Assembly: GCA_029858305.1 (NCBI GenBank) | Contig: JAOUFI010000006.1 | Location: forward strand, 1 to 64,000 | Source of the DNA: Candidatus Thorarchaeota archaeon | Lineage (GTDB): Archaea > Asgardarchaeota > Thorarchaeia > Thorarchaeales > Thorarchaeaceae | Length of the DNA: 64,000 nt | Direction of reading: 5' to 3' | Shown here: positions 1 through 64,000 of the stretch, piece by piece | How positions within the stretch are numbered: the first letter of the stretch is position 1 | Layout: every line of letters starts with the position of its first letter | Notes under the pieces: generated by a model | Seen by the model: only the letters and a program-made list of their open reading frames with translations | Databases searched by the model: none | Told to the model about the DNA's origin: nothing | Translations under genes and position numbers: made by a program

Positions 1-2
1 CC

Positions 3-542
3 TCCCGGGGAGCATCAGTGACACTTGTATTAGGGCCCACTTCTCAAAAACCCCCAGGACTTGCTGAAGTTGTTAATGTTCAGACAGCAGAGGAGATGAT
101 GAATGCAGTGATGAATGCACTATCGTCTCGGAAGACCGATGGTCTCGTGTCTGCAGCAGCTGTTTCTGATTATGTGCCTGCAAAGAAGGAAGAAACCAAA
201 CTTGCCTCTGGAAAAAGCGGTCTAGTGATTGAGTTTTTGCCTACAAAGAAAATCATAGAGGAAGCTCGTAGCAAATACAAGAGCCTCTTCATTGTGGGAT
301 TCAAGGTTGAGTCGGGCATCAGTGACGAAGAGCTAGAAAAACGGGCAAGAGCCAAAATTAAGTCGGGAATTTGCGATTTGGTTGTTGCCAACGATGAGCA
401 GAAGAAGGGTGCTGCTTTTGATGTCGATACGAATGAGGTCCTCATAGTCGGAAAAAAGGATTTTGTGAAGCAAATACCACTTGCACCAAAGAGAGAAGTT
501 GCTCATCACATTGTTGACGTGATGATTACGAGTATGAAGTAA
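3..542 (+). CDS. coaBC: CoaBC/Dfp C-terminal part (phosphopantothenate-cysteine ligase domain), 5'-truncated by window edge
   Basis: SAAAVSDY, IVGFKVES and DLVVAND motifs of the CoaB domain; frame open to window start. Confidence 0.9.
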   Translation, partial: SRGASVTLVLGPTSQKPPGLAEVVNVQTAEEMMNAVMNALSSRKTDGLVSAAAVSDYVPAKKEETKLASGKSGLVIEFLPTKKIIEEARSKYKSLFIVGFKVESGISDEELEKRARAKIKSGICDLVVANDEQKKGAAFDVDTNEVLIVGKKDFVKQIPLAPKREVAHHIVDVMITSMK

Positions 543-553
543 ATCCGCTTCAG

Positions 554-916
554 TTAGAGAATCTCAAGCAGAGCTTCAGCCATCCGTTTCATGTCCATGA
601 AAATAAGTCCCAGTTGAGCATCAACCTTTGCAAGTACCAAGAAGACGGCACGATCTCCGACTGAGGTGATGAGTGTATATCCCTTGTCGCCCTTTACATA
701 TATTTCAAGAAGATTCCCTCGATCTAACTCCATTGTTGCTTTCTCACCAAGAGAAGTGATTGCAGCGCTTATCGCAGCAACGTTTTCCTGCTCACTCTCT
801 GGTAAAGCAGAAGCAATCATGAGGCCATCGGGGGATACAAGCGCAGCGCCTTCAACACCGGGAACGGTTTCAAAGTCACGGATGATTTTGTTGATACTGT
901 CAACACGAGTAGACAT
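554..916 (-). CDS. Roadblock/LC7 (MglB-like) protein
   Basis: GVEGAALVSPDGLMIASALP...VAAISAAITSLGE...G.L.EIYVKGDKG is a typical roadblock pattern; start moved to ATG 916. Confidence 0.9.
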   Translation of the reverse strand: MSTRVDSINKIIRDFETVPGVEGAALVSPDGLMIASALPESEQENVAAISAAITSLGEKATMELDRGNLLEIYVKGDKGYTLITSVGDRAVFLVLAKVDAQLGLIFMDMKRMAEALLEIL

Positions 917-1016
917 GCTGGGACCCTCGGCTAATCCAAACAAAGGCTAGTCGGTGCAGTATATATAAAACCTTATTGTAAGCACATGGATTGCGCATTT
1001 AGTTAAAAGGAACAAA

Positions 1017-4000
1017 TCAGACACCGAAGTACTCCTTAGGGTCAAATTTGCCATCTTCTTCTTTGCGTTTCTCCTCTTCTTCCTTTAGACGCTTTTTCGG
1101 TTTGGACTCTCCTTTCTTTTCTCGGCGGAATGAGAATGAATCACCACGCTTTCGTTTGATATAGACCCAACCGACAATAACTGTAGCAACGATACCGCCC
1201 AAAATGATAATCACTACCCATGGGAATGGTCGCACTAACAGATATTGCTCAAAGACCAGAGAGAGCGTGTCAAATCCACTTTTACTAATGTAAAACCTCA
1301 AGTCAAAAACGCCTTGATTAGCAGAAGTCCATGCTTCAGATACTACTACAGTATAATAGCCATCGCCATTTTCTACTACATCCATTTCCGTTTCATTCAA
1401 CCAAAGATGTAGATTGACAGATTCAATAGGATTACCTTCAAAATCTGAAAGACGAATTGTGAATGTGACATGGTCACCTGCCCAAATAATGGATTGGCTC
1501 TGTGAAAGCTGTCTTAGACAGATTGATGGCATAGAACTCCACATTACAATGTTCTCGATGAATGCATCTCTGATTGAACCCGTTGGGTTTGTGGTGGTTA
1601 GTGTAACCTTTCCAGAACCATAAGTACCAGCGACTATCACAGGATTAGAACCAGTTGTTGCTAGTACGGTCAGATTAGCCCAGACTGACGTGAAATGACC
1701 AGTGTGACCAGTTGTTGTGTTTATTGTGTTAGGTGCCATCAACAATGGGTGTGTTTCCTCAACATATGTAACAGGGTCGCTATCCGTAAATGAATCATAA
1801 GACATTGGCCAAGGAATCCAAGGAAGGGATTCTGTTACTCCTAGTACGGCCAGGACACCTCCACTACGCATGTAGGTATCAAATCCACTTGTATATGATG
1901 ATAGATTCTCTGTGAACAATGAGAGTGTAGATGGTTCAATAATGACAGTATATCGAAGCGAAAGAAGAGGCAAGAATTCAGAAAAATTAGATGGCTCATA
2001 GTAATCATAGTCTACCATTAGAGGAGATAGTGCATCAGGAAGATACGTAGAGCTACCTAAAGCCGCAATCGAAGGAACACCTCGTGTGGGAACATGATTT
2101 CCAAAAACCTCAGTTGTAGGATCCACTGCAGAGATATGAGGTGATGCACTTGGTTCATAGAGTTGAATGGATGGGTCTCCAAAGAGTATCTGCTGATTGG
2201 CATAATCACGCGGATCTCTGCCAACAAGAGGATCTGCAAAGTCTGAGGATGTAAGAGATAGACCATATGAAAGGGCTTCTCCGATTGTATCGCCCTGACT
2301 CAGAGATTGTGCCATTAGTACTGAGAGCATTCCAGCAGGCTGAAAATAAACGGTTCGTGGCGAAGCGGTCACGGCTACAGCTCCGTGTTTCATAAGCATA
2401 AGGGGCATATCTGTGCCTCCAAGTAGACAGGCTGTGAGAATAACGATGGGAGAGCCAATGTTGCCAATTGCAGAGTCTAGCTCTTTTGTCGATCTTGTTA
2501 CATGATTCGAAGCTTCAGCCGTGAATACGACTGGGTTTACCAATTTATCGGCATCAGATGAACTCTCTCTCTCTAACTCACTTACTTCGAATCCAAAAGG
2601 CGTGTCCCCATTTCTCATTGAGAAATAGCCCGGTCCGTATGGTCGATTAGGAGGATCTCTAGGCAAGTGTGTTAATGTTCCGTGTGTGGAAAGAGACCAT
2701 AATGCGACTTGAGAATTTAACTGTGCGAAAGTCTCTGTGGCACCAACGTGACTCTCAATACCGAATCCAGCCGCTTCAAGGGCATCGGTGGAGTTCTCAA
2801 TCTGGAATAAGACTGAATAATGAAGTGCATTATCCACAAATTGTGCACCGTCCGTGTATGCATACATGCTAATCAGAGCTGTGTCAGAGGACTCAGCTGT
2901 GAGGAATAGATATCTGTGAAGTAAACCCCGATTGATGAGTACTGATGCTGTGGATGGCTCCTCAGCGGGTATTCGACCGGGATTGAAAGCACACTGTAGA
3001 GATCTGTCAAAACTTGAAGGAAGTAGCGACATTGGTGCCACAATAACACAAGATTGCGCTTCTGTTGCGTTGCGAGCTCCGCGTACGGAAAGAAAACTCT
3101 CAAAGTCATCCACAGACTTCATCATGGAGTATTTGTTTGGGATTCTCTCATCATACCATCCATTCTCAGCACGGTTCTCATACTTGTTAATAACATAGAT
3201 GTTATTGATCTCAGGTCCAATGAGATATGGAGCCCAAGTTTCTTGAGCACGTGTTATCATTTGATTATCATTGCTGCTAAGAGAGAATATAGGAGCACCA
3301 TGAACTGCTGCTGAGTAAGCCGCTGGTCCGATGAACTCACTATTGTCCCCAGTAGGGACTGTAACTACAATGTCTGAACTCTTGGATAATTCAGTGATAT
3401 TTCCAGAAATTGCACTATAGCTATTTAGATTCAATACTGTGGCAGAAGCTGACAGTTCAGTTATGAGTGATGTCTGCTGCAGGTCCCCTACATCAACAAA
3501 CCAGACTGTTGATACATTTAATCTGTCAAGTGCCCATTGAGTGATTTGAGGGACTTGAGTGGGTTCTGCATAGAGAAGTGGAGCATTGAGGAGAGAAGCA
3601 AGAACTGCGCCATTTGAAGCAGATTCCAAATAATTCTGTAAATCTATTGGAAGTCGTGATATCCTCCATGAAAGATTGATGTTATTCTGTTCATTCGTTG
3701 CACCCATCCAAGATGCGATGATATTCCAATTGCCTTCCATAGGGTATGGGAGCTGAATGGTTTCTCGTCCAGGATTAGATAGGATGCTACCAGCAGGTGC
3801 CCACATGACTAAACGACCATTGGGATCTACTAAGGCAAGGTTGAGGTCAGTAGCAACATTATCCCAGTTCATTGTCACATTCAACCATTTTGCGTTCGAA
3901 GGAATAGAAACCGATTGAGAGTATCCGGGATGATAGAGAACTTCGCAATTCATGCTTGTGGTTCCGGGAGTAGCCCTAGTTACATTCATGGTCCAAACAC

Positions 4001-4841
4001 CATCAGCTGTCTTTGGAAGCCAGAAATGTAGTGGAACAGGACTTGCTACATACCCGGGATGCCTTGAAAAATAGACTTGGTTATTCACGGAATAATCTAC
4101 TATCTCTCCATTTGGATCAATTAACTCATGAGTAAGAATCTCAGTACCTGTCCAATTGAAACTGCCTTCGAGCCAGCCTGCCCAAGTAGGGGGCGTGAAA
4201 GTTATGCTGGAGGGGGTGGTAACTCCTGTTACAGAACCTCCAAAGGTATCAAGTTGTGAAGCATCATTTAGAAAAGTATGACTACTGTTTCCTGTGATGA
4301 CTCCACTTGTCTGAAAATCATCCCTCGCCAGAGAGATTACTGCAATGTCAGAAGTGTGCCATTCTGAAACAGCTATTTTTGCCGCAATCTCAGCTGATGT
4401 CGTTCCGGTGAGTCGAGGGTATATCTTCTGCCCAATGCTGTACTGCAGATTTGTGAGATAAGATTCTGAGAAGTCACCAACAGAGATTGCTTGGGTCAGC
4501 CCTCCATCGGTGCTCAGATAATCGATCCAGTCTTCAAGAAACCAGCTCTCACTATTGGAACCAGTCGAATAAATCAGTGGAGAGATATATTGAGTCCCGT
4601 TTTCGTTAAACACGGAGGCTGAAATGGCAGAGATATAGGCGAACTCGTCGATGTATGAATTTGAATCAGGAGCGACGAAAACAATTCTTCTCAAAGGTGT
4701 CTGATTTCCATCAGCACTAGTTGAGAAGTGTCTGAGATTCGTAAATGAACTGGAAGAACTTGGGATAGCTATTGTGACGATGGACCCAAGAAGAACGACC
4801 ATAATGGTGAATGTCAATATCTTTGTTCGCCAGTGTTTCAA
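1017..4841 (-). CDS. Large surface-anchored protein: signal peptide, CW_binding_2-like segments, two PPC-like beta-sandwich repeats, gingipain/C25-like (clan CD) peptidase domain, C-terminal TM anchor
   Basis: N-terminal hydrophobic helix; RLTGTTSAEIAAKIA and GAVLASLLNAPLLY segments; repeated W..G/V...W....L.L.DPNG; STHG and LTACLLG dyad motifs, LFGDPS; TM helix followed by KRKR. Confidence 0.7.
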   Translation of the reverse strand: MKHWRTKILTFTIMVVLLGSIVTIAIPSSSSSFTNLRHFSTSADGNQTPLRRIVFVAPDSNSYIDEFAYISAISASVFNENGTQYISPLIYSTGSNSESWFLEDWIDYLSTDGGLTQAISVGDFSESYLTNLQYSIGQKIYPRLTGTTSAEIAAKIAVSEWHTSDIAVISLARDDFQTSGVITGNSSHTFLNDASQLDTFGGSVTGVTTPSSITFTPPTWAGWLEGSFNWTGTEILTHELIDPNGEIVDYSVNNQVYFSRHPGYVASPVPLHFWLPKTADGVWTMNVTRATPGTTSMNCEVLYHPGYSQSVSIPSNAKWLNVTMNWDNVATDLNLALVDPNGRLVMWAPAGSILSNPGRETIQLPYPMEGNWNIIASWMGATNEQNNINLSWRISRLPIDLQNYLESASNGAVLASLLNAPLLYAEPTQVPQITQWALDRLNVSTVWFVDVGDLQQTSLITELSASATVLNLNSYSAISGNITELSKSSDIVVTVPTGDNSEFIGPAAYSAAVHGAPIFSLSSNDNQMITRAQETWAPYLIGPEINNIYVINKYENRAENGWYDERIPNKYSMMKSVDDFESFLSVRGARNATEAQSCVIVAPMSLLPSSFDRSLQCAFNPGRIPAEEPSTASVLINRGLLHRYLFLTAESSDTALISMYAYTDGAQFVDNALHYSVLFQIENSTDALEAAGFGIESHVGATETFAQLNSQVALWSLSTHGTLTHLPRDPPNRPYGPGYFSMRNGDTPFGFEVSELERESSSDADKLVNPVVFTAEASNHVTRSTKELDSAIGNIGSPIVILTACLLGGTDMPLMLMKHGAVAVTASPRTVYFQPAGMLSVLMAQSLSQGDTIGEALSYGLSLTSSDFADPLVGRDPRDYANQQILFGDPSIQLYEPSASPHISAVDPTTEVFGNHVPTRGVPSIAALGSSTYLPDALSPLMVDYDYYEPSNFSEFLPLLSLRYTVIIEPSTLSLFTENLSSYTSGFDTYMRSGGVLAVLGVTESLPWIPWPMSYDSFTDSDPVTYVEETHPLLMAPNTINTTTGHTGHFTSVWANLTVLATTGSNPVIVAGTYGSGKVTLTTTNPTGSIRDAFIENIVMWSSMPSICLRQLSQSQSIIWAGDHVTFTIRLSDFEGNPIESVNLHLWLNETEMDVVENGDGYYTVVVSEAWTSANQGVFDLRFYISKSGFDTLSLVFEQYLLVRPFPWVVIIILGGIVATVIVGWVYIKRKRGDSFSFRREKKGESKPKKRLKEEEEKRKEEDGKFDPKEYFGV

Positions 4842-4945
4842 TAAGGTCTACTCCATTGGAAGATACATGAATGAGAAAAACTATGCAAATAGAGTTTTCC
4901 CGTTGAGAGACCTAGCAGGTCTGACTTCTGATTTCATGTGAGAAA

Positions 4946-5833
4946 TTAATCATCTTCGATACCAAGCAAATCTGGGTCAAAATCCTCATCAACATCATCG
5001 TCATCTGAGATCTCTTCTTCCTCAGGTAATGCGTCACGCAGATCATCTATCACGCGTCTGAGTCTCCGTCGAGTAGCCTTTGGTATATCCCACATCTTTT
5101 GCTCAGCCCTATCAAGAACCTCTCGACTGATATCGAAGATTTCTGCCTCGAAATAGTTCTGAGCTGCATCTACAAATAACTCAGCAGCCCTTCGTTCATC
5201 CCCACTAGTTTCTGCAATGTCTCCAAGCAATGAGAGTGCATCTGCAATACCAGATTTGTCGCCCATATCCTCGTATAGCTTCAATGCCTTCTTGATCGTT
5301 GCTTGGGCATTTGTCCAGTCCTCTTTATCGGCATATGCGGCGCCCATATCCATAATAACACTCGCCATCCCTTGATCATTCTCAAGAGTTTTGTAGGCTT
5401 TCTGCGCTTTCTTGAAGTACTCCATTGCTTCGTCAAAATTGCCATGACCAAGGCTTGCCAATGCCAAGCCGTATATAGCATCTGCAACACCACTATTATT
5501 TGAAACCTTCTCGAAGAGCTTCATTGCTGTTTGCAGTGATGTTAATGCCTCATCCCATCTTTCCAAGTTTATACTTGCTACTCCAAGATTGTACATTGTA
5601 TCGCTAGTGCCATTCTCATCCTTCAGATCCTTGTAGATTCGTTGGGATTCTTCAAAACACTTGTGAGCCTCATCAAACTCCGCAACAGACATGTAGATGT
5701 TACCTGCTGCATTAAACATTTTTGCAGCTTCATCTTTTTCCCCAGCTTCAAGGGAAGCTGCGGCCTGTTCTAAAAGTTCTGCTGGATCAATATCATCAAT
5801 AGCGAGTTCAGGTTCTTCAGTCATCGGGCTCAC
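4946..5833 (-). CDS. Acidic TPR-repeat protein
   Basis: ~40-aa helical repeats (G.AD..Y.LG.A....G..DEA...F.KA...Y) and acidic C-tail. Confidence 0.85.
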   Translation of the reverse strand: MSPMTEEPELAIDDIDPAELLEQAAASLEAGEKDEAAKMFNAAGNIYMSVAEFDEAHKCFEESQRIYKDLKDENGTSDTMYNLGVASINLERWDEALTSLQTAMKLFEKVSNNSGVADAIYGLALASLGHGNFDEAMEYFKKAQKAYKTLENDQGMASVIMDMGAAYADKEDWTNAQATIKKALKLYEDMGDKSGIADALSLLGDIAETSGDERRAAELFVDAAQNYFEAEIFDISREVLDRAEQKMWDIPKATRRRLRRVIDDLRDALPEEEEISDDDDVDEDFDPDLLGIEDD

Positions 5834-5952
5834 CTATCAATTATGAGTGGTTGCGGCCTATATCGCTTTTGATTCTTTCTAAAGAAACAACTTCCCTATA
5901 TCTCAATTGATACTAGAAGTGAAAATACGGATAAGAGTCTTTGAAAACTTCA

Positions 5953-6654
5953 TTATTTCTGCATAATACTGACTGGATTTTCTAGAAGGGCGCGAACTGA
6001 GTCCTTGACAACAAACTGTTCATCACCGACTTGAACTTCAAGGAGTTTTCGGAGTTCAAACCGTCGCAGATAGCCTACAGCCTGCTCCCGCTCAAGGTTG
6101 AGATCTTTCATCAGTTTCTTGAGACCATCTTTGGCCCCACTGTACTGAGCAAACTTAGCAAAGACAGAACTCCATTGCATCATTACTAAATAGAGTAAAG
6201 TTCTGAGCATACTATCAACATTGGCTCCCGTCTTTGCAGATACTGGAAAGACAGGAAGACCAGCTAGAAATCGAAGGTTCATTCTGAGAGAGTCAACAGG
6301 TCGGGATTCCTGTACATCTTGCTTATTGGCTGCTACGACACAGGGTACTCCTGGTAGAAAGAATGCAATTTCACGGAAGAATAGCTTGGCTCTAGCATCA
6401 GACTCTGGATCTACAGAATCAACGACAAAGATGATACCATCTGCTCCTGAGCTTAGTATTTTACGCATAGTTCGAAATCGTAAGAGCCCTGGTGTGCCAA
6501 ACATGAAGACGCTCATACCAGCTACATTGGCTAGGCCATGATCCATTGCAATGGTTGTGCCCCTACGTTCAATGTTGATACAAGCTCCATTTGTAATATG
6601 GTGTATCATCTGACTCTTACCAGCTTCATAAGGTCCAGTCACAACAATCTTCAT
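5953..6654 (-). CDS. MglA/ATP_bind_1-type small GTPase with C-terminal winged-helix-like extension
   Basis: G1 GPYEAGKS, TTIAMDHG, G3 GTPGL, G4 NKQD, G5 SAK. Confidence 0.9.
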   Translation of the reverse strand: MKIVVTGPYEAGKSQMIHHITNGACINIERRGTTIAMDHGLANVAGMSVFMFGTPGLLRFRTMRKILSSGADGIIFVVDSVDPESDARAKLFFREIAFFLPGVPCVVAANKQDVQESRPVDSLRMNLRFLAGLPVFPVSAKTGANVDSMLRTLLYLVMMQWSSVFAKFAQYSGAKDGLKKLMKDLNLEREQAVGYLRRFELRKLLEVQVGDEQFVVKDSVRALLENPVSIMQK

Positions 6655-6841
6655 TCCTAAACACCAGCGTCTTTCTTCTTGAATGGCATATTCCGTGTAA
6701 CCTGATGGGCGTTAAATGGTTTGCCGTTATTAAGCCTGAATCGTATAGCCTCCCATTATAGATGGCGCGTCCATAACCCAAGAGTATATATCGACAATAA
6801 GCGAACTATTGAACAGAATACTAATAGAAGTGAAGTAAGTC

Positions 6842-7006
6842 ATGTCGGAATCAAGGACAACACCCATCGAAGAGTTTTGGCTCTTTCATGATTTAGAAAA
6901 GGAAGAGATAATCGAGCTTCGTAAGTTCATAGATCCAGAGCTTGACCTCAAATGTGTTGAAGGAATAGATGTTCTTCTAGAAAAATTAAATCATTTGCTC
7001 GGTTAG
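6842..7006 (+). CDS. Small hypothetical protein, 54 aa (MSESRTTPIEEFWLFHDLEKEEIIELRKFIDPELDLKCVEGIDVLLEKLNHLLG)
   Basis: ATG 6842 to TAG 7004-7006 fills the gap between the GTPase and selD; TATA-like GTATATAT at ~6784; amphipathic helical composition; below the ORF-track cutoff. Confidence 0.6.
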   Translation: MSESRTTPIEEFWLFHDLEKEEIIELRKFIDPELDLKCVEGIDVLLEKLNHLLG

Positions 7007-7016
7007 AATATGAGTG

Positions 7017-7093
7017 GAGACCGGCTACTCGCAGTAGCTATCCTCGAACGCCACGCCAGATGGTTTTTGGCGCTCTCACGGGAATTCGGTCTC
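7017..7093 (-). promoter_or_regulatory. SECIS-like RNA element overlapping the selD stop codon
   Basis: RNA reads GUGAG-AGCGCCA-AAAA-CCAUCUGG-CG-UGGCGUU-CGAG: UGAN/NGAN tandem G.A core, stem, unpaired A-run, apical mini-stem; outer GAGACCG/CGGUCUC helix. Confidence 0.7.
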
Positions 7094-8110
7094 AATAAAC
7101 TGAACATCTTGTGCCAATGTGGCACGTGGTGATCCGTCATGTTTTGTAGCTTTACCAACAGTCCAACAGGGCAGACCTTGGTCTGCTAGGAGCTCCTGGA
7201 ATTGATCAACTTTTTCAGGTTCCATAAACACAAGCATTCCGCCTGCAGTTTCAGCACCATATCCAGTTGATAATTTGTGACCAAAGAAATTGGCAAGTTC
7301 AAGCGTTCCTTTAATCACTGGAACTCGATTGATTACAACATCAACACCACTTAGAGAGCTCACATTACTTGCATGACCAAGTAGACCAAATCCAGTGATA
7401 TCAGTTGCAGCATTGACCCCGACTTTGTTCATCGCTTGAGCAACTTCAAAATTGCTCTGGGTCATAATGCGGACTGCATTTTCTTGCATTCTTAGCAAAG
7501 CAAGTTCGTCAAACTCAGCCAGCAGCATTTCACGTTTCTCATCCTTAAGGTCCCTGTAAGACCTCATAGCAGACTGAATACCAAGTGGTTTTGTTAGCAC
7601 TGCTATGTCGCCAGGATGTGCCCCACTAGAGTAAACAACATTTCGTGGATGGGTCACTCCTAAGGCGATTCCACCAAAGACCGGACAAGGATTGGTGATC
7701 GTTTGACCCCCAGAGAGTTTCGAACCAAGATCCGTCATAAAGCTGTTCATCCCCTTTAGGACATTAGCAACAATATGCTCGGGCAAGTTGTCGGGATATG
7801 CGAGGAACGCCTGTAGCGAGAGAATATTGGTAACTCCCATCGCAAACACATCGTTTGTGGCATTGCACGCGATGATTTTACCCTGAATGATGGGGTCATC
7901 GTGAATGGGTGTAAAGATGTCGACGTTCTCTACGACTGCTACTTCATCATTGACGATGCGGACCACAGCATCATCGCCCACCTCACCTTCACAGGTTGTT
8001 CCTTGTGAGAGAAGGCCAGCAGCCTGTAGAAGTCTTATGAGATCATCCTGTTTGACCTTACAGCTTCAACCATGAGTTGTTACCATTGCAGTGAGTCGCA
8101 CTTCAGCCAC
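7076..8110 (-). CDS. selD: Selenophosphate synthetase, selenoprotein (UGA=Sec at 8066-8068)
   Basis: Reading through TGA gives MAEVRLTAMVTTHG-U-SCKVKQDDL..., the SelD active-site motif, in frame with 7076..7981 (GDDA, DIFTPI, NATNDVFAMG, GGQT, LTKPLG, TDITGFGLLGH, ETAGGML); GTG start 8110 downstream of AAGGAGG. Confidence 0.93.
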
Positions 8111-8286
8111 CTAGTGACTCATCCTCCTTATTTTGTTCAGGTTTTTTCAACCCTGAACACTTCCTCCCATGGCAGGGAATAAGCCTTTCCCCATCGTTAT
8201 AATAAACAGTTTGTACAAGCTCACTTCACAAGCCTTATAGCGAGTCTAGCAAAGAAGGTCATAATTGGACATTGAGAGTGTGTTAG

Positions 8287-9732
8287 ATGGACATCAAGAA
8301 GGTCGCTGAAAATATCTATGAAATTCCGAAGGGCACGCAACCATGCATGAGAGTACCTGTTAGAATCTACGCATCAGAAGATCTTGTTAAGAAGATGAAA
8401 CAGGATGCAACTTTCACCCAAGCAACCAATGCAGCTTGTATCCCAGGAATCTACACACATAGCATTGTACTCCCTGACGGACACCAAGGCTATGGGTTCC
8501 CTATTGGTGGAGTTGCAGCAACTGATTATGAGAATGGTGTCATCTCCCCAGGCGGAGTTGGGTATGATATCAACTGTGGAGTCAGAGTGTTGAGAACGAA
8601 TCTTGACGAGAAAGATGTCAGACCTAAAATCAGGCAGCTTATTGACCAACTTTTCGCGGATGTTCCAACAGGTGTAGGAAAACAGGGCAAGATCAATCTA
8701 CAATCTCACAAGGGTGTGGATGAGGTGCTCAGCGGAGGGGCGAGATGGGCTGTTGAAGAAGGTTATGGTTGGGAGGATGACCTTGAGAATCAAGAGGCTA
8801 ACGGTAGGCTAGATATTGCTAATCCTGCAGATGTACCAGGTACTGCAAAGGAGAGAGGGCTCAAGCAAAGCGGAACACTTGGTTCTGGCAACCACTTCCT
8901 TGAGATTCAGCTTGTTGATGAGATATACAATGAGCAGGCCGCTAAAGTGATGGGCATTACGAGGAAAGGACAAGTCATGGTTATGATCCATAGTGGTTCT
9001 CGTGGACTTGGACATCAGGTCTGTTCTGAATTCATACGTGTTATGACTCAAGCTATGAGGAAGTACAAGATTGACTTGCCTGATAGAGAGCTATGCAGTG
9101 CACCTACAACATCGCCAGAGGGACAGGCCTATCTAGGTGCAATGAGCGCTGCAGCAAACTATGCTTTTGCCAATCGCCAAGCAATGATGCACTGGACAAG
9201 AGAAGCTTTCTCAAAGATCATGGGTCAGTCGCCCGAGGATTTAGACATGGGACTGATATACGATGTCGCACATAATATGGGAAAGGTAGAGGAGCACGAA
9301 ATTCAAGGAAAGAGGACCAAGGTTGTGGTTCACAGGAAAGGTGCAACTCGAGCATTTCCACCAGGGCATCCCGATATTCCTTCAAAATATCGAAATATTG
9401 GACAGCCAGTAATTATACCAGGCACAATGGGAACTGCATCATACATTCTATTGGGAAATCAACGTAGCATGGATCTCTCATTTGGTTCGACTGCACACGG
9501 TGCTGGACGCTTTCTTAGTCGCACACAGGCAAAGAGGAAGTTCTTTGGAAAAGAGGTACAGGACCAGTTGGCTACTGAAGGTATTATAGTAAAAGCTACT
9601 CAAGGAGTGGTCATAGCTGAAGAAGCTCCAGGAGCCTATAAGGATGTAGACGAGGTGGTTCGGGTTTCAGACTCTGTGGGGATTGCAACCATGGCAGTGA
9701 GACTACGTCCCATTGGCGTCATCAAAGGATAA
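8287..9732 (+). CDS. rtcB: tRNA-splicing ligase RtcB
   Basis: LPDGHQGYGFPIGG, GYDINCG, GTLGSGNHF, HSGSRG, YDVAHN, HRKGAT, STAHGAGR, EEAPGAYKD. Confidence 0.97.
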   Translation: MDIKKVAENIYEIPKGTQPCMRVPVRIYASEDLVKKMKQDATFTQATNAACIPGIYTHSIVLPDGHQGYGFPIGGVAATDYENGVISPGGVGYDINCGVRVLRTNLDEKDVRPKIRQLIDQLFADVPTGVGKQGKINLQSHKGVDEVLSGGARWAVEEGYGWEDDLENQEANGRLDIANPADVPGTAKERGLKQSGTLGSGNHFLEIQLVDEIYNEQAAKVMGITRKGQVMVMIHSGSRGLGHQVCSEFIRVMTQAMRKYKIDLPDRELCSAPTTSPEGQAYLGAMSAAANYAFANRQAMMHWTREAFSKIMGQSPEDLDMGLIYDVAHNMGKVEEHEIQGKRTKVVVHRKGATRAFPPGHPDIPSKYRNIGQPVIIPGTMGTASYILLGNQRSMDLSFGSTAHGAGRFLSRTQAKRKFFGKEVQDQLATEGIIVKATQGVVIAEEAPGAYKDVDEVVRVSDSVGIATMAVRLRPIGVIKG

Positions 9733-10653
9733 CTTTGAGCGTTCTATGCGTTCCTTGGAAGCAATGTCAGCGAGTACAGCAGCTACACCAATGAGAATGA
9801 CACTAAAACCAATCAATTCAGCTGGTTCGATAATCCTTCCAAGAATAACTGCGGCTAGAATAGTAGCTCCTACTGGTTCACCAAGAACTGCAGAAGAAAC
9901 CACGTATGCTGGGACTTTAGTGAGAAGATAGTTATTGACAGAGTGTCCAAGTACTGTTGGGAAAATTGCTAATGCTATGAAAATTAGAACCTCAGATGGT
10001 TCAAAGACCAATACGTTAAATCCGCCTAAAAGACAGAAACCTAGAGTGGTAATCGCAGCTACAAGATAGATAATTGAAGTGTAGACCGTGATGGGCATTC
10101 CTTGAGCATATCTTCTTCCGCCAATGAAATATATAGCAAGGAAAACAGCACCTGCAAGTGCTAACAGGTCTCCAGCCAATGCTCCTAATTCTAGGCCATA
10201 ATCAATCCACACTAGGAAAATCGCGCCAGCTATAGCAACAAAGATGCCAATCCAAGAACGCCTTCGAAGAGATTCGCCCAAGAATACAGTGGATAATATG
10301 GCAGTAAAAACTGGTGACGAATCAACAAGAACAACGCTTGCAGGAATAGAGGTCATCTCGAGCGATTGAAACCAAGTCGAAAAATGGAGAGAGAGGATAA
10401 TACCTATCCCGATAAGCCAAGGCCAATTGTTACGTACCTGCGGACTTCTGAGCTTTGAAAGATCTCCTCGGATTGCACCTATTATCGCCATGAAGAGTGA
10501 GCCATAGAGAGTTCTCCAAAATACCTTTACCAATGAGGGTGAAACACTAATTGTGATGAGGATACTTGCGCTCGAAACCATTGAAACAGAGAGCGTTAAT
10601 AATAGAACCACCCTCAACCTACTCGTTGATACATCAAACAATGGCATAGGCAT
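9703..10653 (-). CDS. EamA/DMT family transporter
   Basis: ~10 TM helices, two EamA repeats (LHFSTWF.SL, GDLLAL.GA, GEPVGATILA); start moved to ATG 10653; 3' end overlaps rtcB by 30 bp. Confidence 0.9.
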   Translation of the reverse strand: MPMPLFDVSTSRLRVVLLLTLSVSMVSSASILITISVSPSLVKVFWRTLYGSLFMAIIGAIRGDLSKLRSPQVRNNWPWLIGIGIILSLHFSTWFQSLEMTSIPASVVLVDSSPVFTAILSTVFLGESLRRRSWIGIFVAIAGAIFLVWIDYGLELGALAGDLLALAGAVFLAIYFIGGRRYAQGMPITVYTSIIYLVAAITTLGFCLLGGFNVLVFEPSEVLIFIALAIFPTVLGHSVNNYLLTKVPAYVVSSAVLGEPVGATILAAVILGRIIEPAELIGFSVILIGVAAVLADIASKERIERSKLSFDDANGT

Positions 10654-10657
10654 AGTC

Positions 10658-11158
10658 TTACACCACAATATCATAATCAGAATGACCACATGACACACAA
10701 CGGATCTCGTCTTCCAAGACTTCTGCCACCTGACTATCACAGATTGTACATTTTTGAACAATTAAATTCTCAAGGTTCAGAGAATGTAGAATCTTGCCAA
10801 CTTCTATTAGAGATGTATACTCAAACAAAACTTTTCCATCAGCCCCCATAACCATTTTCGAAATAGAATCAGAATCAGATTGATGGAATAATAAAACTGG
10901 TTTCATCAGGTCAATAGCCAACATGATCTCCATTCCAACTCCAAGCGATGGACTTGAAATCTCAGCAATTAGAAAATCACACAATCGAACGTATTCGACA
11001 TCACGTTTGAATATTAATTTTGGTTCTCTTTCTTGAAGTAGCTGAGGTGCAAATACTCTAATCCCCTTATTCTCTAAAACTTTAATCACAGTAGAACAGA
11101 AATCATCCCTGCGTAGTGACGGATGAATGATAGGTGCTGAGAGATATACAAAGACCAT
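10658..11158 (-). CDS. Nucleoside 2-deoxyribosyltransferase/RCL(DNPH1)-like N-hydrolase with C-terminal zinc ribbon
   Basis: VYLSAP, IFKRDVEYV..CDFLIAE, SLGVGMEI..A....KPVL; terminal CTIC...CVSC. Confidence 0.8.
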   Translation of the reverse strand: MVFVYLSAPIIHPSLRRDDFCSTVIKVLENKGIRVFAPQLLQEREPKLIFKRDVEYVRLCDFLIAEISSPSLGVGMEIMLAIDLMKPVLLFHQSDSDSISKMVMGADGKVLFEYTSLIEVGKILHSLNLENLIVQKCTICDSQVAEVLEDEIRCVSCGHSDYDIVV

Positions 11159-11190
11159 AACATTTCCGCTCTGTGGACATTTCTTATGCT

Positions 11191-11550
11191 CTATTCTTCA
11201 AAAATCGTTGATTCCTTAGAAGCCCCTAGTTCTGTTATTGAAGGAACTGAGCCATCATCAGCGATATGTTCGTATTTTCCCGAGCGACCTAGCGAGAGCT
11301 GTACTTTTCCCTGCCATTCCTTCGCCCAACCATCCTCTATCTTTATGACCATTCCTGCAGAGAGATCGTTACCTTCATTAAAACCCCAAAGAGAGAGAAT
11401 TGCGGATCCAGAATCATCAGCCACCAGGACTTCTTTTAGCATAGTTTTACGTCCCGCTCGAGTCTGAATAATTCTAGGAGATGCGATTGATATTATCCGG
11501 ACGATAAGATCAGATACGCTTTTACTAGGCTCAACATCAGATAGCTTCAC
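11191..11550 (-). CDS. Single OB-fold ssDNA-binding protein (archaeal SSB/RPA)
   Basis: VLVADDSGSAILSLWG...IKIEDGWAKEWQGKVQLSLGRSG. Confidence 0.88.
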   Translation of the reverse strand: MKLSDVEPSKSVSDLIVRIISIASPRIIQTRAGRKTMLKEVLVADDSGSAILSLWGFNEGNDLSAGMVIKIEDGWAKEWQGKVQLSLGRSGKYEHIADDGSVPSITELGASKESTIFEE

Positions 11551-11615
11551 GACGACTCACACTATTACCAAATTCATACATCTAAATCAGTCTATCGCCA
11601 AGACCACAAATCTAG

Positions 11616-13643
11616 TTAATCCTCATCTTCACCTGAATCGACGAAATCTAGTAGACGACTCAGTTCATCTAATGATTCATTATTTATAGGTGAGTTCTCA
11701 GAGTGCTGCTTAGTGTCATTAGAATCTTTTTTCTTGGTTCCACCTACAGCACTATCCAGAGGGCCGAGAATAAGCTCTAACTCCTCAAGTGACTCGGCAT
11801 CAATCTCTTCTCGAATGTCGGACTCCCCCTCGGTAGGAGTAGCCTCATCACTCTTAAATGCTTCAAGAGCTTCATCGATTTCAGTATGAGAAACAAGATC
11901 AAGTTCTGCGGAGATGAATTCATCGGCCTCGAGAGCTTCGAATATAATTTCTTTGGCCATTTTTACGCCTCCGTTGTTTTCTTCAGCAATCGGTTCTATT
12001 CCGAGTTTCTCTTCAGGTGGAAGTTCCTCTTCAGCAAAATCGATTTGTGGTAATTGTTCTTCTACTTCTATCGAAGATTCTTCCTTTGGCAATTCAATGG
12101 AAATATCCATGGAGATTTCATCAATCTCTTTCGACTCCTCCATGTGGGAGGGTTCAAATCCTTCACCCTCTTCCAATTGCATGCCTGTCGCAAAAGCATC
12201 TTCTTCTGTAGTCTGGTCCGGTCCTATTGCTTCACTGAGAGCATCAGCTTTAGCAAGTTCGACTTCTTGGTGTATCAAATGTTCCTCAGAGAACTCTACT
12301 TCTAGAGGAAATGATTGAATCTCTGCTTCAAGCGGAGATACAGAGATTTCTACTTCCTCCTCTACTTCCTTAGTTTCCTCTATAATGGCCTCAGGAATCG
12401 GTTCAGAAGATGCAATCTCATCTTCGACTTTTACTTCAGGCTCGGGTTCAAAGAATTCTACTTCCGCCTCTGCTTCCTCAATCTCCTCTAACATCACATC
12501 AGGAGCTAGTTCCGGAGAAACAATCTCTTCTTTTGTTTCTTCTTCTTCAAAGAGATCTTCATCTACTTCTTCAATGACTTCTTCAATTATCTCATAGTCA
12601 TTTAGGTTCTCAATGACATGTCCATCTTCGTCAACCAAGACTTCCTCGACCACTTCAATAGTCTCGAATTCAGATTCTTCAATCTCTGCAGTTTCCCTTC
12701 GTTCCTGCATCGCATCTGTCTCAGCTATCGCTTCCTTGGTTGCGGCATCTGTAAACTTCAAGAGCTCGGATGCCGGAAGATCCGGAAGAGCAACACCAAC
12801 ATATTGTGCTGCAGCAGTCATCAAAATCCTTAGCATCTCATCACGCCTAGCCTTGTCAATTGCAACCATTGGAAAGGTAGGAATTCCTAGTATCTTCTGA
12901 ACGACCTCAGGTTTCATAGCGTTTGGTTTATCCTGTTTATTAGCCAGAGCAAAGACGGGAACCTTCGGAGCGTCTCGTTTAATGAGCTTGAGAATGTCCT
13001 TACTGATTATCACGTTACGAAGAGCTGAATCACAAACTAAGAAGATTACATCAGCTCCATGGAAATAGAATCGCCATAGTGTTCGAAAGCGCTCTTGTCC
13101 TGCAAAATCCCAGAGGACAAGACTGTAGTTGCCAAATCTGATGTTTTCAACAGTTTCAAGATTGAGAGCTATTGTTGGGACATATTGCAGTGGTGGTGTG
13201 TCTCCAAGTAAAAGGTGGAGTGTTGTTGTTTTTCCAACACCACCCTCTCCAACTAGCGCAATTTTCAATCTGGTGGTCACAGATGGTTCAACAAGTTTTT
13301 CATACCCTTGCTTCACAGCGTCAAGTCCTGATTTTTTCAGCTCCTTTCTCATGAGCTTCGATGCAGCTTCAACCTTCTCGAATATGCTTGATTCGTCTTC
13401 TCCTTTATCAGTAACAAACAGTAAAAGAAGGTCTGAAACCAAGTCCACTCCATGAAACTTGTGATCTCCTAATATTAGTGCTAGACTTTCTAGATGCGTA
13501 TCATTGCTCTTTTCAGAACGAAGTTCTTCCCTTGTTTTGACATATTCGCTAAGAATCTCATGTGACACATCAACGGGCCAATATTTAGTGAATGCAATTA
13601 TTTCTTGTGTTGAGATGCGTATAAGGAAGGTGTTGTGAATCAC
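11616..13643 (-). CDS. Longin/roadblock-like N-domain + Arf/Rab-like small GTPase + ~370-aa Glu-rich tail
   Basis: G1 GEGGVGKT, YVPTI, WDFAGQERFRTLW..YF.GAD, NKQD; low-complexity acidic C-terminal half. Confidence 0.85.
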   Translation of the reverse strand: MIHNTFLIRISTQEIIAFTKYWPVDVSHEILSEYVKTREELRSEKSNDTHLESLALILGDHKFHGVDLVSDLLLLFVTDKGEDESSIFEKVEAASKLMRKELKKSGLDAVKQGYEKLVEPSVTTRLKIALVGEGGVGKTTTLHLLLGDTPPLQYVPTIALNLETVENIRFGNYSLVLWDFAGQERFRTLWRFYFHGADVIFLVCDSALRNVIISKDILKLIKRDAPKVPVFALANKQDKPNAMKPEVVQKILGIPTFPMVAIDKARRDEMLRILMTAAAQYVGVALPDLPASELLKFTDAATKEAIAETDAMQERRETAEIEESEFETIEVVEEVLVDEDGHVIENLNDYEIIEEVIEEVDEDLFEEEETKEEIVSPELAPDVMLEEIEEAEAEVEFFEPEPEVKVEDEIASSEPIPEAIIEETKEVEEEVEISVSPLEAEIQSFPLEVEFSEEHLIHQEVELAKADALSEAIGPDQTTEEDAFATGMQLEEGEGFEPSHMEESKEIDEISMDISIELPKEESSIEVEEQLPQIDFAEEELPPEEKLGIEPIAEENNGGVKMAKEIIFEALEADEFISAELDLVSHTEIDEALEAFKSDEATPTEGESDIREEIDAESLEELELILGPLDSAVGGTKKKDSNDTKQHSENSPINNESLDELSRLLDFVDSGEDED

Positions 13644-13766
13644 TATTACTTCACCAGATTATCTAATAGATTATACACTGTTGTGGAGAATCCACTCAAT
13701 ATAGAGTAGGATATTACAGGCTTGATTAACTTGTTTTGTGTGTACAATCTTTGATTTTCAAGAAAC

Positions 13767-14012
13767 AAGTTAGATGTTGGGGGTTCAGAGAACCCCAAAC
13801 ATCCGTTGGAGCGTGTTCTTCCACAGGAGCGGCAAAATTCGTTTATGCGCAAGAACAGTAGCAGTTCACACTGCAATTAGGGACTAGAACTCGTGGGACC
13901 GTGTATTGCGAGTTCCTGACGGGGGAAGACCGCCACCTGTGTGAAGTTCACAATGGATGAAACCCTAAATCGCCATAAGAAGCTTTCTGGTTTACCAAAA
14001 AAAGTTAGATGT
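13767..14012 (+). ncRNA. Candidate structured ncRNA or non-autonomous mobile element flanked by 11-bp direct repeats
   Basis: Nested helices 13800-13812/13946-13959, 13814-13820/13851-13857, 13865-13871/13939-13945, 13887-13896/13906-13915, with G-U pairs favouring the + strand; AAGTTAGATGT at 13767-13777 and 14002-14012. Confidence 0.55.
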
Positions 14013-14140
14013 GTCTATTTTCTTGATTCACAACTTATAGGTCTCTTTTTTGTAATATTCGCAAGAAAATATATTGGAATTGTGAATTTAGCAATACTGC
14101 TAATGTGTCAATAGTAAGCCCGCAATAGAATTTTCATAAC

Positions 14141-15280
14141 TCATCGAGGGAAGTTATCTCGTAGGAGCCTGAGATGCTGATGAACCATCTCCATTGCCTT
14201 AGGATCATCGGGAGTCTTTTCCAAGTCAGTTACAAGAGTTTGCAAGAAATACTCTGGGAAGAATAGCCGAACCCTAATATCATTCAGAAGAAACAGCCAT
14301 TTATCATATTCACCAGAAGGTCCTTTCCTACGCTTCTCTGAAACAACTCTGAATTTCTTGAGAGTCTGAATTGCCTCCTTCAGCTCCTTTGGAGGAATAC
14401 CTAGTGTAGCTTCCAATTCTGATATGTTAGCAGGACGCCTTCTGAGTTCACTAAGTGTATCATAACAATCGGGGTCTGCTAATACTTGAGCCACAGATAC
14501 CGTATCCTCAGGTGTCTTCTGCCATTCAGTGAGAAATTCAAGAACCTCCGATTTGTACTCAGCTGCAAGTTCTGGATCGAGAACACTGCTTGCGGATTCC
14601 ATTGCAACAAGCGGTGGGGCTCTAAATACTTCGAGGTCCTTAATCATAAAGACACAAGTACGGCCAATCTCATCGACCCATTCTGTCTTTACGAGTCCTA
14701 GTTCTTCAAAAGGAGCGATAATTGAGTCCACACTAACACTTGGAAGACCAGTGACCATCTTCAACCATTCTTCAAGTTCTTCTTTGGATATGCCTCCTTT
14801 CCAAAGTTTGGGAAAGACAGCCCTACTCACCTCATCGGAGAAAAGCCGTGCTAGTCGAGACTCATCGGTCATACCAGCAAGTCTGATAATTCGCCTGTAG
14901 GTGTTGTCCAGTTCATCCTGAAGTTCTGCGTCAGTCAATGCAACCACAGCATTCGTAAGAGGAGTCACAATCGAGGTGATTGCAGCCTCGTACATCTTTG
15001 GATCCTCTGAGGGAGTAAGCAAGAGAGACACACAATACTGTTCCTCCTCCCTCACTATTCCAGTATAGTAGGATGCAACACCATACTCTTCACCACCAAT
15101 TCGAATACTAAGTGATGAAAAACCAGCTGTGGCATCGCCCATGGCGTGAGAAGTGAAGATACGCATAATTTCTGTATTTAGATCTTCGCGATAATAATCA
15201 GCAAAGTCTGCAGGTACCTTCGCCTTCAGTACAGCTCCAATCTTTGAGTCCCAATCTATAAGCAGCATTGCAACCGGCAT
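14141..15280 (-). CDS. Longin/uDENN-like domain protein with winged-helix C-terminus (NPRL2/DENN-like architecture)
   Basis: N-terminal LLIDWDSKIGAVLKAKVP matches the uDENN/longin F.FD...GP.L...P pattern; C-terminal HTH (ISELEATLGIPPKELKEAIQTLKK). Confidence 0.65.
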   Translation of the reverse strand: MPVAMLLIDWDSKIGAVLKAKVPADFADYYREDLNTEIMRIFTSHAMGDATAGFSSLSIRIGGEEYGVASYYTGIVREEEQYCVSLLLTPSEDPKMYEAAITSIVTPLTNAVVALTDAELQDELDNTYRRIIRLAGMTDESRLARLFSDEVSRAVFPKLWKGGISKEELEEWLKMVTGLPSVSVDSIIAPFEELGLVKTEWVDEIGRTCVFMIKDLEVFRAPPLVAMESASSVLDPELAAEYKSEVLEFLTEWQKTPEDTVSVAQVLADPDCYDTLSELRRRPANISELEATLGIPPKELKEAIQTLKKFRVVSEKRRKGPSGEYDKWLFLLNDIRVRLFFPEYFLQTLVTDLEKTPDDPKAMEMVHQHLRLLRDNFPR

Positions 15281-15425
15281 TTCGCTTCTCTCCCAGTCCC
15301 TGGGGGCTTGTTCTGCATAGAGCCAGAGTATTTACGATTCAGTGAGTCACATATTAAAACCTTGTCACTAGCGAGTTCGCGACCGTATTATTCTGGTATA
15401 TATAGCGCCTAGGGATTTGTGTATA

Positions 15426-16118
15426 TCATTCTTGTGATGGATAATACCTGCTTTTTACTGCCTGTATTATGTGCTCATACACTATTTGTACGACTACATC
15501 AAGAGGTTGATGAGCATCAACTATCTTGAAAACTCCAGTATCCTGTTCTGCTATCTCAAGGTAGGTCTTACGAACCTCAATTAACCTGTCAAGTTTCTCA
15601 AATTGTAGATTTGCTACATTTTCTCGTCCTATTGCTCTCTCAAGTCCAATATCAGCTGCCACATCTAAAATAAAGATAATATCTGGTTCTGGGGCATGAA
15701 TGTCTTCTCGGTTCCTTCGCAGTATTTCTCTCCAAGAGATACCAGTGACTACTGATTGGTAGGCTCCGGTAGCAAAAAAGTAACGGTCCATGAGAACGAC
15801 ATATCCAGCGACCAGTGCTGGCACTATTCTGTTTTTAATATGCCATTCTCGATCTTTCACAAATAACTCAAGCTCTTCAGTAGGAGTGAGTTCACCTCGA
15901 GGAGTTCGTTCTCGGATTTCCTTCCCCCAGGGACTTTCATTTGTCGGCTCTCTCAGGTAAATAACATCATACCCGTCACTATGAAGGATTTCCACCAATT
16001 GGTGACATACTGCAGTTTTACCAGAACCATCAATGCCTTCTAAAACGAATAGGAAACCTTTGCGATCAGATTCTGTTTTCAAATGGTAAATACTCCTGAG
16101 ATAGCGCTGTTGCTTCAC
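15426..16118 (-). CDS. tmk: Thymidylate kinase
   Basis: EGIDGSGKT, REPT, MDRYFFATGAYQ, PDIIFILD. Confidence 0.93.
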   Translation of the reverse strand: MKQQRYLRSIYHLKTESDRKGFLFVLEGIDGSGKTAVCHQLVEILHSDGYDVIYLREPTNESPWGKEIRERTPRGELTPTEELELFVKDREWHIKNRIVPALVAGYVVLMDRYFFATGAYQSVVTGISWREILRRNREDIHAPEPDIIFILDVAADIGLERAIGRENVANLQFEKLDRLIEVRKTYLEIAEQDTGVFKIVDAHQPLDVVVQIVYEHIIQAVKSRYYPSQE

Positions 16119-16197
16119 CAGAGTTTTACCGTATAGATGCTTCGGTTTAAAGGAGCACTAGAATGTTGAAAAGAGAAACTCTTAAATTCATGAGGCG

Positions 16198-16219
16198 TAG
16201 GATAGGATAACCTATCCTA
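16198..16219 (+). promoter_or_regulatory. Perfect 9-bp inverted repeat, candidate operator of the DUF4430/ECF operon
   Basis: TAGGATAGG-ATAA-CCTATCCTA just downstream of a BRE/TATA-like AAGAGAAACTCTTAAAT (16171-16187). Confidence 0.5.
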
Positions 16220-16223
16220 GAGT

Positions 16224-16736
16224 GTGGTATCCCTGAAGCCTCGAAAACCAAGCATCATGCTTGTACTGATTCTGGTTGTAGTGATGAGTCTATCAAACCC
16301 ATCGCATGTACAGGGTAGCTCAGATTTCATTTTGGCAGCTGAGAGAATCACACTCACAATAGACTTTGGAAATGGAACAATCAGAGAATACAATGATCTC
16401 AGTGGGTCTACAGTTCTCGAAGTTACATCTTCAGTACTCAATGTCGACGTACAGTGGTTTGGTACTCTTGCTTATATCAGGGAAATAGAAGGACTTGTTG
16501 GCGAAGGTGAGTATGGATGGCAATTTTGGGTAAACGGGGAGTTTGCATCAGTTGCAGCCAATCAATACATACTTGACGATAACGATATTGTTTCGTGGGT
16601 ATATTCCACTCCAACTCAACAGCGACAAGATGATCCATCATTAGTTCCAGGCATACTCCTTGTATCAGCAGCAGGTTTTGGTTTCATTGCTATTGTCTAT
16701 ATGCAAACTTCAAGGAGGATTCACTCGAATGAATAG
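16224..16736 (+). CDS. DUF4430 (transcobalamin C-terminal-like) membrane-anchored protein, possible corrinoid-binding
   Basis: LTIDFGNG, TVLE, YIREIEGL, WQFWVNGEFASVAANQYIL.DND.V.W.Y; signal peptide and C-terminal TM. Confidence 0.8.
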   Translation: MVSLKPRKPSIMLVLILVVVMSLSNPSHVQGSSDFILAAERITLTIDFGNGTIREYNDLSGSTVLEVTSSVLNVDVQWFGTLAYIREIEGLVGEGEYGWQFWVNGEFASVAANQYILDDNDIVSWVYSTPTQQRQDDPSLVPGILLVSAAGFGFIAIVYMQTSRRIHSNE

Positions 16737-17472
16737 AAGAATGGCTCTGTCAGTAATTGTCATGATGTTTATGGTTTCAGTAGGTCTAACCACTATAGCT
16801 ACAGGGTATAGTACCTATATCGATAATGAAACAGTAATAACTTGGAATGTTGAGAAAATTACAAACTTCACTATGTGGTACACTGAAGGAGGATACTGCG
16901 CGGCATTAAATGACAGTACTATGGAATTTTCTGCATCCAATGTTGACGATGAGGTTTCTGGCACCCTATCCATTGGAAACGTTTCAGTAGCCACAAACGA
17001 CACAATGATTGCTCTGGATTTGACACTAGGGGTATGGCCAGACTGGCTTCCCGGATTAATTATCGAAGTTGGTCAAAATAATATCAACACGCTGAATGAA
17101 ACAGCATATGCAGCCGCAGAGAGAATCGCAGGAAACTGGATGAATGGAACGATGGTCTCCAAGTATGAGAATATAACTATCGGTTTAAGGACAGAGGAAT
17201 GCATTGTATTTGACTATTTACAGGATTCTCCTGGCACACAAGTAACGCATTTGGCTTATTCACTCTCATCCGGAGTGCTCGTGGAGGCCAACACGACTGT
17301 CACTTTTACTAGTACGTACTTGCTAGTCGTTTCTCTTTCATCAATCAATAATCCTACTATTGTTGATTTGACTCCTCCTCCGTTTCCAGGGATTATCCTC
17401 GCAGGAATTATTGGGGGAGGGCTCATCGCAGTTATTGTTCTAATATTCATTCAAATCAGTCGTCGAAAATAG
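16729..17472 (+). CDS. Hypothetical exported protein with C-terminal TM anchor
   Basis: ATG after GGAGG; signal peptide, many N-x-S/T sequons, TM + RRK. Confidence 0.75.
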   Translation: MNRRMALSVIVMMFMVSVGLTTIATGYSTYIDNETVITWNVEKITNFTMWYTEGGYCAALNDSTMEFSASNVDDEVSGTLSIGNVSVATNDTMIALDLTLGVWPDWLPGLIIEVGQNNINTLNETAYAAAERIAGNWMNGTMVSKYENITIGLRTEECIVFDYLQDSPGTQVTHLAYSLSSGVLVEANTTVTFTSTYLLVVSLSSINNPTIVDLTPPPFPGIILAGIIGGGLIAVIVLIFIQISRRK

Positions 17473-17493
17473 GGAACAGGAGACAAATCGGAG

Positions 17494-18099
17494 ATGACCC
17501 GTATGTCATATGGAACTATAAGTGGCAGTAAATGGGTTTCCATAACCGCCATCATGACTGCTCTTGCGCTTGTCGGCAATTATGCATTAGTTGCAGTCCC
17601 CAATCTAGAGCTAGGATCAACAGTTCTTTTTGTCACAGCGTATATCTTCGGAGCTCACATGGCAATCTGGTCAACTTTGATTATGTCGCTACTATTCGGT
17701 ATCATCAATCCATGGGGAGGTTTCATACCTCAGATTTGGGCGTCACAAGTCATAGGGTGGATCTACATTGTCACCATAGCTGCAATTATGGGAAGACATA
17801 GTAAAAGTGGCAAAAGGATAGAACCACGAAAATGGGAGCTAGCCATAACAGGAGCTTTTGTTACCTTCATATTCGAAGAAATCACTAACCTTGGTTATTC
17901 AATCACATTTGGAATACCATTCATTCTTGCAGCTACAGCAGCAATCCCATTTTCAGTCATTCACATCATCTCTAATACAGTGATTTTCTCGCAGGTCGTA
18001 CCAATGTTAAATTCAGCACTGAGAAACCAGCTCAAAGACCTTATCTGGAATACTGAATCAGAAGTAAAAGTCGATATGTTGGAGAGTGATTTAGCTTGA
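17494..18099 (+). CDS. ECF transporter S component (CbrT-like)
   Basis: AIMTALA, VPNLE, GFIP...SQ...W, HIISN; ~6 TM. Confidence 0.8.
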   Translation: MTRMSYGTISGSKWVSITAIMTALALVGNYALVAVPNLELGSTVLFVTAYIFGAHMAIWSTLIMSLLFGIINPWGGFIPQIWASQVIGWIYIVTIAAIMGRHSKSGKRIEPRKWELAITGAFVTFIFEEITNLGYSITFGIPFILAATAAIPFSVIHIISNTVIFSQVVPMLNSALRNQLKDLIWNTESEVKVDMLESDLA

Positions 18100-18725
18100 A
18101 TTGGAAAGAGGAGTTCATCCAATTATCTCAACCAGCTGATGGTAGAGTTGCTCCAGCCTTCAAACCACACCATGCCGCCGTTGCACTAATTCTCATTGGT
18201 CGAGAACAACCTCTTGGGAGATACGATCTCTGCGAAAAAATGTCTATTGGCGAGGGGAGTGTACGAACACTCATGAAACGCCTCTCAGAAGCGAATCTCA
18301 TTGAAGCAGAAGGAAAACAAGGTCAGACTTTAACTAAAAGTGGCCAAGCTCTGTTTGATAGAATTGCAAAAGATGTTCCAATAGGACTGGAACTGGATGT
18401 CAGACGACTTGTAATGTATGATTATGCATTTGCCAATCTAGTCAAAGGGCGAGCAAATAGAATCTCAGACGGAGTGAGACAAAGAGATGAGGCAATCATA
18501 CAAGGAGGCTATGGTCAAGCAGGAGCTACAACTCTCATTCACAAAGCAGGGAACCTCGTAATGCCACCCGACGATTTCAATATACTTCGGGTATATGAGG
18601 AGGAAACGATTCTTGTTGTAGAGAGTCTACGAACTGAAGATGGTGATGTCGTTGTAATTGGATCTGCAAATGAACAAAATCTAGCCCGAGAAGTTGCCAT
18701 GGCTGCAGTGATGACATTATTCTGA
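18096..18725 (+). CDS. wHTH + DUF4443-like protein, probable regulator
   Basis: QPLGRYDL...IGEGSVRTLMKRL; RQRDEAI..G...GATTLI; GDVVVIGSA. Confidence 0.75.
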   Translation: MNWKEEFIQLSQPADGRVAPAFKPHHAAVALILIGREQPLGRYDLCEKMSIGEGSVRTLMKRLSEANLIEAEGKQGQTLTKSGQALFDRIAKDVPIGLELDVRRLVMYDYAFANLVKGRANRISDGVRQRDEAIIQGGYGQAGATTLIHKAGNLVMPPDDFNILRVYEEETILVVESLRTEDGDVVVIGSANEQNLAREVAMAAVMTLF

Positions 18726-18736
18726 GGGATTTGCAG

Positions 18737-19576
18737 ATGCAGTCAGATCTTTTTGGTAATGTCCCCGAGATAGTAATTGATGTGCATGAAACTAGTGGAA
18801 AGAGAATCAACTCTGTAAAACATCTCATGTCCATGATGGATAAAGAAGGCATAAAATATACCATTGAGAAGATACCTATTGGGGACGTTCTTGGGACTGA
18901 TGGCATCGCAATAGAACGTAAGACAGTAAGTGATTTAGTAAATACTCTAAAGGGGAGTGCAGCTGGAGTTCCCCGATTTTCGAAACAAATGGACGCTCTT
19001 CTGCAATATGAGAAACCCTATGTGCTCATAGAGAATGTTCTTGCCATAAGAAGGGACCCGGTGAAAGGTTGTGTGTACATTCCCTTTAGCACAAAGCAGA
19101 CAAGAGGAAAGCCATATTTTGTCACAATGGAACGAGCCGCCTATATTCATCCCAATGCCCTTGACGCATTGATACAAAGTGTTAGGGATAAGGGCATTCA
19201 AGTATTGGAGGGGTATAACGCACTTCATTCAGCAGGGCTACTTTATGGTGTATTATTTGGTATTGAAGAACAGAGAAAGCAGAAAGGACAGCGGTTGCCA
19301 ATAGTACGGACTCGAAAAGGTCTTGATTCCATGAATGATGAACAAGAGTTTTTCATTGCGGGTTTTCCTGGTGTCAATGTCGTTCGAGCAAGAGACCTCC
19401 TAAAACGGTTCGGAACACCTCTTGAAGTAATCAATAAGACAGATGAATGGGGACAAATTGCTGGCATCGGCCCAAAAACGATTGCTACAGCAAAGAAGTT
19501 ACTATTCTCCAATTATAATTCAGAAGCGAATTCCACAGATAGTAACACTGTACAGAGAGGCACTGAAGAAGAATAA
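18737..19576 (+). CDS. Short XPF/ERCC4-domain nuclease with (HhH)2
   Basis: IVIDVHE, GDV, IERKTVSDL, GFPGVN...ARDLLKRFG, IAGIGPK. Confidence 0.88.
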   Translation: MQSDLFGNVPEIVIDVHETSGKRINSVKHLMSMMDKEGIKYTIEKIPIGDVLGTDGIAIERKTVSDLVNTLKGSAAGVPRFSKQMDALLQYEKPYVLIENVLAIRRDPVKGCVYIPFSTKQTRGKPYFVTMERAAYIHPNALDALIQSVRDKGIQVLEGYNALHSAGLLYGVLFGIEEQRKQKGQRLPIVRTRKGLDSMNDEQEFFIAGFPGVNVVRARDLLKRFGTPLEVINKTDEWGQIAGIGPKTIATAKKLLFSNYNSEANSTDSNTVQRGTEEE

Positions 19577-19646
19577 TGCCTTGACAAAAAGGTTAAATGA
19601 TGTCACTATTCTATGACCAGAGAATATATAGCTAAGGTGATAAGTA

Positions 19647-20735
19647 ATGGGAGACATCCGAGTAGCAATTGCAGGACTTGGAAACTGTGCTTCAGCACTC
19701 ATCCAGGGGACTCATTATTACCGCAACTCACGAGCAGAGGATGAGGTTCCAGGTCTCATGCATGTTGATTTTGGGGGCTATTTCCCGAAGGACCTGAAGT
19801 TTGTTGCAGCCTTCGAAGTTAATAGGAAAAAGATTGGTCTTGACATAGCCGATGCCATATGGGCGGAACCAAATTGTTGTGCTAAGTTCGCGCCAGATGT
19901 ACCAAAGATAGGAGTCAAAGTTCTTCCCGGCCCTATTTCAGATGGTGTAGCACCACACATGAGAGAGTCCTTCTTTGTCTATGATGAAAAGGAAATTGAA
20001 CCAGTTGATGTTGCAGAAGAACTCAGGAAAGCCAAGGCAGATGTTCTAGTAACATACTTGCCTGTTGGCAGTGCTCAAGGTACAAGAATCTATGCGCAAG
20101 GAGCATTGGATGCTGAGATAGGATATATCAATGCTATTCCAGAGTTCGTTGTTTCAGATCCGAAATCTCCAATCGTTCAGGGATTCGAGAGAAAAGGAAT
20201 CCCCTGCGCAGGCGATGATATAAAGAGCCAACTGGGTGCAACAATCCTCCACAGAGTTCTTGCTCAACTCTTCGATCAAAGAGGTCTGATTCTCGAAAAC
20301 ACATACCAGCTAAATATTGGTGGTAACACCGACTTTGAAAATATGCAAGTGGAAGATAGATTGAGCTCTAAGAGAATCAGCAAGACTGAAGCAGTGACAA
20401 GTTGTGTACACTATGAGCTTCCAACCAAGATTGGACCAAGCGATTATGTTCCATTTTTACAGGACAATAAGGTATGTTACATCAGTATGAGGTCCAGAGC
20501 ATTTGGTGACCTACCTCTTGATCTCGATCTTAAGCTCTCCGTGCAAGACTCACCAAATAGTGGTGGTGTCATCATCGATGTTGTAAGAGCAGTAAAAATA
20601 GCCATGGACCGTGGAATTGGTGGAGAACTCTCAAGTATAAGCTCGTATAGCTTCAAACACCCCAGATACCAAATCAACGATTTTGAAGCAAGAGTAAGAG
20701 TCGATGAGTTTATCGAGGGCAAAAGAGAACGTTAG
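19647..20735 (+). CDS. ino1: myo-inositol-1-phosphate synthase
   Basis: AGLGNCASALIQG, YLPVGS, GDDIKSQLGAT, YQLNIGGNTDF, SKRISKT, DSPNSGG. Confidence 0.96.
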   Translation: MGDIRVAIAGLGNCASALIQGTHYYRNSRAEDEVPGLMHVDFGGYFPKDLKFVAAFEVNRKKIGLDIADAIWAEPNCCAKFAPDVPKIGVKVLPGPISDGVAPHMRESFFVYDEKEIEPVDVAEELRKAKADVLVTYLPVGSAQGTRIYAQGALDAEIGYINAIPEFVVSDPKSPIVQGFERKGIPCAGDDIKSQLGATILHRVLAQLFDQRGLILENTYQLNIGGNTDFENMQVEDRLSSKRISKTEAVTSCVHYELPTKIGPSDYVPFLQDNKVCYISMRSRAFGDLPLDLDLKLSVQDSPNSGGVIIDVVRAVKIAMDRGIGGELSSISSYSFKHPRYQINDFEARVRVDEFIEGKRER

Positions 20736-20756
20736 TCGATAATCAATATAATAGTA

Positions 20757-20785
20757 AGCCAGCCTAGAAAAAACCTAGGCTGGTT
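20757..20785. terminator. Hairpin between convergent ino1 and M42 peptidase genes
   Basis: AGCCAGCCTAG-AAAAAAC-CTAGGCTGGTT. Confidence 0.5.
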
Positions 20786-20796
20786 TCACACTATGT

Positions 20797-21936
20797 TTAG
20801 ATGACAGTGAAGCTCGCTACTGCTTTTTCATCGAGTTTCTGCAGAACTTCAATCAAGAGTCTTACTGCGTTCTCCACATCTTCAAAATCAAGCATTCCAT
20901 GATGGGAGTGAATATACCTTGTTGGAATTCCTAAAAACAACGATGGTGCACCTATTCCAGCTAGGTGTATGCTACCTGCATCAGTACCTCCAGCTTTCAG
21001 GAATGCTGGCTGATGTGTGATGTCTTTCTCTTCAGCAATGTCCAACACAAACTTACGAAGTCTGGGATTAGGTATCATTGAACCATCTCCAGCAGATATT
21101 GATACACCTTTTCCCATCTTTTGTACAAGACCGTCTGAGTTTGGCGAATCTCCGGAGATATCAACATCTAGTGCAAATCCAATGTCAGGCTTTATCATCT
21201 GAGATGCAGTCTTTGCACCTCTCAGACCTACTTCTTCTTGGGTTGTTGACACAAAGTATACCTCATTGGGTAGAGAGATGTTCTCCTCAGAGATGCGTCG
21301 CAAAGCCTCAAGAACAATGAAAACGCCAATTCTATCATCAAATGCTTTTGCAACTCCAAGCATCACGTTGTGAATTTTTTCCTCGGTATCATTCTCTTCA
21401 TCTTTCTTTTCTTTACGTGTGCGCTTTATAGTTCGGAAAACTGCATGGGGAACTGCAGGGTCACCAACACGGATGCCAAGTTGTTTTACCTCATCAGCGG
21501 ACGAGCATCCTATGTCAATGTACATCTTTTCTTTGGTCACTACTTTGGCACGATCCTCAGGAGTCAGAATATGCGGGGGTGGTGCGCCAATAACACCAAT
21601 TATCTTCTCTCCGCCTTTATATGGACTAATGACTACTTCCTGTGTCAACAAGGTCTGGTCCCACCAACCACCAAGCTGGTGAAAGGACAGATAACCATCT
21701 TTCTTAATCTCGGTAATCACAAATCCAATTTCGTCTATATGCCCTGCAAGCATAATCTTCGGACCGCTATTTCCCTTCCTGAATATGACAGATCCAAGGC
21801 CATCATGAAGGACCTCGTCAGAGTATTTCTTGCCATAATCGTGAACAATCTTCTGCACTTCATGTTCATGCCCACTTGGACCGAACGCATTACAGAGGGA
21901 TTCTAAGAGTTTCAAATCAAGTTTTAGATTAGTCAT
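20797..21936 (-). CDS. M42 (TET) aminopeptidase
   Basis: GPSGHE, AGHIDEIG, KAFDDR, QEEVGLRGA, GGTDAG, RYIHSH. Confidence 0.93.
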   Translation of the reverse strand: MTNLKLDLKLLESLCNAFGPSGHEHEVQKIVHDYGKKYSDEVLHDGLGSVIFRKGNSGPKIMLAGHIDEIGFVITEIKKDGYLSFHQLGGWWDQTLLTQEVVISPYKGGEKIIGVIGAPPPHILTPEDRAKVVTKEKMYIDIGCSSADEVKQLGIRVGDPAVPHAVFRTIKRTRKEKKDEENDTEEKIHNVMLGVAKAFDDRIGVFIVLEALRRISEENISLPNEVYFVSTTQEEVGLRGAKTASQMIKPDIGFALDVDISGDSPNSDGLVQKMGKGVSISAGDGSMIPNPRLRKFVLDIAEEKDITHQPAFLKAGGTDAGSIHLAGIGAPSLFLGIPTRYIHSHHGMLDFEDVENAVRLLIEVLQKLDEKAVASFTVI

Positions 21937-22038
21937 AGGACTCACTTCAAATGCTGTTATTGATGATTTGGAACAATCTATCTCTCCTTTTGTCATTTTG
22001 GGAGGCGCATTGAAATACGTTAGAACAGAAAAAGGTGA

Positions 22039-22575
22039 TTATTGTAGTGTGTATTTAGCCAACATATAGAATGCGTTTTCTACATTTTGCCCCGATAGAG
22101 CACTGGTTTCCAAATAGCCCGATAGGGCATTTTCCTCAACAAACTGCAGCGCCATTTCTCTCGTAATTACTCGATGTTCAACCAAATCAACTTTGTTCGC
22201 TAGCAGGATGATAGGAATCCTTTCACCAAGAGCATCCTCAGTTTCTTGAATCCACTTTGGTAACTCGATCCATGTACTCTTTCTTGTACAGTCAAATAGA
22301 AGTAGAGCTCCTTTGCTTCCTCTATAATAGCTTCCACGAATGAAATCAAAACGCTGTTGTCCTGCTAAGTCCCAGACGAGAAGCTTGACAACAACATTGC
22401 GACCATTTGCAGTTTCAACCTCGACAGTCTTTACAGCAAATTGCGAACCGATAGTGACGATGTACTCTTCAGAGAACTTGTGGGTCAGGAAACGGTTGAC
22501 TAGTGCGGTCTTTCCACTACCTCCTGCTCCGATCATCACGACCTTCCGCATATAGTCGAAACCGCCACTACTCAA
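22039..22575 (-). CDS. Rab-like small GTPase
   Basis: GAGGSGKT, TIGSQF, KLLVWDLAGQQRF, YYRGS, NKVD, ETSA; no C-terminal Cys prenylation motif. Confidence 0.93.
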   Translation of the reverse strand: MSSGGFDYMRKVVMIGAGGSGKTALVNRFLTHKFSEEYIVTIGSQFAVKTVEVETANGRNVVVKLLVWDLAGQQRFDFIRGSYYRGSKGALLLFDCTRKSTWIELPKWIQETEDALGERIPIILLANKVDLVEHRVITREMALQFVEENALSGYLETSALSGQNVENAFYMLAKYTLQ

Positions 22576-22835
22576 GTGTTCACCTCACCCAATGATAGGA
22601 CCATATCTGCTCAAGGGCTATTATGGGACAATTCAGAATGTTGACTAGTCAGTTCCATCCTTTCGTGTCCTTATTCAAAGTTGGATTGACCGTATTTAGC
22701 CATTTCTGGGTTTAATGTCCTTGAGAAACATGAACTCAGAAGTTCAATGAGCAGAAGTTGGCGCGTTAATCATATTGAGTCGAATCAGTTTATATCGGGT
22801 AATAGTGGTTGCACCGCTGCTGTGAGGCACAAACA

Positions 22836-23021
22836 ATGCAACTAGTGACTGTAAAGATGAGTGATATCTACGTAAATGGACTTGACAAACTCGTGGAAAT
22901 TGGAATGTACCCATCAAGAAGTGAAGCAATTAGAGTGGCAATTAGAGACTTGTTGCGGCGTGAACTTTGGCCTGAAAATGGGAGCCCTCTTTTGAAAGAG
23001 AGTGATTCAGACAAGTCATAG
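22836..23021 (+). CDS. Ribbon-helix-helix (CopG/MetJ) regulator
   Basis: MQLVTVKM...LDKLVEIGMYPSRSEAIRVAIRDLL. Confidence 0.88.
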   Translation: MQLVTVKMSDIYVNGLDKLVEIGMYPSRSEAIRVAIRDLLRRELWPENGSPLLKESDSDKS

Positions 23022-23103
23022 CGATTATCTATGCCCACAATACACATTAGGAAACATATTAAGTTACAGTCACAATCACCTAGTTCAAAGGAGGATTAGT
23101 GGT

Positions 23104-23625
23104 TTGAACTTCAGAGTCTTCTTCAAGAGTTTCAAGTTCGCGTTCCGCGCCAAGAAACGAGTCATCCCATTCATGATAGTTTATGCCATACTGTTTATTG
23201 TGGTTTCAGATGGACTTGTATCATCTAATGCCGCATGGTACTTTCTGATGGCATTTATTGTATCAACATTTTATGCGCTCATCATCTCTCAATCGAGAAG
23301 ACGAGATATGTCAGTTTTCAAATGTATAGGTTGGCAGAATAATGATGTCTTGCTTGTCGTAATTGGGGAAGTAATGCTAGTTACCATTGCGTCATTCCTA
23401 ATTATGCTTCAAATCAGTTTCGAAGTCATTGGAATAATCACCTACTTCAGTATTGATCTGGGTGCGGGTACTTTCTTCCAAGCAGTACATGATTTTGTTG
23501 TCATTGAAGCAGCCCCATTATTCACATCGTTCTTCATAATTCTTGGACTGCAGATACCAGGTTTATTCATAGCTCAGCGAAGAGCCGTTTCTGTTCCACC
23601 AATGAAGGCACTTAGGGAGGAGTGA
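23104..23625 (+). CDS. FtsX-like ABC permease
   Basis: SRRRDMSVFKCIGW....V, PMKALREE; TTG start after GGAGGA. Confidence 0.8.
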   Translation: MNFRVFFKSFKFAFRAKKRVIPFMIVYAILFIVVSDGLVSSNAAWYFLMAFIVSTFYALIISQSRRRDMSVFKCIGWQNNDVLLVVIGEVMLVTIASFLIMLQISFEVIGIITYFSIDLGAGTFFQAVHDFVVIEAAPLFTSFFIILGLQIPGLFIAQRRAVSVPPMKALREE

Positions 23626-23629
23626 GAAG

Positions 23630-24307
23630 ATGGCACAACCAATTATCCAAGTTCAGGAAGTCAATAAGGAATACGGTAAAGGAAAGAACACTGTTGCTGC
23701 TCTTAAGGATGTCAAAATTGACATACAAGCAGGAGAATTCGTAGCAATTGTTGGCCCTAGTGGATGCGGTAAGAGCACACTGCTTCACGTTATGGCTGGT
23801 CTGGAGCAACCTACATCAGGAAGAATCCTTGTAGATGGAGTGGATGTCACGCTAATAAGTGAGAGAGATCTCCCAAAAGTCAGGATGCAAAAAATCGGAT
23901 TTGTGTTCCAATCCTTTTTGCTTATCGAGGACTTAACAGCGTATGAAAATGTAGAAGCAGTTCTTTGGCCGAGCTTTGACTACACAAAGGAGAAGCAAGA
24001 AGCAAAGACTTTGGAGGTGTTGCGAGAAGTCGACATGCTTGAACGACGCGACCACTTCCCCAGGCAAATGAGTGGTGGAGAGCAACAACGAATCGCAATT
24101 GCAAGAGCCTTGGTCAATAATCCACCCATTCTCTTTTGCGATGAACCAACTGGTAATCTTGACTCTAAGACTGGAGAGAATATCATGAAGATAATCGCTC
24201 AGCTCAACAGGGAGAAGAATATGACAGTGGTCTTGGTAACGCATAATGAAGACCTGGTGAAATTTGCGAAGAGAACCTTACATATGAGAGACGGAGTTGT
24301 CAGGTAG
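23630..24307 (+). CDS. ABC ATPase (LolD/MacB type)
   Basis: GPSGCGKS, MSGGEQQR, DEPTGNLD, VTH. Confidence 0.95.
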   Translation: MAQPIIQVQEVNKEYGKGKNTVAALKDVKIDIQAGEFVAIVGPSGCGKSTLLHVMAGLEQPTSGRILVDGVDVTLISERDLPKVRMQKIGFVFQSFLLIEDLTAYENVEAVLWPSFDYTKEKQEAKTLEVLREVDMLERRDHFPRQMSGGEQQRIAIARALVNNPPILFCDEPTGNLDSKTGENIMKIIAQLNREKNMTVVLVTHNEDLVKFAKRTLHMRDGVVR

Positions 24308-24340
24308 TAGATAATCTCTGCTTTCGGAGATAGATGGGCA

Positions 24341-25174
24341 ATGCAACCGGCAGATTGCCAAAAGCAAGAAGATCTAGCTGAGAAGCTTGCTGCTAGCGGT
24401 AGCAATGAAGATGCTATGGCACAATTCTTCAAAACAGCCAACTGTTGGAAGGCTTGGGAGGTATACTCAAAGGCAGCACAGGCTTATGAAAGAGCATACG
24501 AACATGGTATGTTATCTCAGCACTACGCAGAAGCTGCGGCAATCATGATAGAAGCTGGATTATCATGGATCAAACAAGGCGAGCATGATAAATTTGAAAT
24601 AAACTGTCAGATTGCTGCGGAAGCCTATGTGTCTGCGGCTGAAGAAGAGAAGGATTTGCTCTATCTTGTTGATGGTGCCTTCTGCGCAATCACTGGAGGC
24701 AATTTAGAATTTGCCCGAGAATTGATCAGTACTGTGAAAGAGGGATCAAAGGGAAAGCTGGATGAGTTGATTTTTGTTGCACTCATGCTAAGTGAGTATA
24801 GATTTGGTGATGCTGATCGCACTATTGAGTCAAAACTTGTCGATATAGTGGATATGAACAGACTTGCAAAGATTAGAAAATCCTTCGCACATGTGCTGGC
24901 CGGATTTGTGCGGTCTTCACTTGAGGCTGAAGCAGCTGTGACGATTGCTGGTTTGGAGGCAAGTACAGGTCTTGAATCGAAAAAATTGAAGAAACTTATC
25001 CAGAAAGGCATTCAAGAGGGATTGATTCCGGCCTATTTGGACGAGGACACTGATGAATTGGTGGTTGATTCTGACCGGTTTGATTTGTCAAGTCTCGAGT
25101 CACGAAAAGGACCAATAATGAGCAGAGATCTCAAGGATCCTGGAGCATGGGATATGGACCTCGAAGACGAATGA
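24341..25174 (+). CDS. SNAP-like helical repeats + PCI-like winged helix
   Basis: [19 protein letters not shown] repeats; C-terminal VTIAGL...[24 protein letters not shown] matches the PCI end pattern. Confidence 0.65.
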
Positions 25175-25277
25175 CACAAAAATCATGAAAGAATATATGC
25201 AAAGTTGTGGACATCTCTTAGAAAACGTTTTTAGTACCATTGTTGAGTCTGACATTGCCGGCCGATAATACACACAG

Positions 25278-25502
25278 GTGGTTCTAATGGCTGAAGGGCT
25301 AAAATGGTTCCAGTGTCCGGTTTGTAAGGAGTCGATACACTGGAAAGTTCCTACAGATGAGCTGAAGAACGTGAAACGGTTCCCAGCTCCAGTTGTGATA
25401 AAACACAAGGACCACTATCTTGTCTGTTACCTAGACAGTCATCATCAACTCGCAGATACAGAGGTAGCTATTTCTTATATTGTAGGGAAATCTAAGGAGT
25501 AG
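25278..25502 (+). CDS. Small putative Zn-binding protein
   Basis: FQCPVC...H.DH...YLD; GGTG at start region. Confidence 0.7.
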   Translation: MVLMAEGLKWFQCPVCKESIHWKVPTDELKNVKRFPAPVVIKHKDHYLVCYLDSHHQLADTEVAISYIVGKSKE

Positions 25503-25512
25503 AATTCCCCAC

Positions 25513-26049
25513 CTAGTCTATGCCATTGTCCATTGCCCATTCTAGTACACGTGATGCCTGTGCACTTGCCATTCCCCATGATTTTAGATTAATGACTAGA
25601 TTCCTAATACCGGTGATCCAATCCTCTAACAACTCCTTAATTCTGAGGTGGATTGCGGAGTCGTCGGTCTCCTTATAGATAGGAAGAATCTTGTCGACCA
25701 GACTCTGCGATAGAACAAGAATAGTTTCCAAACGTGCTATCCATTCTTCTCGAGGGAGTCCAGTAAGAGTCTGTGCCACAGCAAGATGATAATCATACTG
25801 AGCTGTATAATAGCGTAGGCGCCACGAAAGGAATTCAACAAAGATTGTCTTGTGAGCTGTACTTGGTGCAGTCTTCATCAACAGGGTAAGAAAACGTTGT
25901 GTCATCTCATCAGCTGATTGACTAGCATCATAATAGAGTGCCATTGCTTGTTGATACTCTTCGCCGCTCAGACATTCGTCAGCGCGGCCAACCGCTTTTT
26001 TGAAGCGCTCAAGAAGCGCTCGCGTTTTGTTGCCTTCAATATCTTCCAA
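25513..26049 (-). CDS. Hypothetical all-helical protein
   Basis: 178-aa ORF preceded by GGAGGTGA. Confidence 0.75.
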   Translation of the reverse strand: MEDIEGNKTRALLERFKKAVGRADECLSGEEYQQAMALYYDASQSADEMTQRFLTLLMKTAPSTAHKTIFVEFLSWRLRYYTAQYDYHLAVAQTLTGLPREEWIARLETILVLSQSLVDKILPIYKETDDSAIHLRIKELLEDWITGIRNLVINLKSWGMASAQASRVLEWAMDNGID

Positions 26050-26226
26050 CCTGTTGTCACCTCCGTTGCACCATTTTACAAAGCCGAAGGATTTTTTCTA
26101 GAAATTTAATGCAATGTAATTGCTGCGCGAATATATACGTGTCAGTGATATTTACTTCGACTCAGATTCAAGTGTGAATGTCTTACACATCAATATGATG
26201 TTATGTAGTTTCTATTAAGAAGCATT

Positions 26227-27201
26227 TCATAGAGGAGGCATATGTTGAATCTTGTAATCTTCACTCGCCTGAGCCCATTTGAGAAACTCCTCGCTTGGGG
26301 AATCGTTCCTGTATAACTCAGCCCGCTCAGCCTCAAGACACCTGTTATCTTCACCAGCGAGTCCAGCCATCGAGATAGTTTTATTCCCAGATTCTGCAGC
26401 GACATTTAGCACCGGACACAACCAATCATTCCATTTCAGATCACGCATGATATGATGGTCGACTACAAGAATGGATATTGTTCTTGCAAGATTTGACAGG
26501 CAAAAGAGAGCAGATTGTAATTCATTTTTGCCCAGATTACTGAGATAGATTGGGGGACCTCCTATGATTGCCATCATTGGGTTCTGAGAAAGAATGTAGG
26601 AGAGACTATCCCGAGCTATCGGGCCTTGAATATCAGGTGCGAAAAGAATTCGCACTCCGTGGTACTCGATAGTTGTAGCAAGAACATAACCGAGGAAACT
26701 GCCCTCAGGACCATGAGGGAGAGGTTTCGAGTAGGTGATAATTGTGTCGCCGAATGTGAATTGTCTGCCATCCACCCATTGAAGTTCCTTAACCACGGAT
26801 TTGATGTCTTTCTGAAAGAAGAATGCTCTTCGCCTCTGAGATGAATTGATGTTCTCGCGATTGTCCTTCGCAAATACAACCTTGCCTATTAGGGCTTGTT
26901 TCCGTTCATCTTGCGTACTAAAGTTGTAGAGATAATTAGTAAATCCTGGTCGAACATGGTCATAATGATAATGGGAGATGGATATGATATCCGCTTCTTC
27001 CACAGAAGTGCGTATTCTTTCGAGTGAATCCTGCAGAGCCAAGTACTCAGCAGGATGTGGTTCAAGGTTATAGCGCTTGGCAAGCGCTGCAGATGGATCA
27101 AAGAGAATACTAACATCAGGTGTACGGATCAGTGTGCATAATGACCGAACACCAAGACTTTCAGCTGCAAGTGGAGATACCTCAATCCCATCAATGTTCA
27201 T
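26227..27201 (-). CDS. UPF0282 metallo-beta-lactamase-fold protein
   Basis: PLAAESLGVRS, ISHYHYDH, SQRRRA, PHG, DIQGP, DHHIMRD. Confidence 0.88.
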   Translation of the reverse strand: MNIDGIEVSPLAAESLGVRSLCTLIRTPDVSILFDPSAALAKRYNLEPHPAEYLALQDSLERIRTSVEEADIISISHYHYDHVRPGFTNYLYNFSTQDERKQALIGKVVFAKDNRENINSSQRRRAFFFQKDIKSVVKELQWVDGRQFTFGDTIITYSKPLPHGPEGSFLGYVLATTIEYHGVRILFAPDIQGPIARDSLSYILSQNPMMAIIGGPPIYLSNLGKNELQSALFCLSNLARTISILVVDHHIMRDLKWNDWLCPVLNVAAESGNKTISMAGLAGEDNRCLEAERAELYRNDSPSEEFLKWAQASEDYKIQHMPPL

Positions 27202-27706
27202 TTGCTATCACTCTGTAGTACGTTAGATGATACCCCTTTTCATCATGTAGAAGTTCTGCTTCATGCATTTGAGCCCCCCCACTCTTTTCTCGGAACCGTC
27301 TGAACATCTCAAAATCTGATGGTAAGAAGTGTGAACTATTCGAATCAATCTCTTCAGTTGTAAATAACGATAGAGTACCCTCATGATGATTCATTTTAAA
27401 ATCATCAACAATGGCATGTCCAACGAAAATTAGAAAATGCGCTGAGAGCGTTCCATCCCTATCCACAAGCCGTTCTGAAACAATTCCTCTATAATTGTAC
27501 GCTTGGACCTGCGTGGTCCCCGTTTCTTCAACGATTTCCCTTTTAGCAGCTGTTTGGATATGCTCACCTGTTATAATTTTACCACCAACAAGACTCCAAA
27601 GCCCCTCATAAGGTGGATTTCGACGTTTAAGGAAAATATAGCGGTCTTTGCACGATAGAATTGTTATTGCTATGGGTACCATCTTGGTCATTAGATTCAC
27701 CATCAT
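27191..27706 (-). CDS. NUDIX hydrolase
   Basis: KRRNPPYEGLWSLVGGK...AAKREIVEETG. Confidence 0.92.
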   Translation of the reverse strand: MMVNLMTKMVPIAITILSCKDRYIFLKRRNPPYEGLWSLVGGKIITGEHIQTAAKREIVEETGTTQVQAYNYRGIVSERLVDRDGTLSAHFLIFVGHAIVDDFKMNHHEGTLSLFTTEEIDSNSSHFLPSDFEMFRRFREKSGGAQMHEAELLHDEKGYHLTYYRVIANEH

Positions 27707-27794
27707 TTCGAGATAGCAAGAAAAAAGAACCTAATGTGGGCTTTAAACATAAGCACTCTACAGAAGGCTAACATTCTTAGGACATTCAGAAGAT

Positions 27795-29300
27795 GTGTTG
27801 ATGGCGAAAGAATTGTCTGATTTGTTACCAACCTTTGTCAGAGAAAAGCTTCTCATGCGAATAACTCCAACAGAGGAAGAGATACGAATCCAAAAAGGAG
27901 TGATTGCTCAACTAACGGAGGTTCTAAGCAAACAAGCTGAAAAATGTGAATTTCCATATTCATTTATTGAAGCACAAGGTTCGACAGGTAAAAAACAGAC
28001 ACAATTGAGGGGAACATCAGATATTGACCTCTTCGTGGGGCTCAGACCAGAGGACTATCAAGATACACTGAGTAAAGGGAGAACGGATAGACACAAAGCC
28101 ATCGATTCACTCATGAATGAGTTGGTCGAAAAATGGTTTTACCCTGCTGTAATAAGTCTCAATGCAGAGAGGATTCAGAGGGCGTTTTCGCAGCATCCTT
28201 TTCTTAGTCTAAGAATGAGTGGAATGGAAGTAGATATCCTAGGTTGCTTTGATATTGATGCAGAAACTCTTTCGCATAAAGGACCAATCACAGCAGTAGA
28301 TAGAACTGTTCATCATTCTCGTTACGTGTCAGAACATTTGACTGAGAAGAAGAGAGAAGATGCTCGAATTCTCAAGTCATTTGTGAGAGCATGTCATGCG
28401 TATGGAGATACATGTGCAGTGGGGAGAATGGGACTCACTGGTGTATCTTTAGAATTAATAGTCATATCAACAAGAAATCTGGATAACGCCTTACAGTTTC
28501 TTCAGACTCTGGATATGAACCCTCTAGATCCATTAAATAGGACTTTAGAGGAATTGAGAAGAATCCCAGCTTTTCGAGACGATCATATTTTTTTAATCGA
28601 TCCAACAGATCCAAGTCGGAATGTTGCATCAAGCTTCACACCCAGAGCGTATCGATGGGTTCAATATAGAGCACTAAGACTCCGAGAATTGTTGGTAACA
28701 TCTAAAAATAAGGTCATCATCGACGAATTGATTGAAAAACCAATTCCCGAAGACGATTTACCAACATGGTTTGAACATCATTGTTTCGCATACGAATTCA
28801 AATCAGACGGAGAAACGCATTACACAATACTTCGGGATAAAATCCACAGATTAGCTCGTATGTTGCAGGTCCAGTTAACCATTGAACGAACAGGGGAGCC
28901 CCGGTTTGGTGAAATTCTCACAGAGGTGTATTTCAAGAACGATTTGTATGCTCTTGGACTGTTAATTGAGCAACCTGTGATCACACGAACTTACCTGCGT
29001 AAAGGTCCACCAAGCTATTTGGATGCTGCAGCAAAGGAATTCAGAGCTGCTCATCAGAATGTCATAGAAGTAGATGGATATCTTAGTGTTGAGGAAGAGA
29101 GAGAATGGACATATGCTTCAGCAATGATTGAGAAACTACTTCAAGAGAATCCTATCGAAGGTTTAACCTTGATCACTAACAAGAGCTCCTTGTCAAAACA
29201 GGTTCTAAATGTGCTATACAAGTATGTACTTCCAATAGAATCTGGGTTTAGAGAGAGAATAACAAGAGTTAAGCATACACAATCGAGATTTGACATGTGA
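27795..29300 (+). CDS. cca: Class I (archaeal) CCA-adding enzyme
   Basis: QGS...SDIDLFV, QHPF, TAVDRT.HH, LKSF, IDPTDPSRNVA, KGPP. Confidence 0.88.
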   Translation: MLMAKELSDLLPTFVREKLLMRITPTEEEIRIQKGVIAQLTEVLSKQAEKCEFPYSFIEAQGSTGKKQTQLRGTSDIDLFVGLRPEDYQDTLSKGRTDRHKAIDSLMNELVEKWFYPAVISLNAERIQRAFSQHPFLSLRMSGMEVDILGCFDIDAETLSHKGPITAVDRTVHHSRYVSEHLTEKKREDARILKSFVRACHAYGDTCAVGRMGLTGVSLELIVISTRNLDNALQFLQTLDMNPLDPLNRTLEELRRIPAFRDDHIFLIDPTDPSRNVASSFTPRAYRWVQYRALRLRELLVTSKNKVIIDELIEKPIPEDDLPTWFEHHCFAYEFKSDGETHYTILRDKIHRLARMLQVQLTIERTGEPRFGEILTEVYFKNDLYALGLLIEQPVITRTYLRKGPPSYLDAAAKEFRAAHQNVIEVDGYLSVEEEREWTYASAMIEKLLQENPIEGLTLITNKSSLSKQVLNVLYKYVLPIESGFRERITRVKHTQSRFDM

Positions 29301-30388
29301 TTGATGTGCCCGAGGATACTATTGCATTCATCTCCCACCCGAAGGCAATTATGCATCAGATGCCATTTCCAAAGCCGCATCTGGAGTCTTTTGAAAATCC
29401 ATTACGCTACCAGATTGCTGAAAGGTATTTAGAGAAGCGTGGGGCGTTAGATCGGACTATTCGGATTAAGGCTCCTAAGGCAACTGTGGATGATGTTTTA
29501 TTAGTTCACTCTCCATACCTTGTGGATACTGTTAGAATTCTCTCCGACATTGGCAGTGGTCAACTTGGCGAATCAGCATATGCAAGTCCCGATTTACTTC
29601 GCACAGCACTTCTTGCAACAGGTGGTGCGATGAAAGGAGTTGACATGGTTCTATCTGGAGAGGTTAAACACGCTTTCGTGTTCATGAGACCTCCAGGGCA
29701 TCATGCTACAACCTCGAATTCTATGGGCCTCTGCTATTTCAACAATATTGCCATCGCGACAAAACATGCCTTGAAAAATGATAGGATTAAGCGAGTATCG
29801 ATAATAGATTTTGATGACCACCATGGCAATGGCACATCAGAGATATTCTATGCAAATGCAGATGTTCAATACATTTCTTTTCACGAATATGATTATGAGA
29901 ACTTTGGACTTGGTCATTATGCAGAGATTGGACAGGGAGAAGGAAAAGGTACTAACGTAAATATTCCTCTTATTGAGGCATCACCCGATATCTCCTATGA
30001 TACAGCCATTAAACGTATTCTCGAACCTGCTTTGAAAGCTTTCAAACCTCAGCTTGTAATGGTTTCTGCGGGATATGATGCACACTATGCAGATCCGGTT
30101 GGGAATATGAGTGTAGATTCTAGAACGTACTGGAAATTTGGGGATTCGATTAACAAAATTGTCCATTCTCTAAATGCTGTAGGTTCGGTATGGGTTCTTG
30201 AGGGGGGCTATAATCCATTTGCGCTTGGCCCTTCAATCTTTGCAAGTCTTGAAGGGCTTGCAAGAAAACCAAAACCAGAGCTTGAAGATCAAGTAGAACG
30301 GGAGTTAAATGAACTCATTGTCGAATCCAACATCGAGGTAATCGACAAGGTATTGGAAACAGTCACACCATTCTGGTCCAAGAAGTGA
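29297..30388 (+). CDS. Zn-dependent histone deacetylase family protein
   Basis: RPPGHHA, GLCYFNN, DFDDHHGNGT, SAGYDAH, LEGGY. Confidence 0.93.
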   Translation: MIDVPEDTIAFISHPKAIMHQMPFPKPHLESFENPLRYQIAERYLEKRGALDRTIRIKAPKATVDDVLLVHSPYLVDTVRILSDIGSGQLGESAYASPDLLRTALLATGGAMKGVDMVLSGEVKHAFVFMRPPGHHATTSNSMGLCYFNNIAIATKHALKNDRIKRVSIIDFDDHHGNGTSEIFYANADVQYISFHEYDYENFGLGHYAEIGQGEGKGTNVNIPLIEASPDISYDTAIKRILEPALKAFKPQLVMVSAGYDAHYADPVGNMSVDSRTYWKFGDSINKIVHSLNAVGSVWVLEGGYNPFALGPSIFASLEGLARKPKPELEDQVERELNELIVESNIEVIDKVLETVTPFWSKK

Positions 30389-30466
30389 GGCAATAAACTG
30401 TGGCATGGACAATGTTTTAAGGCTATAAATTTGCGAGCGAATAATCAGTCAAGGTGGTTCTGAAAA

Positions 30467-30742
30467 GTGGGTAAGAAAAGAAAATCTGGCGGCCGAAGCA
30501 AAGGCAGTTCTGGTCATAGTGGAACTGTGCAGTGTTCAAGATGTGGTCGAGTCGTGCCAGCAGATAAGGCTAAGAAATACACTAAGAGAGTCTCTTCTGT
30601 TGAACCACAATTAGCTAGAGAATTGCGACAACAGGGAAGCTACATTCAGACACGACGCGTAACATCCTACTATTGTGTCAGCTGTGCAGTTCACGCAGGA
30701 AGAGTCAACATCAGAGCATCATCTGAGCGTAAATCCGTTTAA
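30467..30742 (+). CDS. rps26e: 30S ribosomal protein S26e (eS26)
   Basis: KKRKSGGRSKG...VQCSRCGRVVP.DKA...YCVSCAVH. Confidence 0.96.
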   Translation: MGKKRKSGGRSKGSSGHSGTVQCSRCGRVVPADKAKKYTKRVSSVEPQLARELRQQGSYIQTRRVTSYYCVSCAVHAGRVNIRASSERKSV

Positions 30743-30829
30743 CAGCAGCATGCTGAACTCACTATGAGCGCTCTCTTGAATTCCTCCGATGACAATTGCC
30801 TTTAATGCATAATCTAGAGGGTATACCTA

Positions 30830-31429
30830 ATGCCCGTTGAATCAAAATCCACCTTGTTAAGATTTATTCAGCTTTTGCCAGAGATTCCACCAACAGGAGA
30901 TTTCCTCCTTAAGGATCTTCCAGGAACAGGTAATCGTATCGATGTTCTGTGTCGTGATTTAGCGGCATGCTTTGATTGGGGTCCAACAAAATGGTCATAT
31001 TCCCAGTTGGAACTAGTTGCGATATTCAGTAACGAAGTTATCCTCACTTTCAACAAACCGTCAAACGATCTACCACTTGGAGAAATGGGATGGGCAAAGG
31101 ACATCAAGGAAGCCCTGCAAGGGAAACCTCCAGATTATATCAAAATCAGTAAGAATTCTTTAGAAACCATAATTAAGAGATTCAACAAGCCACCAAACTC
31201 CCAACTTTGGATTCTTCATGAGGAAGGAAAGCCATTCAGTGACTATAAAATACAGGTTTTCAAAACGCAGAACAGTTTTATGCTTGGAGATTATAGAGGC
31301 TTCGATTCCCAGACAGAAGAGCTCATATCCAAATATGATTTGAGAAGGATGTCACTAGGAAAAATAAGCTATCTTAGTAGTCATTGCGTGGTTTCAATTA
31401 TCTCAAAATTTGAAAGGATGGTCAAATAA
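30830..31429 (+). CDS. trmY: tRNA pseudouridine(54)-N1-methyltransferase (SPOUT), somewhat divergent
   Basis: DFLLKDLPGTGNRIDVLCR, LHEEG, FMLGDYRG, SLGKISYLSSHC. Confidence 0.75.
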   Translation: MPVESKSTLLRFIQLLPEIPPTGDFLLKDLPGTGNRIDVLCRDLAACFDWGPTKWSYSQLELVAIFSNEVILTFNKPSNDLPLGEMGWAKDIKEALQGKPPDYIKISKNSLETIIKRFNKPPNSQLWILHEEGKPFSDYKIQVFKTQNSFMLGDYRGFDSQTEELISKYDLRRMSLGKISYLSSHCVVSIISKFERMVK

Positions 31430-31785
31430 TGCCCGAGGGAGAGCAAACAAGTGATGAAAATAAGTCTAAAGCCATTAACAGACTTGTAAGCAAACTTACA
31501 AAAGAAATGCTGTGGATGTACATATTACGACTCCTGCAGGAACGACCTCATTATGGATATGAAATCAAGCAATTGATACGTGAACGATTTGGTTTCTCTC
31601 CAGCAACTGTAAGTGGTTATGCAATAATCTATCGCCTTATCAATGATGGACTTATTGAGGAACAACGTCCTGATGACTCCCCAAGGAAGTACTATGCAAT
31701 TACAGCAAAAGGGAGTGCCGCGATGTCTGATGCCAAGGCATTCCTATCAAGTACTCTCGCCAAAGTTTTTGATCAAACCGATTAA
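31429..31785 (+). CDS. PadR family regulator
   Basis: LWMYILRLLQERPHYGYEI...Y..IYRL..DGLI...RKYYAIT.KG. Confidence 0.92.
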   Translation: MPEGEQTSDENKSKAINRLVSKLTKEMLWMYILRLLQERPHYGYEIKQLIRERFGFSPATVSGYAIIYRLINDGLIEEQRPDDSPRKYYAITAKGSAAMSDAKAFLSSTLAKVFDQTD

Positions 31786-31792
31786 AAGATAC

Positions 31793-32716
31793 TTAACGTG
31801 TTTCTGAATCATGAGCTATTTGCGCAGCCCTTCGTTCCACATCAGAACGTATCAAATTGAAATCAAGTCCTGTTCTTTCAACCTTCTCACTAGCTACTGC
31901 AGCTCCTAAAGCCGCGCAATTAACAATGCTTCTCTCCTCTAGTAAACCAAGAGCAAATCCAGCTAGAAAAGAAGCTCCTGCACAGAATGCATCTTTTGCT
32001 TGAGTTGGAAATGCGGGAACGATTGTGAACATGTTTCCATCATATATCAAACTACCTTTCTCTCCTAAGGTGATGATACAACTTTCTGCTAATGACTCAA
32101 CAAGTAGCTCGGCAGCGAGAAACATATCCTCTTCTCCGGTAATTAAGAGAGCCTCGCGTTCATTAGGTTTGATAAAATCCAGAAATGAGCGTGTTTTTTC
32201 GATGACTTGTAGTTCGGATACGACTGCGAGCTTCCCCTCTGAATTGATATCTCGCAGTTGAGGGTCAAGGAGGATAGTTGCATCAGATGAATTACATATC
32301 CATTCAATAAGTTCTGCGCTAATTTCTTGCAAAAGCGGGCTAAGAATAATGATCTGTGAAGATAGAAATTCATCGGGTATATCACGAATACCGATTGTTT
32401 TGGGTACACCCAACACCGAAATATAGTCAGGTTCAATACCCCCATTATAATTGAGTTCAAATCCACCTGTATCTAGCGAGTTTATTGGATAGTATTCAGG
32501 GATACCTAGCTTGTCGAGATAGATAGCATATTGATCCAGGTATTGAGAACTGATTGGACCTACGATTGCCATATTTTCGATTCCCAATTGAACTGCGCAT
32601 CGTGCACTAAATATAGCTGGACCAGACAACTGGCGACCATTATTTGATGATGGTCTTACAAATCTATCATATGAGGGACTACCTATCACAACAAGATCAT
32701 ACATTAAATCATTCAC
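31793..32716 (-). CDS. PfkB/ribokinase-fold protein with degenerate catalytic motif
   Basis: LDPQ, IKPNEREA, ITLGEKGS, DAFCAGASFLAGF (canonical DxxGAGD). Confidence 0.8.
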   Translation of the reverse strand: MNDLMYDLVVIGSPSYDRFVRPSSNNGRQLSGPAIFSARCAVQLGIENMAIVGPISSQYLDQYAIYLDKLGIPEYYPINSLDTGGFELNYNGGIEPDYISVLGVPKTIGIRDIPDEFLSSQIIILSPLLQEISAELIEWICNSSDATILLDPQLRDINSEGKLAVVSELQVIEKTRSFLDFIKPNEREALLITGEEDMFLAAELLVESLAESCIITLGEKGSLIYDGNMFTIVPAFPTQAKDAFCAGASFLAGFALGLLEERSIVNCAALGAAVASEKVERTGLDFNLIRSDVERRAAQIAHDSETR

Positions 32717-33440
32717 CTAACTCCGAGGCAAGAATCACTTTACGAGCATAGAGCAATCGTTGGACTACTGTGATATGCGATAGAATACCAACTATCACGA
32801 TACAGAGAGTGAGGATATTTGTGATGTCCAGTGAAATAAAGAAAGCTAATAGTCCAGGTAAAGGTGTTAATAGATCAATCCAAATGTTTGATGTAGGTAT
32901 TGCGAGGAGAAGGATACCTGCAATCTGCAATAGCAATTTCTCTTGCCGCTCTGCTATTCCCACGGTACAGCTCTCCATCCCACCAACAGACTCAGCTTTT
33001 GCTCGAGTGAAACTTGCCATTATCATACCGAAAAGTGCAAAGAATCCCCAGAACCAAGGTATGAATGTATCACCAGCAACCCACCATGAAAGTGTAAATG
33101 GAGCCCAAGGAAGAAGCACTGCATTCAACGGCCCCATCATGAGACCAAGCATGAAGAGATATTCTGCATATCTATCAAGAGTATGGTCGAAAGTAGCTCC
33201 AAACTTTGAGGATAGATTTGCAGCACGTGCAACAGCCCCATCGAACATGTCCATTACCACGGTCAGAATCATAACGAGTAGGCCTGTTATGATCTCACCA
33301 ATAATAAAGAACCAAGCACTAACTAATGCAACTAGCAGCGTCAGTCCTGTAATCATATTTGGTGTAATCCCTGTTTTGGCAAGTACCCTGCCAACAGGCA
33401 TCATAGCACGTTGATATCGCTCTCGAAGACTTCCAAGCAT
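32709..33440 (-). CDS. CDP-alcohol phosphatidyltransferase, probable archaetidylinositol-phosphate synthase
   Basis: ITPNMIT, DMFDGAVARA...SKFGATFDHTLDRYAE, SFTRAKAES, GIAERQE. Confidence 0.85.
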   Translation of the reverse strand: MLGSLRERYQRAMMPVGRVLAKTGITPNMITGLTLLVALVSAWFFIIGEIITGLLVMILTVVMDMFDGAVARAANLSSKFGATFDHTLDRYAEYLFMLGLMMGPLNAVLLPWAPFTLSWWVAGDTFIPWFWGFFALFGMIMASFTRAKAESVGGMESCTVGIAERQEKLLLQIAGILLLAIPTSNIWIDLLTPLPGLLAFFISLDITNILTLCIVIVGILSHITVVQRLLYARKVILASELGE

Positions 33441-33512
33441 AGGTATCACGATTCCAAGCTGTGGTCAGACGGCGGCCAAAGTTGTGATGCTAATAAACGT
33501 GTTGTGGAATGT

Positions 33513-35180
33513 TCATAACACGCTTTTAATGCGTTCAAGAACCCAATCATTCCCTAGAAGGTTCAAAAAGGGTCCTAGTCTAGGTCCAGAATTCTTCGAG
33601 AGAAGAATTCTATAGAGTATTAGAAACGCTCGTTTAGGTTTGATGCCGATATCCTTAGCTGTATTGAATATTGATGCCTGCATATCATCATCATCTAATG
33701 GCTCGCGTTGGATAGTTTCCACAAATCTAGATAAGAAGCGTCTATCATCTTTGCTCATCGTAGAAACAACATCTTTTGGCACAACATCAGGAACTTCGAT
33801 AATATCTTGCTCACTACCATATTCTCGGGCCCAATTATAGGCTCTTGAAAGCCGTGTGGGTATCAGGGACTTAGCTTTCGGGGGTACATCAGATAGGTTG
33901 TGCTGTTTTTTCAGAACATTATAACAACGCTCCAGAATCATTTCTTCACTTAAGATACCCTTAAGCTGAGATGTTAGAACCGCGAACTTGAAGGACAGTT
34001 TTGGAACAAATTCATCACAAACCGGTTGCACCTCTGTCAAAGGATAGAGTATCTTAGCCAATTCCTGTTTCTCACTATCAACTTCCTCAGGCCTATAGAA
34101 TGTCTGCTCAAAGGATTCGTAAATGTCGACCAAATCGGGGATTAGGTCTGTCTGTATATTATTTGCTTTTTCAGGGTCAATTCTAAGGATCATGTACCTA
34201 AACAACTCGGGTGGAGCAATATTCAGCCAAGATTTGGGAGTAAAGACAAAGCCTCTCGATGTACCCATGTCTTTTCCTCCGAGTCGTACCCATTCAAAGG
34301 GAACCTTTACTGGTCCAGACCAACCAAATACACGTTGAGATATCTCTAGGCCGGTATCATAAGAACCACCTTTCACGGCATGGTCTTTACCAGCTGGTTC
34401 ACAGGTTGTGTTCATTACATACCATTTTGCAGGCCAATCCACTCGCCATGATAATTTCAACCGGAGATTATCGAGTTTTGTAGTGTCAGAATGTCCACAG
34501 TGAGCACACTTGAAAGATACTTCATCAGTTTCTTGATTATATGATGTCACTCGATTGGGAACTATTGAGCCCTTTCCGCCAGATTGAAGTCGACCGCATT
34601 CAGGACATACTACTGATGCCGGATACCAGGATTTCATCGACTCGATGTATTCAGTCCTCTGATTCAGGTCAAAATCCCGTGCAACAAACTCAATCAATAT
34701 CTCTCTGATAGTCTCTGTATGCCTTAGGCAGATACGAACAGCGTTAAGCATCTCTTTTGTCTTGTATAGTTTTGACTGTAGCACGACTTCAGGATCTGCA
34801 CCAAATTCCGGAAATGATTCTACAAGCTCATTTGTCCAGTGGGCGCCCAGACTTTCACAACAACCATATGGATCAGGGGCATCAGAATATGGTACTCCCA
34901 TGTATTCTTCAGGGGATAAAGTGAGACTTGGGGGAAATGAGCGAATCGGATCATAATCATCTGAGATGAACACTGTCTTCGCTCTTTTGCCGTGTTTCTG
35001 AAGTTCTCGCTTAATGACATCTGCAATGATAATCTCCTTCATGAATCCAACATGTACACTACCACTCATACTCTTGCCTGTTACAATTGTGTACTGATCT
35101 GGATCTCGTTCTAATACTTCATCGACTATATCTTTAATCCAGTGAATTGAGAATTCATCTTGAGTTTCTTCAGGCGTCAC
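33513..35180 (-). CDS. lysS: Class I lysyl-tRNA synthetase
   Basis: SGSVHVG, DDYD, KLSWRVDWPAKW, EPAGKDH, MGTSRG, GPRLGPF. Confidence 0.95.
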   Translation of the reverse strand: MTPEETQDEFSIHWIKDIVDEVLERDPDQYTIVTGKSMSGSVHVGFMKEIIIADVIKRELQKHGKRAKTVFISDDYDPIRSFPPSLTLSPEEYMGVPYSDAPDPYGCCESLGAHWTNELVESFPEFGADPEVVLQSKLYKTKEMLNAVRICLRHTETIREILIEFVARDFDLNQRTEYIESMKSWYPASVVCPECGRLQSGGKGSIVPNRVTSYNQETDEVSFKCAHCGHSDTTKLDNLRLKLSWRVDWPAKWYVMNTTCEPAGKDHAVKGGSYDTGLEISQRVFGWSGPVKVPFEWVRLGGKDMGTSRGFVFTPKSWLNIAPPELFRYMILRIDPEKANNIQTDLIPDLVDIYESFEQTFYRPEEVDSEKQELAKILYPLTEVQPVCDEFVPKLSFKFAVLTSQLKGILSEEMILERCYNVLKKQHNLSDVPPKAKSLIPTRLSRAYNWAREYGSEQDIIEVPDVVPKDVVSTMSKDDRRFLSRFVETIQREPLDDDDMQASIFNTAKDIGIKPKRAFLILYRILLSKNSGPRLGPFLNLLGNDWVLERIKSVL

Positions 35181-35227
35181 TAAACAAGCCTCAGGAGTAT
35201 CTAAGGCAATGGTCTAAAGAATATTAC

Positions 35228-37081
35228 TCAAGATGAGAATTCTGACACAGTAAGGTCGCTTCGTCTCATGAAGAAGAGATAGACAGGTATAGAGGATAGC
35301 ACAATCACTGCAAGTATTGCTACAAAGAGTGATAGGATAGAAACTGGGAGATATGATAGGGTTGGAACTGCTGCTTCAGGTATAAGTGAATATACACTCA
35401 GAAACGTCCCAATAACTAATGCAGGGATTCCTGCTCGCACTCCGACATCTAAGCCCTCTGCAATCATCATTTTAGCGATGAATGAGGGTTTTGCACCAAT
35501 GGATTGCATGATGATATAATCTCTCAATCGCCCAAATATCGACACTAACAAGTAATTCATGAGAGCGAGAAATGAACTAACCAAAGCCATTAGAGCTAGC
35601 GGATTCAGGAGAATCCATATTGAGTGGATAGCTAGCATATTCTCATCAAGTACTTCCTGCTGCCTATAGATGCTCAATCCATAATTTTGAGCAAGAGATT
35701 CAATTTGATCAATCACAGAGTCAACATATGAATCAATCTGCACTAGCAGGAGGTTATAGCCAGCTAAGCCATAATAATCCTGAAGAGTGGTCAGATCCAT
35801 AATAGCCATATTACCTCCATTTAGGGTATCAAATGCCAAAGCCTGTATATCTAAAGATCTTCCAGCTACCCTCAGCGATTGGACAAGAGGATCATCAAAT
35901 AGCTCTTGAGCTATTGTACCGCCTATCCAGACCTGTTGGGAACTATTGACTCTTGTTCCTTCATAATACCAATTAGAGAGGGTCGATTGCCAATTAACAC
36001 CAACAAGTACAGCAGAGCCATCTCTCTCTTGGCCAATAATCTCGTATTGCTGAAGTTCTTCGTTCCAGACTATTCCTTGCCCCTCCTCGACATCATCATA
36101 AATGACTAGTCGCGATTCCATTGCTACAATTCCTGAAACACTTTGAAGGTCAGTAACAAGAGATTCGTTTATCATATCTGTTGGTTCAATGAAACTGAAA
36201 GAGTCATTGAGAGATGAACCATAGAAAGAATATGCGTCATAATATTGACCAAGCATATCGGTATTCCCTACTGCGATAATATTAGTACCCATAGAACGCA
36301 TCATATATGACTGAGATGTTGTTTCAACAACTCCACCGCCTATCCAGAGAAGAGACGCAATAGAAAAACTCAGGAAGAGAGAGAGAATTGTTCTCCTTGT
36401 TCCTTTTAACCGACGACCCGTACCTTTAGAAGCGATTTGGAAAGCAAGCCCAAATCCATCTAGAAACCCCGACTTTCGGACACGCATGCCCACATCGGGA
36501 TTCAGCGTGATAGATGGGGATTCTTGTACAGTATCATAGATAGGCTTCTGTGCTGAGAAATAACCAGCGATAATGTAAATGATTGCAAGGAGAGCAAGCT
36601 GAAGCCATGGGAATTCCAAGGAAAATTGAATTCCTGGCATGATTCCTGCGAGCCAAATCATTGCTATAATGTATAAAACAGTACCAAAAGCCAATCCAAT
36701 GGCAATACTTGCTAAAAGGACAATTACCGATTGTGCCATGAAGAAATCAAAGATGGAATCCATGAGTGTACCCATAGCTTTCATGAGTCCAATGTCACGA
36801 CGTCGTGTCACCATTTCAAGGGAAAGCGTAGTGGAAACTACAACAGCTCCCATTACAAAGACAAGTAGTAGAATGGACCAGATAAAGGTCGAGAAGAACA
36901 AACCCATGGATGTTGATAGAGCTCTAGCTAACGAGTATGTTGACACATCGAGAAGAACATTTCCAAAGAGGAAGATGAAGGTTGTCGCTGTCACAGAGCT
37001 GCTAAGAGATATTAGAACAAGAGCACCTCTGAAGGGTCTTCGTTTCAAGTCCTTTGATGCAAATCCTTGAAACTCAGACAT
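35228..37081 (-). CDS. Double FtsX-like ABC permease
   Basis: RRRDIGLMKAMG and RLRDYIIMQSIGA; extracytoplasmic domain. Confidence 0.85.
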   Translation of the reverse strand: MSEFQGFASKDLKRRPFRGALVLISLSSSVTATTFIFLFGNVLLDVSTYSLARALSTSMGLFFSTFIWSILLLVFVMGAVVVSTTLSLEMVTRRRDIGLMKAMGTLMDSIFDFFMAQSVIVLLASIAIGLAFGTVLYIIAMIWLAGIMPGIQFSLEFPWLQLALLAIIYIIAGYFSAQKPIYDTVQESPSITLNPDVGMRVRKSGFLDGFGLAFQIASKGTGRRLKGTRRTILSLFLSFSIASLLWIGGGVVETTSQSYMMRSMGTNIIAVGNTDMLGQYYDAYSFYGSSLNDSFSFIEPTDMINESLVTDLQSVSGIVAMESRLVIYDDVEEGQGIVWNEELQQYEIIGQERDGSAVLVGVNWQSTLSNWYYEGTRVNSSQQVWIGGTIAQELFDDPLVQSLRVAGRSLDIQALAFDTLNGGNMAIMDLTTLQDYYGLAGYNLLLVQIDSYVDSVIDQIESLAQNYGLSIYRQQEVLDENMLAIHSIWILLNPLALMALVSSFLALMNYLLVSIFGRLRDYIIMQSIGAKPSFIAKMMIAEGLDVGVRAGIPALVIGTFLSVYSLIPEAAVPTLSYLPVSILSLFVAILAVIVLSSIPVYLFFMRRSDLTVSEFSS

Positions 37082-37826
37082 CTTCTTGTAACGCTCCTGA
37101 CTCCATTCTGAAGCGACGGCATCCAGATTGATTGATTATTCGTTCATCGTGAGTCATCACTATGACCGCTTTTCCTTCCTTGTTCAATTCAAGAAGAAGA
37201 TCCCTTATCATCTGGCCGCTTTCTCCATCTAGATTCGCTGTTGGTTCATCAGCAAGAATTATCGGAGGGTCGTTTGCCATAGCTCTGGCAATTGCAACTC
37301 TCTGCTGTTCCCCAGAACTCAATTGCCACGGCAGATGATCTGCTCGATGCTCCATTTCAACGCGTTCAAGAAGCTTCATTGCTTCGTCTTGAAGTGACTT
37401 GAGACTCTTCGAGGAGAGCTGCATCGGAAATAAGACATTCTCCAGTGCTGTTAGTGTCGATACTAGATTGTAGCTCTGGAAGATAAATCCCGTGTTGCTT
37501 AATCTGAATGAGGACCTGAAGGTTTCATCATAATCATTGATTGGCACATCCATTACAAATAGGCGACCAGATGTTACAAGATCAATGGCTCCAATTATGT
37601 TGAGTAAGGTGGTCTTACCAGATCCTGAACGACCAGAGATTACGATGAGCTCCCCTTGTCGAACCTCCAGATTTACGTTCTTTAGTGCCTCTATTTCCTT
37701 TTTCCCAGTCTTATACACTCTTGAAACATCCACTAGTTTCACAGCATACTTGACTCGTTCAAAGTCATCATCACCGACTTCATCCTTTGTATAATCAATC
37801 GCATCAAGATAATCATGATCAGCCAT
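37074..37826 (-). CDS. ABC ATPase (LolD/MacB type)
   Basis: [27 protein letters not shown]. Confidence 0.95.
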
Positions 37827-37922
37827 TGGTAGGTCACCTAATCATCAATCTTTCAACAACTATCTACTGTTGAATTGAGACGGCCATCTTCGAGTTCCTA
37901 GATAAGTATAGAGTTTGTGCCG

Positions 37923-38726
37923 TTATTGTACTAGGATATCCATACTGATTATTGCAGACCGCGCCCAATCTGTGAGTATGACTGGTTTTTCACGACCAAA
38001 TACTTTGATGGATCGAAGAATATCAGCCTTCAAGAGACTACTAGTGTAGTAAGAAATCAAACTCTTGTCAACATCAAGAACCTTGCTAATCTCAGCTTGA
38101 GTTGTCTGTCCATTCTTCACACACTCTGAGAGGATTGATCCTACCGTAGGATTTCGAGAGAGTGCGGTCAGCAGAAGAACTCTATCCTCAAATGAGAAAT
38201 CACTTGGAAAGATATGCCGTACATTTCCATATCTAATTGAAACTACCTCTCCCGCATTTTCCAAGTTGTTGATGTGATATTGCAGCGCACCCATTGCACA
38301 TCCTATATTTCTATGAAGCTCGCGCAAATGTATGCCTGGATTCGCGACGACTTCATCAACAATTCTATCACGTAGTTTGAGAGCTTTCCGGTCCCTTGTT
38401 CGTTCTACAGCTATTGTACCAATAATTAACGCAAATAATCCAATGTCCACTGACTGAGTTGTCCAATGCACCCAATAGTTAATTGTGCCAATAGCAGACT
38501 GAGAAATGGCATCTAGTGTGAAATTAATTGTACCACTACTTACAGTCGCAAGTGTAAATCCAAGATCTAGAGCAACCTGATTATTGTTTTGCGTGATTGG
38601 TAAACTCGGAGAAACAGAATCCAAGTTACCAAAACCTGATTCTGATAGAGCCAAGCCAACTATACCCCAAGTGATAAGGAGAAAAGAGAGTCCAATCAGG
38701 ATTTTTTTAGTGAAATGGCTGCTCAT
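37923..38726 (-). CDS. Membrane-anchored double-wHTH transcriptional regulator
   Basis: N-terminal TM segments; NPGIHLREL...GALQYHINNLE; TQAEISK.LD..KS.ISYY. Confidence 0.82.
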   Translation of the reverse strand: MSSHFTKKILIGLSFLLITWGIVGLALSESGFGNLDSVSPSLPITQNNNQVALDLGFTLATVSSGTINFTLDAISQSAIGTINYWVHWTTQSVDIGLFALIIGTIAVERTRDRKALKLRDRIVDEVVANPGIHLRELHRNIGCAMGALQYHINNLENAGEVVSIRYGNVRHIFPSDFSFEDRVLLLTALSRNPTVGSILSECVKNGQTTQAEISKVLDVDKSLISYYTSSLLKADILRSIKVFGREKPVILTDWARSAIISMDILVQ

Positions 38727-38797
38727 ATGTTTTCTACCACCTGACTCCTTAAGATGATTACGCAGTTAAATAGTGCGTTTGTTGAACGGATGCACTA

Positions 38798-39352
38798 TTA
38801 TGTACTGCTTCGTGCAGGATACGTGAGTGTGATTTTAAATGTGCAGGACTCGGCACCAGCGGATATACATGTTTCTTCACTAACAATTAGTTTTTCATAC
38901 TCGATTCTGTTGAAATCTGTAAGATATTCAAGAACCGCTTCGATGAAACCTTTTAGAAAGTAACACGAAGGTTCTTCACTCTCATACCCAGAGGCATAGG
39001 GATTATTTCCCACCTCTATTATTGCTTCTTCATCAAGCCACAATTTGTATAGCTTGGAAATTTTAATGTCACCAAAAGGAACAATCAAAGTTTCTAAAGT
39101 CATCTTAATGAACTCGACTATACCCTTAAAGTCGCCAGGAGGCTTTTGTTTACCCACCTTGAAATATTCTCGTTGAGCTTCAAGACCTGCAAGACGACCT
39201 GCGGAATAATACAAATCACGTACTCGATCCGGAAACATTACAGCAATTCGGCTGCCAATCTTGTTCCAGGTCTTAGCAAAGAACGCGGACATTAAATCAC
39301 GTTCTTTTAGGCGACCTTGCCACCACGGAATCACCCGTTCCTCTTTTGACAT
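38798..39352 (-). CDS. V4R domain protein (Bet3/TRAPP-related fold)
   Basis: YYSAGRLAG, PSCYFLKGFIEA, VSEETCISAGAESCTF. Confidence 0.82.
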   Translation of the reverse strand: MSKEERVIPWWQGRLKERDLMSAFFAKTWNKIGSRIAVMFPDRVRDLYYSAGRLAGLEAQREYFKVGKQKPPGDFKGIVEFIKMTLETLIVPFGDIKISKLYKLWLDEEAIIEVGNNPYASGYESEEPSCYFLKGFIEAVLEYLTDFNRIEYEKLIVSEETCISAGAESCTFKITLTYPARSST

Positions 39353-39413
39353 TGGAGAGTCCTCTAACTAATGATTCTACATGCAATTGCGTTAAGTGCT
39401 TTGTTGTTATATT

Positions 39414-39896
39414 TTACACTAGACGCACATTCCAGACACACATGCTTGCACCTGTCGCACGGGATTGCTCTTGAAAGACCCTTGCATCCACACCCTTGAC
39501 TTCAAGGATTGACTCAAGGATGCCACTGAAGACCTCACAATACCCAAAACCACGCATACCCTCAAGATTCACATCTTGACACCAAACACAGCTATGATCA
39601 CTAATGCGGACAGATCCTCGAGCTGTCTTCATGTCAACATCAGCAGGACGTTTATCGTATAGAATCTTAAAGACAACTTCAATCAGTTTTGCAACGTCCT
39701 CACGCGTCGTAACGCTCTCCTTAGTTTTCTCTACAATTTCTGTGTTAAGGTATATCTGTCGACCAATCTCGTAGCCAAGGTCACGCAGCTTCTGATTTGC
39801 TTCATCGATATTTGTTGTTCCAGATAGTATGTTGTCAACGTAGTATGAGTAGAGGCTCACCAGTAGTGGATTTTCTATCTTTGGCATTTCAGGCAC
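39414..39896 (-). CDS. Bet3/TRAPP-like V4R protein
   Basis: KLRDLGYEIGRQIY (Bet3-like L..lGy.iG.rl), CVWC, YCEVFSGILESIL. Confidence 0.75.
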   Translation of the reverse strand: MPEMPKIENPLLVSLYSYYVDNILSGTTNIDEANQKLRDLGYEIGRQIYLNTEIVEKTKESVTTREDVAKLIEVVFKILYDKRPADVDMKTARGSVRISDHSCVWCQDVNLEGMRGFGYCEVFSGILESILEVKGVDARVFQEQSRATGASMCVWNVRLV

Positions 39897-39909
39897 CTAT
39901 TAGTTATTC

Positions 39910-40893
39910 TTAGACAGTTCTGCCAATCATCTTTAACCCAGCTTTTCTATACTTGGCTATTGTCTGAACGACCTTGGGGATTGGCAAGTTGAGTTTTTCA
40001 GCGATTTGCTCGGGTGTCAGATTTCCGTCACACAATCTGATTAATTGGATGTCTTCATTTGAGACCTTTGAGGTATCACCATCAAACATTGGACATTTTA
40101 CATACTTTCCAATGGATGTACCTGCAGCGACAAACTTGGGGCTTTCATCTAATATTGGAACGTCAATTATGCCTTGTGAAGCAGTCCATTTCAGAAGATC
40201 TATGATCCTGTCGATTGGTTGGAACATTGAATCCGCAATCTTCTCAACAGAATTATTACCATCGACAAGCATTAGTACGTCAAAACCAAAGTTGCGATAG
40301 AGTACTTTCATCTCATTATAAAGTGCAGAGTCTAGTAAGAGAGAATTAGCATATTCGGAGCCTCTTTCGGGAACTGTTATTGGCGTGATGTTGAAATCCT
40401 TGGATGACAGTTTTTTCGCAGGCTTACTGGGAACTTCTGGAGCTGGCTTGGACTCCTCTGGAGGCGGGACAACCACTGGGGATGGTACAACAGATGCTGC
40501 TTTGATGGCAATGCTTTCCAGAACTTGAATATTCATCTCAGAGGAGTCTTCAAAATCTTCAGGAGGCGGTGGAAGTTCAATGCCCTCGAGAAGACGTAGA
40601 ACATTCTTTGTCTTGGCAATAGCAAGTCCCAGTTGAAGTTCAGGTACATATAGAACCGTTAGAATCCAATTTTCATCAACAGGAGAAAGAACTACGAGTC
40701 CTTTCTCAGTATCGATGGTCATCAAACGCAAGTCAGCCTTGTAGAGTTTAATGCTGTCTTTTATTCTTGGAAACAGCTCGTCAGGAAATGCGAAACTGAC
40801 AAAGGGTCTACCTATCTTTGTCATCAGAGAATAACCCAAAACCTGATCATCAAATCGTAGTTTAGACAAAGCACGCTCCAAATCTTTGGACAT
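39910..40893 (-). CDS. Roadblock/longin-like N-domain, Pro-rich linker, two winged-helix domains
   Basis: LERALSKLRFDDQVLGYSLMT..GRPF; LMLVDGNNSVEKIA; LCDGNLTPEQIA; paralog of 42761..43708. Confidence 0.72.
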   Translation of the reverse strand: MSKDLERALSKLRFDDQVLGYSLMTKIGRPFVSFAFPDELFPRIKDSIKLYKADLRLMTIDTEKGLVVLSPVDENWILTVLYVPELQLGLAIAKTKNVLRLLEGIELPPPPEDFEDSSEMNIQVLESIAIKAASVVPSPVVVPPPEESKPAPEVPSKPAKKLSSKDFNITPITVPERGSEYANSLLLDSALYNEMKVLYRNFGFDVLMLVDGNNSVEKIADSMFQPIDRIIDLLKWTASQGIIDVPILDESPKFVAAGTSIGKYVKCPMFDGDTSKVSNEDIQLIRLCDGNLTPEQIAEKLNLPIPKVVQTIAKYRKAGLKMIGRTV

Positions 40894-41069
40894 AAGATAA
40901 CACCTCACGAGCACTAGCGTGACCAGGACCTGCTCGTATAATCTCTATTTTTGAGAGTCATCTGAAAAGGATTGTGGTGCTGGAATTTGATTTCTTTATT
41001 GAGTTCATTCGAAAACTGTTAAGAGGGACCGACCAACATCAATGAGGTCAGTTGTCCAGAGGAGATTCA

Positions 41070-41651
41070 ATGAGAAATTTTGCTGGTGGTTTCATAGGGA
41101 TTATCGTTGGTTCCTTTTCATTGGTCATTTTAGCTGGAATATTACCATCTCAGCCCTCATACCCAGACCCGTTCAACGCAATATGGTTTTTGCTAGCTGG
41201 ATCTTGGGTGTTTCAGTCAACTCTTCAGGAACTAGTCAATATGACTTTAGCAGGACCATTGTTACTATCGTGGTTGATCATTGGTATCGTTATTGCTCCT
41301 TTTTCTCGGAAGGGATGGAATCTTCTTAGGTCGACACTATGGGTGGCAGTGTTTCTAACAATTTTCGCATTAATTTTTCAGGTATTAGAGAATCCATCTT
41401 TTTGGGATGTTAATCTGAATCCGACGAGGAACTACGATCTGATATTCCAATTTGCTACATCCATAGTCGTATCTCTCTTTGCCCTTCCAAGTGCAATCCC
41501 AATCACAATTACCATTGAGAGAGCACGCCAGACCGGAGAGCAACCGATTCCAGAGAAGATTGAAACAATATGTGAGTGTGGAGCTATTTTCAAATCAAAT
41601 CCAATTATTTGCTCAGAGTGCGGCCGTATCTTGAGAATGTTGGAGAATTAA
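41070..41651 (+). CDS. Multi-pass membrane protein with C-terminal zinc ribbon
   Basis: 4-5 hydrophobic helices; ICECG...ICSECG. Confidence 0.78.
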   Translation: MRNFAGGFIGIIVGSFSLVILAGILPSQPSYPDPFNAIWFLLAGSWVFQSTLQELVNMTLAGPLLLSWLIIGIVIAPFSRKGWNLLRSTLWVAVFLTIFALIFQVLENPSFWDVNLNPTRNYDLIFQFATSIVVSLFALPSAIPITITIERARQTGEQPIPEKIETICECGAIFKSNPIICSECGRILRMLEN

Positions 41652-42166
41652 CGGTCCCTGGTTATACCCCCACCAAGAATACCACCAATTACACACGCAA
41701 TCGCAGGATAGATTGCTCCTTCGAGTGCAACTTCCATCAGGATCAATGAGCCAGGTGCGAAAATAGCTGCGATATCAAAACCCGGGGATATCACAAGAAC
41801 TAACAACCATGTCAGAAACGCACCTATGATTGCCGCAAAGACTGCAGCTAGAATTGCAGGTAAGAAGTCTTTTGACATAAGACCTGCAATTAGACCACCA
41901 GTGCCCCATGCTAGGAACATGAGGACAGAGGCACCAATAGCACCATAACCCAATACACCGCCAAGACCGGGACCTGCTAGGGCAGAAGGATAGAGTATCG
42001 TTCCAACCACAGCCAATCTGAATTCAAGATCACTATAATTTAGAAATTCTTGCACAACGGTGGGTGAAATTAAATCAGCTGGCATGTAGTTACCAAATGT
42101 CATGACGACGAACGTGATAGCGAATGCAGTTATGAGCCCAAATATCGTACCTAGACCTTGACCCAA
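41648..42166 (-). CDS. Gly-rich 4-TM membrane protein
   Basis: Hydrophobic helices with GxxxG motifs; GGAGG upstream. Confidence 0.78.
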   Translation of the reverse strand: MGQGLGTIFGLITAFAITFVVMTFGNYMPADLISPTVVQEFLNYSDLEFRLAVVGTILYPSALAGPGLGGVLGYGAIGASVLMFLAWGTGGLIAGLMSKDFLPAILAAVFAAIIGAFLTWLLVLVISPGFDIAAIFAPGSLILMEVALEGAIYPAIACVIGGILGGGITRDR

Positions 42167-42247
42167 TCATTAGGCCTCCATGTAAGGTGCATATACGATA
42201 TTTTCTCGCTTATTGTTTTATACCTATTCCAGATGGCTACAAGGGTA

Positions 42248-42754
42248 CTATTCCCTGAGATTGAGAGTCCAAGTGCACGTATCGTCACCTAGAGCTTTGC
42301 ATGACTCCTGATAGCTCTCAGCTGAAAAACCACGCAATTTCATGACTGCATCAAAGACTCCACTCACAATCACACAGTACTGAAGACCAGGCATGTCCGA
42401 GATTACAACACCTTCACAAATTGGGCAGGCATCATCAGTGAATTTGATTGTCTTCTTGTCTTTGCTAATGTCGATTTTGGTGAAAAATTGCCCAGAGTTC
42501 ACCTTGTATGCTAGTTGTAGTGTCTTTGAGAATGTTGCAAAGTCTACAGCATGCTCTCGTATCCTATCTGCATAGTCCATGAGAAGAGTTTCACCGACTC
42601 GAAAGCCGATGTCTTTCATCTTTCGATTGATCTCTTCGACACTGCCACTTGTACTCATGACTAGATTCATGAGTTCTCGATAGCTGGCTTGGAAGAGAAC
42701 TTTCGAAACTTTAGTCGTCATTAGATTCCACGCGATTTTTCCCTTTACACTCAT
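42248..42754 (-). CDS. Bet3/TRAPP-like V4R protein
   Basis: KMKDIGFRVGETLL, CPIC, YCVIVSGVFDA, ESCKALGDDTC; paralog of 39414..39896. Confidence 0.75.
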   Translation of the reverse strand: MSVKGKIAWNLMTTKVSKVLFQASYRELMNLVMSTSGSVEEINRKMKDIGFRVGETLLMDYADRIREHAVDFATFSKTLQLAYKVNSGQFFTKIDISKDKKTIKFTDDACPICEGVVISDMPGLQYCVIVSGVFDAVMKLRGFSAESYQESCKALGDDTCTWTLNLRE

Positions 42755-42760
42755 TTCGTT

Positions 42761-43708
42761 TTATTCTCCTGATTTCTTGTCAACACGTACCATTCTAAGA
42801 GTTTTTCCGCGATAGGGGAGAATACTCTGTAATGCATTAAAGTATTGTATGCCTAGCTCTGCTGATATTTCCTGTAGGGTTCGTGTTCCATCACAGAGCG
42901 CGAGGAGTTGGCGATGTTCTTTCTTTACTTTATCAAGCTTGCCTTCAAAGAGCGGTAACTCTACGATTTCTTTCAGACTTGTTTCTTGCGCATCGGGACA
43001 GTCTACGTCGACTATCTTTTCTGCAATACACCATTTTACGACGTCCATGACTCTTTCGACAGGTTTAGTTAAACTTGTAGCTATCTTATAGATCGTCATC
43101 TTTTCATCTATGACTAATAGTATATCAACGCCCAGATTTGCATAGGCTTTCTTGAGAGCAAGATTCAGACTTGATTCAAGAGTCATAGCATCTCTGTATC
43201 TCTCACCTCTAAGAAGAACACATCCATGGGTTAATTCCATGACTTCCATTGGTTTAGATTTGATATCAGCCACGGAAGTGACAACATCTCCTTCAAGAGT
43301 TTCTATTGAAACCTCAAGTAAATCTGGCTCAACGGTTTCAGAGATGAGATTGTCTTCTAACTCAACTGGGATAGGAGGCGGTGGTAGGGCTACTTGTTCT
43401 AAGAGCTCAACGACTGATTTTGCTCTAGAGAGTGCTGTGCCTAGTGTGAGCTCTGGGCTGAAAAGAACTGCAAGAACCCATTGGGGATCAACTCGTGCTA
43501 AGATAACGCTTCCTTGACTGGTCATAATGTTGACAAGTTTAAGGTCAGCAGCATGAATCCGCAGGGTGCCTTTAATCTGTGGGACAACTTCGTCTGGAAG
43601 TGAGAAAGAGAGGAATGGTTGGCCATCATTGGTGATCAGTGCATAACCGGTAACCGACTCATCGAATTTCAGCTTCGTGAGTACGCGCTCTAATTCCAAT
43701 TGATTCAC
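42761..43708 (-). CDS. Roadblock/longin-like N-domain + two winged-helix domains
   Basis: LERVLTKLKFDESVTGYALIT.DGQPFLSFS; LCDGTRTLQEIS; paralog of 39910..40893. Confidence 0.72.
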   Translation of the reverse strand: MNQLELERVLTKLKFDESVTGYALITNDGQPFLSFSLPDEVVPQIKGTLRIHAADLKLVNIMTSQGSVILARVDPQWVLAVLFSPELTLGTALSRAKSVVELLEQVALPPPPIPVELEDNLISETVEPDLLEVSIETLEGDVVTSVADIKSKPMEVMELTHGCVLLRGERYRDAMTLESSLNLALKKAYANLGVDILLVIDEKMTIYKIATSLTKPVERVMDVVKWCIAEKIVDVDCPDAQETSLKEIVELPLFEGKLDKVKKEHRQLLALCDGTRTLQEISAELGIQYFNALQSILPYRGKTLRMVRVDKKSGE

Positions 43709-43743
43709 CAAACCTCGCAAAGGCAGTACTGCTAATTCGTTAC

Positions 43744-44844
43744 CTATTGGTGCATAAGTAGCTTTTTACCATCTATGGACAGCGCAGGATTTGAACGTAG
43801 AAATGTAAGGATATCTTGGCGCGACGGATGTGTTGCAGTTGGTGATGAAACATAGAGAATAGCAACAGCATTGGCAAGGATGATTCGATCCAATGGTGGA
43901 AGGTTAAGCAGGTGCCCGTAAATGTCTCCTGCATTCCATGCATCTCCAGCCCCACAGACTACTTTACTCTCTCTCTGAAATGAGGGTGTTGAGATAACAT
44001 TATCATCATCTACAATAGCTGAGAAATGTTGCGTGTGCAGATCAATCGTGATTCCTAATTCATGGGAAACCATCTTTGCTACGTGTATCCATTCTTTGGG
44101 ATTGGATACGTGATGACGCCAACGTTCATTCTTCCCCTTGAGCTCCCACGCAAGCCAACAAATTTCATTTTCATTCGCCCCTAGAATATCCACAAGACCT
44201 TCGTGTAAGACATCTTTTACCAATGGTGTGAGTAATTCGGAATTACTTGAGGGATCACCAATATCCATGAATGTGATTGTAGTTTGGGTTTCTTTAGCCA
44301 TCTCAAACAGGTCATGCGCAAGCTGTGCACCTTTATGATTGTGATTTAGATTTACTAAAGCAACCAATCCACTTTTCCGGATAAGCTCCAAATCGGCCAA
44401 TGTAAGATCGTCAAATCCGAATGCAGCAGCAGAGCCACTGTCACTAATCATCATATTGATCCTACGTCCTTCAAATTCAGTTTCAATCGAAACCGTTGTC
44501 GATAATCGACCATCTCTATGAACATGATTCATGTCTATATTGGGGGATGCTAGTACTTTGAGAAGTAAGGCACCGTACTCATCTGTGGTAATAATCATCT
44601 GAGCATCCACTCCCAATGCGTGAAGAGCAGAAGTTGTATTCACACAGTTGCCCCCTCGACGAATGAATTGCTCAGTGCCTGTTAAGTTCCCCCCACCCTG
44701 TTTGGCAAGGATGTCTAAACTCTTAAGAAATCCAGTATAACTTGGTAGGATAACAAAATGATCTACAAAGAAGTCTGGGAGAATGACTGGATATGGAACT
44801 ATGGGAGGATTCTCAAGTAGTGAGATAAGCCGAGCATAATCCAA
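43744..44844 (-). CDS. PfkB family carbohydrate kinase
   Basis: GGNCVN, DIGDPS, ANENE, CGAGDAWNAG. Confidence 0.85.
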   Translation of the reverse strand: MDYARLISLLENPPIVPYPVILPDFFVDHFVILPSYTGFLKSLDILAKQGGGNLTGTEQFIRRGGNCVNTTSALHALGVDAQMIITTDEYGALLLKVLASPNIDMNHVHRDGRLSTTVSIETEFEGRRINMMISDSGSAAAFGFDDLTLADLELIRKSGLVALVNLNHNHKGAQLAHDLFEMAKETQTTITFMDIGDPSSNSELLTPLVKDVLHEGLVDILGANENEICWLAWELKGKNERWRHHVSNPKEWIHVAKMVSHELGITIDLHTQHFSAIVDDDNVISTPSFQRESKVVCGAGDAWNAGDIYGHLLNLPPLDRIILANAVAILYVSSPTATHPSRQDILTFLRSNPALSIDGKKLLMHQ

Positions 44845-44875
44845 CTCGATTACCCCATTGTACTTTCATAATGGA

Positions 44876-45325
44876 CTAGACTTTCTTGAGTGCTGCTTTT
44901 ACCATTTCTGTGATACGGTCTTCTGGGATTCCAGTCTTGTTTGCAACTTTCGCAATGTCACAGTAAGCAAGATCGGAAACAGTCTTGAGACCAGCCTTTG
45001 CTAGAAGTTTGGCTTCTTCATCCTTCACAGCTTTTAGTGCAGAGAGCTCATCAACAGCCTTGGCAACTGATGCCGTAGCAGTACTCTCTTCAGTAGCTAG
45101 AGCCGCAACAAATTCCTCAAGATCTTTCTGATACTGTTTTAATGCTTCGACATTCTCAGGATATGCAGTTTTCCTTCGGATATCAACAATTAGACCCATC
45201 TTACGAGCATCAACAACTGTGAGTCCAGATTGAATTGTTTCCTCTATACTAAAACCACGGCCACGTCTGGGTTTGGCATCTTTTGGTGACCTCACAACTG
45301 GTTCGGCAATAATATCAAAGCTCAT
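44876..45325 (-). CDS. rpl13e: 50S ribosomal protein L13e with C-terminal helix-hairpin-helix extension
   Basis: R.GRGFSIEE...GL....AR..GL.VD.RRKT...NVEALK; tail LAKAGLKTVSDLA...TGI. Confidence 0.88.
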   Translation of the reverse strand: MSFDIIAEPVVRSPKDAKPRRGRGFSIEETIQSGLTVVDARKMGLIVDIRRKTAYPENVEALKQYQKDLEEFVAALATEESTATASVAKAVDELSALKAVKDEEAKLLAKAGLKTVSDLAYCDIAKVANKTGIPEDRITEMVKAALKKV

Positions 45326-45404
45326 TGATTCATCCACCTGACACGGCTTCGAGCCTTCGGACCACTTATCAAGCTTTCGAGATGGCAAAATAAAGAGGAG
45401 AGAT

Positions 45405-46220
45405 TTAGATAAAATCATCAAGTGACATTTGTCTTATTGCTTCACCATCTAGCATCTTCAATAATTTTCGTTCTTGGTGTTGATTGATTGTACCTAAGAG
45501 AGATAGCATCTGAAGTGCGTTCAAAGGAGCGTTTCCTGCGAAATGATTATTGAAATACCCCAAGACAAGGTTTACATTATTCGTCAAATCCTCCAGGCGA
45601 GGAAGCCATTCCTTGAGTTCTTCAAGTGAATATCTGTAGTTGTACCATAACCCTTCATTTTGACCGTGCCACCGTACATATGAAAAATCAGTTGTTATTC
45701 GGAGGTCAATAGGGAGCTTTGGTTCATCAACGATGACATGAGCGATATTATATTGCTCTAATAGACTCCAGACAGACTCTATCAACCAGCTATGGTGTCT
45801 GAACTCGATTGCGTACCGATACGCAGGGTTGAGTGCAGCAAAAAAGGTCTCAAGATTAGCCATGGTCGATATCTCCCAGGGTGGTAACTGAATGAGCAGA
45901 ACATCAATACGGTTTTCAATCGGTCGTAGAAGTTGATAATACTCATCAAGAACTGCACCACCCTCTCCGGTGAGGTCGAGTCGATGGTCATGTGTTACTT
46001 TCTTGGGTAATTTGGCTGTGAAGAACTTATTGGGATCAAGACTAGCCAAGTGTTTAATGAAAGTGGGTTTGGGTAGAGCGTAGAATGTCGAATTAATCTC
46101 TGCCGTGTCGAAGTAGAGCAAGTATTGATGGAGCATGGATCTACCGGAGGTATAGAAAACACCTTTCCAATCCTTTCCATATGACCATCCACTGGTACCG
46201 ATATGAAGCCCCTTTCTCAT
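45405..46220 (-). CDS. DUF72 (YecE-like) protein with C-terminal PIP-box-like motif
   Basis: IGTSGWSY, EINSTFY, LLIQLPP, AIEFRH.SW, YVRWHG, YFNNH; ends QMSLDDFI. Confidence 0.92.
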   Translation of the reverse strand: MRKGLHIGTSGWSYGKDWKGVFYTSGRSMLHQYLLYFDTAEINSTFYALPKPTFIKHLASLDPNKFFTAKLPKKVTHDHRLDLTGEGGAVLDEYYQLLRPIENRIDVLLIQLPPWEISTMANLETFFAALNPAYRYAIEFRHHSWLIESVWSLLEQYNIAHVIVDEPKLPIDLRITTDFSYVRWHGQNEGLWYNYRYSLEELKEWLPRLEDLTNNVNLVLGYFNNHFAGNAPLNALQMLSLLGTINQHQERKLLKMLDGEAIRQMSLDDFI

Positions 46221-46329
46221 TTTATTCGATATCTATAGTTACACATTCATGTTTGTGCTTTATGGATTCTGTATTGTCGTAAAGATGAGGTTCATAAGAG
46301 TGCAAGATACACAAAGAGTTGTGAGTGCT

Positions 46330-46641
46330 ATGAATGCCAATGATGCAAAAGCTGATTTTGAGAATCTAGAAGTCCATATGGGGCCCCTAAAGGATAGCAA
46401 GTTCAAAATGAAATGCTCTGTAACATATGAAGAACAGATGCTCATTATGGATGGAGGAAAGAGAGTAGCACGAATGCATGCTCGTAACATTGGCAATGTT
46501 CACCTTGAAAAGAAAGCAATTCGAATTGCAGCTATGAATTTTGAAGTAAAAGAGGGTGAAGACGTCAGTGTGGCCAGTGGTTCTATAAGACTTGAACTCG
46601 GAGATGCTGCAAAAGACTGGTACCAGGAACTTTGGGGCTAA
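46330..46641 (+). CDS. Small hypothetical protein, possible PH-like fold
   Basis: Beta-rich 103 aa ending in a helix with W (AAKDWYQEL). Confidence 0.65.
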   Translation: MNANDAKADFENLEVHMGPLKDSKFKMKCSVTYEEQMLIMDGGKRVARMHARNIGNVHLEKKAIRIAAMNFEVKEGEDVSVASGSIRLELGDAAKDWYQELWG

Positions 46642-46702
46642 AACAAGACCTTTTAATGAGGTTCGATAAAGCACGGAACGCAGCAACCACGGAGTGAATA
46701 TT

Positions 46703-48010
46703 ATGTCTGAGAAGATTGAGTATATTGAACTTAGATTCACAGATCTGTTAGGAAGAATGAAAGCTATGGTAGTTCCTTGCAAACCTGTGGATGACCTTGA
46801 AGACCTTCAATCTGACCCAACATGGAAGAAGGGAACAAGCTGTGATGGAAGCTCTGTAGTTGGACTGGCAACAGTTGAAGCATCTGATTTACGTCTTGAC
46901 CCTGATGCTTCCACTTTAATAGAGATTCCACTGACATCTCAGCGGACCGCCGCGGCGATGTGCTTTATTAGAGAGAAAGAGGCACACGGAACAAGTACAG
47001 ATTACCACACACTTGACAGTCGTGGAAGGCTTCATCAAGTGTGTGAAGATCTTCTTCCTGGCAATCTACGTTTGATGGTAAAGGTTGAGCCAGAATTTCA
47101 CTTCATCACTCCTGAAGGTGAACACTTCGATAATGCGGGGTATGCAGATACGTATCCGCAGAGCCCAGGAATGGACATTCTCCTCGAGTTGGCTTCAGCA
47201 ATTAGAGAAGTTGGAATGCGACCACGTGTTATTCACCATGAGGCTGGTGAAGCTCAGCAAGAGATAGAGCTTGATTTTGATGATGCAAGGAAAATGGCGG
47301 ACAACATTTTAATTTTTAAGAACCTTACAAGAGCAATCGCACAGAGTCACGGTGTCGATGTTACCTTTATGCCAAAACCATTTGTAAATGAAGCAGGAAG
47401 CGGTCTTCATTGCCATATGCAACTATGGGATGGTAACAAGAACCTCTTTGGTGATGACAAGACGGATGGACTATCTGAAACTGCTCGGAGGTTTATCGCA
47501 GGGTTATTAGAACATGCACCTGCAATAACAGCAATTGCCAATCCCACTGTCAATTCCTACAAGAGATTAGTACCTCATCATGAAGCACCTGTTTATATCA
47601 CATGGGGAGAAAAGAACCGGACTGTACTCGTGAGAATACCTACATTTGGTAAGAGTGAGAAAGCGGCCATTGAGCTCAGATCAGGGGATTCTATGGCAAA
47701 TCCGTACTTGTTCTTTAGTGCAATCATAGCAGCGGGTATGGATGGAATCAATAAAAAACTCGTACCACCAGAGCCTCGTAGTGAAGACATCTTTATGATG
47801 ACAGATGATGATAGATCCGAATACGCAATTAGAACACTACCTACGACCCTTGAAGAAGCCCTTGATAGCTTAGAGGCAGACCCAGTAATTATGAAAGCAT
47901 TGGGATCCGGAATTGCCCATGCGCACATCAAACTCAAACGTGCAGAATGGCGCAAATATGTGAGTCATGTTGTTTCTGATTGGGAATGGGAAATGTACCA
48001 AGACCTCTAG
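46703..48010 (+). CDS. glnA: Glutamine synthetase type I family protein
   Basis: FTDLLG, DGSSV, EPEF, HHE, QQEI, TFMPKP...GSGLHCH, NSYKRLVP, NRT..VRIP, ELRS.D..ANPY. Confidence 0.85.
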   Translation: MSEKIEYIELRFTDLLGRMKAMVVPCKPVDDLEDLQSDPTWKKGTSCDGSSVVGLATVEASDLRLDPDASTLIEIPLTSQRTAAAMCFIREKEAHGTSTDYHTLDSRGRLHQVCEDLLPGNLRLMVKVEPEFHFITPEGEHFDNAGYADTYPQSPGMDILLELASAIREVGMRPRVIHHEAGEAQQEIELDFDDARKMADNILIFKNLTRAIAQSHGVDVTFMPKPFVNEAGSGLHCHMQLWDGNKNLFGDDKTDGLSETARRFIAGLLEHAPAITAIANPTVNSYKRLVPHHEAPVYITWGEKNRTVLVRIPTFGKSEKAAIELRSGDSMANPYLFFSAIIAAGMDGINKKLVPPEPRSEDIFMMTDDDRSEYAIRTLPTTLEEALDSLEADPVIMKALGSGIAHAHIKLKRAEWRKYVSHVVSDWEWEMYQDL

Positions 48011-49161
48011 GTTGTAAAGTAACTATATAATCGGTCGAAAGCTTCATCCACTGCCTCAGGAGTGAGAGGACCAATTGATATTCTGATGTGTCCTTCACCT
48101 GCTTCTCCGAATATGATACCAGGTAAAACCAATGTTCCAGTTGATTGAAGAATGTCGAGAACTAGAGCACTAGAATCAGTGCAATCCCGCACCTTCGGAA
48201 ACATATAGAAAGTTCCAGATGTTCGAATAACTTCAAGTTGATCAATCTCACGAATCCGCACATATGCTAGTTCTCGGAGGAGGTTCAGACGTTCAATCTC
48301 TTGTTCTACTGCATCAAGTCCATTCTTCAGTACTTCAAGAGCGAGTAGTTGTCCAGCTGTCGGAGCACAGATTGTCACAGTATCCTGTACTTTGAGATAC
48401 TGTTCGATAAACTGACTAGGTCCAATGACATATCCTACACGCCACCCACTCATTCCGAAATCCTTGGAGAAGCTTCCTATGGTAATTACATTCTCAGTAG
48501 CATCTCTCCGCAATCGAGGACTATAATGACTACTTCCATCAAAGACCATTCGTGAATATGTTTCATCTGAAAAAAGGACAAGATCATGATTGAGACAAAT
48601 ATCTACGATGCTGTCAATTGTTTTTCGCTCATAAACTGCCCCAGTTGGGTTATTTGGAGATACTAAGAAGATACCACGTGTGTTTGCATCAATTGCTTTT
48701 TCAATATCCTCTGAAACAACTTGGAAATTGGCATTAGTGCGTATCTCTTTCACGTTTCCACCTGTAAGCTTGACAGCCATGACTGAATTGAAATAATATG
48801 GTGTTGGCATTATGACATTTTCATTCGGTCCTATTAATGTCTGAGCGGCTCCTGCAAATGCATTATTGGCACCTGCAGTTATTACAAGCTCAGTCTGAGG
48901 ATTGATATCAATACCTGCAGTCTGTCGAAGATATAGTGATAGTTCCTCTCTCAACTCGAGTAGGCCCTGATCAGTAGTGTACAAATGTGTTGAAGGATGT
49001 GACAAGCGCTCGCGTAGGGATGCCAGAGCCTTGTCCGGAGGAATATGCCCAGGAAGCCCTTGACCCAAGTCTAGAAAGTCAGGTGATGCCACATATCTCT
49101 TTGCAGCCTCGGTTAGTTTTAGGATTGGAGGGTACATGATGTCTTCTGTATGAAATTTCAT
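48007..49161 (-). CDS. PLP-dependent aminotransferase class I/II
   Basis: LGQGLP, GL.ELRE, SPNNPTG, SDETY, SFSKDFGMSGWRVG. Confidence 0.93.
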   Translation of the reverse strand: MKFHTEDIMYPPILKLTEAAKRYVASPDFLDLGQGLPGHIPPDKALASLRERLSHPSTHLYTTDQGLLELREELSLYLRQTAGIDINPQTELVITAGANNAFAGAAQTLIGPNENVIMPTPYYFNSVMAVKLTGGNVKEIRTNANFQVVSEDIEKAIDANTRGIFLVSPNNPTGAVYERKTIDSIVDICLNHDLVLFSDETYSRMVFDGSSHYSPRLRRDATENVITIGSFSKDFGMSGWRVGYVIGPSQFIEQYLKVQDTVTICAPTAGQLLALEVLKNGLDAVEQEIERLNLLRELAYVRIREIDQLEVIRTSGTFYMFPKVRDCTDSSALVLDILQSTGTLVLPGIIFGEAGEGHIRISIGPLTPEAVDEAFDRLYSYFTT

Positions 49162-49315
49162 TGGATGGCTCCTCTCGAATGAACCAAATGCAACAAGGAT
49201 TCTCATTGGTCACATCTTACCGAATTCATTTAACCTTACCCAAATCATTGCTTGTTATTCAAGCACACTTAGCAAGGATTATATCGGGCTATAACTGGCC
49301 TCGGTCAGGAGTACT

Positions 49316-50710
49316 ATGGAAACTGATAAGCGAGGTAGAAAGACCGTCAAGAGAGCCGCAGCTCTTTCTGTCCTTGCTGCACTTATACTTACACTATTGA
49401 AAACAGTGATCGGAGTCCTAACTAATTCTATTGGTATCATCTCGGAAGCTCTCCATAGTGGTCTGGATCTATTAGCAGCGGCAATCACATTTGCAGCTGT
49501 GAGATCAGCATCAAAGGAACCAGATATAGAGCACCAATACGGACACGGCAAAATAGAGAATTTCTCAGCACTTGTTGAAACAATTCTCCTTTGGATAACA
49601 TCTGCTTGGATCATATACGAAGCACTACGAAGGATTTTGGGAGAGGAGTTCATAGAGCCTACAATCTGGGGAATAGCTGTTATGCTCACGAGCATCTTCA
49701 TAGATTACGAGAGAAGTCGCATGCTCTATCGTACAGCGCATAAATATAACAGTCAAGCACTCGAAGCAGATGCACTTCATTTCAGCACGGATATGCTCAG
49801 CTCAGTAGTTGTTCTCCTAGGTCTGACCCTCGTATCACTAGGTTTTCCTATCGGAGACCCTCTCGGGGCTTTAGGAGTTTCGATTGTAATCCTATTTGTT
49901 TCCTATAATCTAGCGAAAAGATCCTTCAACTTCTTGGTAGACCGCGCTCCTGAAGGGGTGAAGGAAAAAGTAATCCAGACTTGCTCGAGCATTCCAGGGA
50001 TTTTAAGTTGCTCAAGAGTTCGCGTTCGAACATCAGGACCAGATTTGTTTGTAGATGTTATTGTGAATGTAGATGAAACCGTAACCACGGGTGAAGCACA
50101 TAGCATCACTGAATCTATCGAGTCAGCGTTGGCAGGCCTAGCACCAAGAGTGGATGTTGTTGTACATGTTGAGCCTGCCAAGATGGAGCCTGATGAATAT
50201 ATCAAAATGAGTCTATACGAACAACTCCAGGTTCTAGCCAGAAGAGAGCCCAAGATTCGCAGTGTTCATAATGTTCGGATTTTCACTTTTAAAAAGCAGA
50301 TTGAAGTTGCTGCAGATATTGAGATGTCAGTAGATTTGACTCTAAAACAAGCTCATAGAATATCCGATCAATTCGAGAATGAGATTAAAAAATTCGATCC
50401 AAGAATTAACACAGTCCTATTGCATCTCGAAACAACTGCAATAGAAAGTGAAGCTGTCGATATCACAAACGAATCAGAAGCCTTTGTAAATCAGATTTGC
50501 AAACTTGTAGAGAAGACTATCCCGAATATCAGCTGCTCCAATGTGACTGTGAGGGAAGAAGAAACAGGAGTGTCCCTTTTAATCCAATGTAGTACCGACG
50601 GAGCAATATCTCTAACTGAGAGCCACGAAATTTCAGATGCAATTGAGAAAACCATAATGGAATCGATTTCCAAGGTCACTCATGTCTTTGTCCATGTTGA
50701 ACCGCTATGA
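49316..50710 (+). CDS. Cation diffusion facilitator (FieF-like) with three C-terminal ZT_dimer domains
   Basis: SEALHSGLD, HQYGHGKIE, ADALHFSTD; three xH......E...HVEP/HLET repeats. Confidence 0.92.
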   Translation: METDKRGRKTVKRAAALSVLAALILTLLKTVIGVLTNSIGIISEALHSGLDLLAAAITFAAVRSASKEPDIEHQYGHGKIENFSALVETILLWITSAWIIYEALRRILGEEFIEPTIWGIAVMLTSIFIDYERSRMLYRTAHKYNSQALEADALHFSTDMLSSVVVLLGLTLVSLGFPIGDPLGALGVSIVILFVSYNLAKRSFNFLVDRAPEGVKEKVIQTCSSIPGILSCSRVRVRTSGPDLFVDVIVNVDETVTTGEAHSITESIESALAGLAPRVDVVVHVEPAKMEPDEYIKMSLYEQLQVLARREPKIRSVHNVRIFTFKKQIEVAADIEMSVDLTLKQAHRISDQFENEIKKFDPRINTVLLHLETTAIESEAVDITNESEAFVNQICKLVEKTIPNISCSNVTVREEETGVSLLIQCSTDGAISLTESHEISDAIEKTIMESISKVTHVFVHVEPL

Positions 50711-50757
50711 CCCAAGCTTAATAACAATCTTTCAACACAGTTCCTTTGAGGTTCTTG

Positions 50758-51540
50758 ATGTTGGAGAATAACTGTGATGCAAAGGTATTAGGAGCACCAG
50801 AGGCGCACGTCGTTCAAACTCATGAGATGACACTCAAAACACCATTAATGGTTTGCTGCTTTCCTTCTGCAGGAGTAGTCGGTCCAATAGCAGCACATGC
50901 CATCATCGATCAGTTCAAAATGGACGAGATAGCGCATCTCAGATCTCGGTATATGCCATCTGCTGCTGTATTCTTGGAGGGACGACTCAGACATCCGTTC
51001 AGAATCTATGGCCATGAAGAACTCAATCTCATTCTTGTCACTGCTGAACTTCCAGTCGCTGATGAAGGATTATATGCTGTCAGTTCAGCCTTGCTCGATT
51101 GGGGTGCGAGTATGGGTGTTAGAGAAATAGTGATTCTTGATGGAATACCAGTACAGGGAATGCCATCAGACCGAAAGGTACTCTTTGCAGCGGAGGAGGA
51201 AAAAATCTCCGAACTTTCAAAAGATGAACACATGGAAATTTTAGATAAGGGTATTATAACAGGGATTGCGGGTTCGATTCTCTCTGAAACACTCTGCAGA
51301 TCCATGATTGGCTTTGCACTACTTACACCGGCAATAGCAGTAATTCCAGACCCTGGAGGCGCGCTACAACTCCTTGAAGCCCTTAATAGACTCTACAATC
51401 TAAAAATCGATCTTACCGAGCTTAAGGAAGGGAGTGAAGTAATCCGACGAAAAATGGAAGAGATGGCTCAACAAGTGGATGGGATGCAGCGTCAACAACA
51501 GATTACTGGACGAAGTGGCTACGAACGAATGTATGCCTAG
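50758..51540 (+). CDS. PAC2-family proteasome assembly chaperone (PbaA/PbaB-like)
   Basis: FPSAGVVG.IA, PFRIY, G.ITGIAG.IL, PDP..A; C-terminal MYA (HbYX). Confidence 0.88.
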   Translation: MLENNCDAKVLGAPEAHVVQTHEMTLKTPLMVCCFPSAGVVGPIAAHAIIDQFKMDEIAHLRSRYMPSAAVFLEGRLRHPFRIYGHEELNLILVTAELPVADEGLYAVSSALLDWGASMGVREIVILDGIPVQGMPSDRKVLFAAEEEKISELSKDEHMEILDKGIITGIAGSILSETLCRSMIGFALLTPAIAVIPDPGGALQLLEALNRLYNLKIDLTELKEGSEVIRRKMEEMAQQVDGMQRQQQITGRSGYERMYA

Positions 51541-51603
51541 TGTCGAAGAAAGAGGCTCAATGTGTATTAAAAGAAGGTCATGTTCTCCGCACTATTTGTC
51601 AAA

Positions 51604-52161
51604 TCAGTCAATACAAGTGTCGTACGCTTCCCTTGCGCCCTCAGCGTTACGATCGCCAACTTTTCCTTTCCACTTCTCGCGTATTACTTGTTGAATTGTT
51701 TCCAGCTTAACCAAGCCTGTAGCCTTCGCAAAAGCGCCAAGCATGGTCGTATTGATAACAGGTAATCCTCCTACAAGAAGCCCATTCTTCAACGCAATAC
51801 CTGTACCATCATAGGTATAGATATGGCCTTTATTCACTATAATTTCAGCAGCGCGTTTAGGTGTATTGATGATTACCTTACCATCGTCCTTTAGACCCTC
51901 AGTCACATCAATCAAATCGAGAATTGTAGAGTCAAGAACTGCAACAACATCTGGAGTGTAAACCTGACTTCGAACATTTATCTCCTCATTGGCGATCCGT
52001 GTGAACGCCTTTACAGGAGCACCACGACGCTCAGCCCCAAAATAGGGGAATGCTTGTACTCCCTTGTATCCATCAATATATGCTGCCTTTGCGAGCAACT
52101 CAGCGGAAGTAACGCCTCCTTGTCCGCCTCTGCCATGCCAACGAACTTCAATCATTTTCAT
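51604..52161 (-). CDS. 2-oxoacid:ferredoxin oxidoreductase gamma subunit
   Basis: IEVRWHGRGGQG, QAFPYFGAERRGAPV, NTTMLGA. Confidence 0.93.
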   Translation of the reverse strand: MKMIEVRWHGRGGQGGVTSAELLAKAAYIDGYKGVQAFPYFGAERRGAPVKAFTRIANEEINVRSQVYTPDVVAVLDSTILDLIDVTEGLKDDGKVIINTPKRAAEIIVNKGHIYTYDGTGIALKNGLLVGGLPVINTTMLGAFAKATGLVKLETIQQVIREKWKGKVGDRNAEGAREAYDTCID

Positions 52162-52353
52162 CCAAAATGACTCCTAAGTTGACCTGTTGGTCAAGCCCTG
52201 CGCGGTATCGGTGAAACATAACCTTTACGTTAGTAGTACTTCCTGAATTTATGATACGATTTTTGCAGGGATATCGGTAGTCACGGATCATACTGACTCC
52301 GTACGATATATATTTTCAAAAACGACAACAAAGCTCAGGTCGGGAAAAGAGGA

Positions 52354-53163
52354 ATGGACAGACATATCAAGGCAAATCGAGACCTATGGGACGAATGGAC
52401 CCTCATGCATGAGGACTCAAAAGAATATGATGTGGAAGGATTCATCAAAGGAAAACAAACGCTTGATCCAATCGAGGTTAGTGAACTTGGCTCTGTCAAA
52501 GGAAAAAGTCTCTTACATCTTCAGTGCCATTTTGGACTAGATACAATGTCGTGGGCGAGATTGGGTGCAGACGTGACAGGTGTTGACTTTTCCGAGAAAG
52601 CAATTGATTTTGCCCGGAGATTGAGCAATAGAACTGGAATAAAAGCAGAGTTCATTCATGCAAACATCTACGATCTTCCTAACATGTTGGACAAGAGATT
52701 CGATATTGTCTTCACATCCGAAGGTGTTCTTGTATGGCTACCAGATATTGTAGAATGGGCGAAAATCATATCGAGATTTCTAAAAAGAGGAGGGAAGTTC
52801 TACATCCGAGAGGGACATCCGTTTTCAAAAATCTTTGATGATGAAATAAAGACTTGCGAATTCAAGATACGATACCCATATTTCACTCCAAAACATCCGT
52901 TCCATTTCAGAGGTGCAGAAACCTATACTGAGTCCACTCGAAAGATTGAACCTATGGATTGGTATGAATGGAATCACAGCGTATCTGAGATAATCAATAG
53001 TCTCATCAAAGCTGGCTTGAGAATCGATTTCTTCAACGAATATACTTACATCTCAAGTAAGGTATTTCCGTTCTTGATTCGGAGAGAGGATGGTAACTGG
53101 ACACTTCCCAGAGATATGGGAGAGATGCCATTACAATTTACATTACTCGCAACAAAGGTCTAG
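52354..53163 (+). CDS. Class I SAM-dependent methyltransferase
   Basis: LLHLQCHFGLDT, VTGVDFS, FDIVFTS.G.L.WLPD. Confidence 0.92.
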   Translation: MDRHIKANRDLWDEWTLMHEDSKEYDVEGFIKGKQTLDPIEVSELGSVKGKSLLHLQCHFGLDTMSWARLGADVTGVDFSEKAIDFARRLSNRTGIKAEFIHANIYDLPNMLDKRFDIVFTSEGVLVWLPDIVEWAKIISRFLKRGGKFYIREGHPFSKIFDDEIKTCEFKIRYPYFTPKHPFHFRGAETYTESTRKIEPMDWYEWNHSVSEIINSLIKAGLRIDFFNEYTYISSKVFPFLIRREDGNWTLPRDMGEMPLQFTLLATKV

Positions 53164-54533
53164 ATTACAGCATCTTCCATCAGAGCATGAACTGCACCAT
53201 CTGCGGATTGAGCAGCCTGTTGAAGGCCAACTCCGGAACCTGATGTGTCAGTCCCCACAATGTATAATCCTTTGATAGGAGTTCGGGGTCCAGGTCTGTC
53301 AAGATCCGTCTGACCTGGGATTAGTTTTGCTCTTGTAGCATATGACACCTGAGCATGCTCCATCTCAATATGGTCCAAGATTCTAGGATAATATTTCGCC
53401 AGACCATTTCCTTTCATCATTGAAATATGTTCATCTACTGATTTCCCAGGTTCAGCAATCATGGCGATAGCAACTAATTCTTTGCCTTTAGGAGCACAGC
53501 TTGGGTCGAAGCTTGAGATGGAAACAATCCACCGATTTGGATTGGGGTGAACAAGAACCCTATTTTTCCGATCTCCAATTACCGTCTTATTGAGACCTAA
53601 CCAGAGTGTAACTCCCCTTGTGGGTTCAATAGTACTCCATCTTTCAAAGAACTCTTGTGTAGTGCCTAATGTTGATTGAACAATCTTATCCATAGACCAG
53701 AGAGGAATATTGCTTACAATGGTGGAGTGTTCAATATGTGTTCCAGCTACTGTTAGACCAATAATGCCACCATCTTGCTCATGAATCTGCTCTACAGGAG
53801 CATTAAGCACATAGTCGCCATCAATCGTCTCAATAACTCGTTTGATAAGACCCTCCATCCCGCCAATGACATATCCCTCATCATACTCACTCGAACCAAA
53901 AATCAATCTCTTCGCAGAGGCTAATTTTGATGATTCCCTATCGGTATCCTTCAAAGTCCTTAATGCTTCATATGCCGATGCTTCTGAAATAGGTACACCT
54001 GCAGCCATATAGATGGCACTCTGCATGACATCGAGCATGACCTGGTTTGTCGCCCCTCTAGACTCCATGAACTCTAGAAAAGAGATGTCCTTGTACTTCT
54101 TCATCTCATCGAGTTTCATTGTCTTAATCTTTGCACCAATTCTGACAAGTCCTAATCGACCTCTCCAACCAGTAAGCGGCCAACGTAGAGTTTCTCCAAT
54201 GCTAGAAGGAATTGGTCCAGTCTTATCATAGACACGGAACTCCCATCCATCATGGATAACAAACTCAGGAGGAGGAGAGAGGTAGTTCTTTAGGAACCTC
54301 ACGAAGGCCCCTCGTGTGACTCGCGTTATCACATGAAGACCTTGATCAACCCGAAATCCATCGACCCAATAGCCATGCCAAACACCGCCCAGACGATTTT
54401 CTTTCTCGATAACTAGGACTTTCTTGCCATTAGCAGTCAATGCAAGTGCTGTGAGAAGACCGCCAGCTCCTCCGCCAGTGATAATGACATCATAATGAGA
54501 TGGATCCACTTGGTCGAGGGTTATCTGTTTCAT
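53160..54533 (-). CDS. FAD-dependent oxidoreductase, phytoene desaturase-like family
   Basis: DVIITGGGAGGL..A, EK...LGG, VDQGLH, TPIKGLYIVG.D; start moved to ATG 54533. Confidence 0.85.
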   Translation of the reverse strand: MKQITLDQVDPSHYDVIITGGGAGGLLTALALTANGKKVLVIEKENRLGGVWHGYWVDGFRVDQGLHVITRVTRGAFVRFLKNYLSPPPEFVIHDGWEFRVYDKTGPIPSSIGETLRWPLTGWRGRLGLVRIGAKIKTMKLDEMKKYKDISFLEFMESRGATNQVMLDVMQSAIYMAAGVPISEASAYEALRTLKDTDRESSKLASAKRLIFGSSEYDEGYVIGGMEGLIKRVIETIDGDYVLNAPVEQIHEQDGGIIGLTVAGTHIEHSTIVSNIPLWSMDKIVQSTLGTTQEFFERWSTIEPTRGVTLWLGLNKTVIGDRKNRVLVHPNPNRWIVSISSFDPSCAPKGKELVAIAMIAEPGKSVDEHISMMKGNGLAKYYPRILDHIEMEHAQVSYATRAKLIPGQTDLDRPGPRTPIKGLYIVGTDTSGSGVGLQQAAQSADGAVHALMEDAVI

Positions 54534-54708
54534 CGATTGACTCTCGTAAGAAAAGTTACTTGGTCTACTTAAGCATGTCCACATTACGGAACTATTGATG
54601 AGTGTTAATCTCAAGATCGATAGTTTTACGACTGGATGATACGTTCTAGGACGCTCATTAGGACAACTGTTATGAGGAAACAGGGATTCAGCATATTCAA
54701 AGAAATGA

Positions 54709-56544
54709 TTGGTGTTAGATAAAGGAGAAACAGCAACCTTGACCTCTGAAGATGAACTCCTCAAAGAAGCAAGAAAGATACTCGAAGAGGGCAATAAGGA
54801 AGAGGGAGTGAAAAAACTTCTGAAAGTTGCTGAGAAATTAGAAGGAAAAACAGAGTACGACCAAGCTGCAAAGCTCTACGAGGAGGCTGCTCTGATATAC
54901 AGAGATTTGTATCATGCAGATGAATGCTTCAAAATGTTCGATAAAGCCACTATTATGATGATTAGAATGCCCCAAAGCCCAGAGGTCTATAAAGAGATAG
55001 TACGACTAAACATGACTGCAGCCAAGATTGCAGAGGTGGCAACTGAGCACAAGAAAGCTGCGGATTTCTATTTTAGGGCAAAAGATTTCGCAATGACTGA
55101 TGAAGAGAAAAACAACCTCAATATACGCGCAGCTGATGCCTTAGAGAATATTGCAGATATAATGGAGGAGAAGGAGAACTTCTCTGAAACGGTAAGCCTC
55201 TTGCGGAAGGTAGGCAGGCTCTATTATACCGCGGGTGATGATGAGCTCGGAGCAAGAATTAACGATAGAGCAGTTAGAGTAGCTCAAAGATGGGCAAATA
55301 TCTCTAAGAGCAAGGGTGATTATGTATCAGCTGGGAATGCACTCGCAGAAGCAGCGCAAATCATGCAAACAATCGGTGAATCTCCCGAAGCTACACGCAC
55401 CATGATGGAGGCAGGAGACTTCTACGAAGCAGCCCAGCTCTTTGAAAAAGCTGGAAACATCTATGATGCTGCGCAAGAAGCCTATAAACTTCAGCGGCTT
55501 ACCTCTGCAAGAAATCAAGCACTAGCAAAAGCTGCGGAAGCCTATCTAAAGATGGAAGGAAAGCCAGAGGCTGTAGCACCGCTCCTAGTTAAGGGAGGCA
55601 ATATGTTCAACGAGATAGGGCGTGTTATGAAAGCCAAATGGGCATTCAAACGAGCGAGTGAGATGTTTGATGAATTAGCGAAGAAGGCATCAAACGAGAG
55701 AGACACTGAGTCAGAGAAAAAGTACCTTAGATATCAAGCAATGTGTTTGAAAATGTGGGGATATGAAGACCAAGCTAAGGAAATCTATACAAATGTGACC
55801 GAATTTTATCTCGGACAAGCTCAGGATCAGAGTAAGGCAGGTGACAAGGAGCTTCAAGCTGTCGCACTAGAGGAGGCTGCAGAAGTATTTCTAGAGTCAG
55901 GACAGACTGACGAGAGCAACATGTACATCGAGCAAGCAATTAACCTATACGTAGAACTTGCAGAGGAAAAATCGTCTCCTGAGGATTCTGAGGCTGCATC
56001 AAAGCTCTACAGCAAAGCTGCAGATTGCGCAATACGACTCAGCGACAGTGAGAGAAATGAAACTTATCATGGGATGGCTAGTGAGAAAGCAGAACAAGCT
56101 GCTGAATTCTACAACCAGCTTGGAGTGCCAGAATTATCTACAATCTGGATTCGGACTGCAGGAACAGAAGCGCTCCAAACTAATTCCAAAGAAATGCTTG
56201 AGAAAGCAATCAATCTACTTGAAAAATCCGCAGAGGGATTCAAAGCAGCTAATGCACTAAAAGAATCATTCGAAGACCTATTTCTGGTGTTTGAAACACG
56301 ATTCATGCATTATCCTGAAAAACGACGACCAATTAAACAAACAATATCCTCAATGGATGAGATTGCTAAAATATTGCTAGATGATATCATTAATGCATTG
56401 ATGTCTCTGATTCGTGCATTAAATGAAGGGAATCATATTGGCGCTCTTCTCATTCTGCAGGAAAATGAAGAAGATCTATTAGAAAAGGCAGATAGAATCC
56501 GGAAGATGATAGCTCAATCTAAAGTCGTGCGTGCCGCGAAATAG
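54709..56544 (+). CDS. Long alpha-SNAP-like/TPR helical repeat protein
   Basis: Many .AA..Y..AA..Y/F repeats over ~600 aa. Confidence 0.8.
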   Translation: MVLDKGETATLTSEDELLKEARKILEEGNKEEGVKKLLKVAEKLEGKTEYDQAAKLYEEAALIYRDLYHADECFKMFDKATIMMIRMPQSPEVYKEIVRLNMTAAKIAEVATEHKKAADFYFRAKDFAMTDEEKNNLNIRAADALENIADIMEEKENFSETVSLLRKVGRLYYTAGDDELGARINDRAVRVAQRWANISKSKGDYVSAGNALAEAAQIMQTIGESPEATRTMMEAGDFYEAAQLFEKAGNIYDAAQEAYKLQRLTSARNQALAKAAEAYLKMEGKPEAVAPLLVKGGNMFNEIGRVMKAKWAFKRASEMFDELAKKASNERDTESEKKYLRYQAMCLKMWGYEDQAKEIYTNVTEFYLGQAQDQSKAGDKELQAVALEEAAEVFLESGQTDESNMYIEQAINLYVELAEEKSSPEDSEAASKLYSKAADCAIRLSDSERNETYHGMASEKAEQAAEFYNQLGVPELSTIWIRTAGTEALQTNSKEMLEKAINLLEKSAEGFKAANALKESFEDLFLVFETRFMHYPEKRRPIKQTISSMDEIAKILLDDIINALMSLIRALNEGNHIGALLILQENEEDLLEKADRIRKMIAQSKVVRAAK

Positions 56545-56599
56545 AATTTCTCAAATCAGGAAGATAGAAGAGAGTCAATCTAGATTCTTAGAAGTGTAG

Positions 56600-57028
56600 G
56601 TGGATATTTTGAGTACATATCATGAGAGCCTAAGATTTTATACTAAAGGTGACTGTGACATGGTGGACATTACCTCAAGAGTAGAAGCAGTCCTTCAAAA
56701 AAGTGCCCTCACTACTGGAGTGTGCACGATTTTCTGCACAGGTTCTACAGGTTCGGTCACAACCATAGAATATGAAGATGGTCTACTCAAGGACTTTCCT
56801 GAAGCAATGGAGAGAATTGCTCCGAAAGGGGCAGAATACAAACATGATCTTAGATGGAGAGACGGTAATGGTCATTCTCATGTGAGAGCATCGATTGTAG
56901 GGCCTAGTCTTACAATTCCATTTGTGAATAGACAACTAGCAATCGGCACTTGGCAACAAGTAGTTTTCATCGATTATGATAATAGACCTCGCGACAGAAG
57001 TCTGGAGATTGTGATAATCGGAGAGTGA
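56600..57028 (+). CDS. YjbQ/UPF0047 family protein
   Basis: DIT, GST....IEYE.GL..D, DGNGHSH, GTWQ. Confidence 0.92.
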   Translation: MDILSTYHESLRFYTKGDCDMVDITSRVEAVLQKSALTTGVCTIFCTGSTGSVTTIEYEDGLLKDFPEAMERIAPKGAEYKHDLRWRDGNGHSHVRASIVGPSLTIPFVNRQLAIGTWQQVVFIDYDNRPRDRSLEIVIIGE

Positions 57029-57307
57029 CTAAGGAATCTCAACATCAGGCATTAAATCCCACGATAACTCACGCAAACTGTGGCTAACTGGTGTCGAGTC
57101 ACGTATCTTAAGTGCAAGGTAATGAATCCTCATGGCTCTTCGTAAACGATGAAGCTGAAAGGGTGCATTCCAAGTTGCTGAAGGAGTTCTGTATCCATGT
57201 GTATCCATGAGGTCTCGGATTGTATCCAATTCCTTCTTGACTTGGAGCTTGATGTCATCGAGGTCTCGTTGAATAGTTAGTGAAGGTCTATCAGTCATAG
57301 TTGACAT
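57029..57307 (-). CDS. Small hypothetical protein
   Basis: Helical ORF filling the gap; start uncertain (57298-57331). Confidence 0.55.
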   Translation of the reverse strand: MSTMTDRPSLTIQRDLDDIKLQVKKELDTIRDLMDTHGYRTPSATWNAPFQLHRLRRAMRIHYLALKIRDSTPVSHSLRELSWDLMPDVEIP

Positions 57308-57376
57308 CTCTCCACTCTTTTCACAGGGCAAGTACCCATTTTATATGATGTAAGACTTAGGTATTACCTACTTTCA

Positions 57377-57898
57377 CTACTTTCGGGCCTTTCGGGAAAC
57401 CTTTCGAAGCATTTGAGTGCCACAAATAGGACACTCGAGCCCTTCTGTAGACACTTGAGACTTGTGGTTACAAGCAGGGCAAATTAGAATCCAACGAATG
57501 TCATCCTTAAACTTGTGACTGGGGTCGAGAATATCTATCCTCAGATGTCGGGCAGTATTGAGAATAGCCATGTCCGTAGAAACCAATGTTGCACTTATCC
57601 CCGTCATTTTCTTTGCATGTGCTAGAGCAATCAATTCAATATCAGTTTCCGAAAGAACTGGTTTATCGCCAGTTTCAGCTGCGGCTTTCACGACAGCTCT
57701 GATCGAAGCAATCGGAGGTGTTTCTTTTTGGAGCTTGTCAAGGAGCTCAAGTATATCAACACGAAACTTCGTTGGTCTATTACGTATCTCATCCACGACA
57801 CCGGAGGTCGTTGTAAATACTCCGTTTGGTGCTTGCCTGGTCCAATCAGAAAATAACACACCTGAGTCTATCACATAGATATGTGACATTTCATTCAC
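57377..57898 (-). CDS. nob1: NOB1-family PIN endonuclease with zinc ribbon
   Basis: YVIDSG, VVDEIR, TGD...LSETD..LIALA, STD.AI.N.A; CPAC...CPICG. Confidence 0.88.
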   Translation of the reverse strand: MNEMSHIYVIDSGVLFSDWTRQAPNGVFTTTSGVVDEIRNRPTKFRVDILELLDKLQKETPPIASIRAVVKAAAETGDKPVLSETDIELIALAHAKKMTGISATLVSTDMAILNTARHLRIDILDPSHKFKDDIRWILICPACNHKSQVSTEGLECPICGTQMLRKVSRKARK

Positions 57899-58768
57899 CT
57901 ACAAGGTTCTTGGAACAAGTCGTGTATTAAGACGGTCGTAATAGTTATCGTAGAGTCGGATGAAGCGAGAGACCTTCTCAGACTTTTTCAACCATACTTT
58001 ATCGTGAGGTTCAACATCCCATCGAGTTTGACCATCGATAACAGCAAGACCTGGGGCTCCTGCTTTCACTAATTCGAGTTCGAAGATTGAATGATTGGGA
58101 ATTACGATTGATTTCAACTCAAACCTTGGAGGGCAGACTGGAACAAAAATAAGACCATTCACATTAGGAGCTAAAATGGAACCTCCAGCGGCTAGTGCAT
58201 AAGCTGTAGATCCACAGGGTGTTGCGAGCATGGCGCCATCTGCACGACCATAGTCTACGCGAACCCCATCAAGAAATACTTGGAATGTCAGAAGTCGGCC
58301 AGGAATCTTTGAAACGATGTATACCTCATTAAGAGCATCAGGAAAGACCCTCTCATCAACGCCAGAGCTGATGTTCACATTGGTTTCGATGATACAGTCG
58401 TTTGCAAGTATTCTCTCAAGAGCACTGAAAGCAGTGGTTGTTCCACTCTCAGTAAGAAACCCAACTGTCCCACGATTGACACAAAACAATGGAGTTTCAC
58501 TATTCTTTAATTTTGACAAAGTGTAGAGAATTGTACCATCTCCGCCAATGGTAATGACAAAATCGACATCCATTTCCTCAATGAGCGTAGGTTTTACCAT
58601 TGTATTAGAGAGATCAGAAGAGCCTGGGTCTACTTGAATCTCGATGTTTTTAGACACAAGAAGCTCAGCTATACGCTCAGCAATACGGACTATCTCCGTA
58701 CGACCAGGTTTGCATACCAATCCCACGGCTCGTTTTTCAGTAAGTATCTGAGGATTCTCTACAATCAC
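57899..58768 (-). CDS. nadK: NAD kinase
   Basis: GGDGTIL, N.GTVGFL, ALNE, ADG...ATPCGSTAY.LAAGG, DGQ. Confidence 0.95.
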   Translation of the reverse strand: MIVENPQILTEKRAVGLVCKPGRTEIVRIAERIAELLVSKNIEIQVDPGSSDLSNTMVKPTLIEEMDVDFVITIGGDGTILYTLSKLKNSETPLFCVNRGTVGFLTESGTTTAFSALERILANDCIIETNVNISSGVDERVFPDALNEVYIVSKIPGRLLTFQVFLDGVRVDYGRADGAMLATPCGSTAYALAAGGSILAPNVNGLIFVPVCPPRFELKSIVIPNHSIFELELVKAGAPGLAVIDGQTRWDVEPHDKVWLKKSEKVSRFIRLYDNYYDRLNTRLVPRTL

Positions 58769-58914
58769 GAAAGGTCACATCCACGATTGACTCGAGCGGT
58801 CGCCATTTTACTCTTGCTACCGCTTACTCATCACATGAGAACACGCCCCCAAATATATATAGACGAATCGAAAGATGTGTAGCATGGTCTGCGTGACACA
58901 GTTGGTGAATAAAA

Positions 58915-59316
58915 GTGAGTATTAAGAAAGCTGAAGCAAAAAGCTTGAAGCCCGGAGCGTACATGCTGATTGATGACGAGCCATGTAGAGTTGTATCTAT
59001 GGATAAATCTAAGCCTGGAAAACATGGTGCTGCAAAGGCGAACATTATTGCAGTTGGTTTCTTTGATAACAGAAAACGTAATGTCATCATGCCTGCAGAC
59101 CGTATGGTAGATGTTCCAGTAATCGATAAAAGAGCTGCCACAGTGATTGCGGACACTGGAGAAAACTTCAGTCTAATGGACAGTGAAACATTCGAGACCT
59201 ACGACATACCCAAACCCACAGATCCAGAAATTCTTTCACAAATCGAACTCAATACTGCTGTGGAAGTATGGGACTTGATGGGGAGACGTGTTATTACACG
59301 AGTCAAGACTGGGTAA
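58915..59316 (+). CDS. eif5a: Translation factor aIF5A
   Basis: SKPGKHGAAK hypusine loop. Confidence 0.96.
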   Translation: MSIKKAEAKSLKPGAYMLIDDEPCRVVSMDKSKPGKHGAAKANIIAVGFFDNRKRNVIMPADRMVDVPVIDKRAATVIADTGENFSLMDSETFETYDIPKPTDPEILSQIELNTAVEVWDLMGRRVITRVKTG

Positions 59317-59350
59317 ACCAGAAGTGGCTCAAATGAATTGACACGTTGAG

Positions 59351-59803
59351 ATGGTCCAAATGGGGTCGACGGATAGAACTGACGAAAAAGACAAACAGAT
59401 TATTGAGATTCTATCTAAGAACGCACGAATTTCACTGAGAGATATCAAGAAGCAGGTGAACCTTAGTCCTAGCTCTATTCGTAACAGAATGGAACGTCTC
59501 GTAGATATGGGCGTAATCAAAAGGTACACAGTTGAAATTGACTATACGAAAATGGGGCTTGATATTCAAGTCCTCGTTCTGATTACAACGAAACCGGGAA
59601 CATCAAAGAATATCTATAGCAGACTATCGAACTATATGCAGGTAACCGGAGTTATGAGGACAGCAGGTCCTGCAAATTTCATCCTTACGGTCCGTGTTAG
59701 GGACATTGCGGAGCTTACTCGTTTCATCACAGGAGAATTAGAGGGTCTTGATGGAGTGGAGCGAATTGAGACTATGTTTATTCTTCCTGATGAGAAGGAA
59801 TGA
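59351..59803 (+). CDS. Lrp/AsnC regulator
   Basis: DEKD.QII..L..NAR......V.LS......R..RL...GVI; C-terminal RAM domain. Confidence 0.93.
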   Translation: MVQMGSTDRTDEKDKQIIEILSKNARISLRDIKKQVNLSPSSIRNRMERLVDMGVIKRYTVEIDYTKMGLDIQVLVLITTKPGTSKNIYSRLSNYMQVTGVMRTAGPANFILTVRVRDIAELTRFITGELEGLDGVERIETMFILPDEKE

Positions 59804-59827
59804 TATTACCTCTTCACTGATACTTAC

Positions 59828-59845
59828 AAATTGTGCGGAGGGCGA
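59828..59845 (-). repeat. Copy of tRNA-Leu 3' end (att-like)
   Basis: AAATTGTGCGGAGGGCGA vs AAATGGTGCGGAGGGCGA at 61738-61755 (17/18; 13-bp exact core 59833-59845). Confidence 0.75.
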
Positions 59846-59932
59846 TAATAATGGAAAATTCACCCCAGATTGCTGCGCATCATCTGTAAAGATTTAATAC
59901 AATTTGCTGGTTGAATTATCTCGAGGGTATTC

Positions 59933-61054
59933 GTGGAAATTTTAAAGTTATTGAACAAAAAACTAATCGTAGTGAACATTGTCAAATTAGCTTTTGTCTT
60001 TCTTGTGCCAGTTCAATTCGATATTTCCACTGGAAGAGAAGGAATAAATTATGGAATATCCAGTCAGAGTTATGCCATTCTGGCATTGATAGGACCTTCG
60101 TCATACTCAATATTCCGATGGATAATAGTACGATACCCTATATCGTTGATTCTGGCTCTGATAGCATTAATCTTCACTATTAGGTTACATCAGCTCCAAG
60201 GAAAATCATATCCAATCAGATCTGCTTTTGTAGTAGGTCTTGTATTATCAATTATCCCGATCTATTATTTCATCCAATTCTTCTTGGTGAGTGACCTGTA
60301 CTGGCTTGATATCATGAGGACTGCACCAGTGTCAATTGGTTTTTGTAGTAGTCTATTTCTCATCTTTGTTGTTCTTCCTTCGATAAGCTGGTACTCTGAT
60401 TCAGTATCTGCAGATAGGTCTATCCCGAAGAAAAAAGATGATCAAGAGGATGGAGAAAAGAAAAGAACGATTCTTACTCCGAAGATGAGTAGTTACCTGA
60501 TGTTTCTTGCTGCATTTCTTCTTCCAGGAACGATGATATTAGAAAGTTCTATTTCAATCGATTATTCAAATCTGACTATTAGGCTCGGAGGATTTCTTCT
60601 GCAACTCAATTATGGTTTCTCTACAGAACTTTCTCGGCTGGGATTCGCGTATACTCTTCAAAATATTGATAATTGGAACCTGTTCGGAGTTGCTATTGTT
60701 TGCTGTGCTGCAAGCCTTGTCTTTGCGTGGACCATCATGAGGTATGTTCATGGTAAGGGTACTAAAAGAATTGCGATTTTGATTGGATTTCTTTCCGAAA
60801 TACCTCCAATTCTATACACAATAAGCGAACTTGCATATGTTTCGGTCTGGCCAATTCTTCCACTTCCTGTGGTTCTCGTCATCGGTTTACTAGTATTGCG
60901 ATTCGCCAAAGCAATTGAACCGAGTAGAAAAAGCACTGAACAAGATCAGTCTGAGATTAAGGTGCCTTTAGCATTTCGATTGAAATCCCGTTTCTTTGGA
61001 CATATGAAGATTTCAGACAAACAGCTAGTAGAGAAAACAGGTGAAAGTGACTAA
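59933..61054 (+). CDS. Hypothetical multi-pass membrane protein (~8 TM, two halves joined by a charged linker)
   Basis: Hydrophobic helices flanking KKKDDQEDGEKKR; lies between tRNA 3'-end copies. Confidence 0.72.
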   Translation: MEILKLLNKKLIVVNIVKLAFVFLVPVQFDISTGREGINYGISSQSYAILALIGPSSYSIFRWIIVRYPISLILALIALIFTIRLHQLQGKSYPIRSAFVVGLVLSIIPIYYFIQFFLVSDLYWLDIMRTAPVSIGFCSSLFLIFVVLPSISWYSDSVSADRSIPKKKDDQEDGEKKRTILTPKMSSYLMFLAAFLLPGTMILESSISIDYSNLTIRLGGFLLQLNYGFSTELSRLGFAYTLQNIDNWNLFGVAIVCCAASLVFAWTIMRYVHGKGTKRIAILIGFLSEIPPILYTISELAYVSVWPILPLPVVLVIGLLVLRFAKAIEPSRKSTEQDQSEIKVPLAFRLKSRFFGHMKISDKQLVEKTGESD

Positions 61055-61137
61055 GAAACTTGAATACTTCAAGGTAACTACGAGTGTGAATAATATCTAG
61101 AAAGTTAACAGCTAAAATTGAGATATGCCACTAATAT

Positions 61138-61159
61138 TGGTGCTGATGGCTAGATTTGA
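61138..61159 (-). repeat. Second, more degenerate copy of tRNA-Leu 3' end (att-like)
   Basis: TGGTGCTGATGGCTAGATTTGA vs spliced-tRNA complement TGGTGCGGAGGGCGAGATTTGA (19/22). Confidence 0.6.
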
Positions 61160-61231
61160 CATCAGTCTTCATGGATTTCTCCTTGAAAGGATTGCTGATA
61201 GCAAGCGAAAAATCAATACGCTCGCTCCCAT

Positions 61232-61660
61232 ATGATATTCCATGGTGGTGTCGTTGAAGATGTGTCCAGCAACAGAGGGTGGGTTGATAGACACAGGAAG
61301 TTAGTTGCGTTAATTATCATCGTACTCGTCGGATCTGGACTGATTAATCTCATACTGCCTCGAGTAGTTCCGTTCCTTCCACTCCCATCGGAAAATCCCT
61401 CATACTCATTCACTGCCTGGATTGCGCCCGAAGATCAGGAATTCATACTACATCTGGATTTCTATGGTTCTGAACAGGATGCTGAGAATAAAATCAATAG
61501 ATACTTCGGATATGGAATACGGGTTGAACCTATGGACAATGAACGGAACGATGGCTACTTTTACAATCTTCCTGAAAACCTATTGAGCGCGTGGGTGAAG
61601 ATATACTTTGATGAGGACACTGAAGAACCCCGCCTTATCATCGATATTAGAATAGGATAA
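61232..61660 (+). CDS. Hypothetical membrane-anchored protein
   Basis: N-terminal TM (KLVALIIIVLVGSGLINLIL) then a beta-rich domain. Confidence 0.65.
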   Translation: MIFHGGVVEDVSSNRGWVDRHRKLVALIIIVLVGSGLINLILPRVVPFLPLPSENPSYSFTAWIAPEDQEFILHLDFYGSEQDAENKINRYFGYGIRVEPMDNERNDGYFYNLPENLLSAWVKIYFDEDTEEPRLIIDIRIG

Positions 61661-61740
61661 CAGTGATATTACAAGAGTGGGAGATCAGTATTCTCATCGG
61701 GCCGTGGTCTGGCGACGAAGGTTAGATCTGAGAAAAGAAA

Positions 61741-61858
61741 TGGTGCGGAGGGCGAGATGTGTTCCGACTCGGGGGAATCCCGATTCGCTTGAACTCGCGA
61801 ACTCCTACAAGATAGGGATCTGAACCCTACGCCTTTGACCAGGCTTGGCAACCTCCGC
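61741..61858 (-). tRNA. tRNA-Leu(CAG), encoded CCA, 30-nt intron at position 58/59 (61759-61788)
   Basis: Acceptor GCGGAGG/CCTCCGC-A-CCA, D arm GCC..GGC, anticodon stem TAGGG-TTCAGAT-CCCTA, long variable arm, T stem GCGAG/CTCGC; BHB with central GTTC/GAAC and bulges AAG/ACA. Confidence 0.93.
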
Positions 61859-61935
61859 GCATTTCGAACTTTTCTGTAAGTACCTTTTAACCATATCGAG
61901 CTTGCTTAATCATTAGTCAGATGTTAGAAAATAAT

Positions 61936-62694
61936 CTATTCAAGCATGTGTGACCGATAGGAGATGATCTGCTCCTGCAAGTAATTCCAATCACCGACAG
62001 TGTCAGCAAGTTCTTTTCGTCTGATTGCGTCCTTGGTTGGTCCATCATAGATTATTCGTCCATCTTCAATCACTGCAACAGAGTCAGACCAGTTCTCAAT
62101 GAAGAATCTGTCATGTGTAGTGAAGAGGATACTGATTCCCTCTTGACGAAGTTTCTGGATTATATCAATCATCGTGTGGACCATCTTGAAGTCCAATCCT
62201 GAGAATGGCTCGTCCAAAACAAGAATACTTGGCCTCATCGCGATGATCCCCGCAAGAGCAACTCGCTTTGCCTGACCATGACTTAGCTGATTAACAGGTC
62301 GATTTGTAAACTTCGACATCCCAACTCGATCTAGCGCCCACTCTACTCGCTCAGAAACCTCTTCTTCAGAAAGACCGAGATTTCGCGGACCAAACGCAAC
62401 ATCCTCCCAGACAGTAGGCGCAAAAAGCTGATCATCTGGATTCTGAAATAGGAAACCAACTTTCTGTCTGACTTCCCAGAGATTATCGCGTGTCACCTTC
62501 CTATCAAAGACGAAGATATCACCAGAAATGGGCTCTAAGAGTCCAAGAATGAGTTTAAAGAGCGTAGTCTTACCAGACCCGTTCAACCCCACAATGGCTT
62601 TTTGCTCACCGACATGGAGGCTAAGTGAAACATCATCCATTTTGAATTCATCATATTTAAAGAACAAGTGACTTATCTCAATAGCACAGGTCAT
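61936..62694 (-). CDS. cbiO: ECF transporter ATPase (CbiO/NikO-like)
   Basis: GLNGSGKT, FQNPDDQLFAPTV.EDVAFGP, LSHGQAKR, LDEP, TTHD. Confidence 0.9.
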   Translation of the reverse strand: MTCAIEISHLFFKYDEFKMDDVSLSLHVGEQKAIVGLNGSGKTTLFKLILGLLEPISGDIFVFDRKVTRDNLWEVRQKVGFLFQNPDDQLFAPTVWEDVAFGPRNLGLSEEEVSERVEWALDRVGMSKFTNRPVNQLSHGQAKRVALAGIIAMRPSILVLDEPFSGLDFKMVHTMIDIIQKLRQEGISILFTTHDRFFIENWSDSVAVIEDGRIIYDGPTKDAIRRKELADTVGDWNYLQEQIISYRSHMLE

Positions 62695-63998
62695 GGAAAT
62701 ATCACCTCAAGTAGTATTGAAAACATAAAGGGTAAGCTCACAATCAGAAACACAACAAGAATTGGGAGAAAGACATCAGACTTCCTCAACCCAGCACCTG
62801 GAATTTTTGTTCCTTTGCTGAATCCCCGTAGGCTCATGGATTCATAGGCAGTTATACTTCTATCGAATGATCGATTGATGCTTGTTCCTACCAGATATCC
62901 AAGAGACCGAATTCTCTCAAACCTACGACCTCTGCTGAATCCTCGTAGCTTCTGAGCGTTGTGCATTCGAGAACGTTCTTCTATGAATAGGGGTACATAT
63001 CGGAACATAATCAAGAGGGAACCAACAATGGAATTTGGTACTCTCAATGTACGTAATGCTCCAGTGAACTCGCTTAATGTCATATGCGACAATGCAGTAA
63101 GAAGGGTTAGGAGTATAGCAAACATCCTTGATCCTAGAAGCAGACCTAGGTAAAGCCCCTCGGCATTGGCATTGAGAAATCCCCACGGAAGGTTAATTGT
63201 GAATATGACAGTTGAACCATAAATGAACGGTTCAAGGATAATCCAAAATAGAATAACCACTTCAAACTTCGTTGCGAGTGAGATAACATCACGCCACCTA
63301 GTTCCAGATAACCAGCCTGAGAGTATAATTAATCCAATGAGTATCAGAATGGAGGAGAGGGTGGTTTGAAGAGAGATCACAACTGCAACTGCAATGCTTG
63401 AAAGCAATAAACCGGTTGACGAGAACAATCTCCTTTTTTGTTTGCCTTCGTCAAAGGGTATGAGAAACTTATCAGTATGTTCATGGTCATGTCCATAATG
63501 AGTGCTCTTCCTGAAAATTAGGTACGCGAGCCCAAGTACAGCGATGATTCCAACGGAACCAGTGAACGCATTGACAAACTGGTTCTCGCCTAGAAATGAC
63601 CAGAGACCCTGAAATCCATTTTCGGGTTCTGGAATCCCGGCATACACGAATAAAGCCCACTCAAACCCATCAGGACTCTGCGATGCTAGACCAATGAGGA
63701 TTACAGACGTAATTACAATAATAGAGAATGCTAACACTGAAGCTACCTTTTTTATTGGATACCCAGGTTGGAGTTTATTGTCTTCTTGTTCTTCTACTTC
63801 CTCAGAATCGTCTTTCAGGAAGCTAATAAGGTGGGGATTAGCCTTCACGAAATATAGGAGTATGATAGATGTAAGAATGGCTTCTCCAAGGCCGATGATG
63901 ATATGAACACCAGTTATCGCAGCTAAGGCTTCTATACCAAACCCGGGTACTGTAAGAAGCTCTAGTCCAAGAACAAAGGCAGCAGAAGTTGTCACGAT
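62691..63998 (-). CDS. Fused Co/Ni ECF membrane subunits: CbiM C-terminus + PDGLE domain + CbiQ; 5'-truncated by window edge
   Basis: HIIIGLGEAILT (CbiM), ASQSPDGFE (PDGLE), RYVPLF.EE..RM..AQ.LRG and RS...YESM.LRG (CbiQ/EcfT). Confidence 0.85.
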   Translation of the reverse strand: MVTTSAAFVLGLELLTVPGFGIEALAAITGVHIIIGLGEAILTSIILLYFVKANPHLISFLKDDSEEVEEQEDNKLQPGYPIKKVASVLAFSIIVITSVILIGLASQSPDGFEWALFVYAGIPEPENGFQGLWSFLGENQFVNAFTGSVGIIAVLGLAYLIFRKSTHYGHDHEHTDKFLIPFDEGKQKRRLFSSTGLLLSSIAVAVVISLQTTLSSILILIGLIILSGWLSGTRWRDVISLATKFEVVILFWIILEPFIYGSTVIFTINLPWGFLNANAEGLYLGLLLGSRMFAILLTLLTALSHMTLSEFTGALRTLRVPNSIVGSLLIMFRYVPLFIEERSRMHNAQKLRGFSRGRRFERIRSLGYLVGTSINRSFDRSITAYESMSLRGFSKGTKIPGAGLRKSDVFLPILVVFLIVSLPFMFSILLEVIFP

Positions 63999-64000
63999 GA

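Follow-up and report, generated by a model that had tools for sequence, protein, structure and literature searches.

The selenophosphate synthetase gene (selD) of this Thorarchaeota genome ends in a UGA codon that lies inside a predicted three-armed RNA fold, raising the question of what the fold does and how a single codon can serve it and the reading frame alike. The locus is on the minus strand of the 64,000-nt stretch of DNA that was analyzed (the window), and its features are listed in Table 1. The initial annotation proposed a eukaryote-like selenocysteine insertion sequence (SECIS) of the Asgard kind, with the selD stop codon as its core UGA. That identification holds on the fold, its covariation, and the conservation of the core described below. 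The element is very probably the SECIS of the selD mRNA, belongs to the eukaryote-like type II elements already published for Asgard archaea, and directs selenocysteine (Sec) insertion at the UGA of codon 15, with the UGA of its kink-turn core being the stop.

Table 1. Coordinates in the window of the selD SECIS element, its parts, and the adjoining reading frames
Feature	Position	Strand	Basis or remark
Whole three-armed SECIS element	7017..7093	(-)	Minimum free energy (MFE) fold; covariance-model match 7008-7098
Outer helix, 5' strand GAGACCG	7087..7093	(-)	Codons Glu-Thr-Glu (first base); 7 bp with 7023-7017
Outer helix, 3' strand CGGUCUC	7017..7023	(-)	MFE fold and covariation
Predicted kink-turn C-stem, 5' strand UCC	7081..7083	(-)	Within codons Phe-Pro; pairs with GGA 7041-7043; RNAalifold register
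Predicted kink-turn C-stem, 3' strand GGA	7041..7043	(-)	G 63/63, G 62/63, A 61/63
Predicted kink-turn bulge C-G-U (7080-7078), then G7077 and A7076	7076..7080	(-)	U-G-A 7078-7076 is the selD stop
Core 3' GA	7044..7045	(-)	G7045 opposite A7076, A7044 opposite G7077
Upper stem, 5' strand GAGCGCCA	7068..7075	(-)	8 bp, 0 mismatches, directly 3' of UGA
Upper stem, 3' strand UGGCGUUC	7046..7053	(-)	MFE fold and covariation
Unpaired AAAA above upper stem	7064..7067	(-)	MFE fold
Apical ministem CC/GG, loop AUCU (type II form)	7056..7063	(-)	MFE fold
Third arm: hairpin GCUAC/GUAGC, loop U-GCGA	7024..7038	(-)	MFE fold; all 5 pairs covary (n = 63)
selD (selenophosphate synthetase) CDS	7076..8110	(-)	GTG start 8110, terminal TGA 7078..7076 included; ORF list and translation with TGA = U
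In-frame UGA, Sec codon 15, motif THG-U-SCK	8066..8068	(-)	990 nt upstream of core UGA; translation
Convergent 54-codon ORF	6842..7006	(+)	ORF list; ends 10 nt beyond the SECIS element

Folding of positions 7005-7100 (minus strand) with RNAfold returned the structure drawn in the initial annotation as both the MFE and the centroid structure, and the bases quoted there for the element are as stated. The helices, the unpaired AAAA, and the side hairpin were all reproduced. The exception is the apical ministem, drawn as three base pairs (CCA UC UGG), which is wrong because hairpin loops of 2 nt are not possible; instead, AUCU is enclosed by CC/GG in the fold. The fold energy is -33.1 kcal/mol, compared with -23.3 +/- 3.2 kcal/mol for shuffled sequences (z = -3.0), and 1 of 200 shuffles was as good. 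Such a z-score, just -3.0 on a single sequence, could by itself be put down to chance hairpins or an intrinsic terminator. However, this explanation is scarcely credible, given that all the helices covary, that no terminator-like site was found in 6700-7300, and that no T-run follows the element.

The covariation was determined in two sets of orthologs, a first set of 28 full or near-full selD genes (67 to 99% identical) and a second of 35 more selD genes from the same GTDB family, 63 in total. In a plain MAFFT alignment of the first set, 89.6% of the cells are paired, compared with 28 to 46% in controls with slid partners. Double-sided changes are seen in 15 of 23 pairs, a count reached by none of 500 shuffles. 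In a model-fitted alignment of all 63 sequences, which leans towards the structure, 94.9% of the cells are paired and 16 of 22 pairs show double-sided changes (183 cells; reached by 0 of 500 shuffles). The check that had been suggested at the outset, covariation across selD 3' ends, therefore gave a strong signal in both sets. The outer helix is 99.8% paired (n = 63), and three of its seven pairs show compensatory changes (GC/AU, AU/GC, and CG/UA exchanges) at coding positions, namely, the third base of the Glu codon and the first and third bases of the Thr/Ala codon. Thus, the claim that this helix is built from the last codons of the gene (7087-7093) was borne out. The C-stem is 99.5% paired (n = 63), with one compensatory change from C-G to U-A in the ortholog L025, and all seven modeled pairs of the upper stem change on both sides (n = 63), the first pair above the core often being non-Watson-Crick (unpaired in 15 of 28). 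G-U pairs are frequent and would turn into A.C if the opposite strand were read, which places the RNA on the minus strand.

The unpaired positions are conserved as well. Every one of the 63 family orthologs ends selD with a TGA within the RUGA core; the U, G, and A of the core are each invariant and are preceded by A in 36, G in 26, and C in 1 sequence, and the 3' side of the core is G in 61 and A in all 63. The columns of unpaired adenines hold A in 51, 61, and 58 of 63 sequences, with a run of 2 to 5 A in 61, and the loop of the third arm follows the pattern N-G-[C/U]-R-A (G 63/63, C 59 and U 4, R 63/63, A 63/63). A ministem with at least two G-C pairs is present in 58 of 63 sequences. The other five, selD elements of the genus g4 (L010 and L049-L052), lack the ministem; their apical loop is 12 nt long (GAAACAGCUGAU-like), which makes the apex type I-like, and the scaffold is identical in all other respects. 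The encoded C terminus before the TGA follows the pattern ..E[T/A]xF[P/L] in the family. Taken together, these results confirm that the fold is a real, strongly conserved element, far beyond chance.

The consensus structure also fixes the geometry of the core, for which RNAalifold gave one register, with UCC paired to GGA. In this register a 3-bp C-stem is followed by a 3-nt bulge C-R-U, by G7077.A7044 and A7076.G7045, and then by the upper stem. A simple kink-turn of the Kt-7 type consists of a canonical stem, a 3-nt bulge, tandem sheared G.A/A.G pairs, and a noncanonical stem. At the level of sequence, the SECIS core fits this textbook form and is predicted to be a kink-turn, and in this register the last bulge base and the two sheared purines would all come from the stop codon. 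The C-stem, the outer helix, and the third arm meet in a three-way junction, an arrangement like the one reportedly termed a "k-junction" by Wang and colleagues in 2014. The likeness extends to the C-stem, the 3-nt bulge, the tandem G.A/A.G pairs, the often non-Watson-Crick 3b.3n pair, and the junction; a three-dimensional kink and L7Ae-type binding are predicted at most.

The gene itself is of the kind that requires a SECIS. The motif around codon 15 is the one expected of a selenoprotein SelD, and an internal TGA lies within the SelD match in all full-length orthologs. SelD matches at E <= 0.001 were found in the genomes of 57 of 61 relatives in a whole-genome search with SelD. The organism's own genome contains a tRNA-Sec (C133:5823-5913). 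SepSecS is split across two contig ends (C120:4-720 and C133:8525-9172), and the fragment on C133 is about 2.6 kb from the tRNA-Sec gene. In the same genome, the matches to FlpD (PF02662) and the NiFeSe large subunit (PF00374) are without an internal TGA. Two other hits were discarded: a SelD-like match on C144 with TGA codons, which belongs to a HypE-like ORF that starts only after those TGAs and so is not a selenoprotein, and a spurious Hafnia stretch in a related-locus search that gave only two true relatives.

On the 3' side, the end of the convergent ORF at 7006 means that the element fills the whole gap between the genes and leaves no room for another 3' element. The possibility raised at the outset, a better SECIS further downstream, was not realized over the approximately 570 nt beyond the element, which, like the element itself, have no Rfam match. 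Over 6500-8300, Rfam (E <= 10) returned no SECIS family and four weak, unrelated plus-strand matches inside or upstream of selD, which places the element outside the eukaryotic SECIS family as modeled. Metatranscriptome contigs from three runs of one study lie over selD (X1, 7088 to 8124; X2, 7088 to 7355 and 7693 to 7959), and none covers 7017-7087 in these assembled contigs, from libraries of a type that can contain DNA. In two runs the contigs break off at 7088, within the 5' half of the outer helix, and leave no loose end. This break may be an assembly branch point in sequence common to several strains, and nothing follows from these contigs for expression, for the 3' end, or for the SECIS element.

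The link between the element and Sec-type selD was examined with a covariance model, R1, built on the first 28 orthologs. R1 recovers all 35 elements outside its training set (61 to 99 bits) and gives a single strong match in the organism's own 3.04-Mb genome (92.2 bits; the next match scores 16.6 bits, E = 0.27). Among 86 family genomes, 67 have an R1 match, one element each. The 19 without a match are 9 genomes with only a long TGA-free SelD fusion (G001, G003, G013, G032, G372, G388, G389, G392, and G393) and 10 without a selD match. The TGA-free form is an open frame of 743 to 758 codons with a SelD-like N-terminal part, no internal TGA, and no R1 element, and is probably a Cys-type SelD fusion that replaces the selenoprotein form. 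In two family genomes, G014 and G020, the R1 element is kept (L108:122-214, minus strand, 68 bits, and L109:1731-1823, plus strand, 72 bits) and selD is lost, with approximately 7 and 26 selD C-terminal codons, preceded by stops, left upstream of it. These look like relic SECIS elements after deletion of selD.

This distribution bears on the proposal that the fold is an L7Ae-type kink-turn for protein binding or mRNA stability, unrelated to Sec decoding. Such a role would agree with a core that fits the simple kink-turn consensus and with the lack of a SECIS match in Rfam. It is nevertheless quite improbable, because each genome with the element has a single copy, always next to Sec-type selD or what remains of it, and the nine genomes limited to the TGA-free form lack it. 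Furthermore, its A-run and stem length are those of the published Asgard SECIS, and selD needs a SECIS, and the 70 nt that separate it from the convergent ORF contain nothing else that is conserved.

As a SECIS, the element is of a kind that has been described. Huang et al. (2024; PMC11227280) report, in the text of their paper, an "eSECIS-like" type II element for Thorarchaeial selD with a GUGA_GA core, an A-rich bulge of the [U/A][A/G]AA type, a ministem, and a lower stem G[A/U]G_C[U/A]C. The element studied here shares the gene, the clade, the GUGA_GA core, the A-rich bulge, and the ministem, and has a counterpart of the lower stem in the GAG/CUC that closes its outer helix. Measured against the type II definition in the text of the same paper, the core has the sequence 5'-GA_[G/A]A-3' (5' GA in 63 of 63). 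The upper stem, 8 bp without a mismatch, falls within the 7 to 15 bp with at most two mismatches given there, and the ministem (2 bp), the bulge (AAAA plus CG, 6 nt), and the loop (AUCU, 4 nt) fall within the 2 to 8 bp, 4 to 12 nt, and 2 to 6 nt given for the apex. In addition, the element begins 15 nt before the stop, inside the interval of -30 to +600 nt that PMC11227280 allows relative to a selenoprotein gene's 3' end in genomes that decode Sec. According to its text, that search window was opened 30 nt upstream of the CDS end to allow for the frequent overlap of stop codons with the AUGA.

An overlap with the stop had been reported even earlier. The text of Mariotti et al. (2016; PMC4989117) places the stop codon of Loki VhuU.1 inside the AUGA of its lokiSECIS and argues that a UGA so near the SECIS cannot be recoded, owing to a minimal distance. 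It also describes an SPS (selD) lokiSECIS that "resembles a eukaryotic type II SECIS," having a shortened main stem and one more stem at the apex. As described there, VhuU.1 differs from the present case in being another gene and a type I element (9-bp stem, 11-nt loop, no ministem), and its overlap is that of one gene copy rather than a family-wide invariant. Hence, the novelty implied by the initial annotation does not stand: both the stop/AUGA overlap and the GUGA_GA type II SECIS of Thorarchaeial selD are in the texts of PMC11227280 and PMC4989117. The identification is correct, with little in it that is new. What is added beyond the published text (figures and SECIS tables aside) is of modest value: the exact kink-turn geometry, the covariation at coding positions, and the conserved third arm. 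The text of Huang et al. mentions neither the side hairpin nor the 3-bp C-stem and 3-nt bulge, nor the invariance of the overlap in Thor selD. No third arm or junction in Asgard SECIS is mentioned in the text of PMC11227280, PMC4989117, a 2026 review, or Sun et al. (2021), again leaving figures and SECIS tables aside; the word "junction" is absent from the text of Mariotti et al. and of the review and appears in that of Huang et al. only in the title of a reference. A full-text literature search for archaeal SECIS with a three-way junction gave nothing on Asgard SECIS by title or abstract.

Relative to better-known systems, the element resembles the eukaryotic type II SECIS in its RUGA...GA quartet, the unpaired As above helix II (here GUGA, GA, and AAAA, matching AAR), the ministem, and an action on a distant upstream UGA. 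Conversely, the stem of 7 to 8 bp between core and As is shorter than in eukaryotes, and the CDS overlap and the third arm set it apart. With the euryarchaeal SECIS (Methanococcus) it shares being a 3'-UTR element that acts on an upstream UGA in archaeal selD, whereas the MFE fold and the consensus structure have a predicted kink-turn core here and no GAA_A bulge between G-C clamps. A lokiarchaeal SECIS was not functional in Methanococcus maripaludis, as reported by Peiter and Rother (2025).

Among the selD genes sampled, the overlap of stop and core occurs in the Thor family only. An outgroup sample of 22 selD genes from nine other Asgard families (20 plus L029 and L030) ends in TAA (14), TAG (4), or TGA (4), and in none of the 22 is the stop in the core; the SECIS core lies 0 to 30 nt downstream of it. 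The side hairpin was found by RNAfold in 17 of these 22 and by eye only in L100-L104. A second covariance model, R2, was built on six sequences for a Loki-like family, f9, and matches 112 of 135 f9 genomes with one or two elements each. In 43 f9 elements from 30 genomes, 99.1% of the cells are paired, and double-sided changes occur in four of the five third-arm pairs and in one pair of the C-stem, each in 10 to 18 sequences, with 1 of 5 global measures (further pair types) below all shuffles in the control. The third-arm loop is mostly YGCRA in this family. Many f9 genomes have selD twice, at a spacing of about 1.3 kb (13 loci: L118:1501-1595 and 2795-2889, and 12 others), and each copy has a three-armed SECIS; the third arm of the second copy differs, with loops GCAC, GCGA, and GCAA.

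The Loki-like f9 elements, which can be set beside the published SPS lokiSECIS, start after the stop in 43 of 43 cases (TAA 42, TAG 1), with the AUGA 9 nt later in 42, whereas the Thor element contains the stop. The SelD C termini differ accordingly, ..IEV* in the other families versus ..IETEFP* in the Thor family. The distribution of the third arm suggests a three-armed SECIS as the ancestral state of Asgard selD. The stop-in-core layout, judged by outgroup comparison rather than a rooted tree, looks derived in the Thor family: since the outgroup stops precede the core and the C termini differ in this way, the Thor frame would have been extended by about three codons into a SECIS of the kind that lies after UAA or UAG in the other families.

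A similar layout was found in a second selenoprotein gene of the organism's own genome. This gene, vhuU (..RCYDC-U-LSCGAH..VTGGG*), was detected only by translating past the vhuA stop and has its own AUGA...GUAAA...GA SECIS. Its terminal UGA is the AUGA of that type I element (L039:422-424, equal to C137:6584-6586, minus strand, outside the window), which has a 10-bp stem with one mismatch, the loop GUAAACGAACG, and then GA. The MFE fold of the vhuU SECIS is also three-armed (-46.6 kcal/mol, z = -3.1): a small hairpin stands at the side, and the outer helix is made of coding sequence. A further candidate type I SECIS lies on C166 (approximately 19707-20648, minus strand, outside the window), with AUGA, a 9-bp stem with one mismatch, the loop GUAAAGCCUAGCA, and GA. 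Its UGA closes a 313-codon frame with two in-frame UGAs, one of them in C-S-S-U, and this frame may be an unlisted selenoprotein. Genome-wide searches with SECIS pattern descriptors made for this work returned 96 and 24 matches, nearly all noise, and the first descriptor overlooked vhuU because of a single mismatch.

With the element taken to be the selD SECIS, its own UGA has to be explained. The working model is that the SECIS acts over 990 nt to direct Sec insertion at the upstream codon 15 through a putative kink-turn core that has the selD stop as its U-G-A and carries the 7- to 8-bp stem, the unpaired As, and the ministem above it. Below the core would lie the three-way junction, closed by the 7-bp helix of the last codons and bearing the G-N-R-A side hairpin. 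Given the usual reach of the mRNA channel, a ribosome that has this UGA in its A site would have drawn in the outer helix and the C-stem, together with the 5' half of the upper stem. These parts, and with them the kink-turn, would then be melted before the terminal UGA reaches the A site, so that the SECIS could not act there and the codon would be a plain stop. The element would then have to refold after every termination.

The alternative is that the terminal UGA is itself partly recoded as Sec, which would produce a C-terminally extended SelD. The codon is, after all, a UGA in a Sec-decoding organism, and in the window 16 sense codons separate it from a UAG. Yet the in-frame extensions range from 0 to 74 codons in the first 28 orthologs and from 0 to 55 in the other 35, their sequences are unrelated, and a second stop follows immediately in 5 of 28 and 2 of 35 (7 of 63). 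The SECIS would also be unfolded with that UGA in the A site, and recoding there is highly improbable. These data agree with the earlier suggestion that Sec is not inserted at the terminal UGA, no in-frame extension being conserved among the 63.

A further idea is that the layout was selected for its effect: terminating ribosomes would unfold the SECIS, and their traffic would throttle Sec insertion at codon 15 and autoregulate the synthesis of selenophosphate. The invariance of the overlap in the family would agree with this, the melting at termination would follow from the geometry, and SelD, being itself a selenoprotein, makes feedback possible in principle. However, the overlap is not peculiar to selD, as vhuU of the same genome and Loki VhuU.1 have their stops in the SECIS core too, and selenoprotein SelD in nine other Asgard families has a SECIS clear of the stop. 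Moreover, the invariance is equally expected from the dual coding and RNA constraint once the layout was fixed. Autoregulation thus seems unlikely, and the selD SECIS acting at codon 15, with a plain stop in its core, is the preferred reading of the fold.

The third arm invites a broader, tentative conjecture, which is possible rather than likely. The three-armed element would be a "k-junction" RNA whose third arm is a required docking or protein-recognition element for the archaeal SECIS readers (e.g., L7Ae plus EFSec), and the Thor frame would have invaded this RNA, so that every termination strips and resets it. Only two small ORFs with an L7Ae domain, of 125 and 112 codons and located on contig C50, were found in the organism's own genome, which is 89% complete. 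SBP2 was not found in Asgard archaea according to the texts of PMC11227280 and PMC4989117.

As a discovery, the main claim carries little weight, since Asgard SECIS, the type II SECIS of Thor selD, and a stop in the AUGA are all in print. Occurring once per genome, the R1 element is a useful marker of Sec-type selD genes, which gene callers truncate at codon 15, and can serve as an annotation aid for them. Finally, the predicted kink-turn and the third arm, which covaries in two distant Asgard families, could matter as targets for finding the SECIS reader of organisms without SBP2.

Follow-up and report, generated by a model that had tools for sequence, protein, structure and literature searches.

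In the 64,000-nucleotide stretch of Thorarchaeota DNA analysed here (referred to as the window), a GC-richer block in an intergenic gap very probably contains a genuine non-coding gene for a structured RNA, read on the minus strand. As delimited by comparison with related genomes, the gene spans positions 13766-13948 and is read from about 13948 down to 13766, giving an RNA of approximately 185 nt that reaches up to 225 nt in other genera. The predicted RNA consists of a long closing helix, P2, that encloses a junction with the hairpins P4 and P3, and of a hairpin, P1, that follows at the 3' end. Conservation, covariation and distribution together provide good support for a new structured RNA family confined to one family of Thorarchaeota. 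A tentative role in base-pairing with the leader of the conserved upstream gene is considered below together with its alternatives.

The block folds into a covarying structure on the minus strand

An earlier note on this DNA had described the block at 13767-14012 as structured, and it does fold better than shuffled sequences on both strands, with z-scores of -2.64 for the plus strand (2 of 200 shuffles equally good) and -3.37 for the minus strand (0 of 200). The orientation given in that note, the plus strand, is not borne out by the helices. Read on the minus strand, they contain 70 G.U cells versus 4 A.C cells, and an alignment of nine close relatives made with MAFFT only gives 20 versus 2; because G.U exceeds A.C to this extent, the RNA is assigned to the minus strand. 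At several pairs, the relatives show G.U states intermediate between A-U and G-C states. An RNA on the plus strand could be argued for from its own folding score and from the fact that helices are symmetric between strands, but the strand signal makes it very improbable, as does the conserved 3' block: on the plus strand a variable stretch would lie between it and the fold, and on the minus strand it corresponds to a BRE/TATA-like element at promoter distance.

To quantify the pairing we used a genus alignment of 20 sequences (A5) and a five-genus alignment (A6), the alignments for the pair counts being fitted to our own structure model. In A5, fitted in this way, 96.3% of cells pair compared with 71.0% in shuffles and 41-45% in slid controls; double changes occur at 32 of the 44 pairs, and the covariation score of 0.657 versus 0.204 was matched by none of 500 shuffles. 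In A6, 93.9% of cells pair versus 64.4%, with double changes at 41 of 44 pairs and a score of 0.541 versus 0.154. Four helices covary, namely the closing stem P2, P4, P3 and the 3' hairpin P1, and folding of the single minus-strand sequence returns the same helices as the covariation model (z -3.73).

Following the RNA from its 5' end (all coordinates on the minus strand), conservation begins with the 5' strand of P2 (GUG-AA-CUUC-A-CACAGG-U-GGCGG, 13930-13951), where the transcription start is predicted at about 13948-13951. The 3' strand of P2 lies at 13813-13832, and the helix shows double changes at 17 of 18 pairs within the genus and at all 18 across five genera. The junction segment J2/4 (UCUUCCCCCGUCA, 13917-13929) carries a CCCCGUC core kept in nearly all genera and leads into the P4 hairpin (GGAACUCG [CAAUACACGGUCCCA] CGAGUUCU, 13886-13916), whose loop L4 holds the first GGUCCC motif. 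P4, already recognised in the earlier note as the arm GAACUCG/CGAGUUC, pairs in 100% of cells in the genus, its closing pair being G.U in 16 of 20 sequences and G-C in three, and it covaries in g33 and g36 (AAUCUC/GAGAUU and AACCUGU/ACAGGUU). J4/3 (AGUCCCUAAUU, 13875-13885) contains the second C-rich motif, which is AGUCCC here and GGUCCC in most relatives. The adjoining P3 hairpin (GCAGU[GUGA]ACUGC, 13861-13874) covaries with double changes at four of five pairs in the genus and at all five across genera. J3/2 (13833-13860) comprises the near-universal CUUGCGCAU and a U-rich AAUUUU directly 5' of the P2 3' strand, and its block T89-A95 is invariant in alignment A7. A linker (GCUCCAACG, 13804-13812), kept as (C)CACG just ahead of the GGAUG that opens P1, connects to the P1 hairpin (13773-13803), for which double changes are found at 9 of 13 pairs in the genus and, for helices 6 and 7, at 12 of 13 across genera. 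The 3' tail CUAAC and the U/pyrimidine-rich tract after it occupy 13764-13772. Both the GGUCCC and the AGUCCC motif are thus unpaired in the covariation-supported structure, one in loop L4 and one in junction J4/3; such motifs number two to four per RNA depending on the genus, other genera carrying up to two extra copies.

The remaining helices of the earlier note fared unevenly in this comparison. Its 5' hairpin at 13773-13803 is real and covaries, being the 3' hairpin P1 on the minus strand, although the closing stem with which it was said to compete is lacking in relatives; the 3' half of that stem (CAUCCGUUGGAGC/..CAAUGGAUG) is unconserved. The arms UGUUCUU/AAGAACA and UUCACAC/GUGUGAA are not kept either and give way to the long-range helix P2 and the local hairpin P3, both of which covary. 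As to the suggested pseudoknot UUAGGG/CCCUAA, the partner CCCUAA (13963-13968) falls into a variable spacer outside the RNA and is lost in relatives. No covarying pseudoknot was found in the RNA at all, and a tertiary pairing of CCGU in J2/4 with ACGG in L4 or the linker was discarded, as L4 reads UUGG in g5, g6 and g33 with J2/4 unchanged. Inspection by eye likewise gave no K-turn, plus-strand G-quadruplex or snRNA Sm-site layout that was conserved or rightly placed.

Also by eye, UGCGCAU could form an alternative hairpin with GUGCGC of the P2 3' strand in g3, g6, g7 and g10, which is impossible in g1A and g4; where it can form, this hairpin is a possible switch.

Coding potential was considered as well. 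The longest AUG frame within the RNA has five codons and is not conserved, and the open reading frames at 13646-13876 (minus strand) and 13941-14114 (plus strand) match no Pfam family. A tRNA search of the 64-kb window returned none.

Promoter-like and terminator-like signals flank the RNA

Upstream of the RNA lies a BRE/TATA-like element, AGAAAG-CTTCTTATG (13974-13988, minus strand), with a family consensus of about CYAGAAAGCTTCWTATG. Every genus inspected keeps it. The spacer after it varies, and in g1 measures about 22 nt up to the first conserved base of the RNA. In its own genome the motif has one match, the locus itself. On the basis of archaeal promoter architecture, we infer that this element is the promoter of the RNA. 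Both the invariant junction nucleotides of the RNA and the promoter-like element are more conserved than the flanking spacers. At the other end, pyrimidine- or T-rich tracts follow P1 in the genomes listed, and the U/pyrimidine-rich tract probably represents the termination region.

Between the upstream 379-aa gene and the promoter-like element there is a run of seven T (13996-14002, minus strand), with T-runs in the same position in several relatives; this run probably serves the 379-aa gene as an oligo-T terminator. The earlier note had listed this run as A7. It is indeed present at these positions but does not form a 3' tail to the RNA: it reads T7 on the upstream gene's coding strand and is located upstream of the promoter-like element of the RNA.

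Small shares of the words of the stretch were detected in four sequencing runs from four studies, all labelled as RNA libraries and one of them marked 'probably DNA'. The Logan contigs of these runs, which carry no strand, cover 13765-13955 only and leave the flanks without cover. In three of the runs the contigs extend into unlike sequence on either side, and therefore come from relatives; they could reflect DNA carry-over or longer transcripts. The run marked 'probably DNA' holds adapter-flanked fragments at 13817-13932 with a depth of 27-37.

The RNA is confined to one Thorarchaeota family and matches no Rfam family

In order to determine the distribution of the RNA, we searched with an alignment-based model (R2). 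Among 86 genomes of one Thorarchaeota family it detects the RNA in 76, representing 13 of 16 genera, with a single match per genome except in G011. There is no match in 80 genomes of 28 other Asgard families. For the sister family f2, the search covered one genome. A motif pattern matches 47 of 400 genomes, all within the Thorarchaeota family, compared with two matches for a reversed-pattern control. When genome contigs were scanned with a pattern, at least 119 stretches were returned; among the matches listed, 17 resemble the RNA and the rest are chance occurrences in bacteria. The genome analysed here carries one copy, and the check for further copies that the earlier note had suggested thus came back negative.

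At the gathering threshold, Rfam 15 has no match in the 64-kb window and none in nine homologous loci of other genera. Relaxed searches, run locally to an E-value of 10 and on six loci to 5, gave only unrelated families of 13-23 bits, none of them on the RNA core and none recurrent. The Rfam check is therefore in line with a novel ncRNA, and this part of the earlier note is borne out by the covarying structure and by the 76 of 86 genomes as well. The note had seen no SRP or RNase P identity, and indeed the SRP RNA (C50:9890-10201, 95 bits, 1.5 below cut-off) and the RNase P RNA (C44:45535-45873, 157 bits) of this genome are sited elsewhere, so neither can be the RNA described here. Guide RNAs were rejected as well. 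Box C/D RNAs are characterised by box C (RUGAUGA) and box D (CUGA) with a K-turn, and H/ACA RNAs by a hairpin-pocket-ACA architecture; in the alignments, inspected by eye, CUGA- or GAUGA-like words are on the plus strand or not conserved. An ACA that follows P2 is base-paired, and G025 has lost the one close to the 3' end. The snoRNA models have no match on the RNA. A full-text literature search found no paper describing this RNA, which makes it a candidate new family for Rfam and for structural work even if the target link discussed below fails.

A conserved longin gene upstream is the proposed target

The conserved upstream neighbour of the RNA is the 379-aa gene (14141-15280, minus strand, start codon 15278-15280), which encodes a protein with one longin and two winged-helix domains, as assigned from model and fold matches. 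The protein is 84-100% identical at every locus across the family, and in its predicted fold it is similar to the NPRL2/3 subunits of GATOR1. The RNA is always located 80-330 nt downstream of this gene, in an identical syntenic place in every relative looked at. In the genome analysed here, both neighbours, the longin gene and an Arf/Roc-type small GTPase gene, are on the strand of the RNA. The sequence comparisons show the predicted RNA gene to be free-standing.

With somewhat more doubt than belief, we propose that the RNA is a base-pairing regulator whose target is the leader of the upstream longin gene. Its unpaired C-rich motifs (GGUCCC in L4, AGUCCC or GGUCCC in J4/3) would pair with GGGAC(U/C) in the upstream mRNA, the J4/3 motif acting as the putative seed. 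In the leader of the 379-aa gene the proposed site reads AGGGACUGGGA (15291-15301, minus strand); its GGGAC(U/C) lies directly 5' of and overlaps the Shine-Dalgarno sequence GGGAGAG (15288-15294), and pairing could thereby control ribosome access, with repression as the simplest outcome. The other invariant single-stranded blocks (CCCCGUC, CUUGCGCAU, AUUUU and CACGGAUG) would probably serve the tertiary fold or a protein partner.

Several observations are consistent with such a pairing. When the J4/3 duplex was evaluated against 3515 start regions of this one genome, defined by crude ORF starts, the 379-aa gene ranked first with -17.8 kcal/mol (mean -6.3, sd 2.65); L4 places the same gene at rank 23. 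GGGAC is found just 5' of the Shine-Dalgarno sequence in 41 of 45 genomes. The nucleotide following it and the RNA nucleotide opposite form C/G in 20 of 24 genomes outside g1, U/G in 9 of the 11 g1 genomes with GGUCCC in J4/3, and U/A in 9 of the 10 g1 genomes with AGUCCC. As a compensatory series this is statistically weak, amounting to about one change per partner in kin genomes. A shuffle test of the leader pairing in 42 genomes gave a median z-score of -2.4, with 26 genomes below -2 and 16 above. The pairing is short (6-11 bp including G.U pairs), and in the genome analysed here the 11-bp duplex partly uses the last pairs of P4. The leaders of g5 and g36 lack GGGAC, though the RNA keeps its motifs; G072 and G076 have UGGACC in its place, and in G010 and G014 the sequence GGGACA faces A or G.

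A single target site leaves the two to four motif copies unexplained, just as a simple antisense role leaves unexplained the conserved multi-helix fold and the other invariant blocks. A search for GGGACY near starts genome-wide yielded 14 loose candidates of 1488 motif occurrences and no evident regulon. The best L4 match in the genome, the leader of an M50-type membrane protease (-24 kcal/mol), was rejected as a second target, being conserved in none of five relatives. A further pairing, between AGCAUUG in J4/3 of other genera and codons 4-6 of the upstream gene, is unconstrained because the Ala codon varies freely (GCA/GCG/GCC/GCU).

A more far-reaching and rather improbable reading makes the RNA, whose gene lies between those of the NPRL2/3-like regulator and the Arf/Roc-type GTPase, part of an Asgard small-GTPase module, as its dedicated riboregulator or even as one of its subunits, pairing with the ribosome-binding site of the regulator. 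In that case a forerunner of eukaryotic longin-GAP/GTPase signalling would include control by RNA, and the protein with its 84-100% conservation and the RNA present throughout the family would together make up a single system of two halves. Should the target link hold, it would offer an experimental handle on the regulation of 'eukaryote-like' GTPase modules in archaea.

Alternative readings of the conserved RNA

A rather unlikely but substantial alternative is that the RNA is a protein-binding scaffold or sponge, whose two to four GGUCCC-type motifs and invariant blocks bind copies of a protein or build a ribonucleoprotein. The longin/winged-helix protein, or an Sm-like protein at AUUUU, would then be the candidate partner, and the leader match would be secondary or due to chance. 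This would fit a motif repeated in loops and junctions in a genus-dependent number, the many invariant single-stranded blocks unrelated to the proposed mRNA site, the elaborate and covarying multi-helix junction, and the persistence of the RNA motifs in g5 and g36 where the leader match is absent. It leaves unexplained, however, both the first rank of the upstream gene among the 3515 start regions and the C/G, U/G and U/A series. Less probable still is some other structural or catalytic RNA, for example a ribozyme or an RNA component of a housekeeping particle specific to the family, with conserved loops that would serve tertiary contacts and not target binding. The single copy in nearly every genome of the family and the high conservation of junction nucleotides and promoter relative to the flanking spacers are what one would expect of such an RNA, but restriction to a single family, with none of the 80 other Asgard genomes matched, would be unusual for a core function. 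The location of SRP RNA and RNase P RNA elsewhere, the lack of a match to any Rfam ribozyme family, the lack of a covarying pseudoknot and the loss of CCGU/ACGG where L4 is UUGG also weigh against it.

The RNA could also be a cis element, derived by processing from the longin gene's 3' UTR or acting as a 5' leader or riboswitch for the downstream Arf/Roc-type GTPase gene. The shared strand with both neighbours in this genome, the attenuator-like terminal hairpin with its U-rich tract, and the contigs of relatives that extend past the RNA 3' end in three RNA-library runs (with DNA carry-over possible) can be cited for it. We nevertheless regard it as improbable to a high degree. A leader would be hard to reconcile with the convergent orientation of the next gene in g5 and g6, with the distance of the GTPase gene in g10 and g36 (1.1-1.3 kb) and in g9 (beyond the flank examined), or with the separate conserved promoter-like element and Shine-Dalgarno sequence between RNA and GTPase start in g1; a 3' UTR is disfavoured by the BRE/TATA-like element and, in this genome, the T7 run that lie between the upstream stop codon and the RNA. 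Finally, the earlier note had offered a relic of a mobile element, either a SINE-like retro-insert with target-site duplication or an IS200/IS605 omega-RNA or right-end remnant, pointing to the flanking direct repeat and the A-run beside its second copy. The repeat exists (AAGTTAGATGT, 11 nt at 13767 and 14002, within a 15-nt pair of 93% identity), but its second copy is unconserved in relatives, and it looks like chance because the same 801 nt contain five two-copy direct-repeat families of 11-22 nt. With a single copy in the genome, the element in its syntenic place at every locus looked at and no empty site seen, no OrfB/TnpB-type, transposase or reverse transcriptase family among the Pfam matches of eight neighbouring ORFs, and no Rfam match, both forms of this proposal can practically be dismissed.

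Comparison with known RNA systems

In its proposed mode of action, the RNA is closest to the base-pairing sRNAs of Firmicutes with C-rich motifs, such as the RsaE/RoxS type and the UCCC loops of Staphylococcus RNAIII. Like these sRNAs it displays several unpaired C-rich motifs in loops, and it would likewise pair with G-rich sequence where ribosomes bind a target mRNA. There is no homology in sequence or structure, as no Rfam family is matched, so that the RNA would work alike without being a member; unlike these sRNAs it is archaeal, larger and built around a closed multi-helix junction, and it has only one conserved candidate target, the adjacent gene. RNAs of the CsrB/RsmZ type sequester proteins through repeated loop motifs (GGA). 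The Thorarchaeota RNA resembles them in repeating a short motif in loops and junctions with a lineage-dependent copy number, but differs in its motif (GGUCCC), in its archaeal host, in the lack of homology and in having a putative partner only.

Riboswitches and attenuating leaders similarly combine a conserved junction fold with a hairpin and a U-rich tract, and would be expected immediately ahead of the gene they regulate, on its strand, in every carrier; here, by contrast, there is no same-strand gene downstream in g5 and g6, the RNA has its own promoter-like element and no ligand class is suggested. Omega RNAs either occupy the 3' end of a tnpB gene or adjoin it, together with an element end, usually in several copies per genome. 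SINE-like inserts are recognised by a target-site duplication with empty sites in relatives, an A-tail on the 3' side of the RNA and a high copy number. The likeness to them and to SINE-like inserts is limited to the length of about 200 nt and to short flanking repeats in this one genome, set against the single copy, the synteny in all genera, the unconserved repeat and the absence of TnpB or reverse transcriptase from the neighbourhood. As a free-standing, conserved and covarying orphan RNA detected through conservation in an intergenic gap, the RNA can be compared with orphan structured RNAs that comparative genomics has contributed to Rfam, among them the Hgc RNAs of archaea and the raiA- and OLE-type motifs of bacteria. 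It is not related to these, having no match in the whole of Rfam 15, and is distinguished from them by its confinement to a single family.

A conserved structured RNA on the minus strand

The GC-richer block lies in a 500-bp gap of the window flanked by two minus-strand genes, one encoding a protein of 675 aa whose residues 123-262 form an Arf/Roc/Ras-type GTPase domain (11616-13643), the other a protein of 379 aa that matches no Pfam family (14141-15280). At 3.04 Mb in 205 contigs (88.9% complete), the archaeal genome bin carries the block as a single copy and encodes its SRP RNA and RNase P RNA elsewhere. Rfam 15 at gathering thresholds returned zero families for the full 64-kb window, a local search at E-values up to 10 gave only noise of 13-16 bits, and no tRNA genes were found in positions 1-64000. 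The earlier note had described the block as an unrecognised structured element; in keeping with this, neither the block nor nine homologous loci match a known Rfam family, weak matches in six of the loci being non-recurrent, and we found no paper describing this RNA in the openly accessible literature and supplements.

The block also folds better than shuffled controls, and does so on both strands (z -2.64 on the plus and -3.37 on the minus strand). Folding of the minus-strand sequence 13766-13948 by itself (z -3.73) yields the same helices as the alignment structure. When copies from relatives are aligned, invariant sequence blocks alternate with helices that change on both sides. We drew up a structure by hand on nine close relatives aligned with MAFFT and used the covariance model of this structure, R1, to align 20 copies from the genus. 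In this R1 alignment 96.3% of 870 cells are paired (71.0% in shuffles, 41-45% in slid-partner controls), both-sided changes occur in 32 of 44 pairs, and the covariation score of 0.657 versus 0.204 is matched by 0 of 500 shuffles, counts that are not probabilities, since the alignments are fitted to their own model and the genomes are kin. An alignment spanning five genera (33 rows, three of them spurious partial antisense matches) is 93.9% paired versus 64.4%, with double changes in 41 of the 44 pairs.

Several positions reading A.C or C.A on the plus strand are G.U on the minus strand, intermediate to A-U and G-C states elsewhere. On the minus strand, the R1 alignment contains 70 G.U cells, distributed over 20 pairs, and 4 A.C cells, next to 768 Watson-Crick cells, 28 other mismatches and 10 gaps; the alignment made with MAFFT only is still concordant, with 20 G.U versus 2 A.C cells. 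The G.U excess and the agreeing count argue that the RNA is encoded on the minus strand, contradicting the plus-strand orientation proposed in the note.

Read along the minus strand, the 5' strand of helix P2 (13951-13930) is followed by junction J2/4 (UCUUCCCCCGUCA), helix P4 (13916-13886) with loop L4 (CAAUACACGGUCCCA), J4/3 (AGUCCCUAAUU), helix P3 (13874-13861), J3/2, which contains CUUGCGCAU and AAUUUU, and the 3' strand of P2 (13832-13813). A linker (GCUCCAACG) leads to P1 (13803-13773) and a 3' tail of CUAAC and a U-rich tract. Among the genera of the Thorarchaeota family, numbered g1 onwards with our genome in g1, the architecture varies locally. A g1 subgroup (loci L166, L168, L169 and L183, from genomes G019, G005, G021 and the second copy of G011) carries a 16-nt hairpin insertion, UGUUUCGAAAGAAACA, in J2/4 at the GUCA/P4 boundary. 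Loci L165, L176, L181 and L180 of g3 and g7 have an extra 5' stretch with a covarying-looking hairpin upstream of the model match, and in g3 a second long hairpin replaces P3.

Distribution and genomic context

By BLASTN, 21 of the 27 further genomes in the genus contain one copy each, and 33 genomes at greater distance contain none. A scan of public genomes returned at least 119 stretches; among the matches listed, 17 resemble the element, and all 11 of these that were inspected bear the title 'Candidatus Thorarchaeota archaeon'. With R1, full-length matches appear in 51 of 86 family genomes, covering five genera, and a strict motif pattern (2 hits in a reversed-pattern control) occurs in 47 of 400 phylum genomes, every one a member of the family, with 0 of 314 outside it. 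Diverged copies were recognised by eye downstream of the ortholog of the 379-aa gene in five further genera. A second model, R2, built from 23 copies of 11 genera and restricted to the top of P2 and P4 (158 positions), matches 76 of the 86 family genomes in 13 of 16 genera; in 80 genomes sampled from 28 further families of the phylum it has no match at E-values up to 0.1. Each genome has one R2 match except G011, with copies on two contigs (C103:215-363 and C21:38527-38694), the second flanked by its own longin and GTPase genes; because contamination of this bin is 7%, two strains in one bin are likelier than a duplication.

Genera g1, g3, g4 and g7 share one gene order (thymidylate kinase, 379-aa gene, RNA, GTPase gene, OB-fold gene). 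The RNA always lies 80-330 nt downstream of the 379-aa gene. In g5 and g6 the gene after the RNA is convergent, g10 and g36 have the GTPase gene at a distance of 1.1-1.3 kb, and in g9 it is absent from the flank retrieved around the RNA, which rules out a leader or riboswitch of the GTPase gene as a general reading. The earlier note had also considered a SINE-like insert or an IS200/IS605 remnant bounded by direct repeats. The repeat AAGTTAGATGT is indeed present in the window, but relatives do not keep the second copy, and two-copy repeats of this sort are frequent in the surrounding sequence; this, together with the single copy per genome and the constant synteny, led us to reject the mobile-element readings.

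Upstream of the RNA, an AGAAAG-CTTCTTATG element (13988-13974, minus strand) is conserved in every genus examined and has no counterpart elsewhere in our genome. It is followed by a variable spacer, about 22 nt in g1 and about 45-50 nt, extra 5' hairpin included, in g3 and g7. By the rules of archaeal promoters, we read this arrangement as BRE/TATA, spacer and start site of a predicted promoter. The A7 run described in the note is a T7 run on the minus strand, upstream of this element and downstream of the 379-aa gene, of which it is probably the terminator. In g1, a conserved (A)TACACA...CTTAATC separates the RNA from the GTPase gene and GGTGA precedes its GTG start, possibly the gene's own promoter and Shine-Dalgarno sequence. 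Contigs from four RNA-labelled runs, one of them probably DNA, cover 13765-13955; they are unstranded, derive from relatives and partly extend into unlike flanks.

Predicted pairing with the leader of the upstream gene

Each RNA exposes two to four unpaired GGUCCC-type motifs. The leader of the 379-aa gene in our genome reads AGGGACUGGGAGAG, with the start codon 8 nt further on, and J4/3 is predicted to form an 11-bp duplex, including two G.U pairs, with AGGGACUGGGA of this leader, overlapping the Shine-Dalgarno sequence. Among the start regions of 3515 crude ORFs in the genome, the upstream gene ranks 1 for J4/3 (-17.8 kcal/mol; mean -6.3, sd 2.65), 23 for L4 (-16.3 kcal/mol), 263 for J2/4 (-14.1 kcal/mol) and 1364 for J3/2 (-10.0 kcal/mol). 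GGGAC stands directly 5' of the Shine-Dalgarno sequence in 41 of 45 genomes. The base following it and the opposing base of the RNA are C/G in 20 of 24 genomes outside g1 (G072 and G076 have UGGACC; G062 and G101 lack the motif), U/G in 9 of the 11 g1 genomes whose J4/3 carries GGUCCC (exceptions G005, C/G, and G014, A/G), and U/A in 9 of the 10 with AGUCCC (exception G010, A/A). From the sequences, this series represents a compensatory path via wobble, each partner having changed about once. When every leader is compared with its own dinucleotide shuffles, the median z is -2.4; z is below -2 in 26 of 42 genomes, and values are weak in g2, g5, g6, g33, g36 and three of the four g7 genomes.

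On the strength of the ranking, the GGGAC conservation, the base series and the shuffles, we tentatively favour a base-pairing regulator, in which the unpaired GGUCCC-type motifs would act on the upstream 379-aa gene. An RNA serving as a protein scaffold ranks next, because a single short site accounts neither for the repetition of the motif nor for the remaining invariant blocks. For the base-pairing regulator, a second UGGGAC inside the 379-aa gene (15248-15253, minus strand; codons W10-D11, invariant residues) flanks the start codon together with the leader site, so that in principle two motifs of the RNA might clamp the initiation region, as a candidate arrangement. A second target considered is the gene for a membrane protease of the M50 type (389 aa; G000, our genome, C205:234659-235825, minus strand; HEFAHG motif by eye), whose leader matches L4 better than any other in the genome (-24 kcal/mol); none of five relatives has this match, which is thus probably due to chance.

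The neighbouring proteins

Within the family the 379-aa protein keeps 84-100% identity; among 1.8 billion representatives it forms its own cluster, followed by a gap down to next relatives at 35% identity or less. Its confident AlphaFold model (pLDDT 93.6) shows two winged-helix domains and, at the N-terminus, a domain of longin/roadblock-like fold. The top Foldseek matches in the PDB are GATOR1 chains of the NPRL2/3 type (9v0j_A, E 8.8e-4; 8fw5_C), followed by the SEA complex, FLCN/FNIP, a DENN domain and a Lokiarchaeota Roadblock-Longin protein; TM-scores over the whole chain are low (0.22-0.26). Published work deals with GAP complexes of longin-domain proteins and with GTPase regulators of Asgard archaea (PMC12290439, PMC10933270). 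Five relatives encode two to three paralogs per genome at about 25% identity, and some homologs are fused to proteins of 1300-2500 aa. The 675-aa GTPase protein is well conserved (67-92%) over its first ~300 residues only. A 119-aa ORF (11191-11550, minus strand), syntenic in most genera, resembles OB-fold models of the single-stranded-DNA-binding/RPA type, with scores under their cut-offs (best 68 versus 176 bits).
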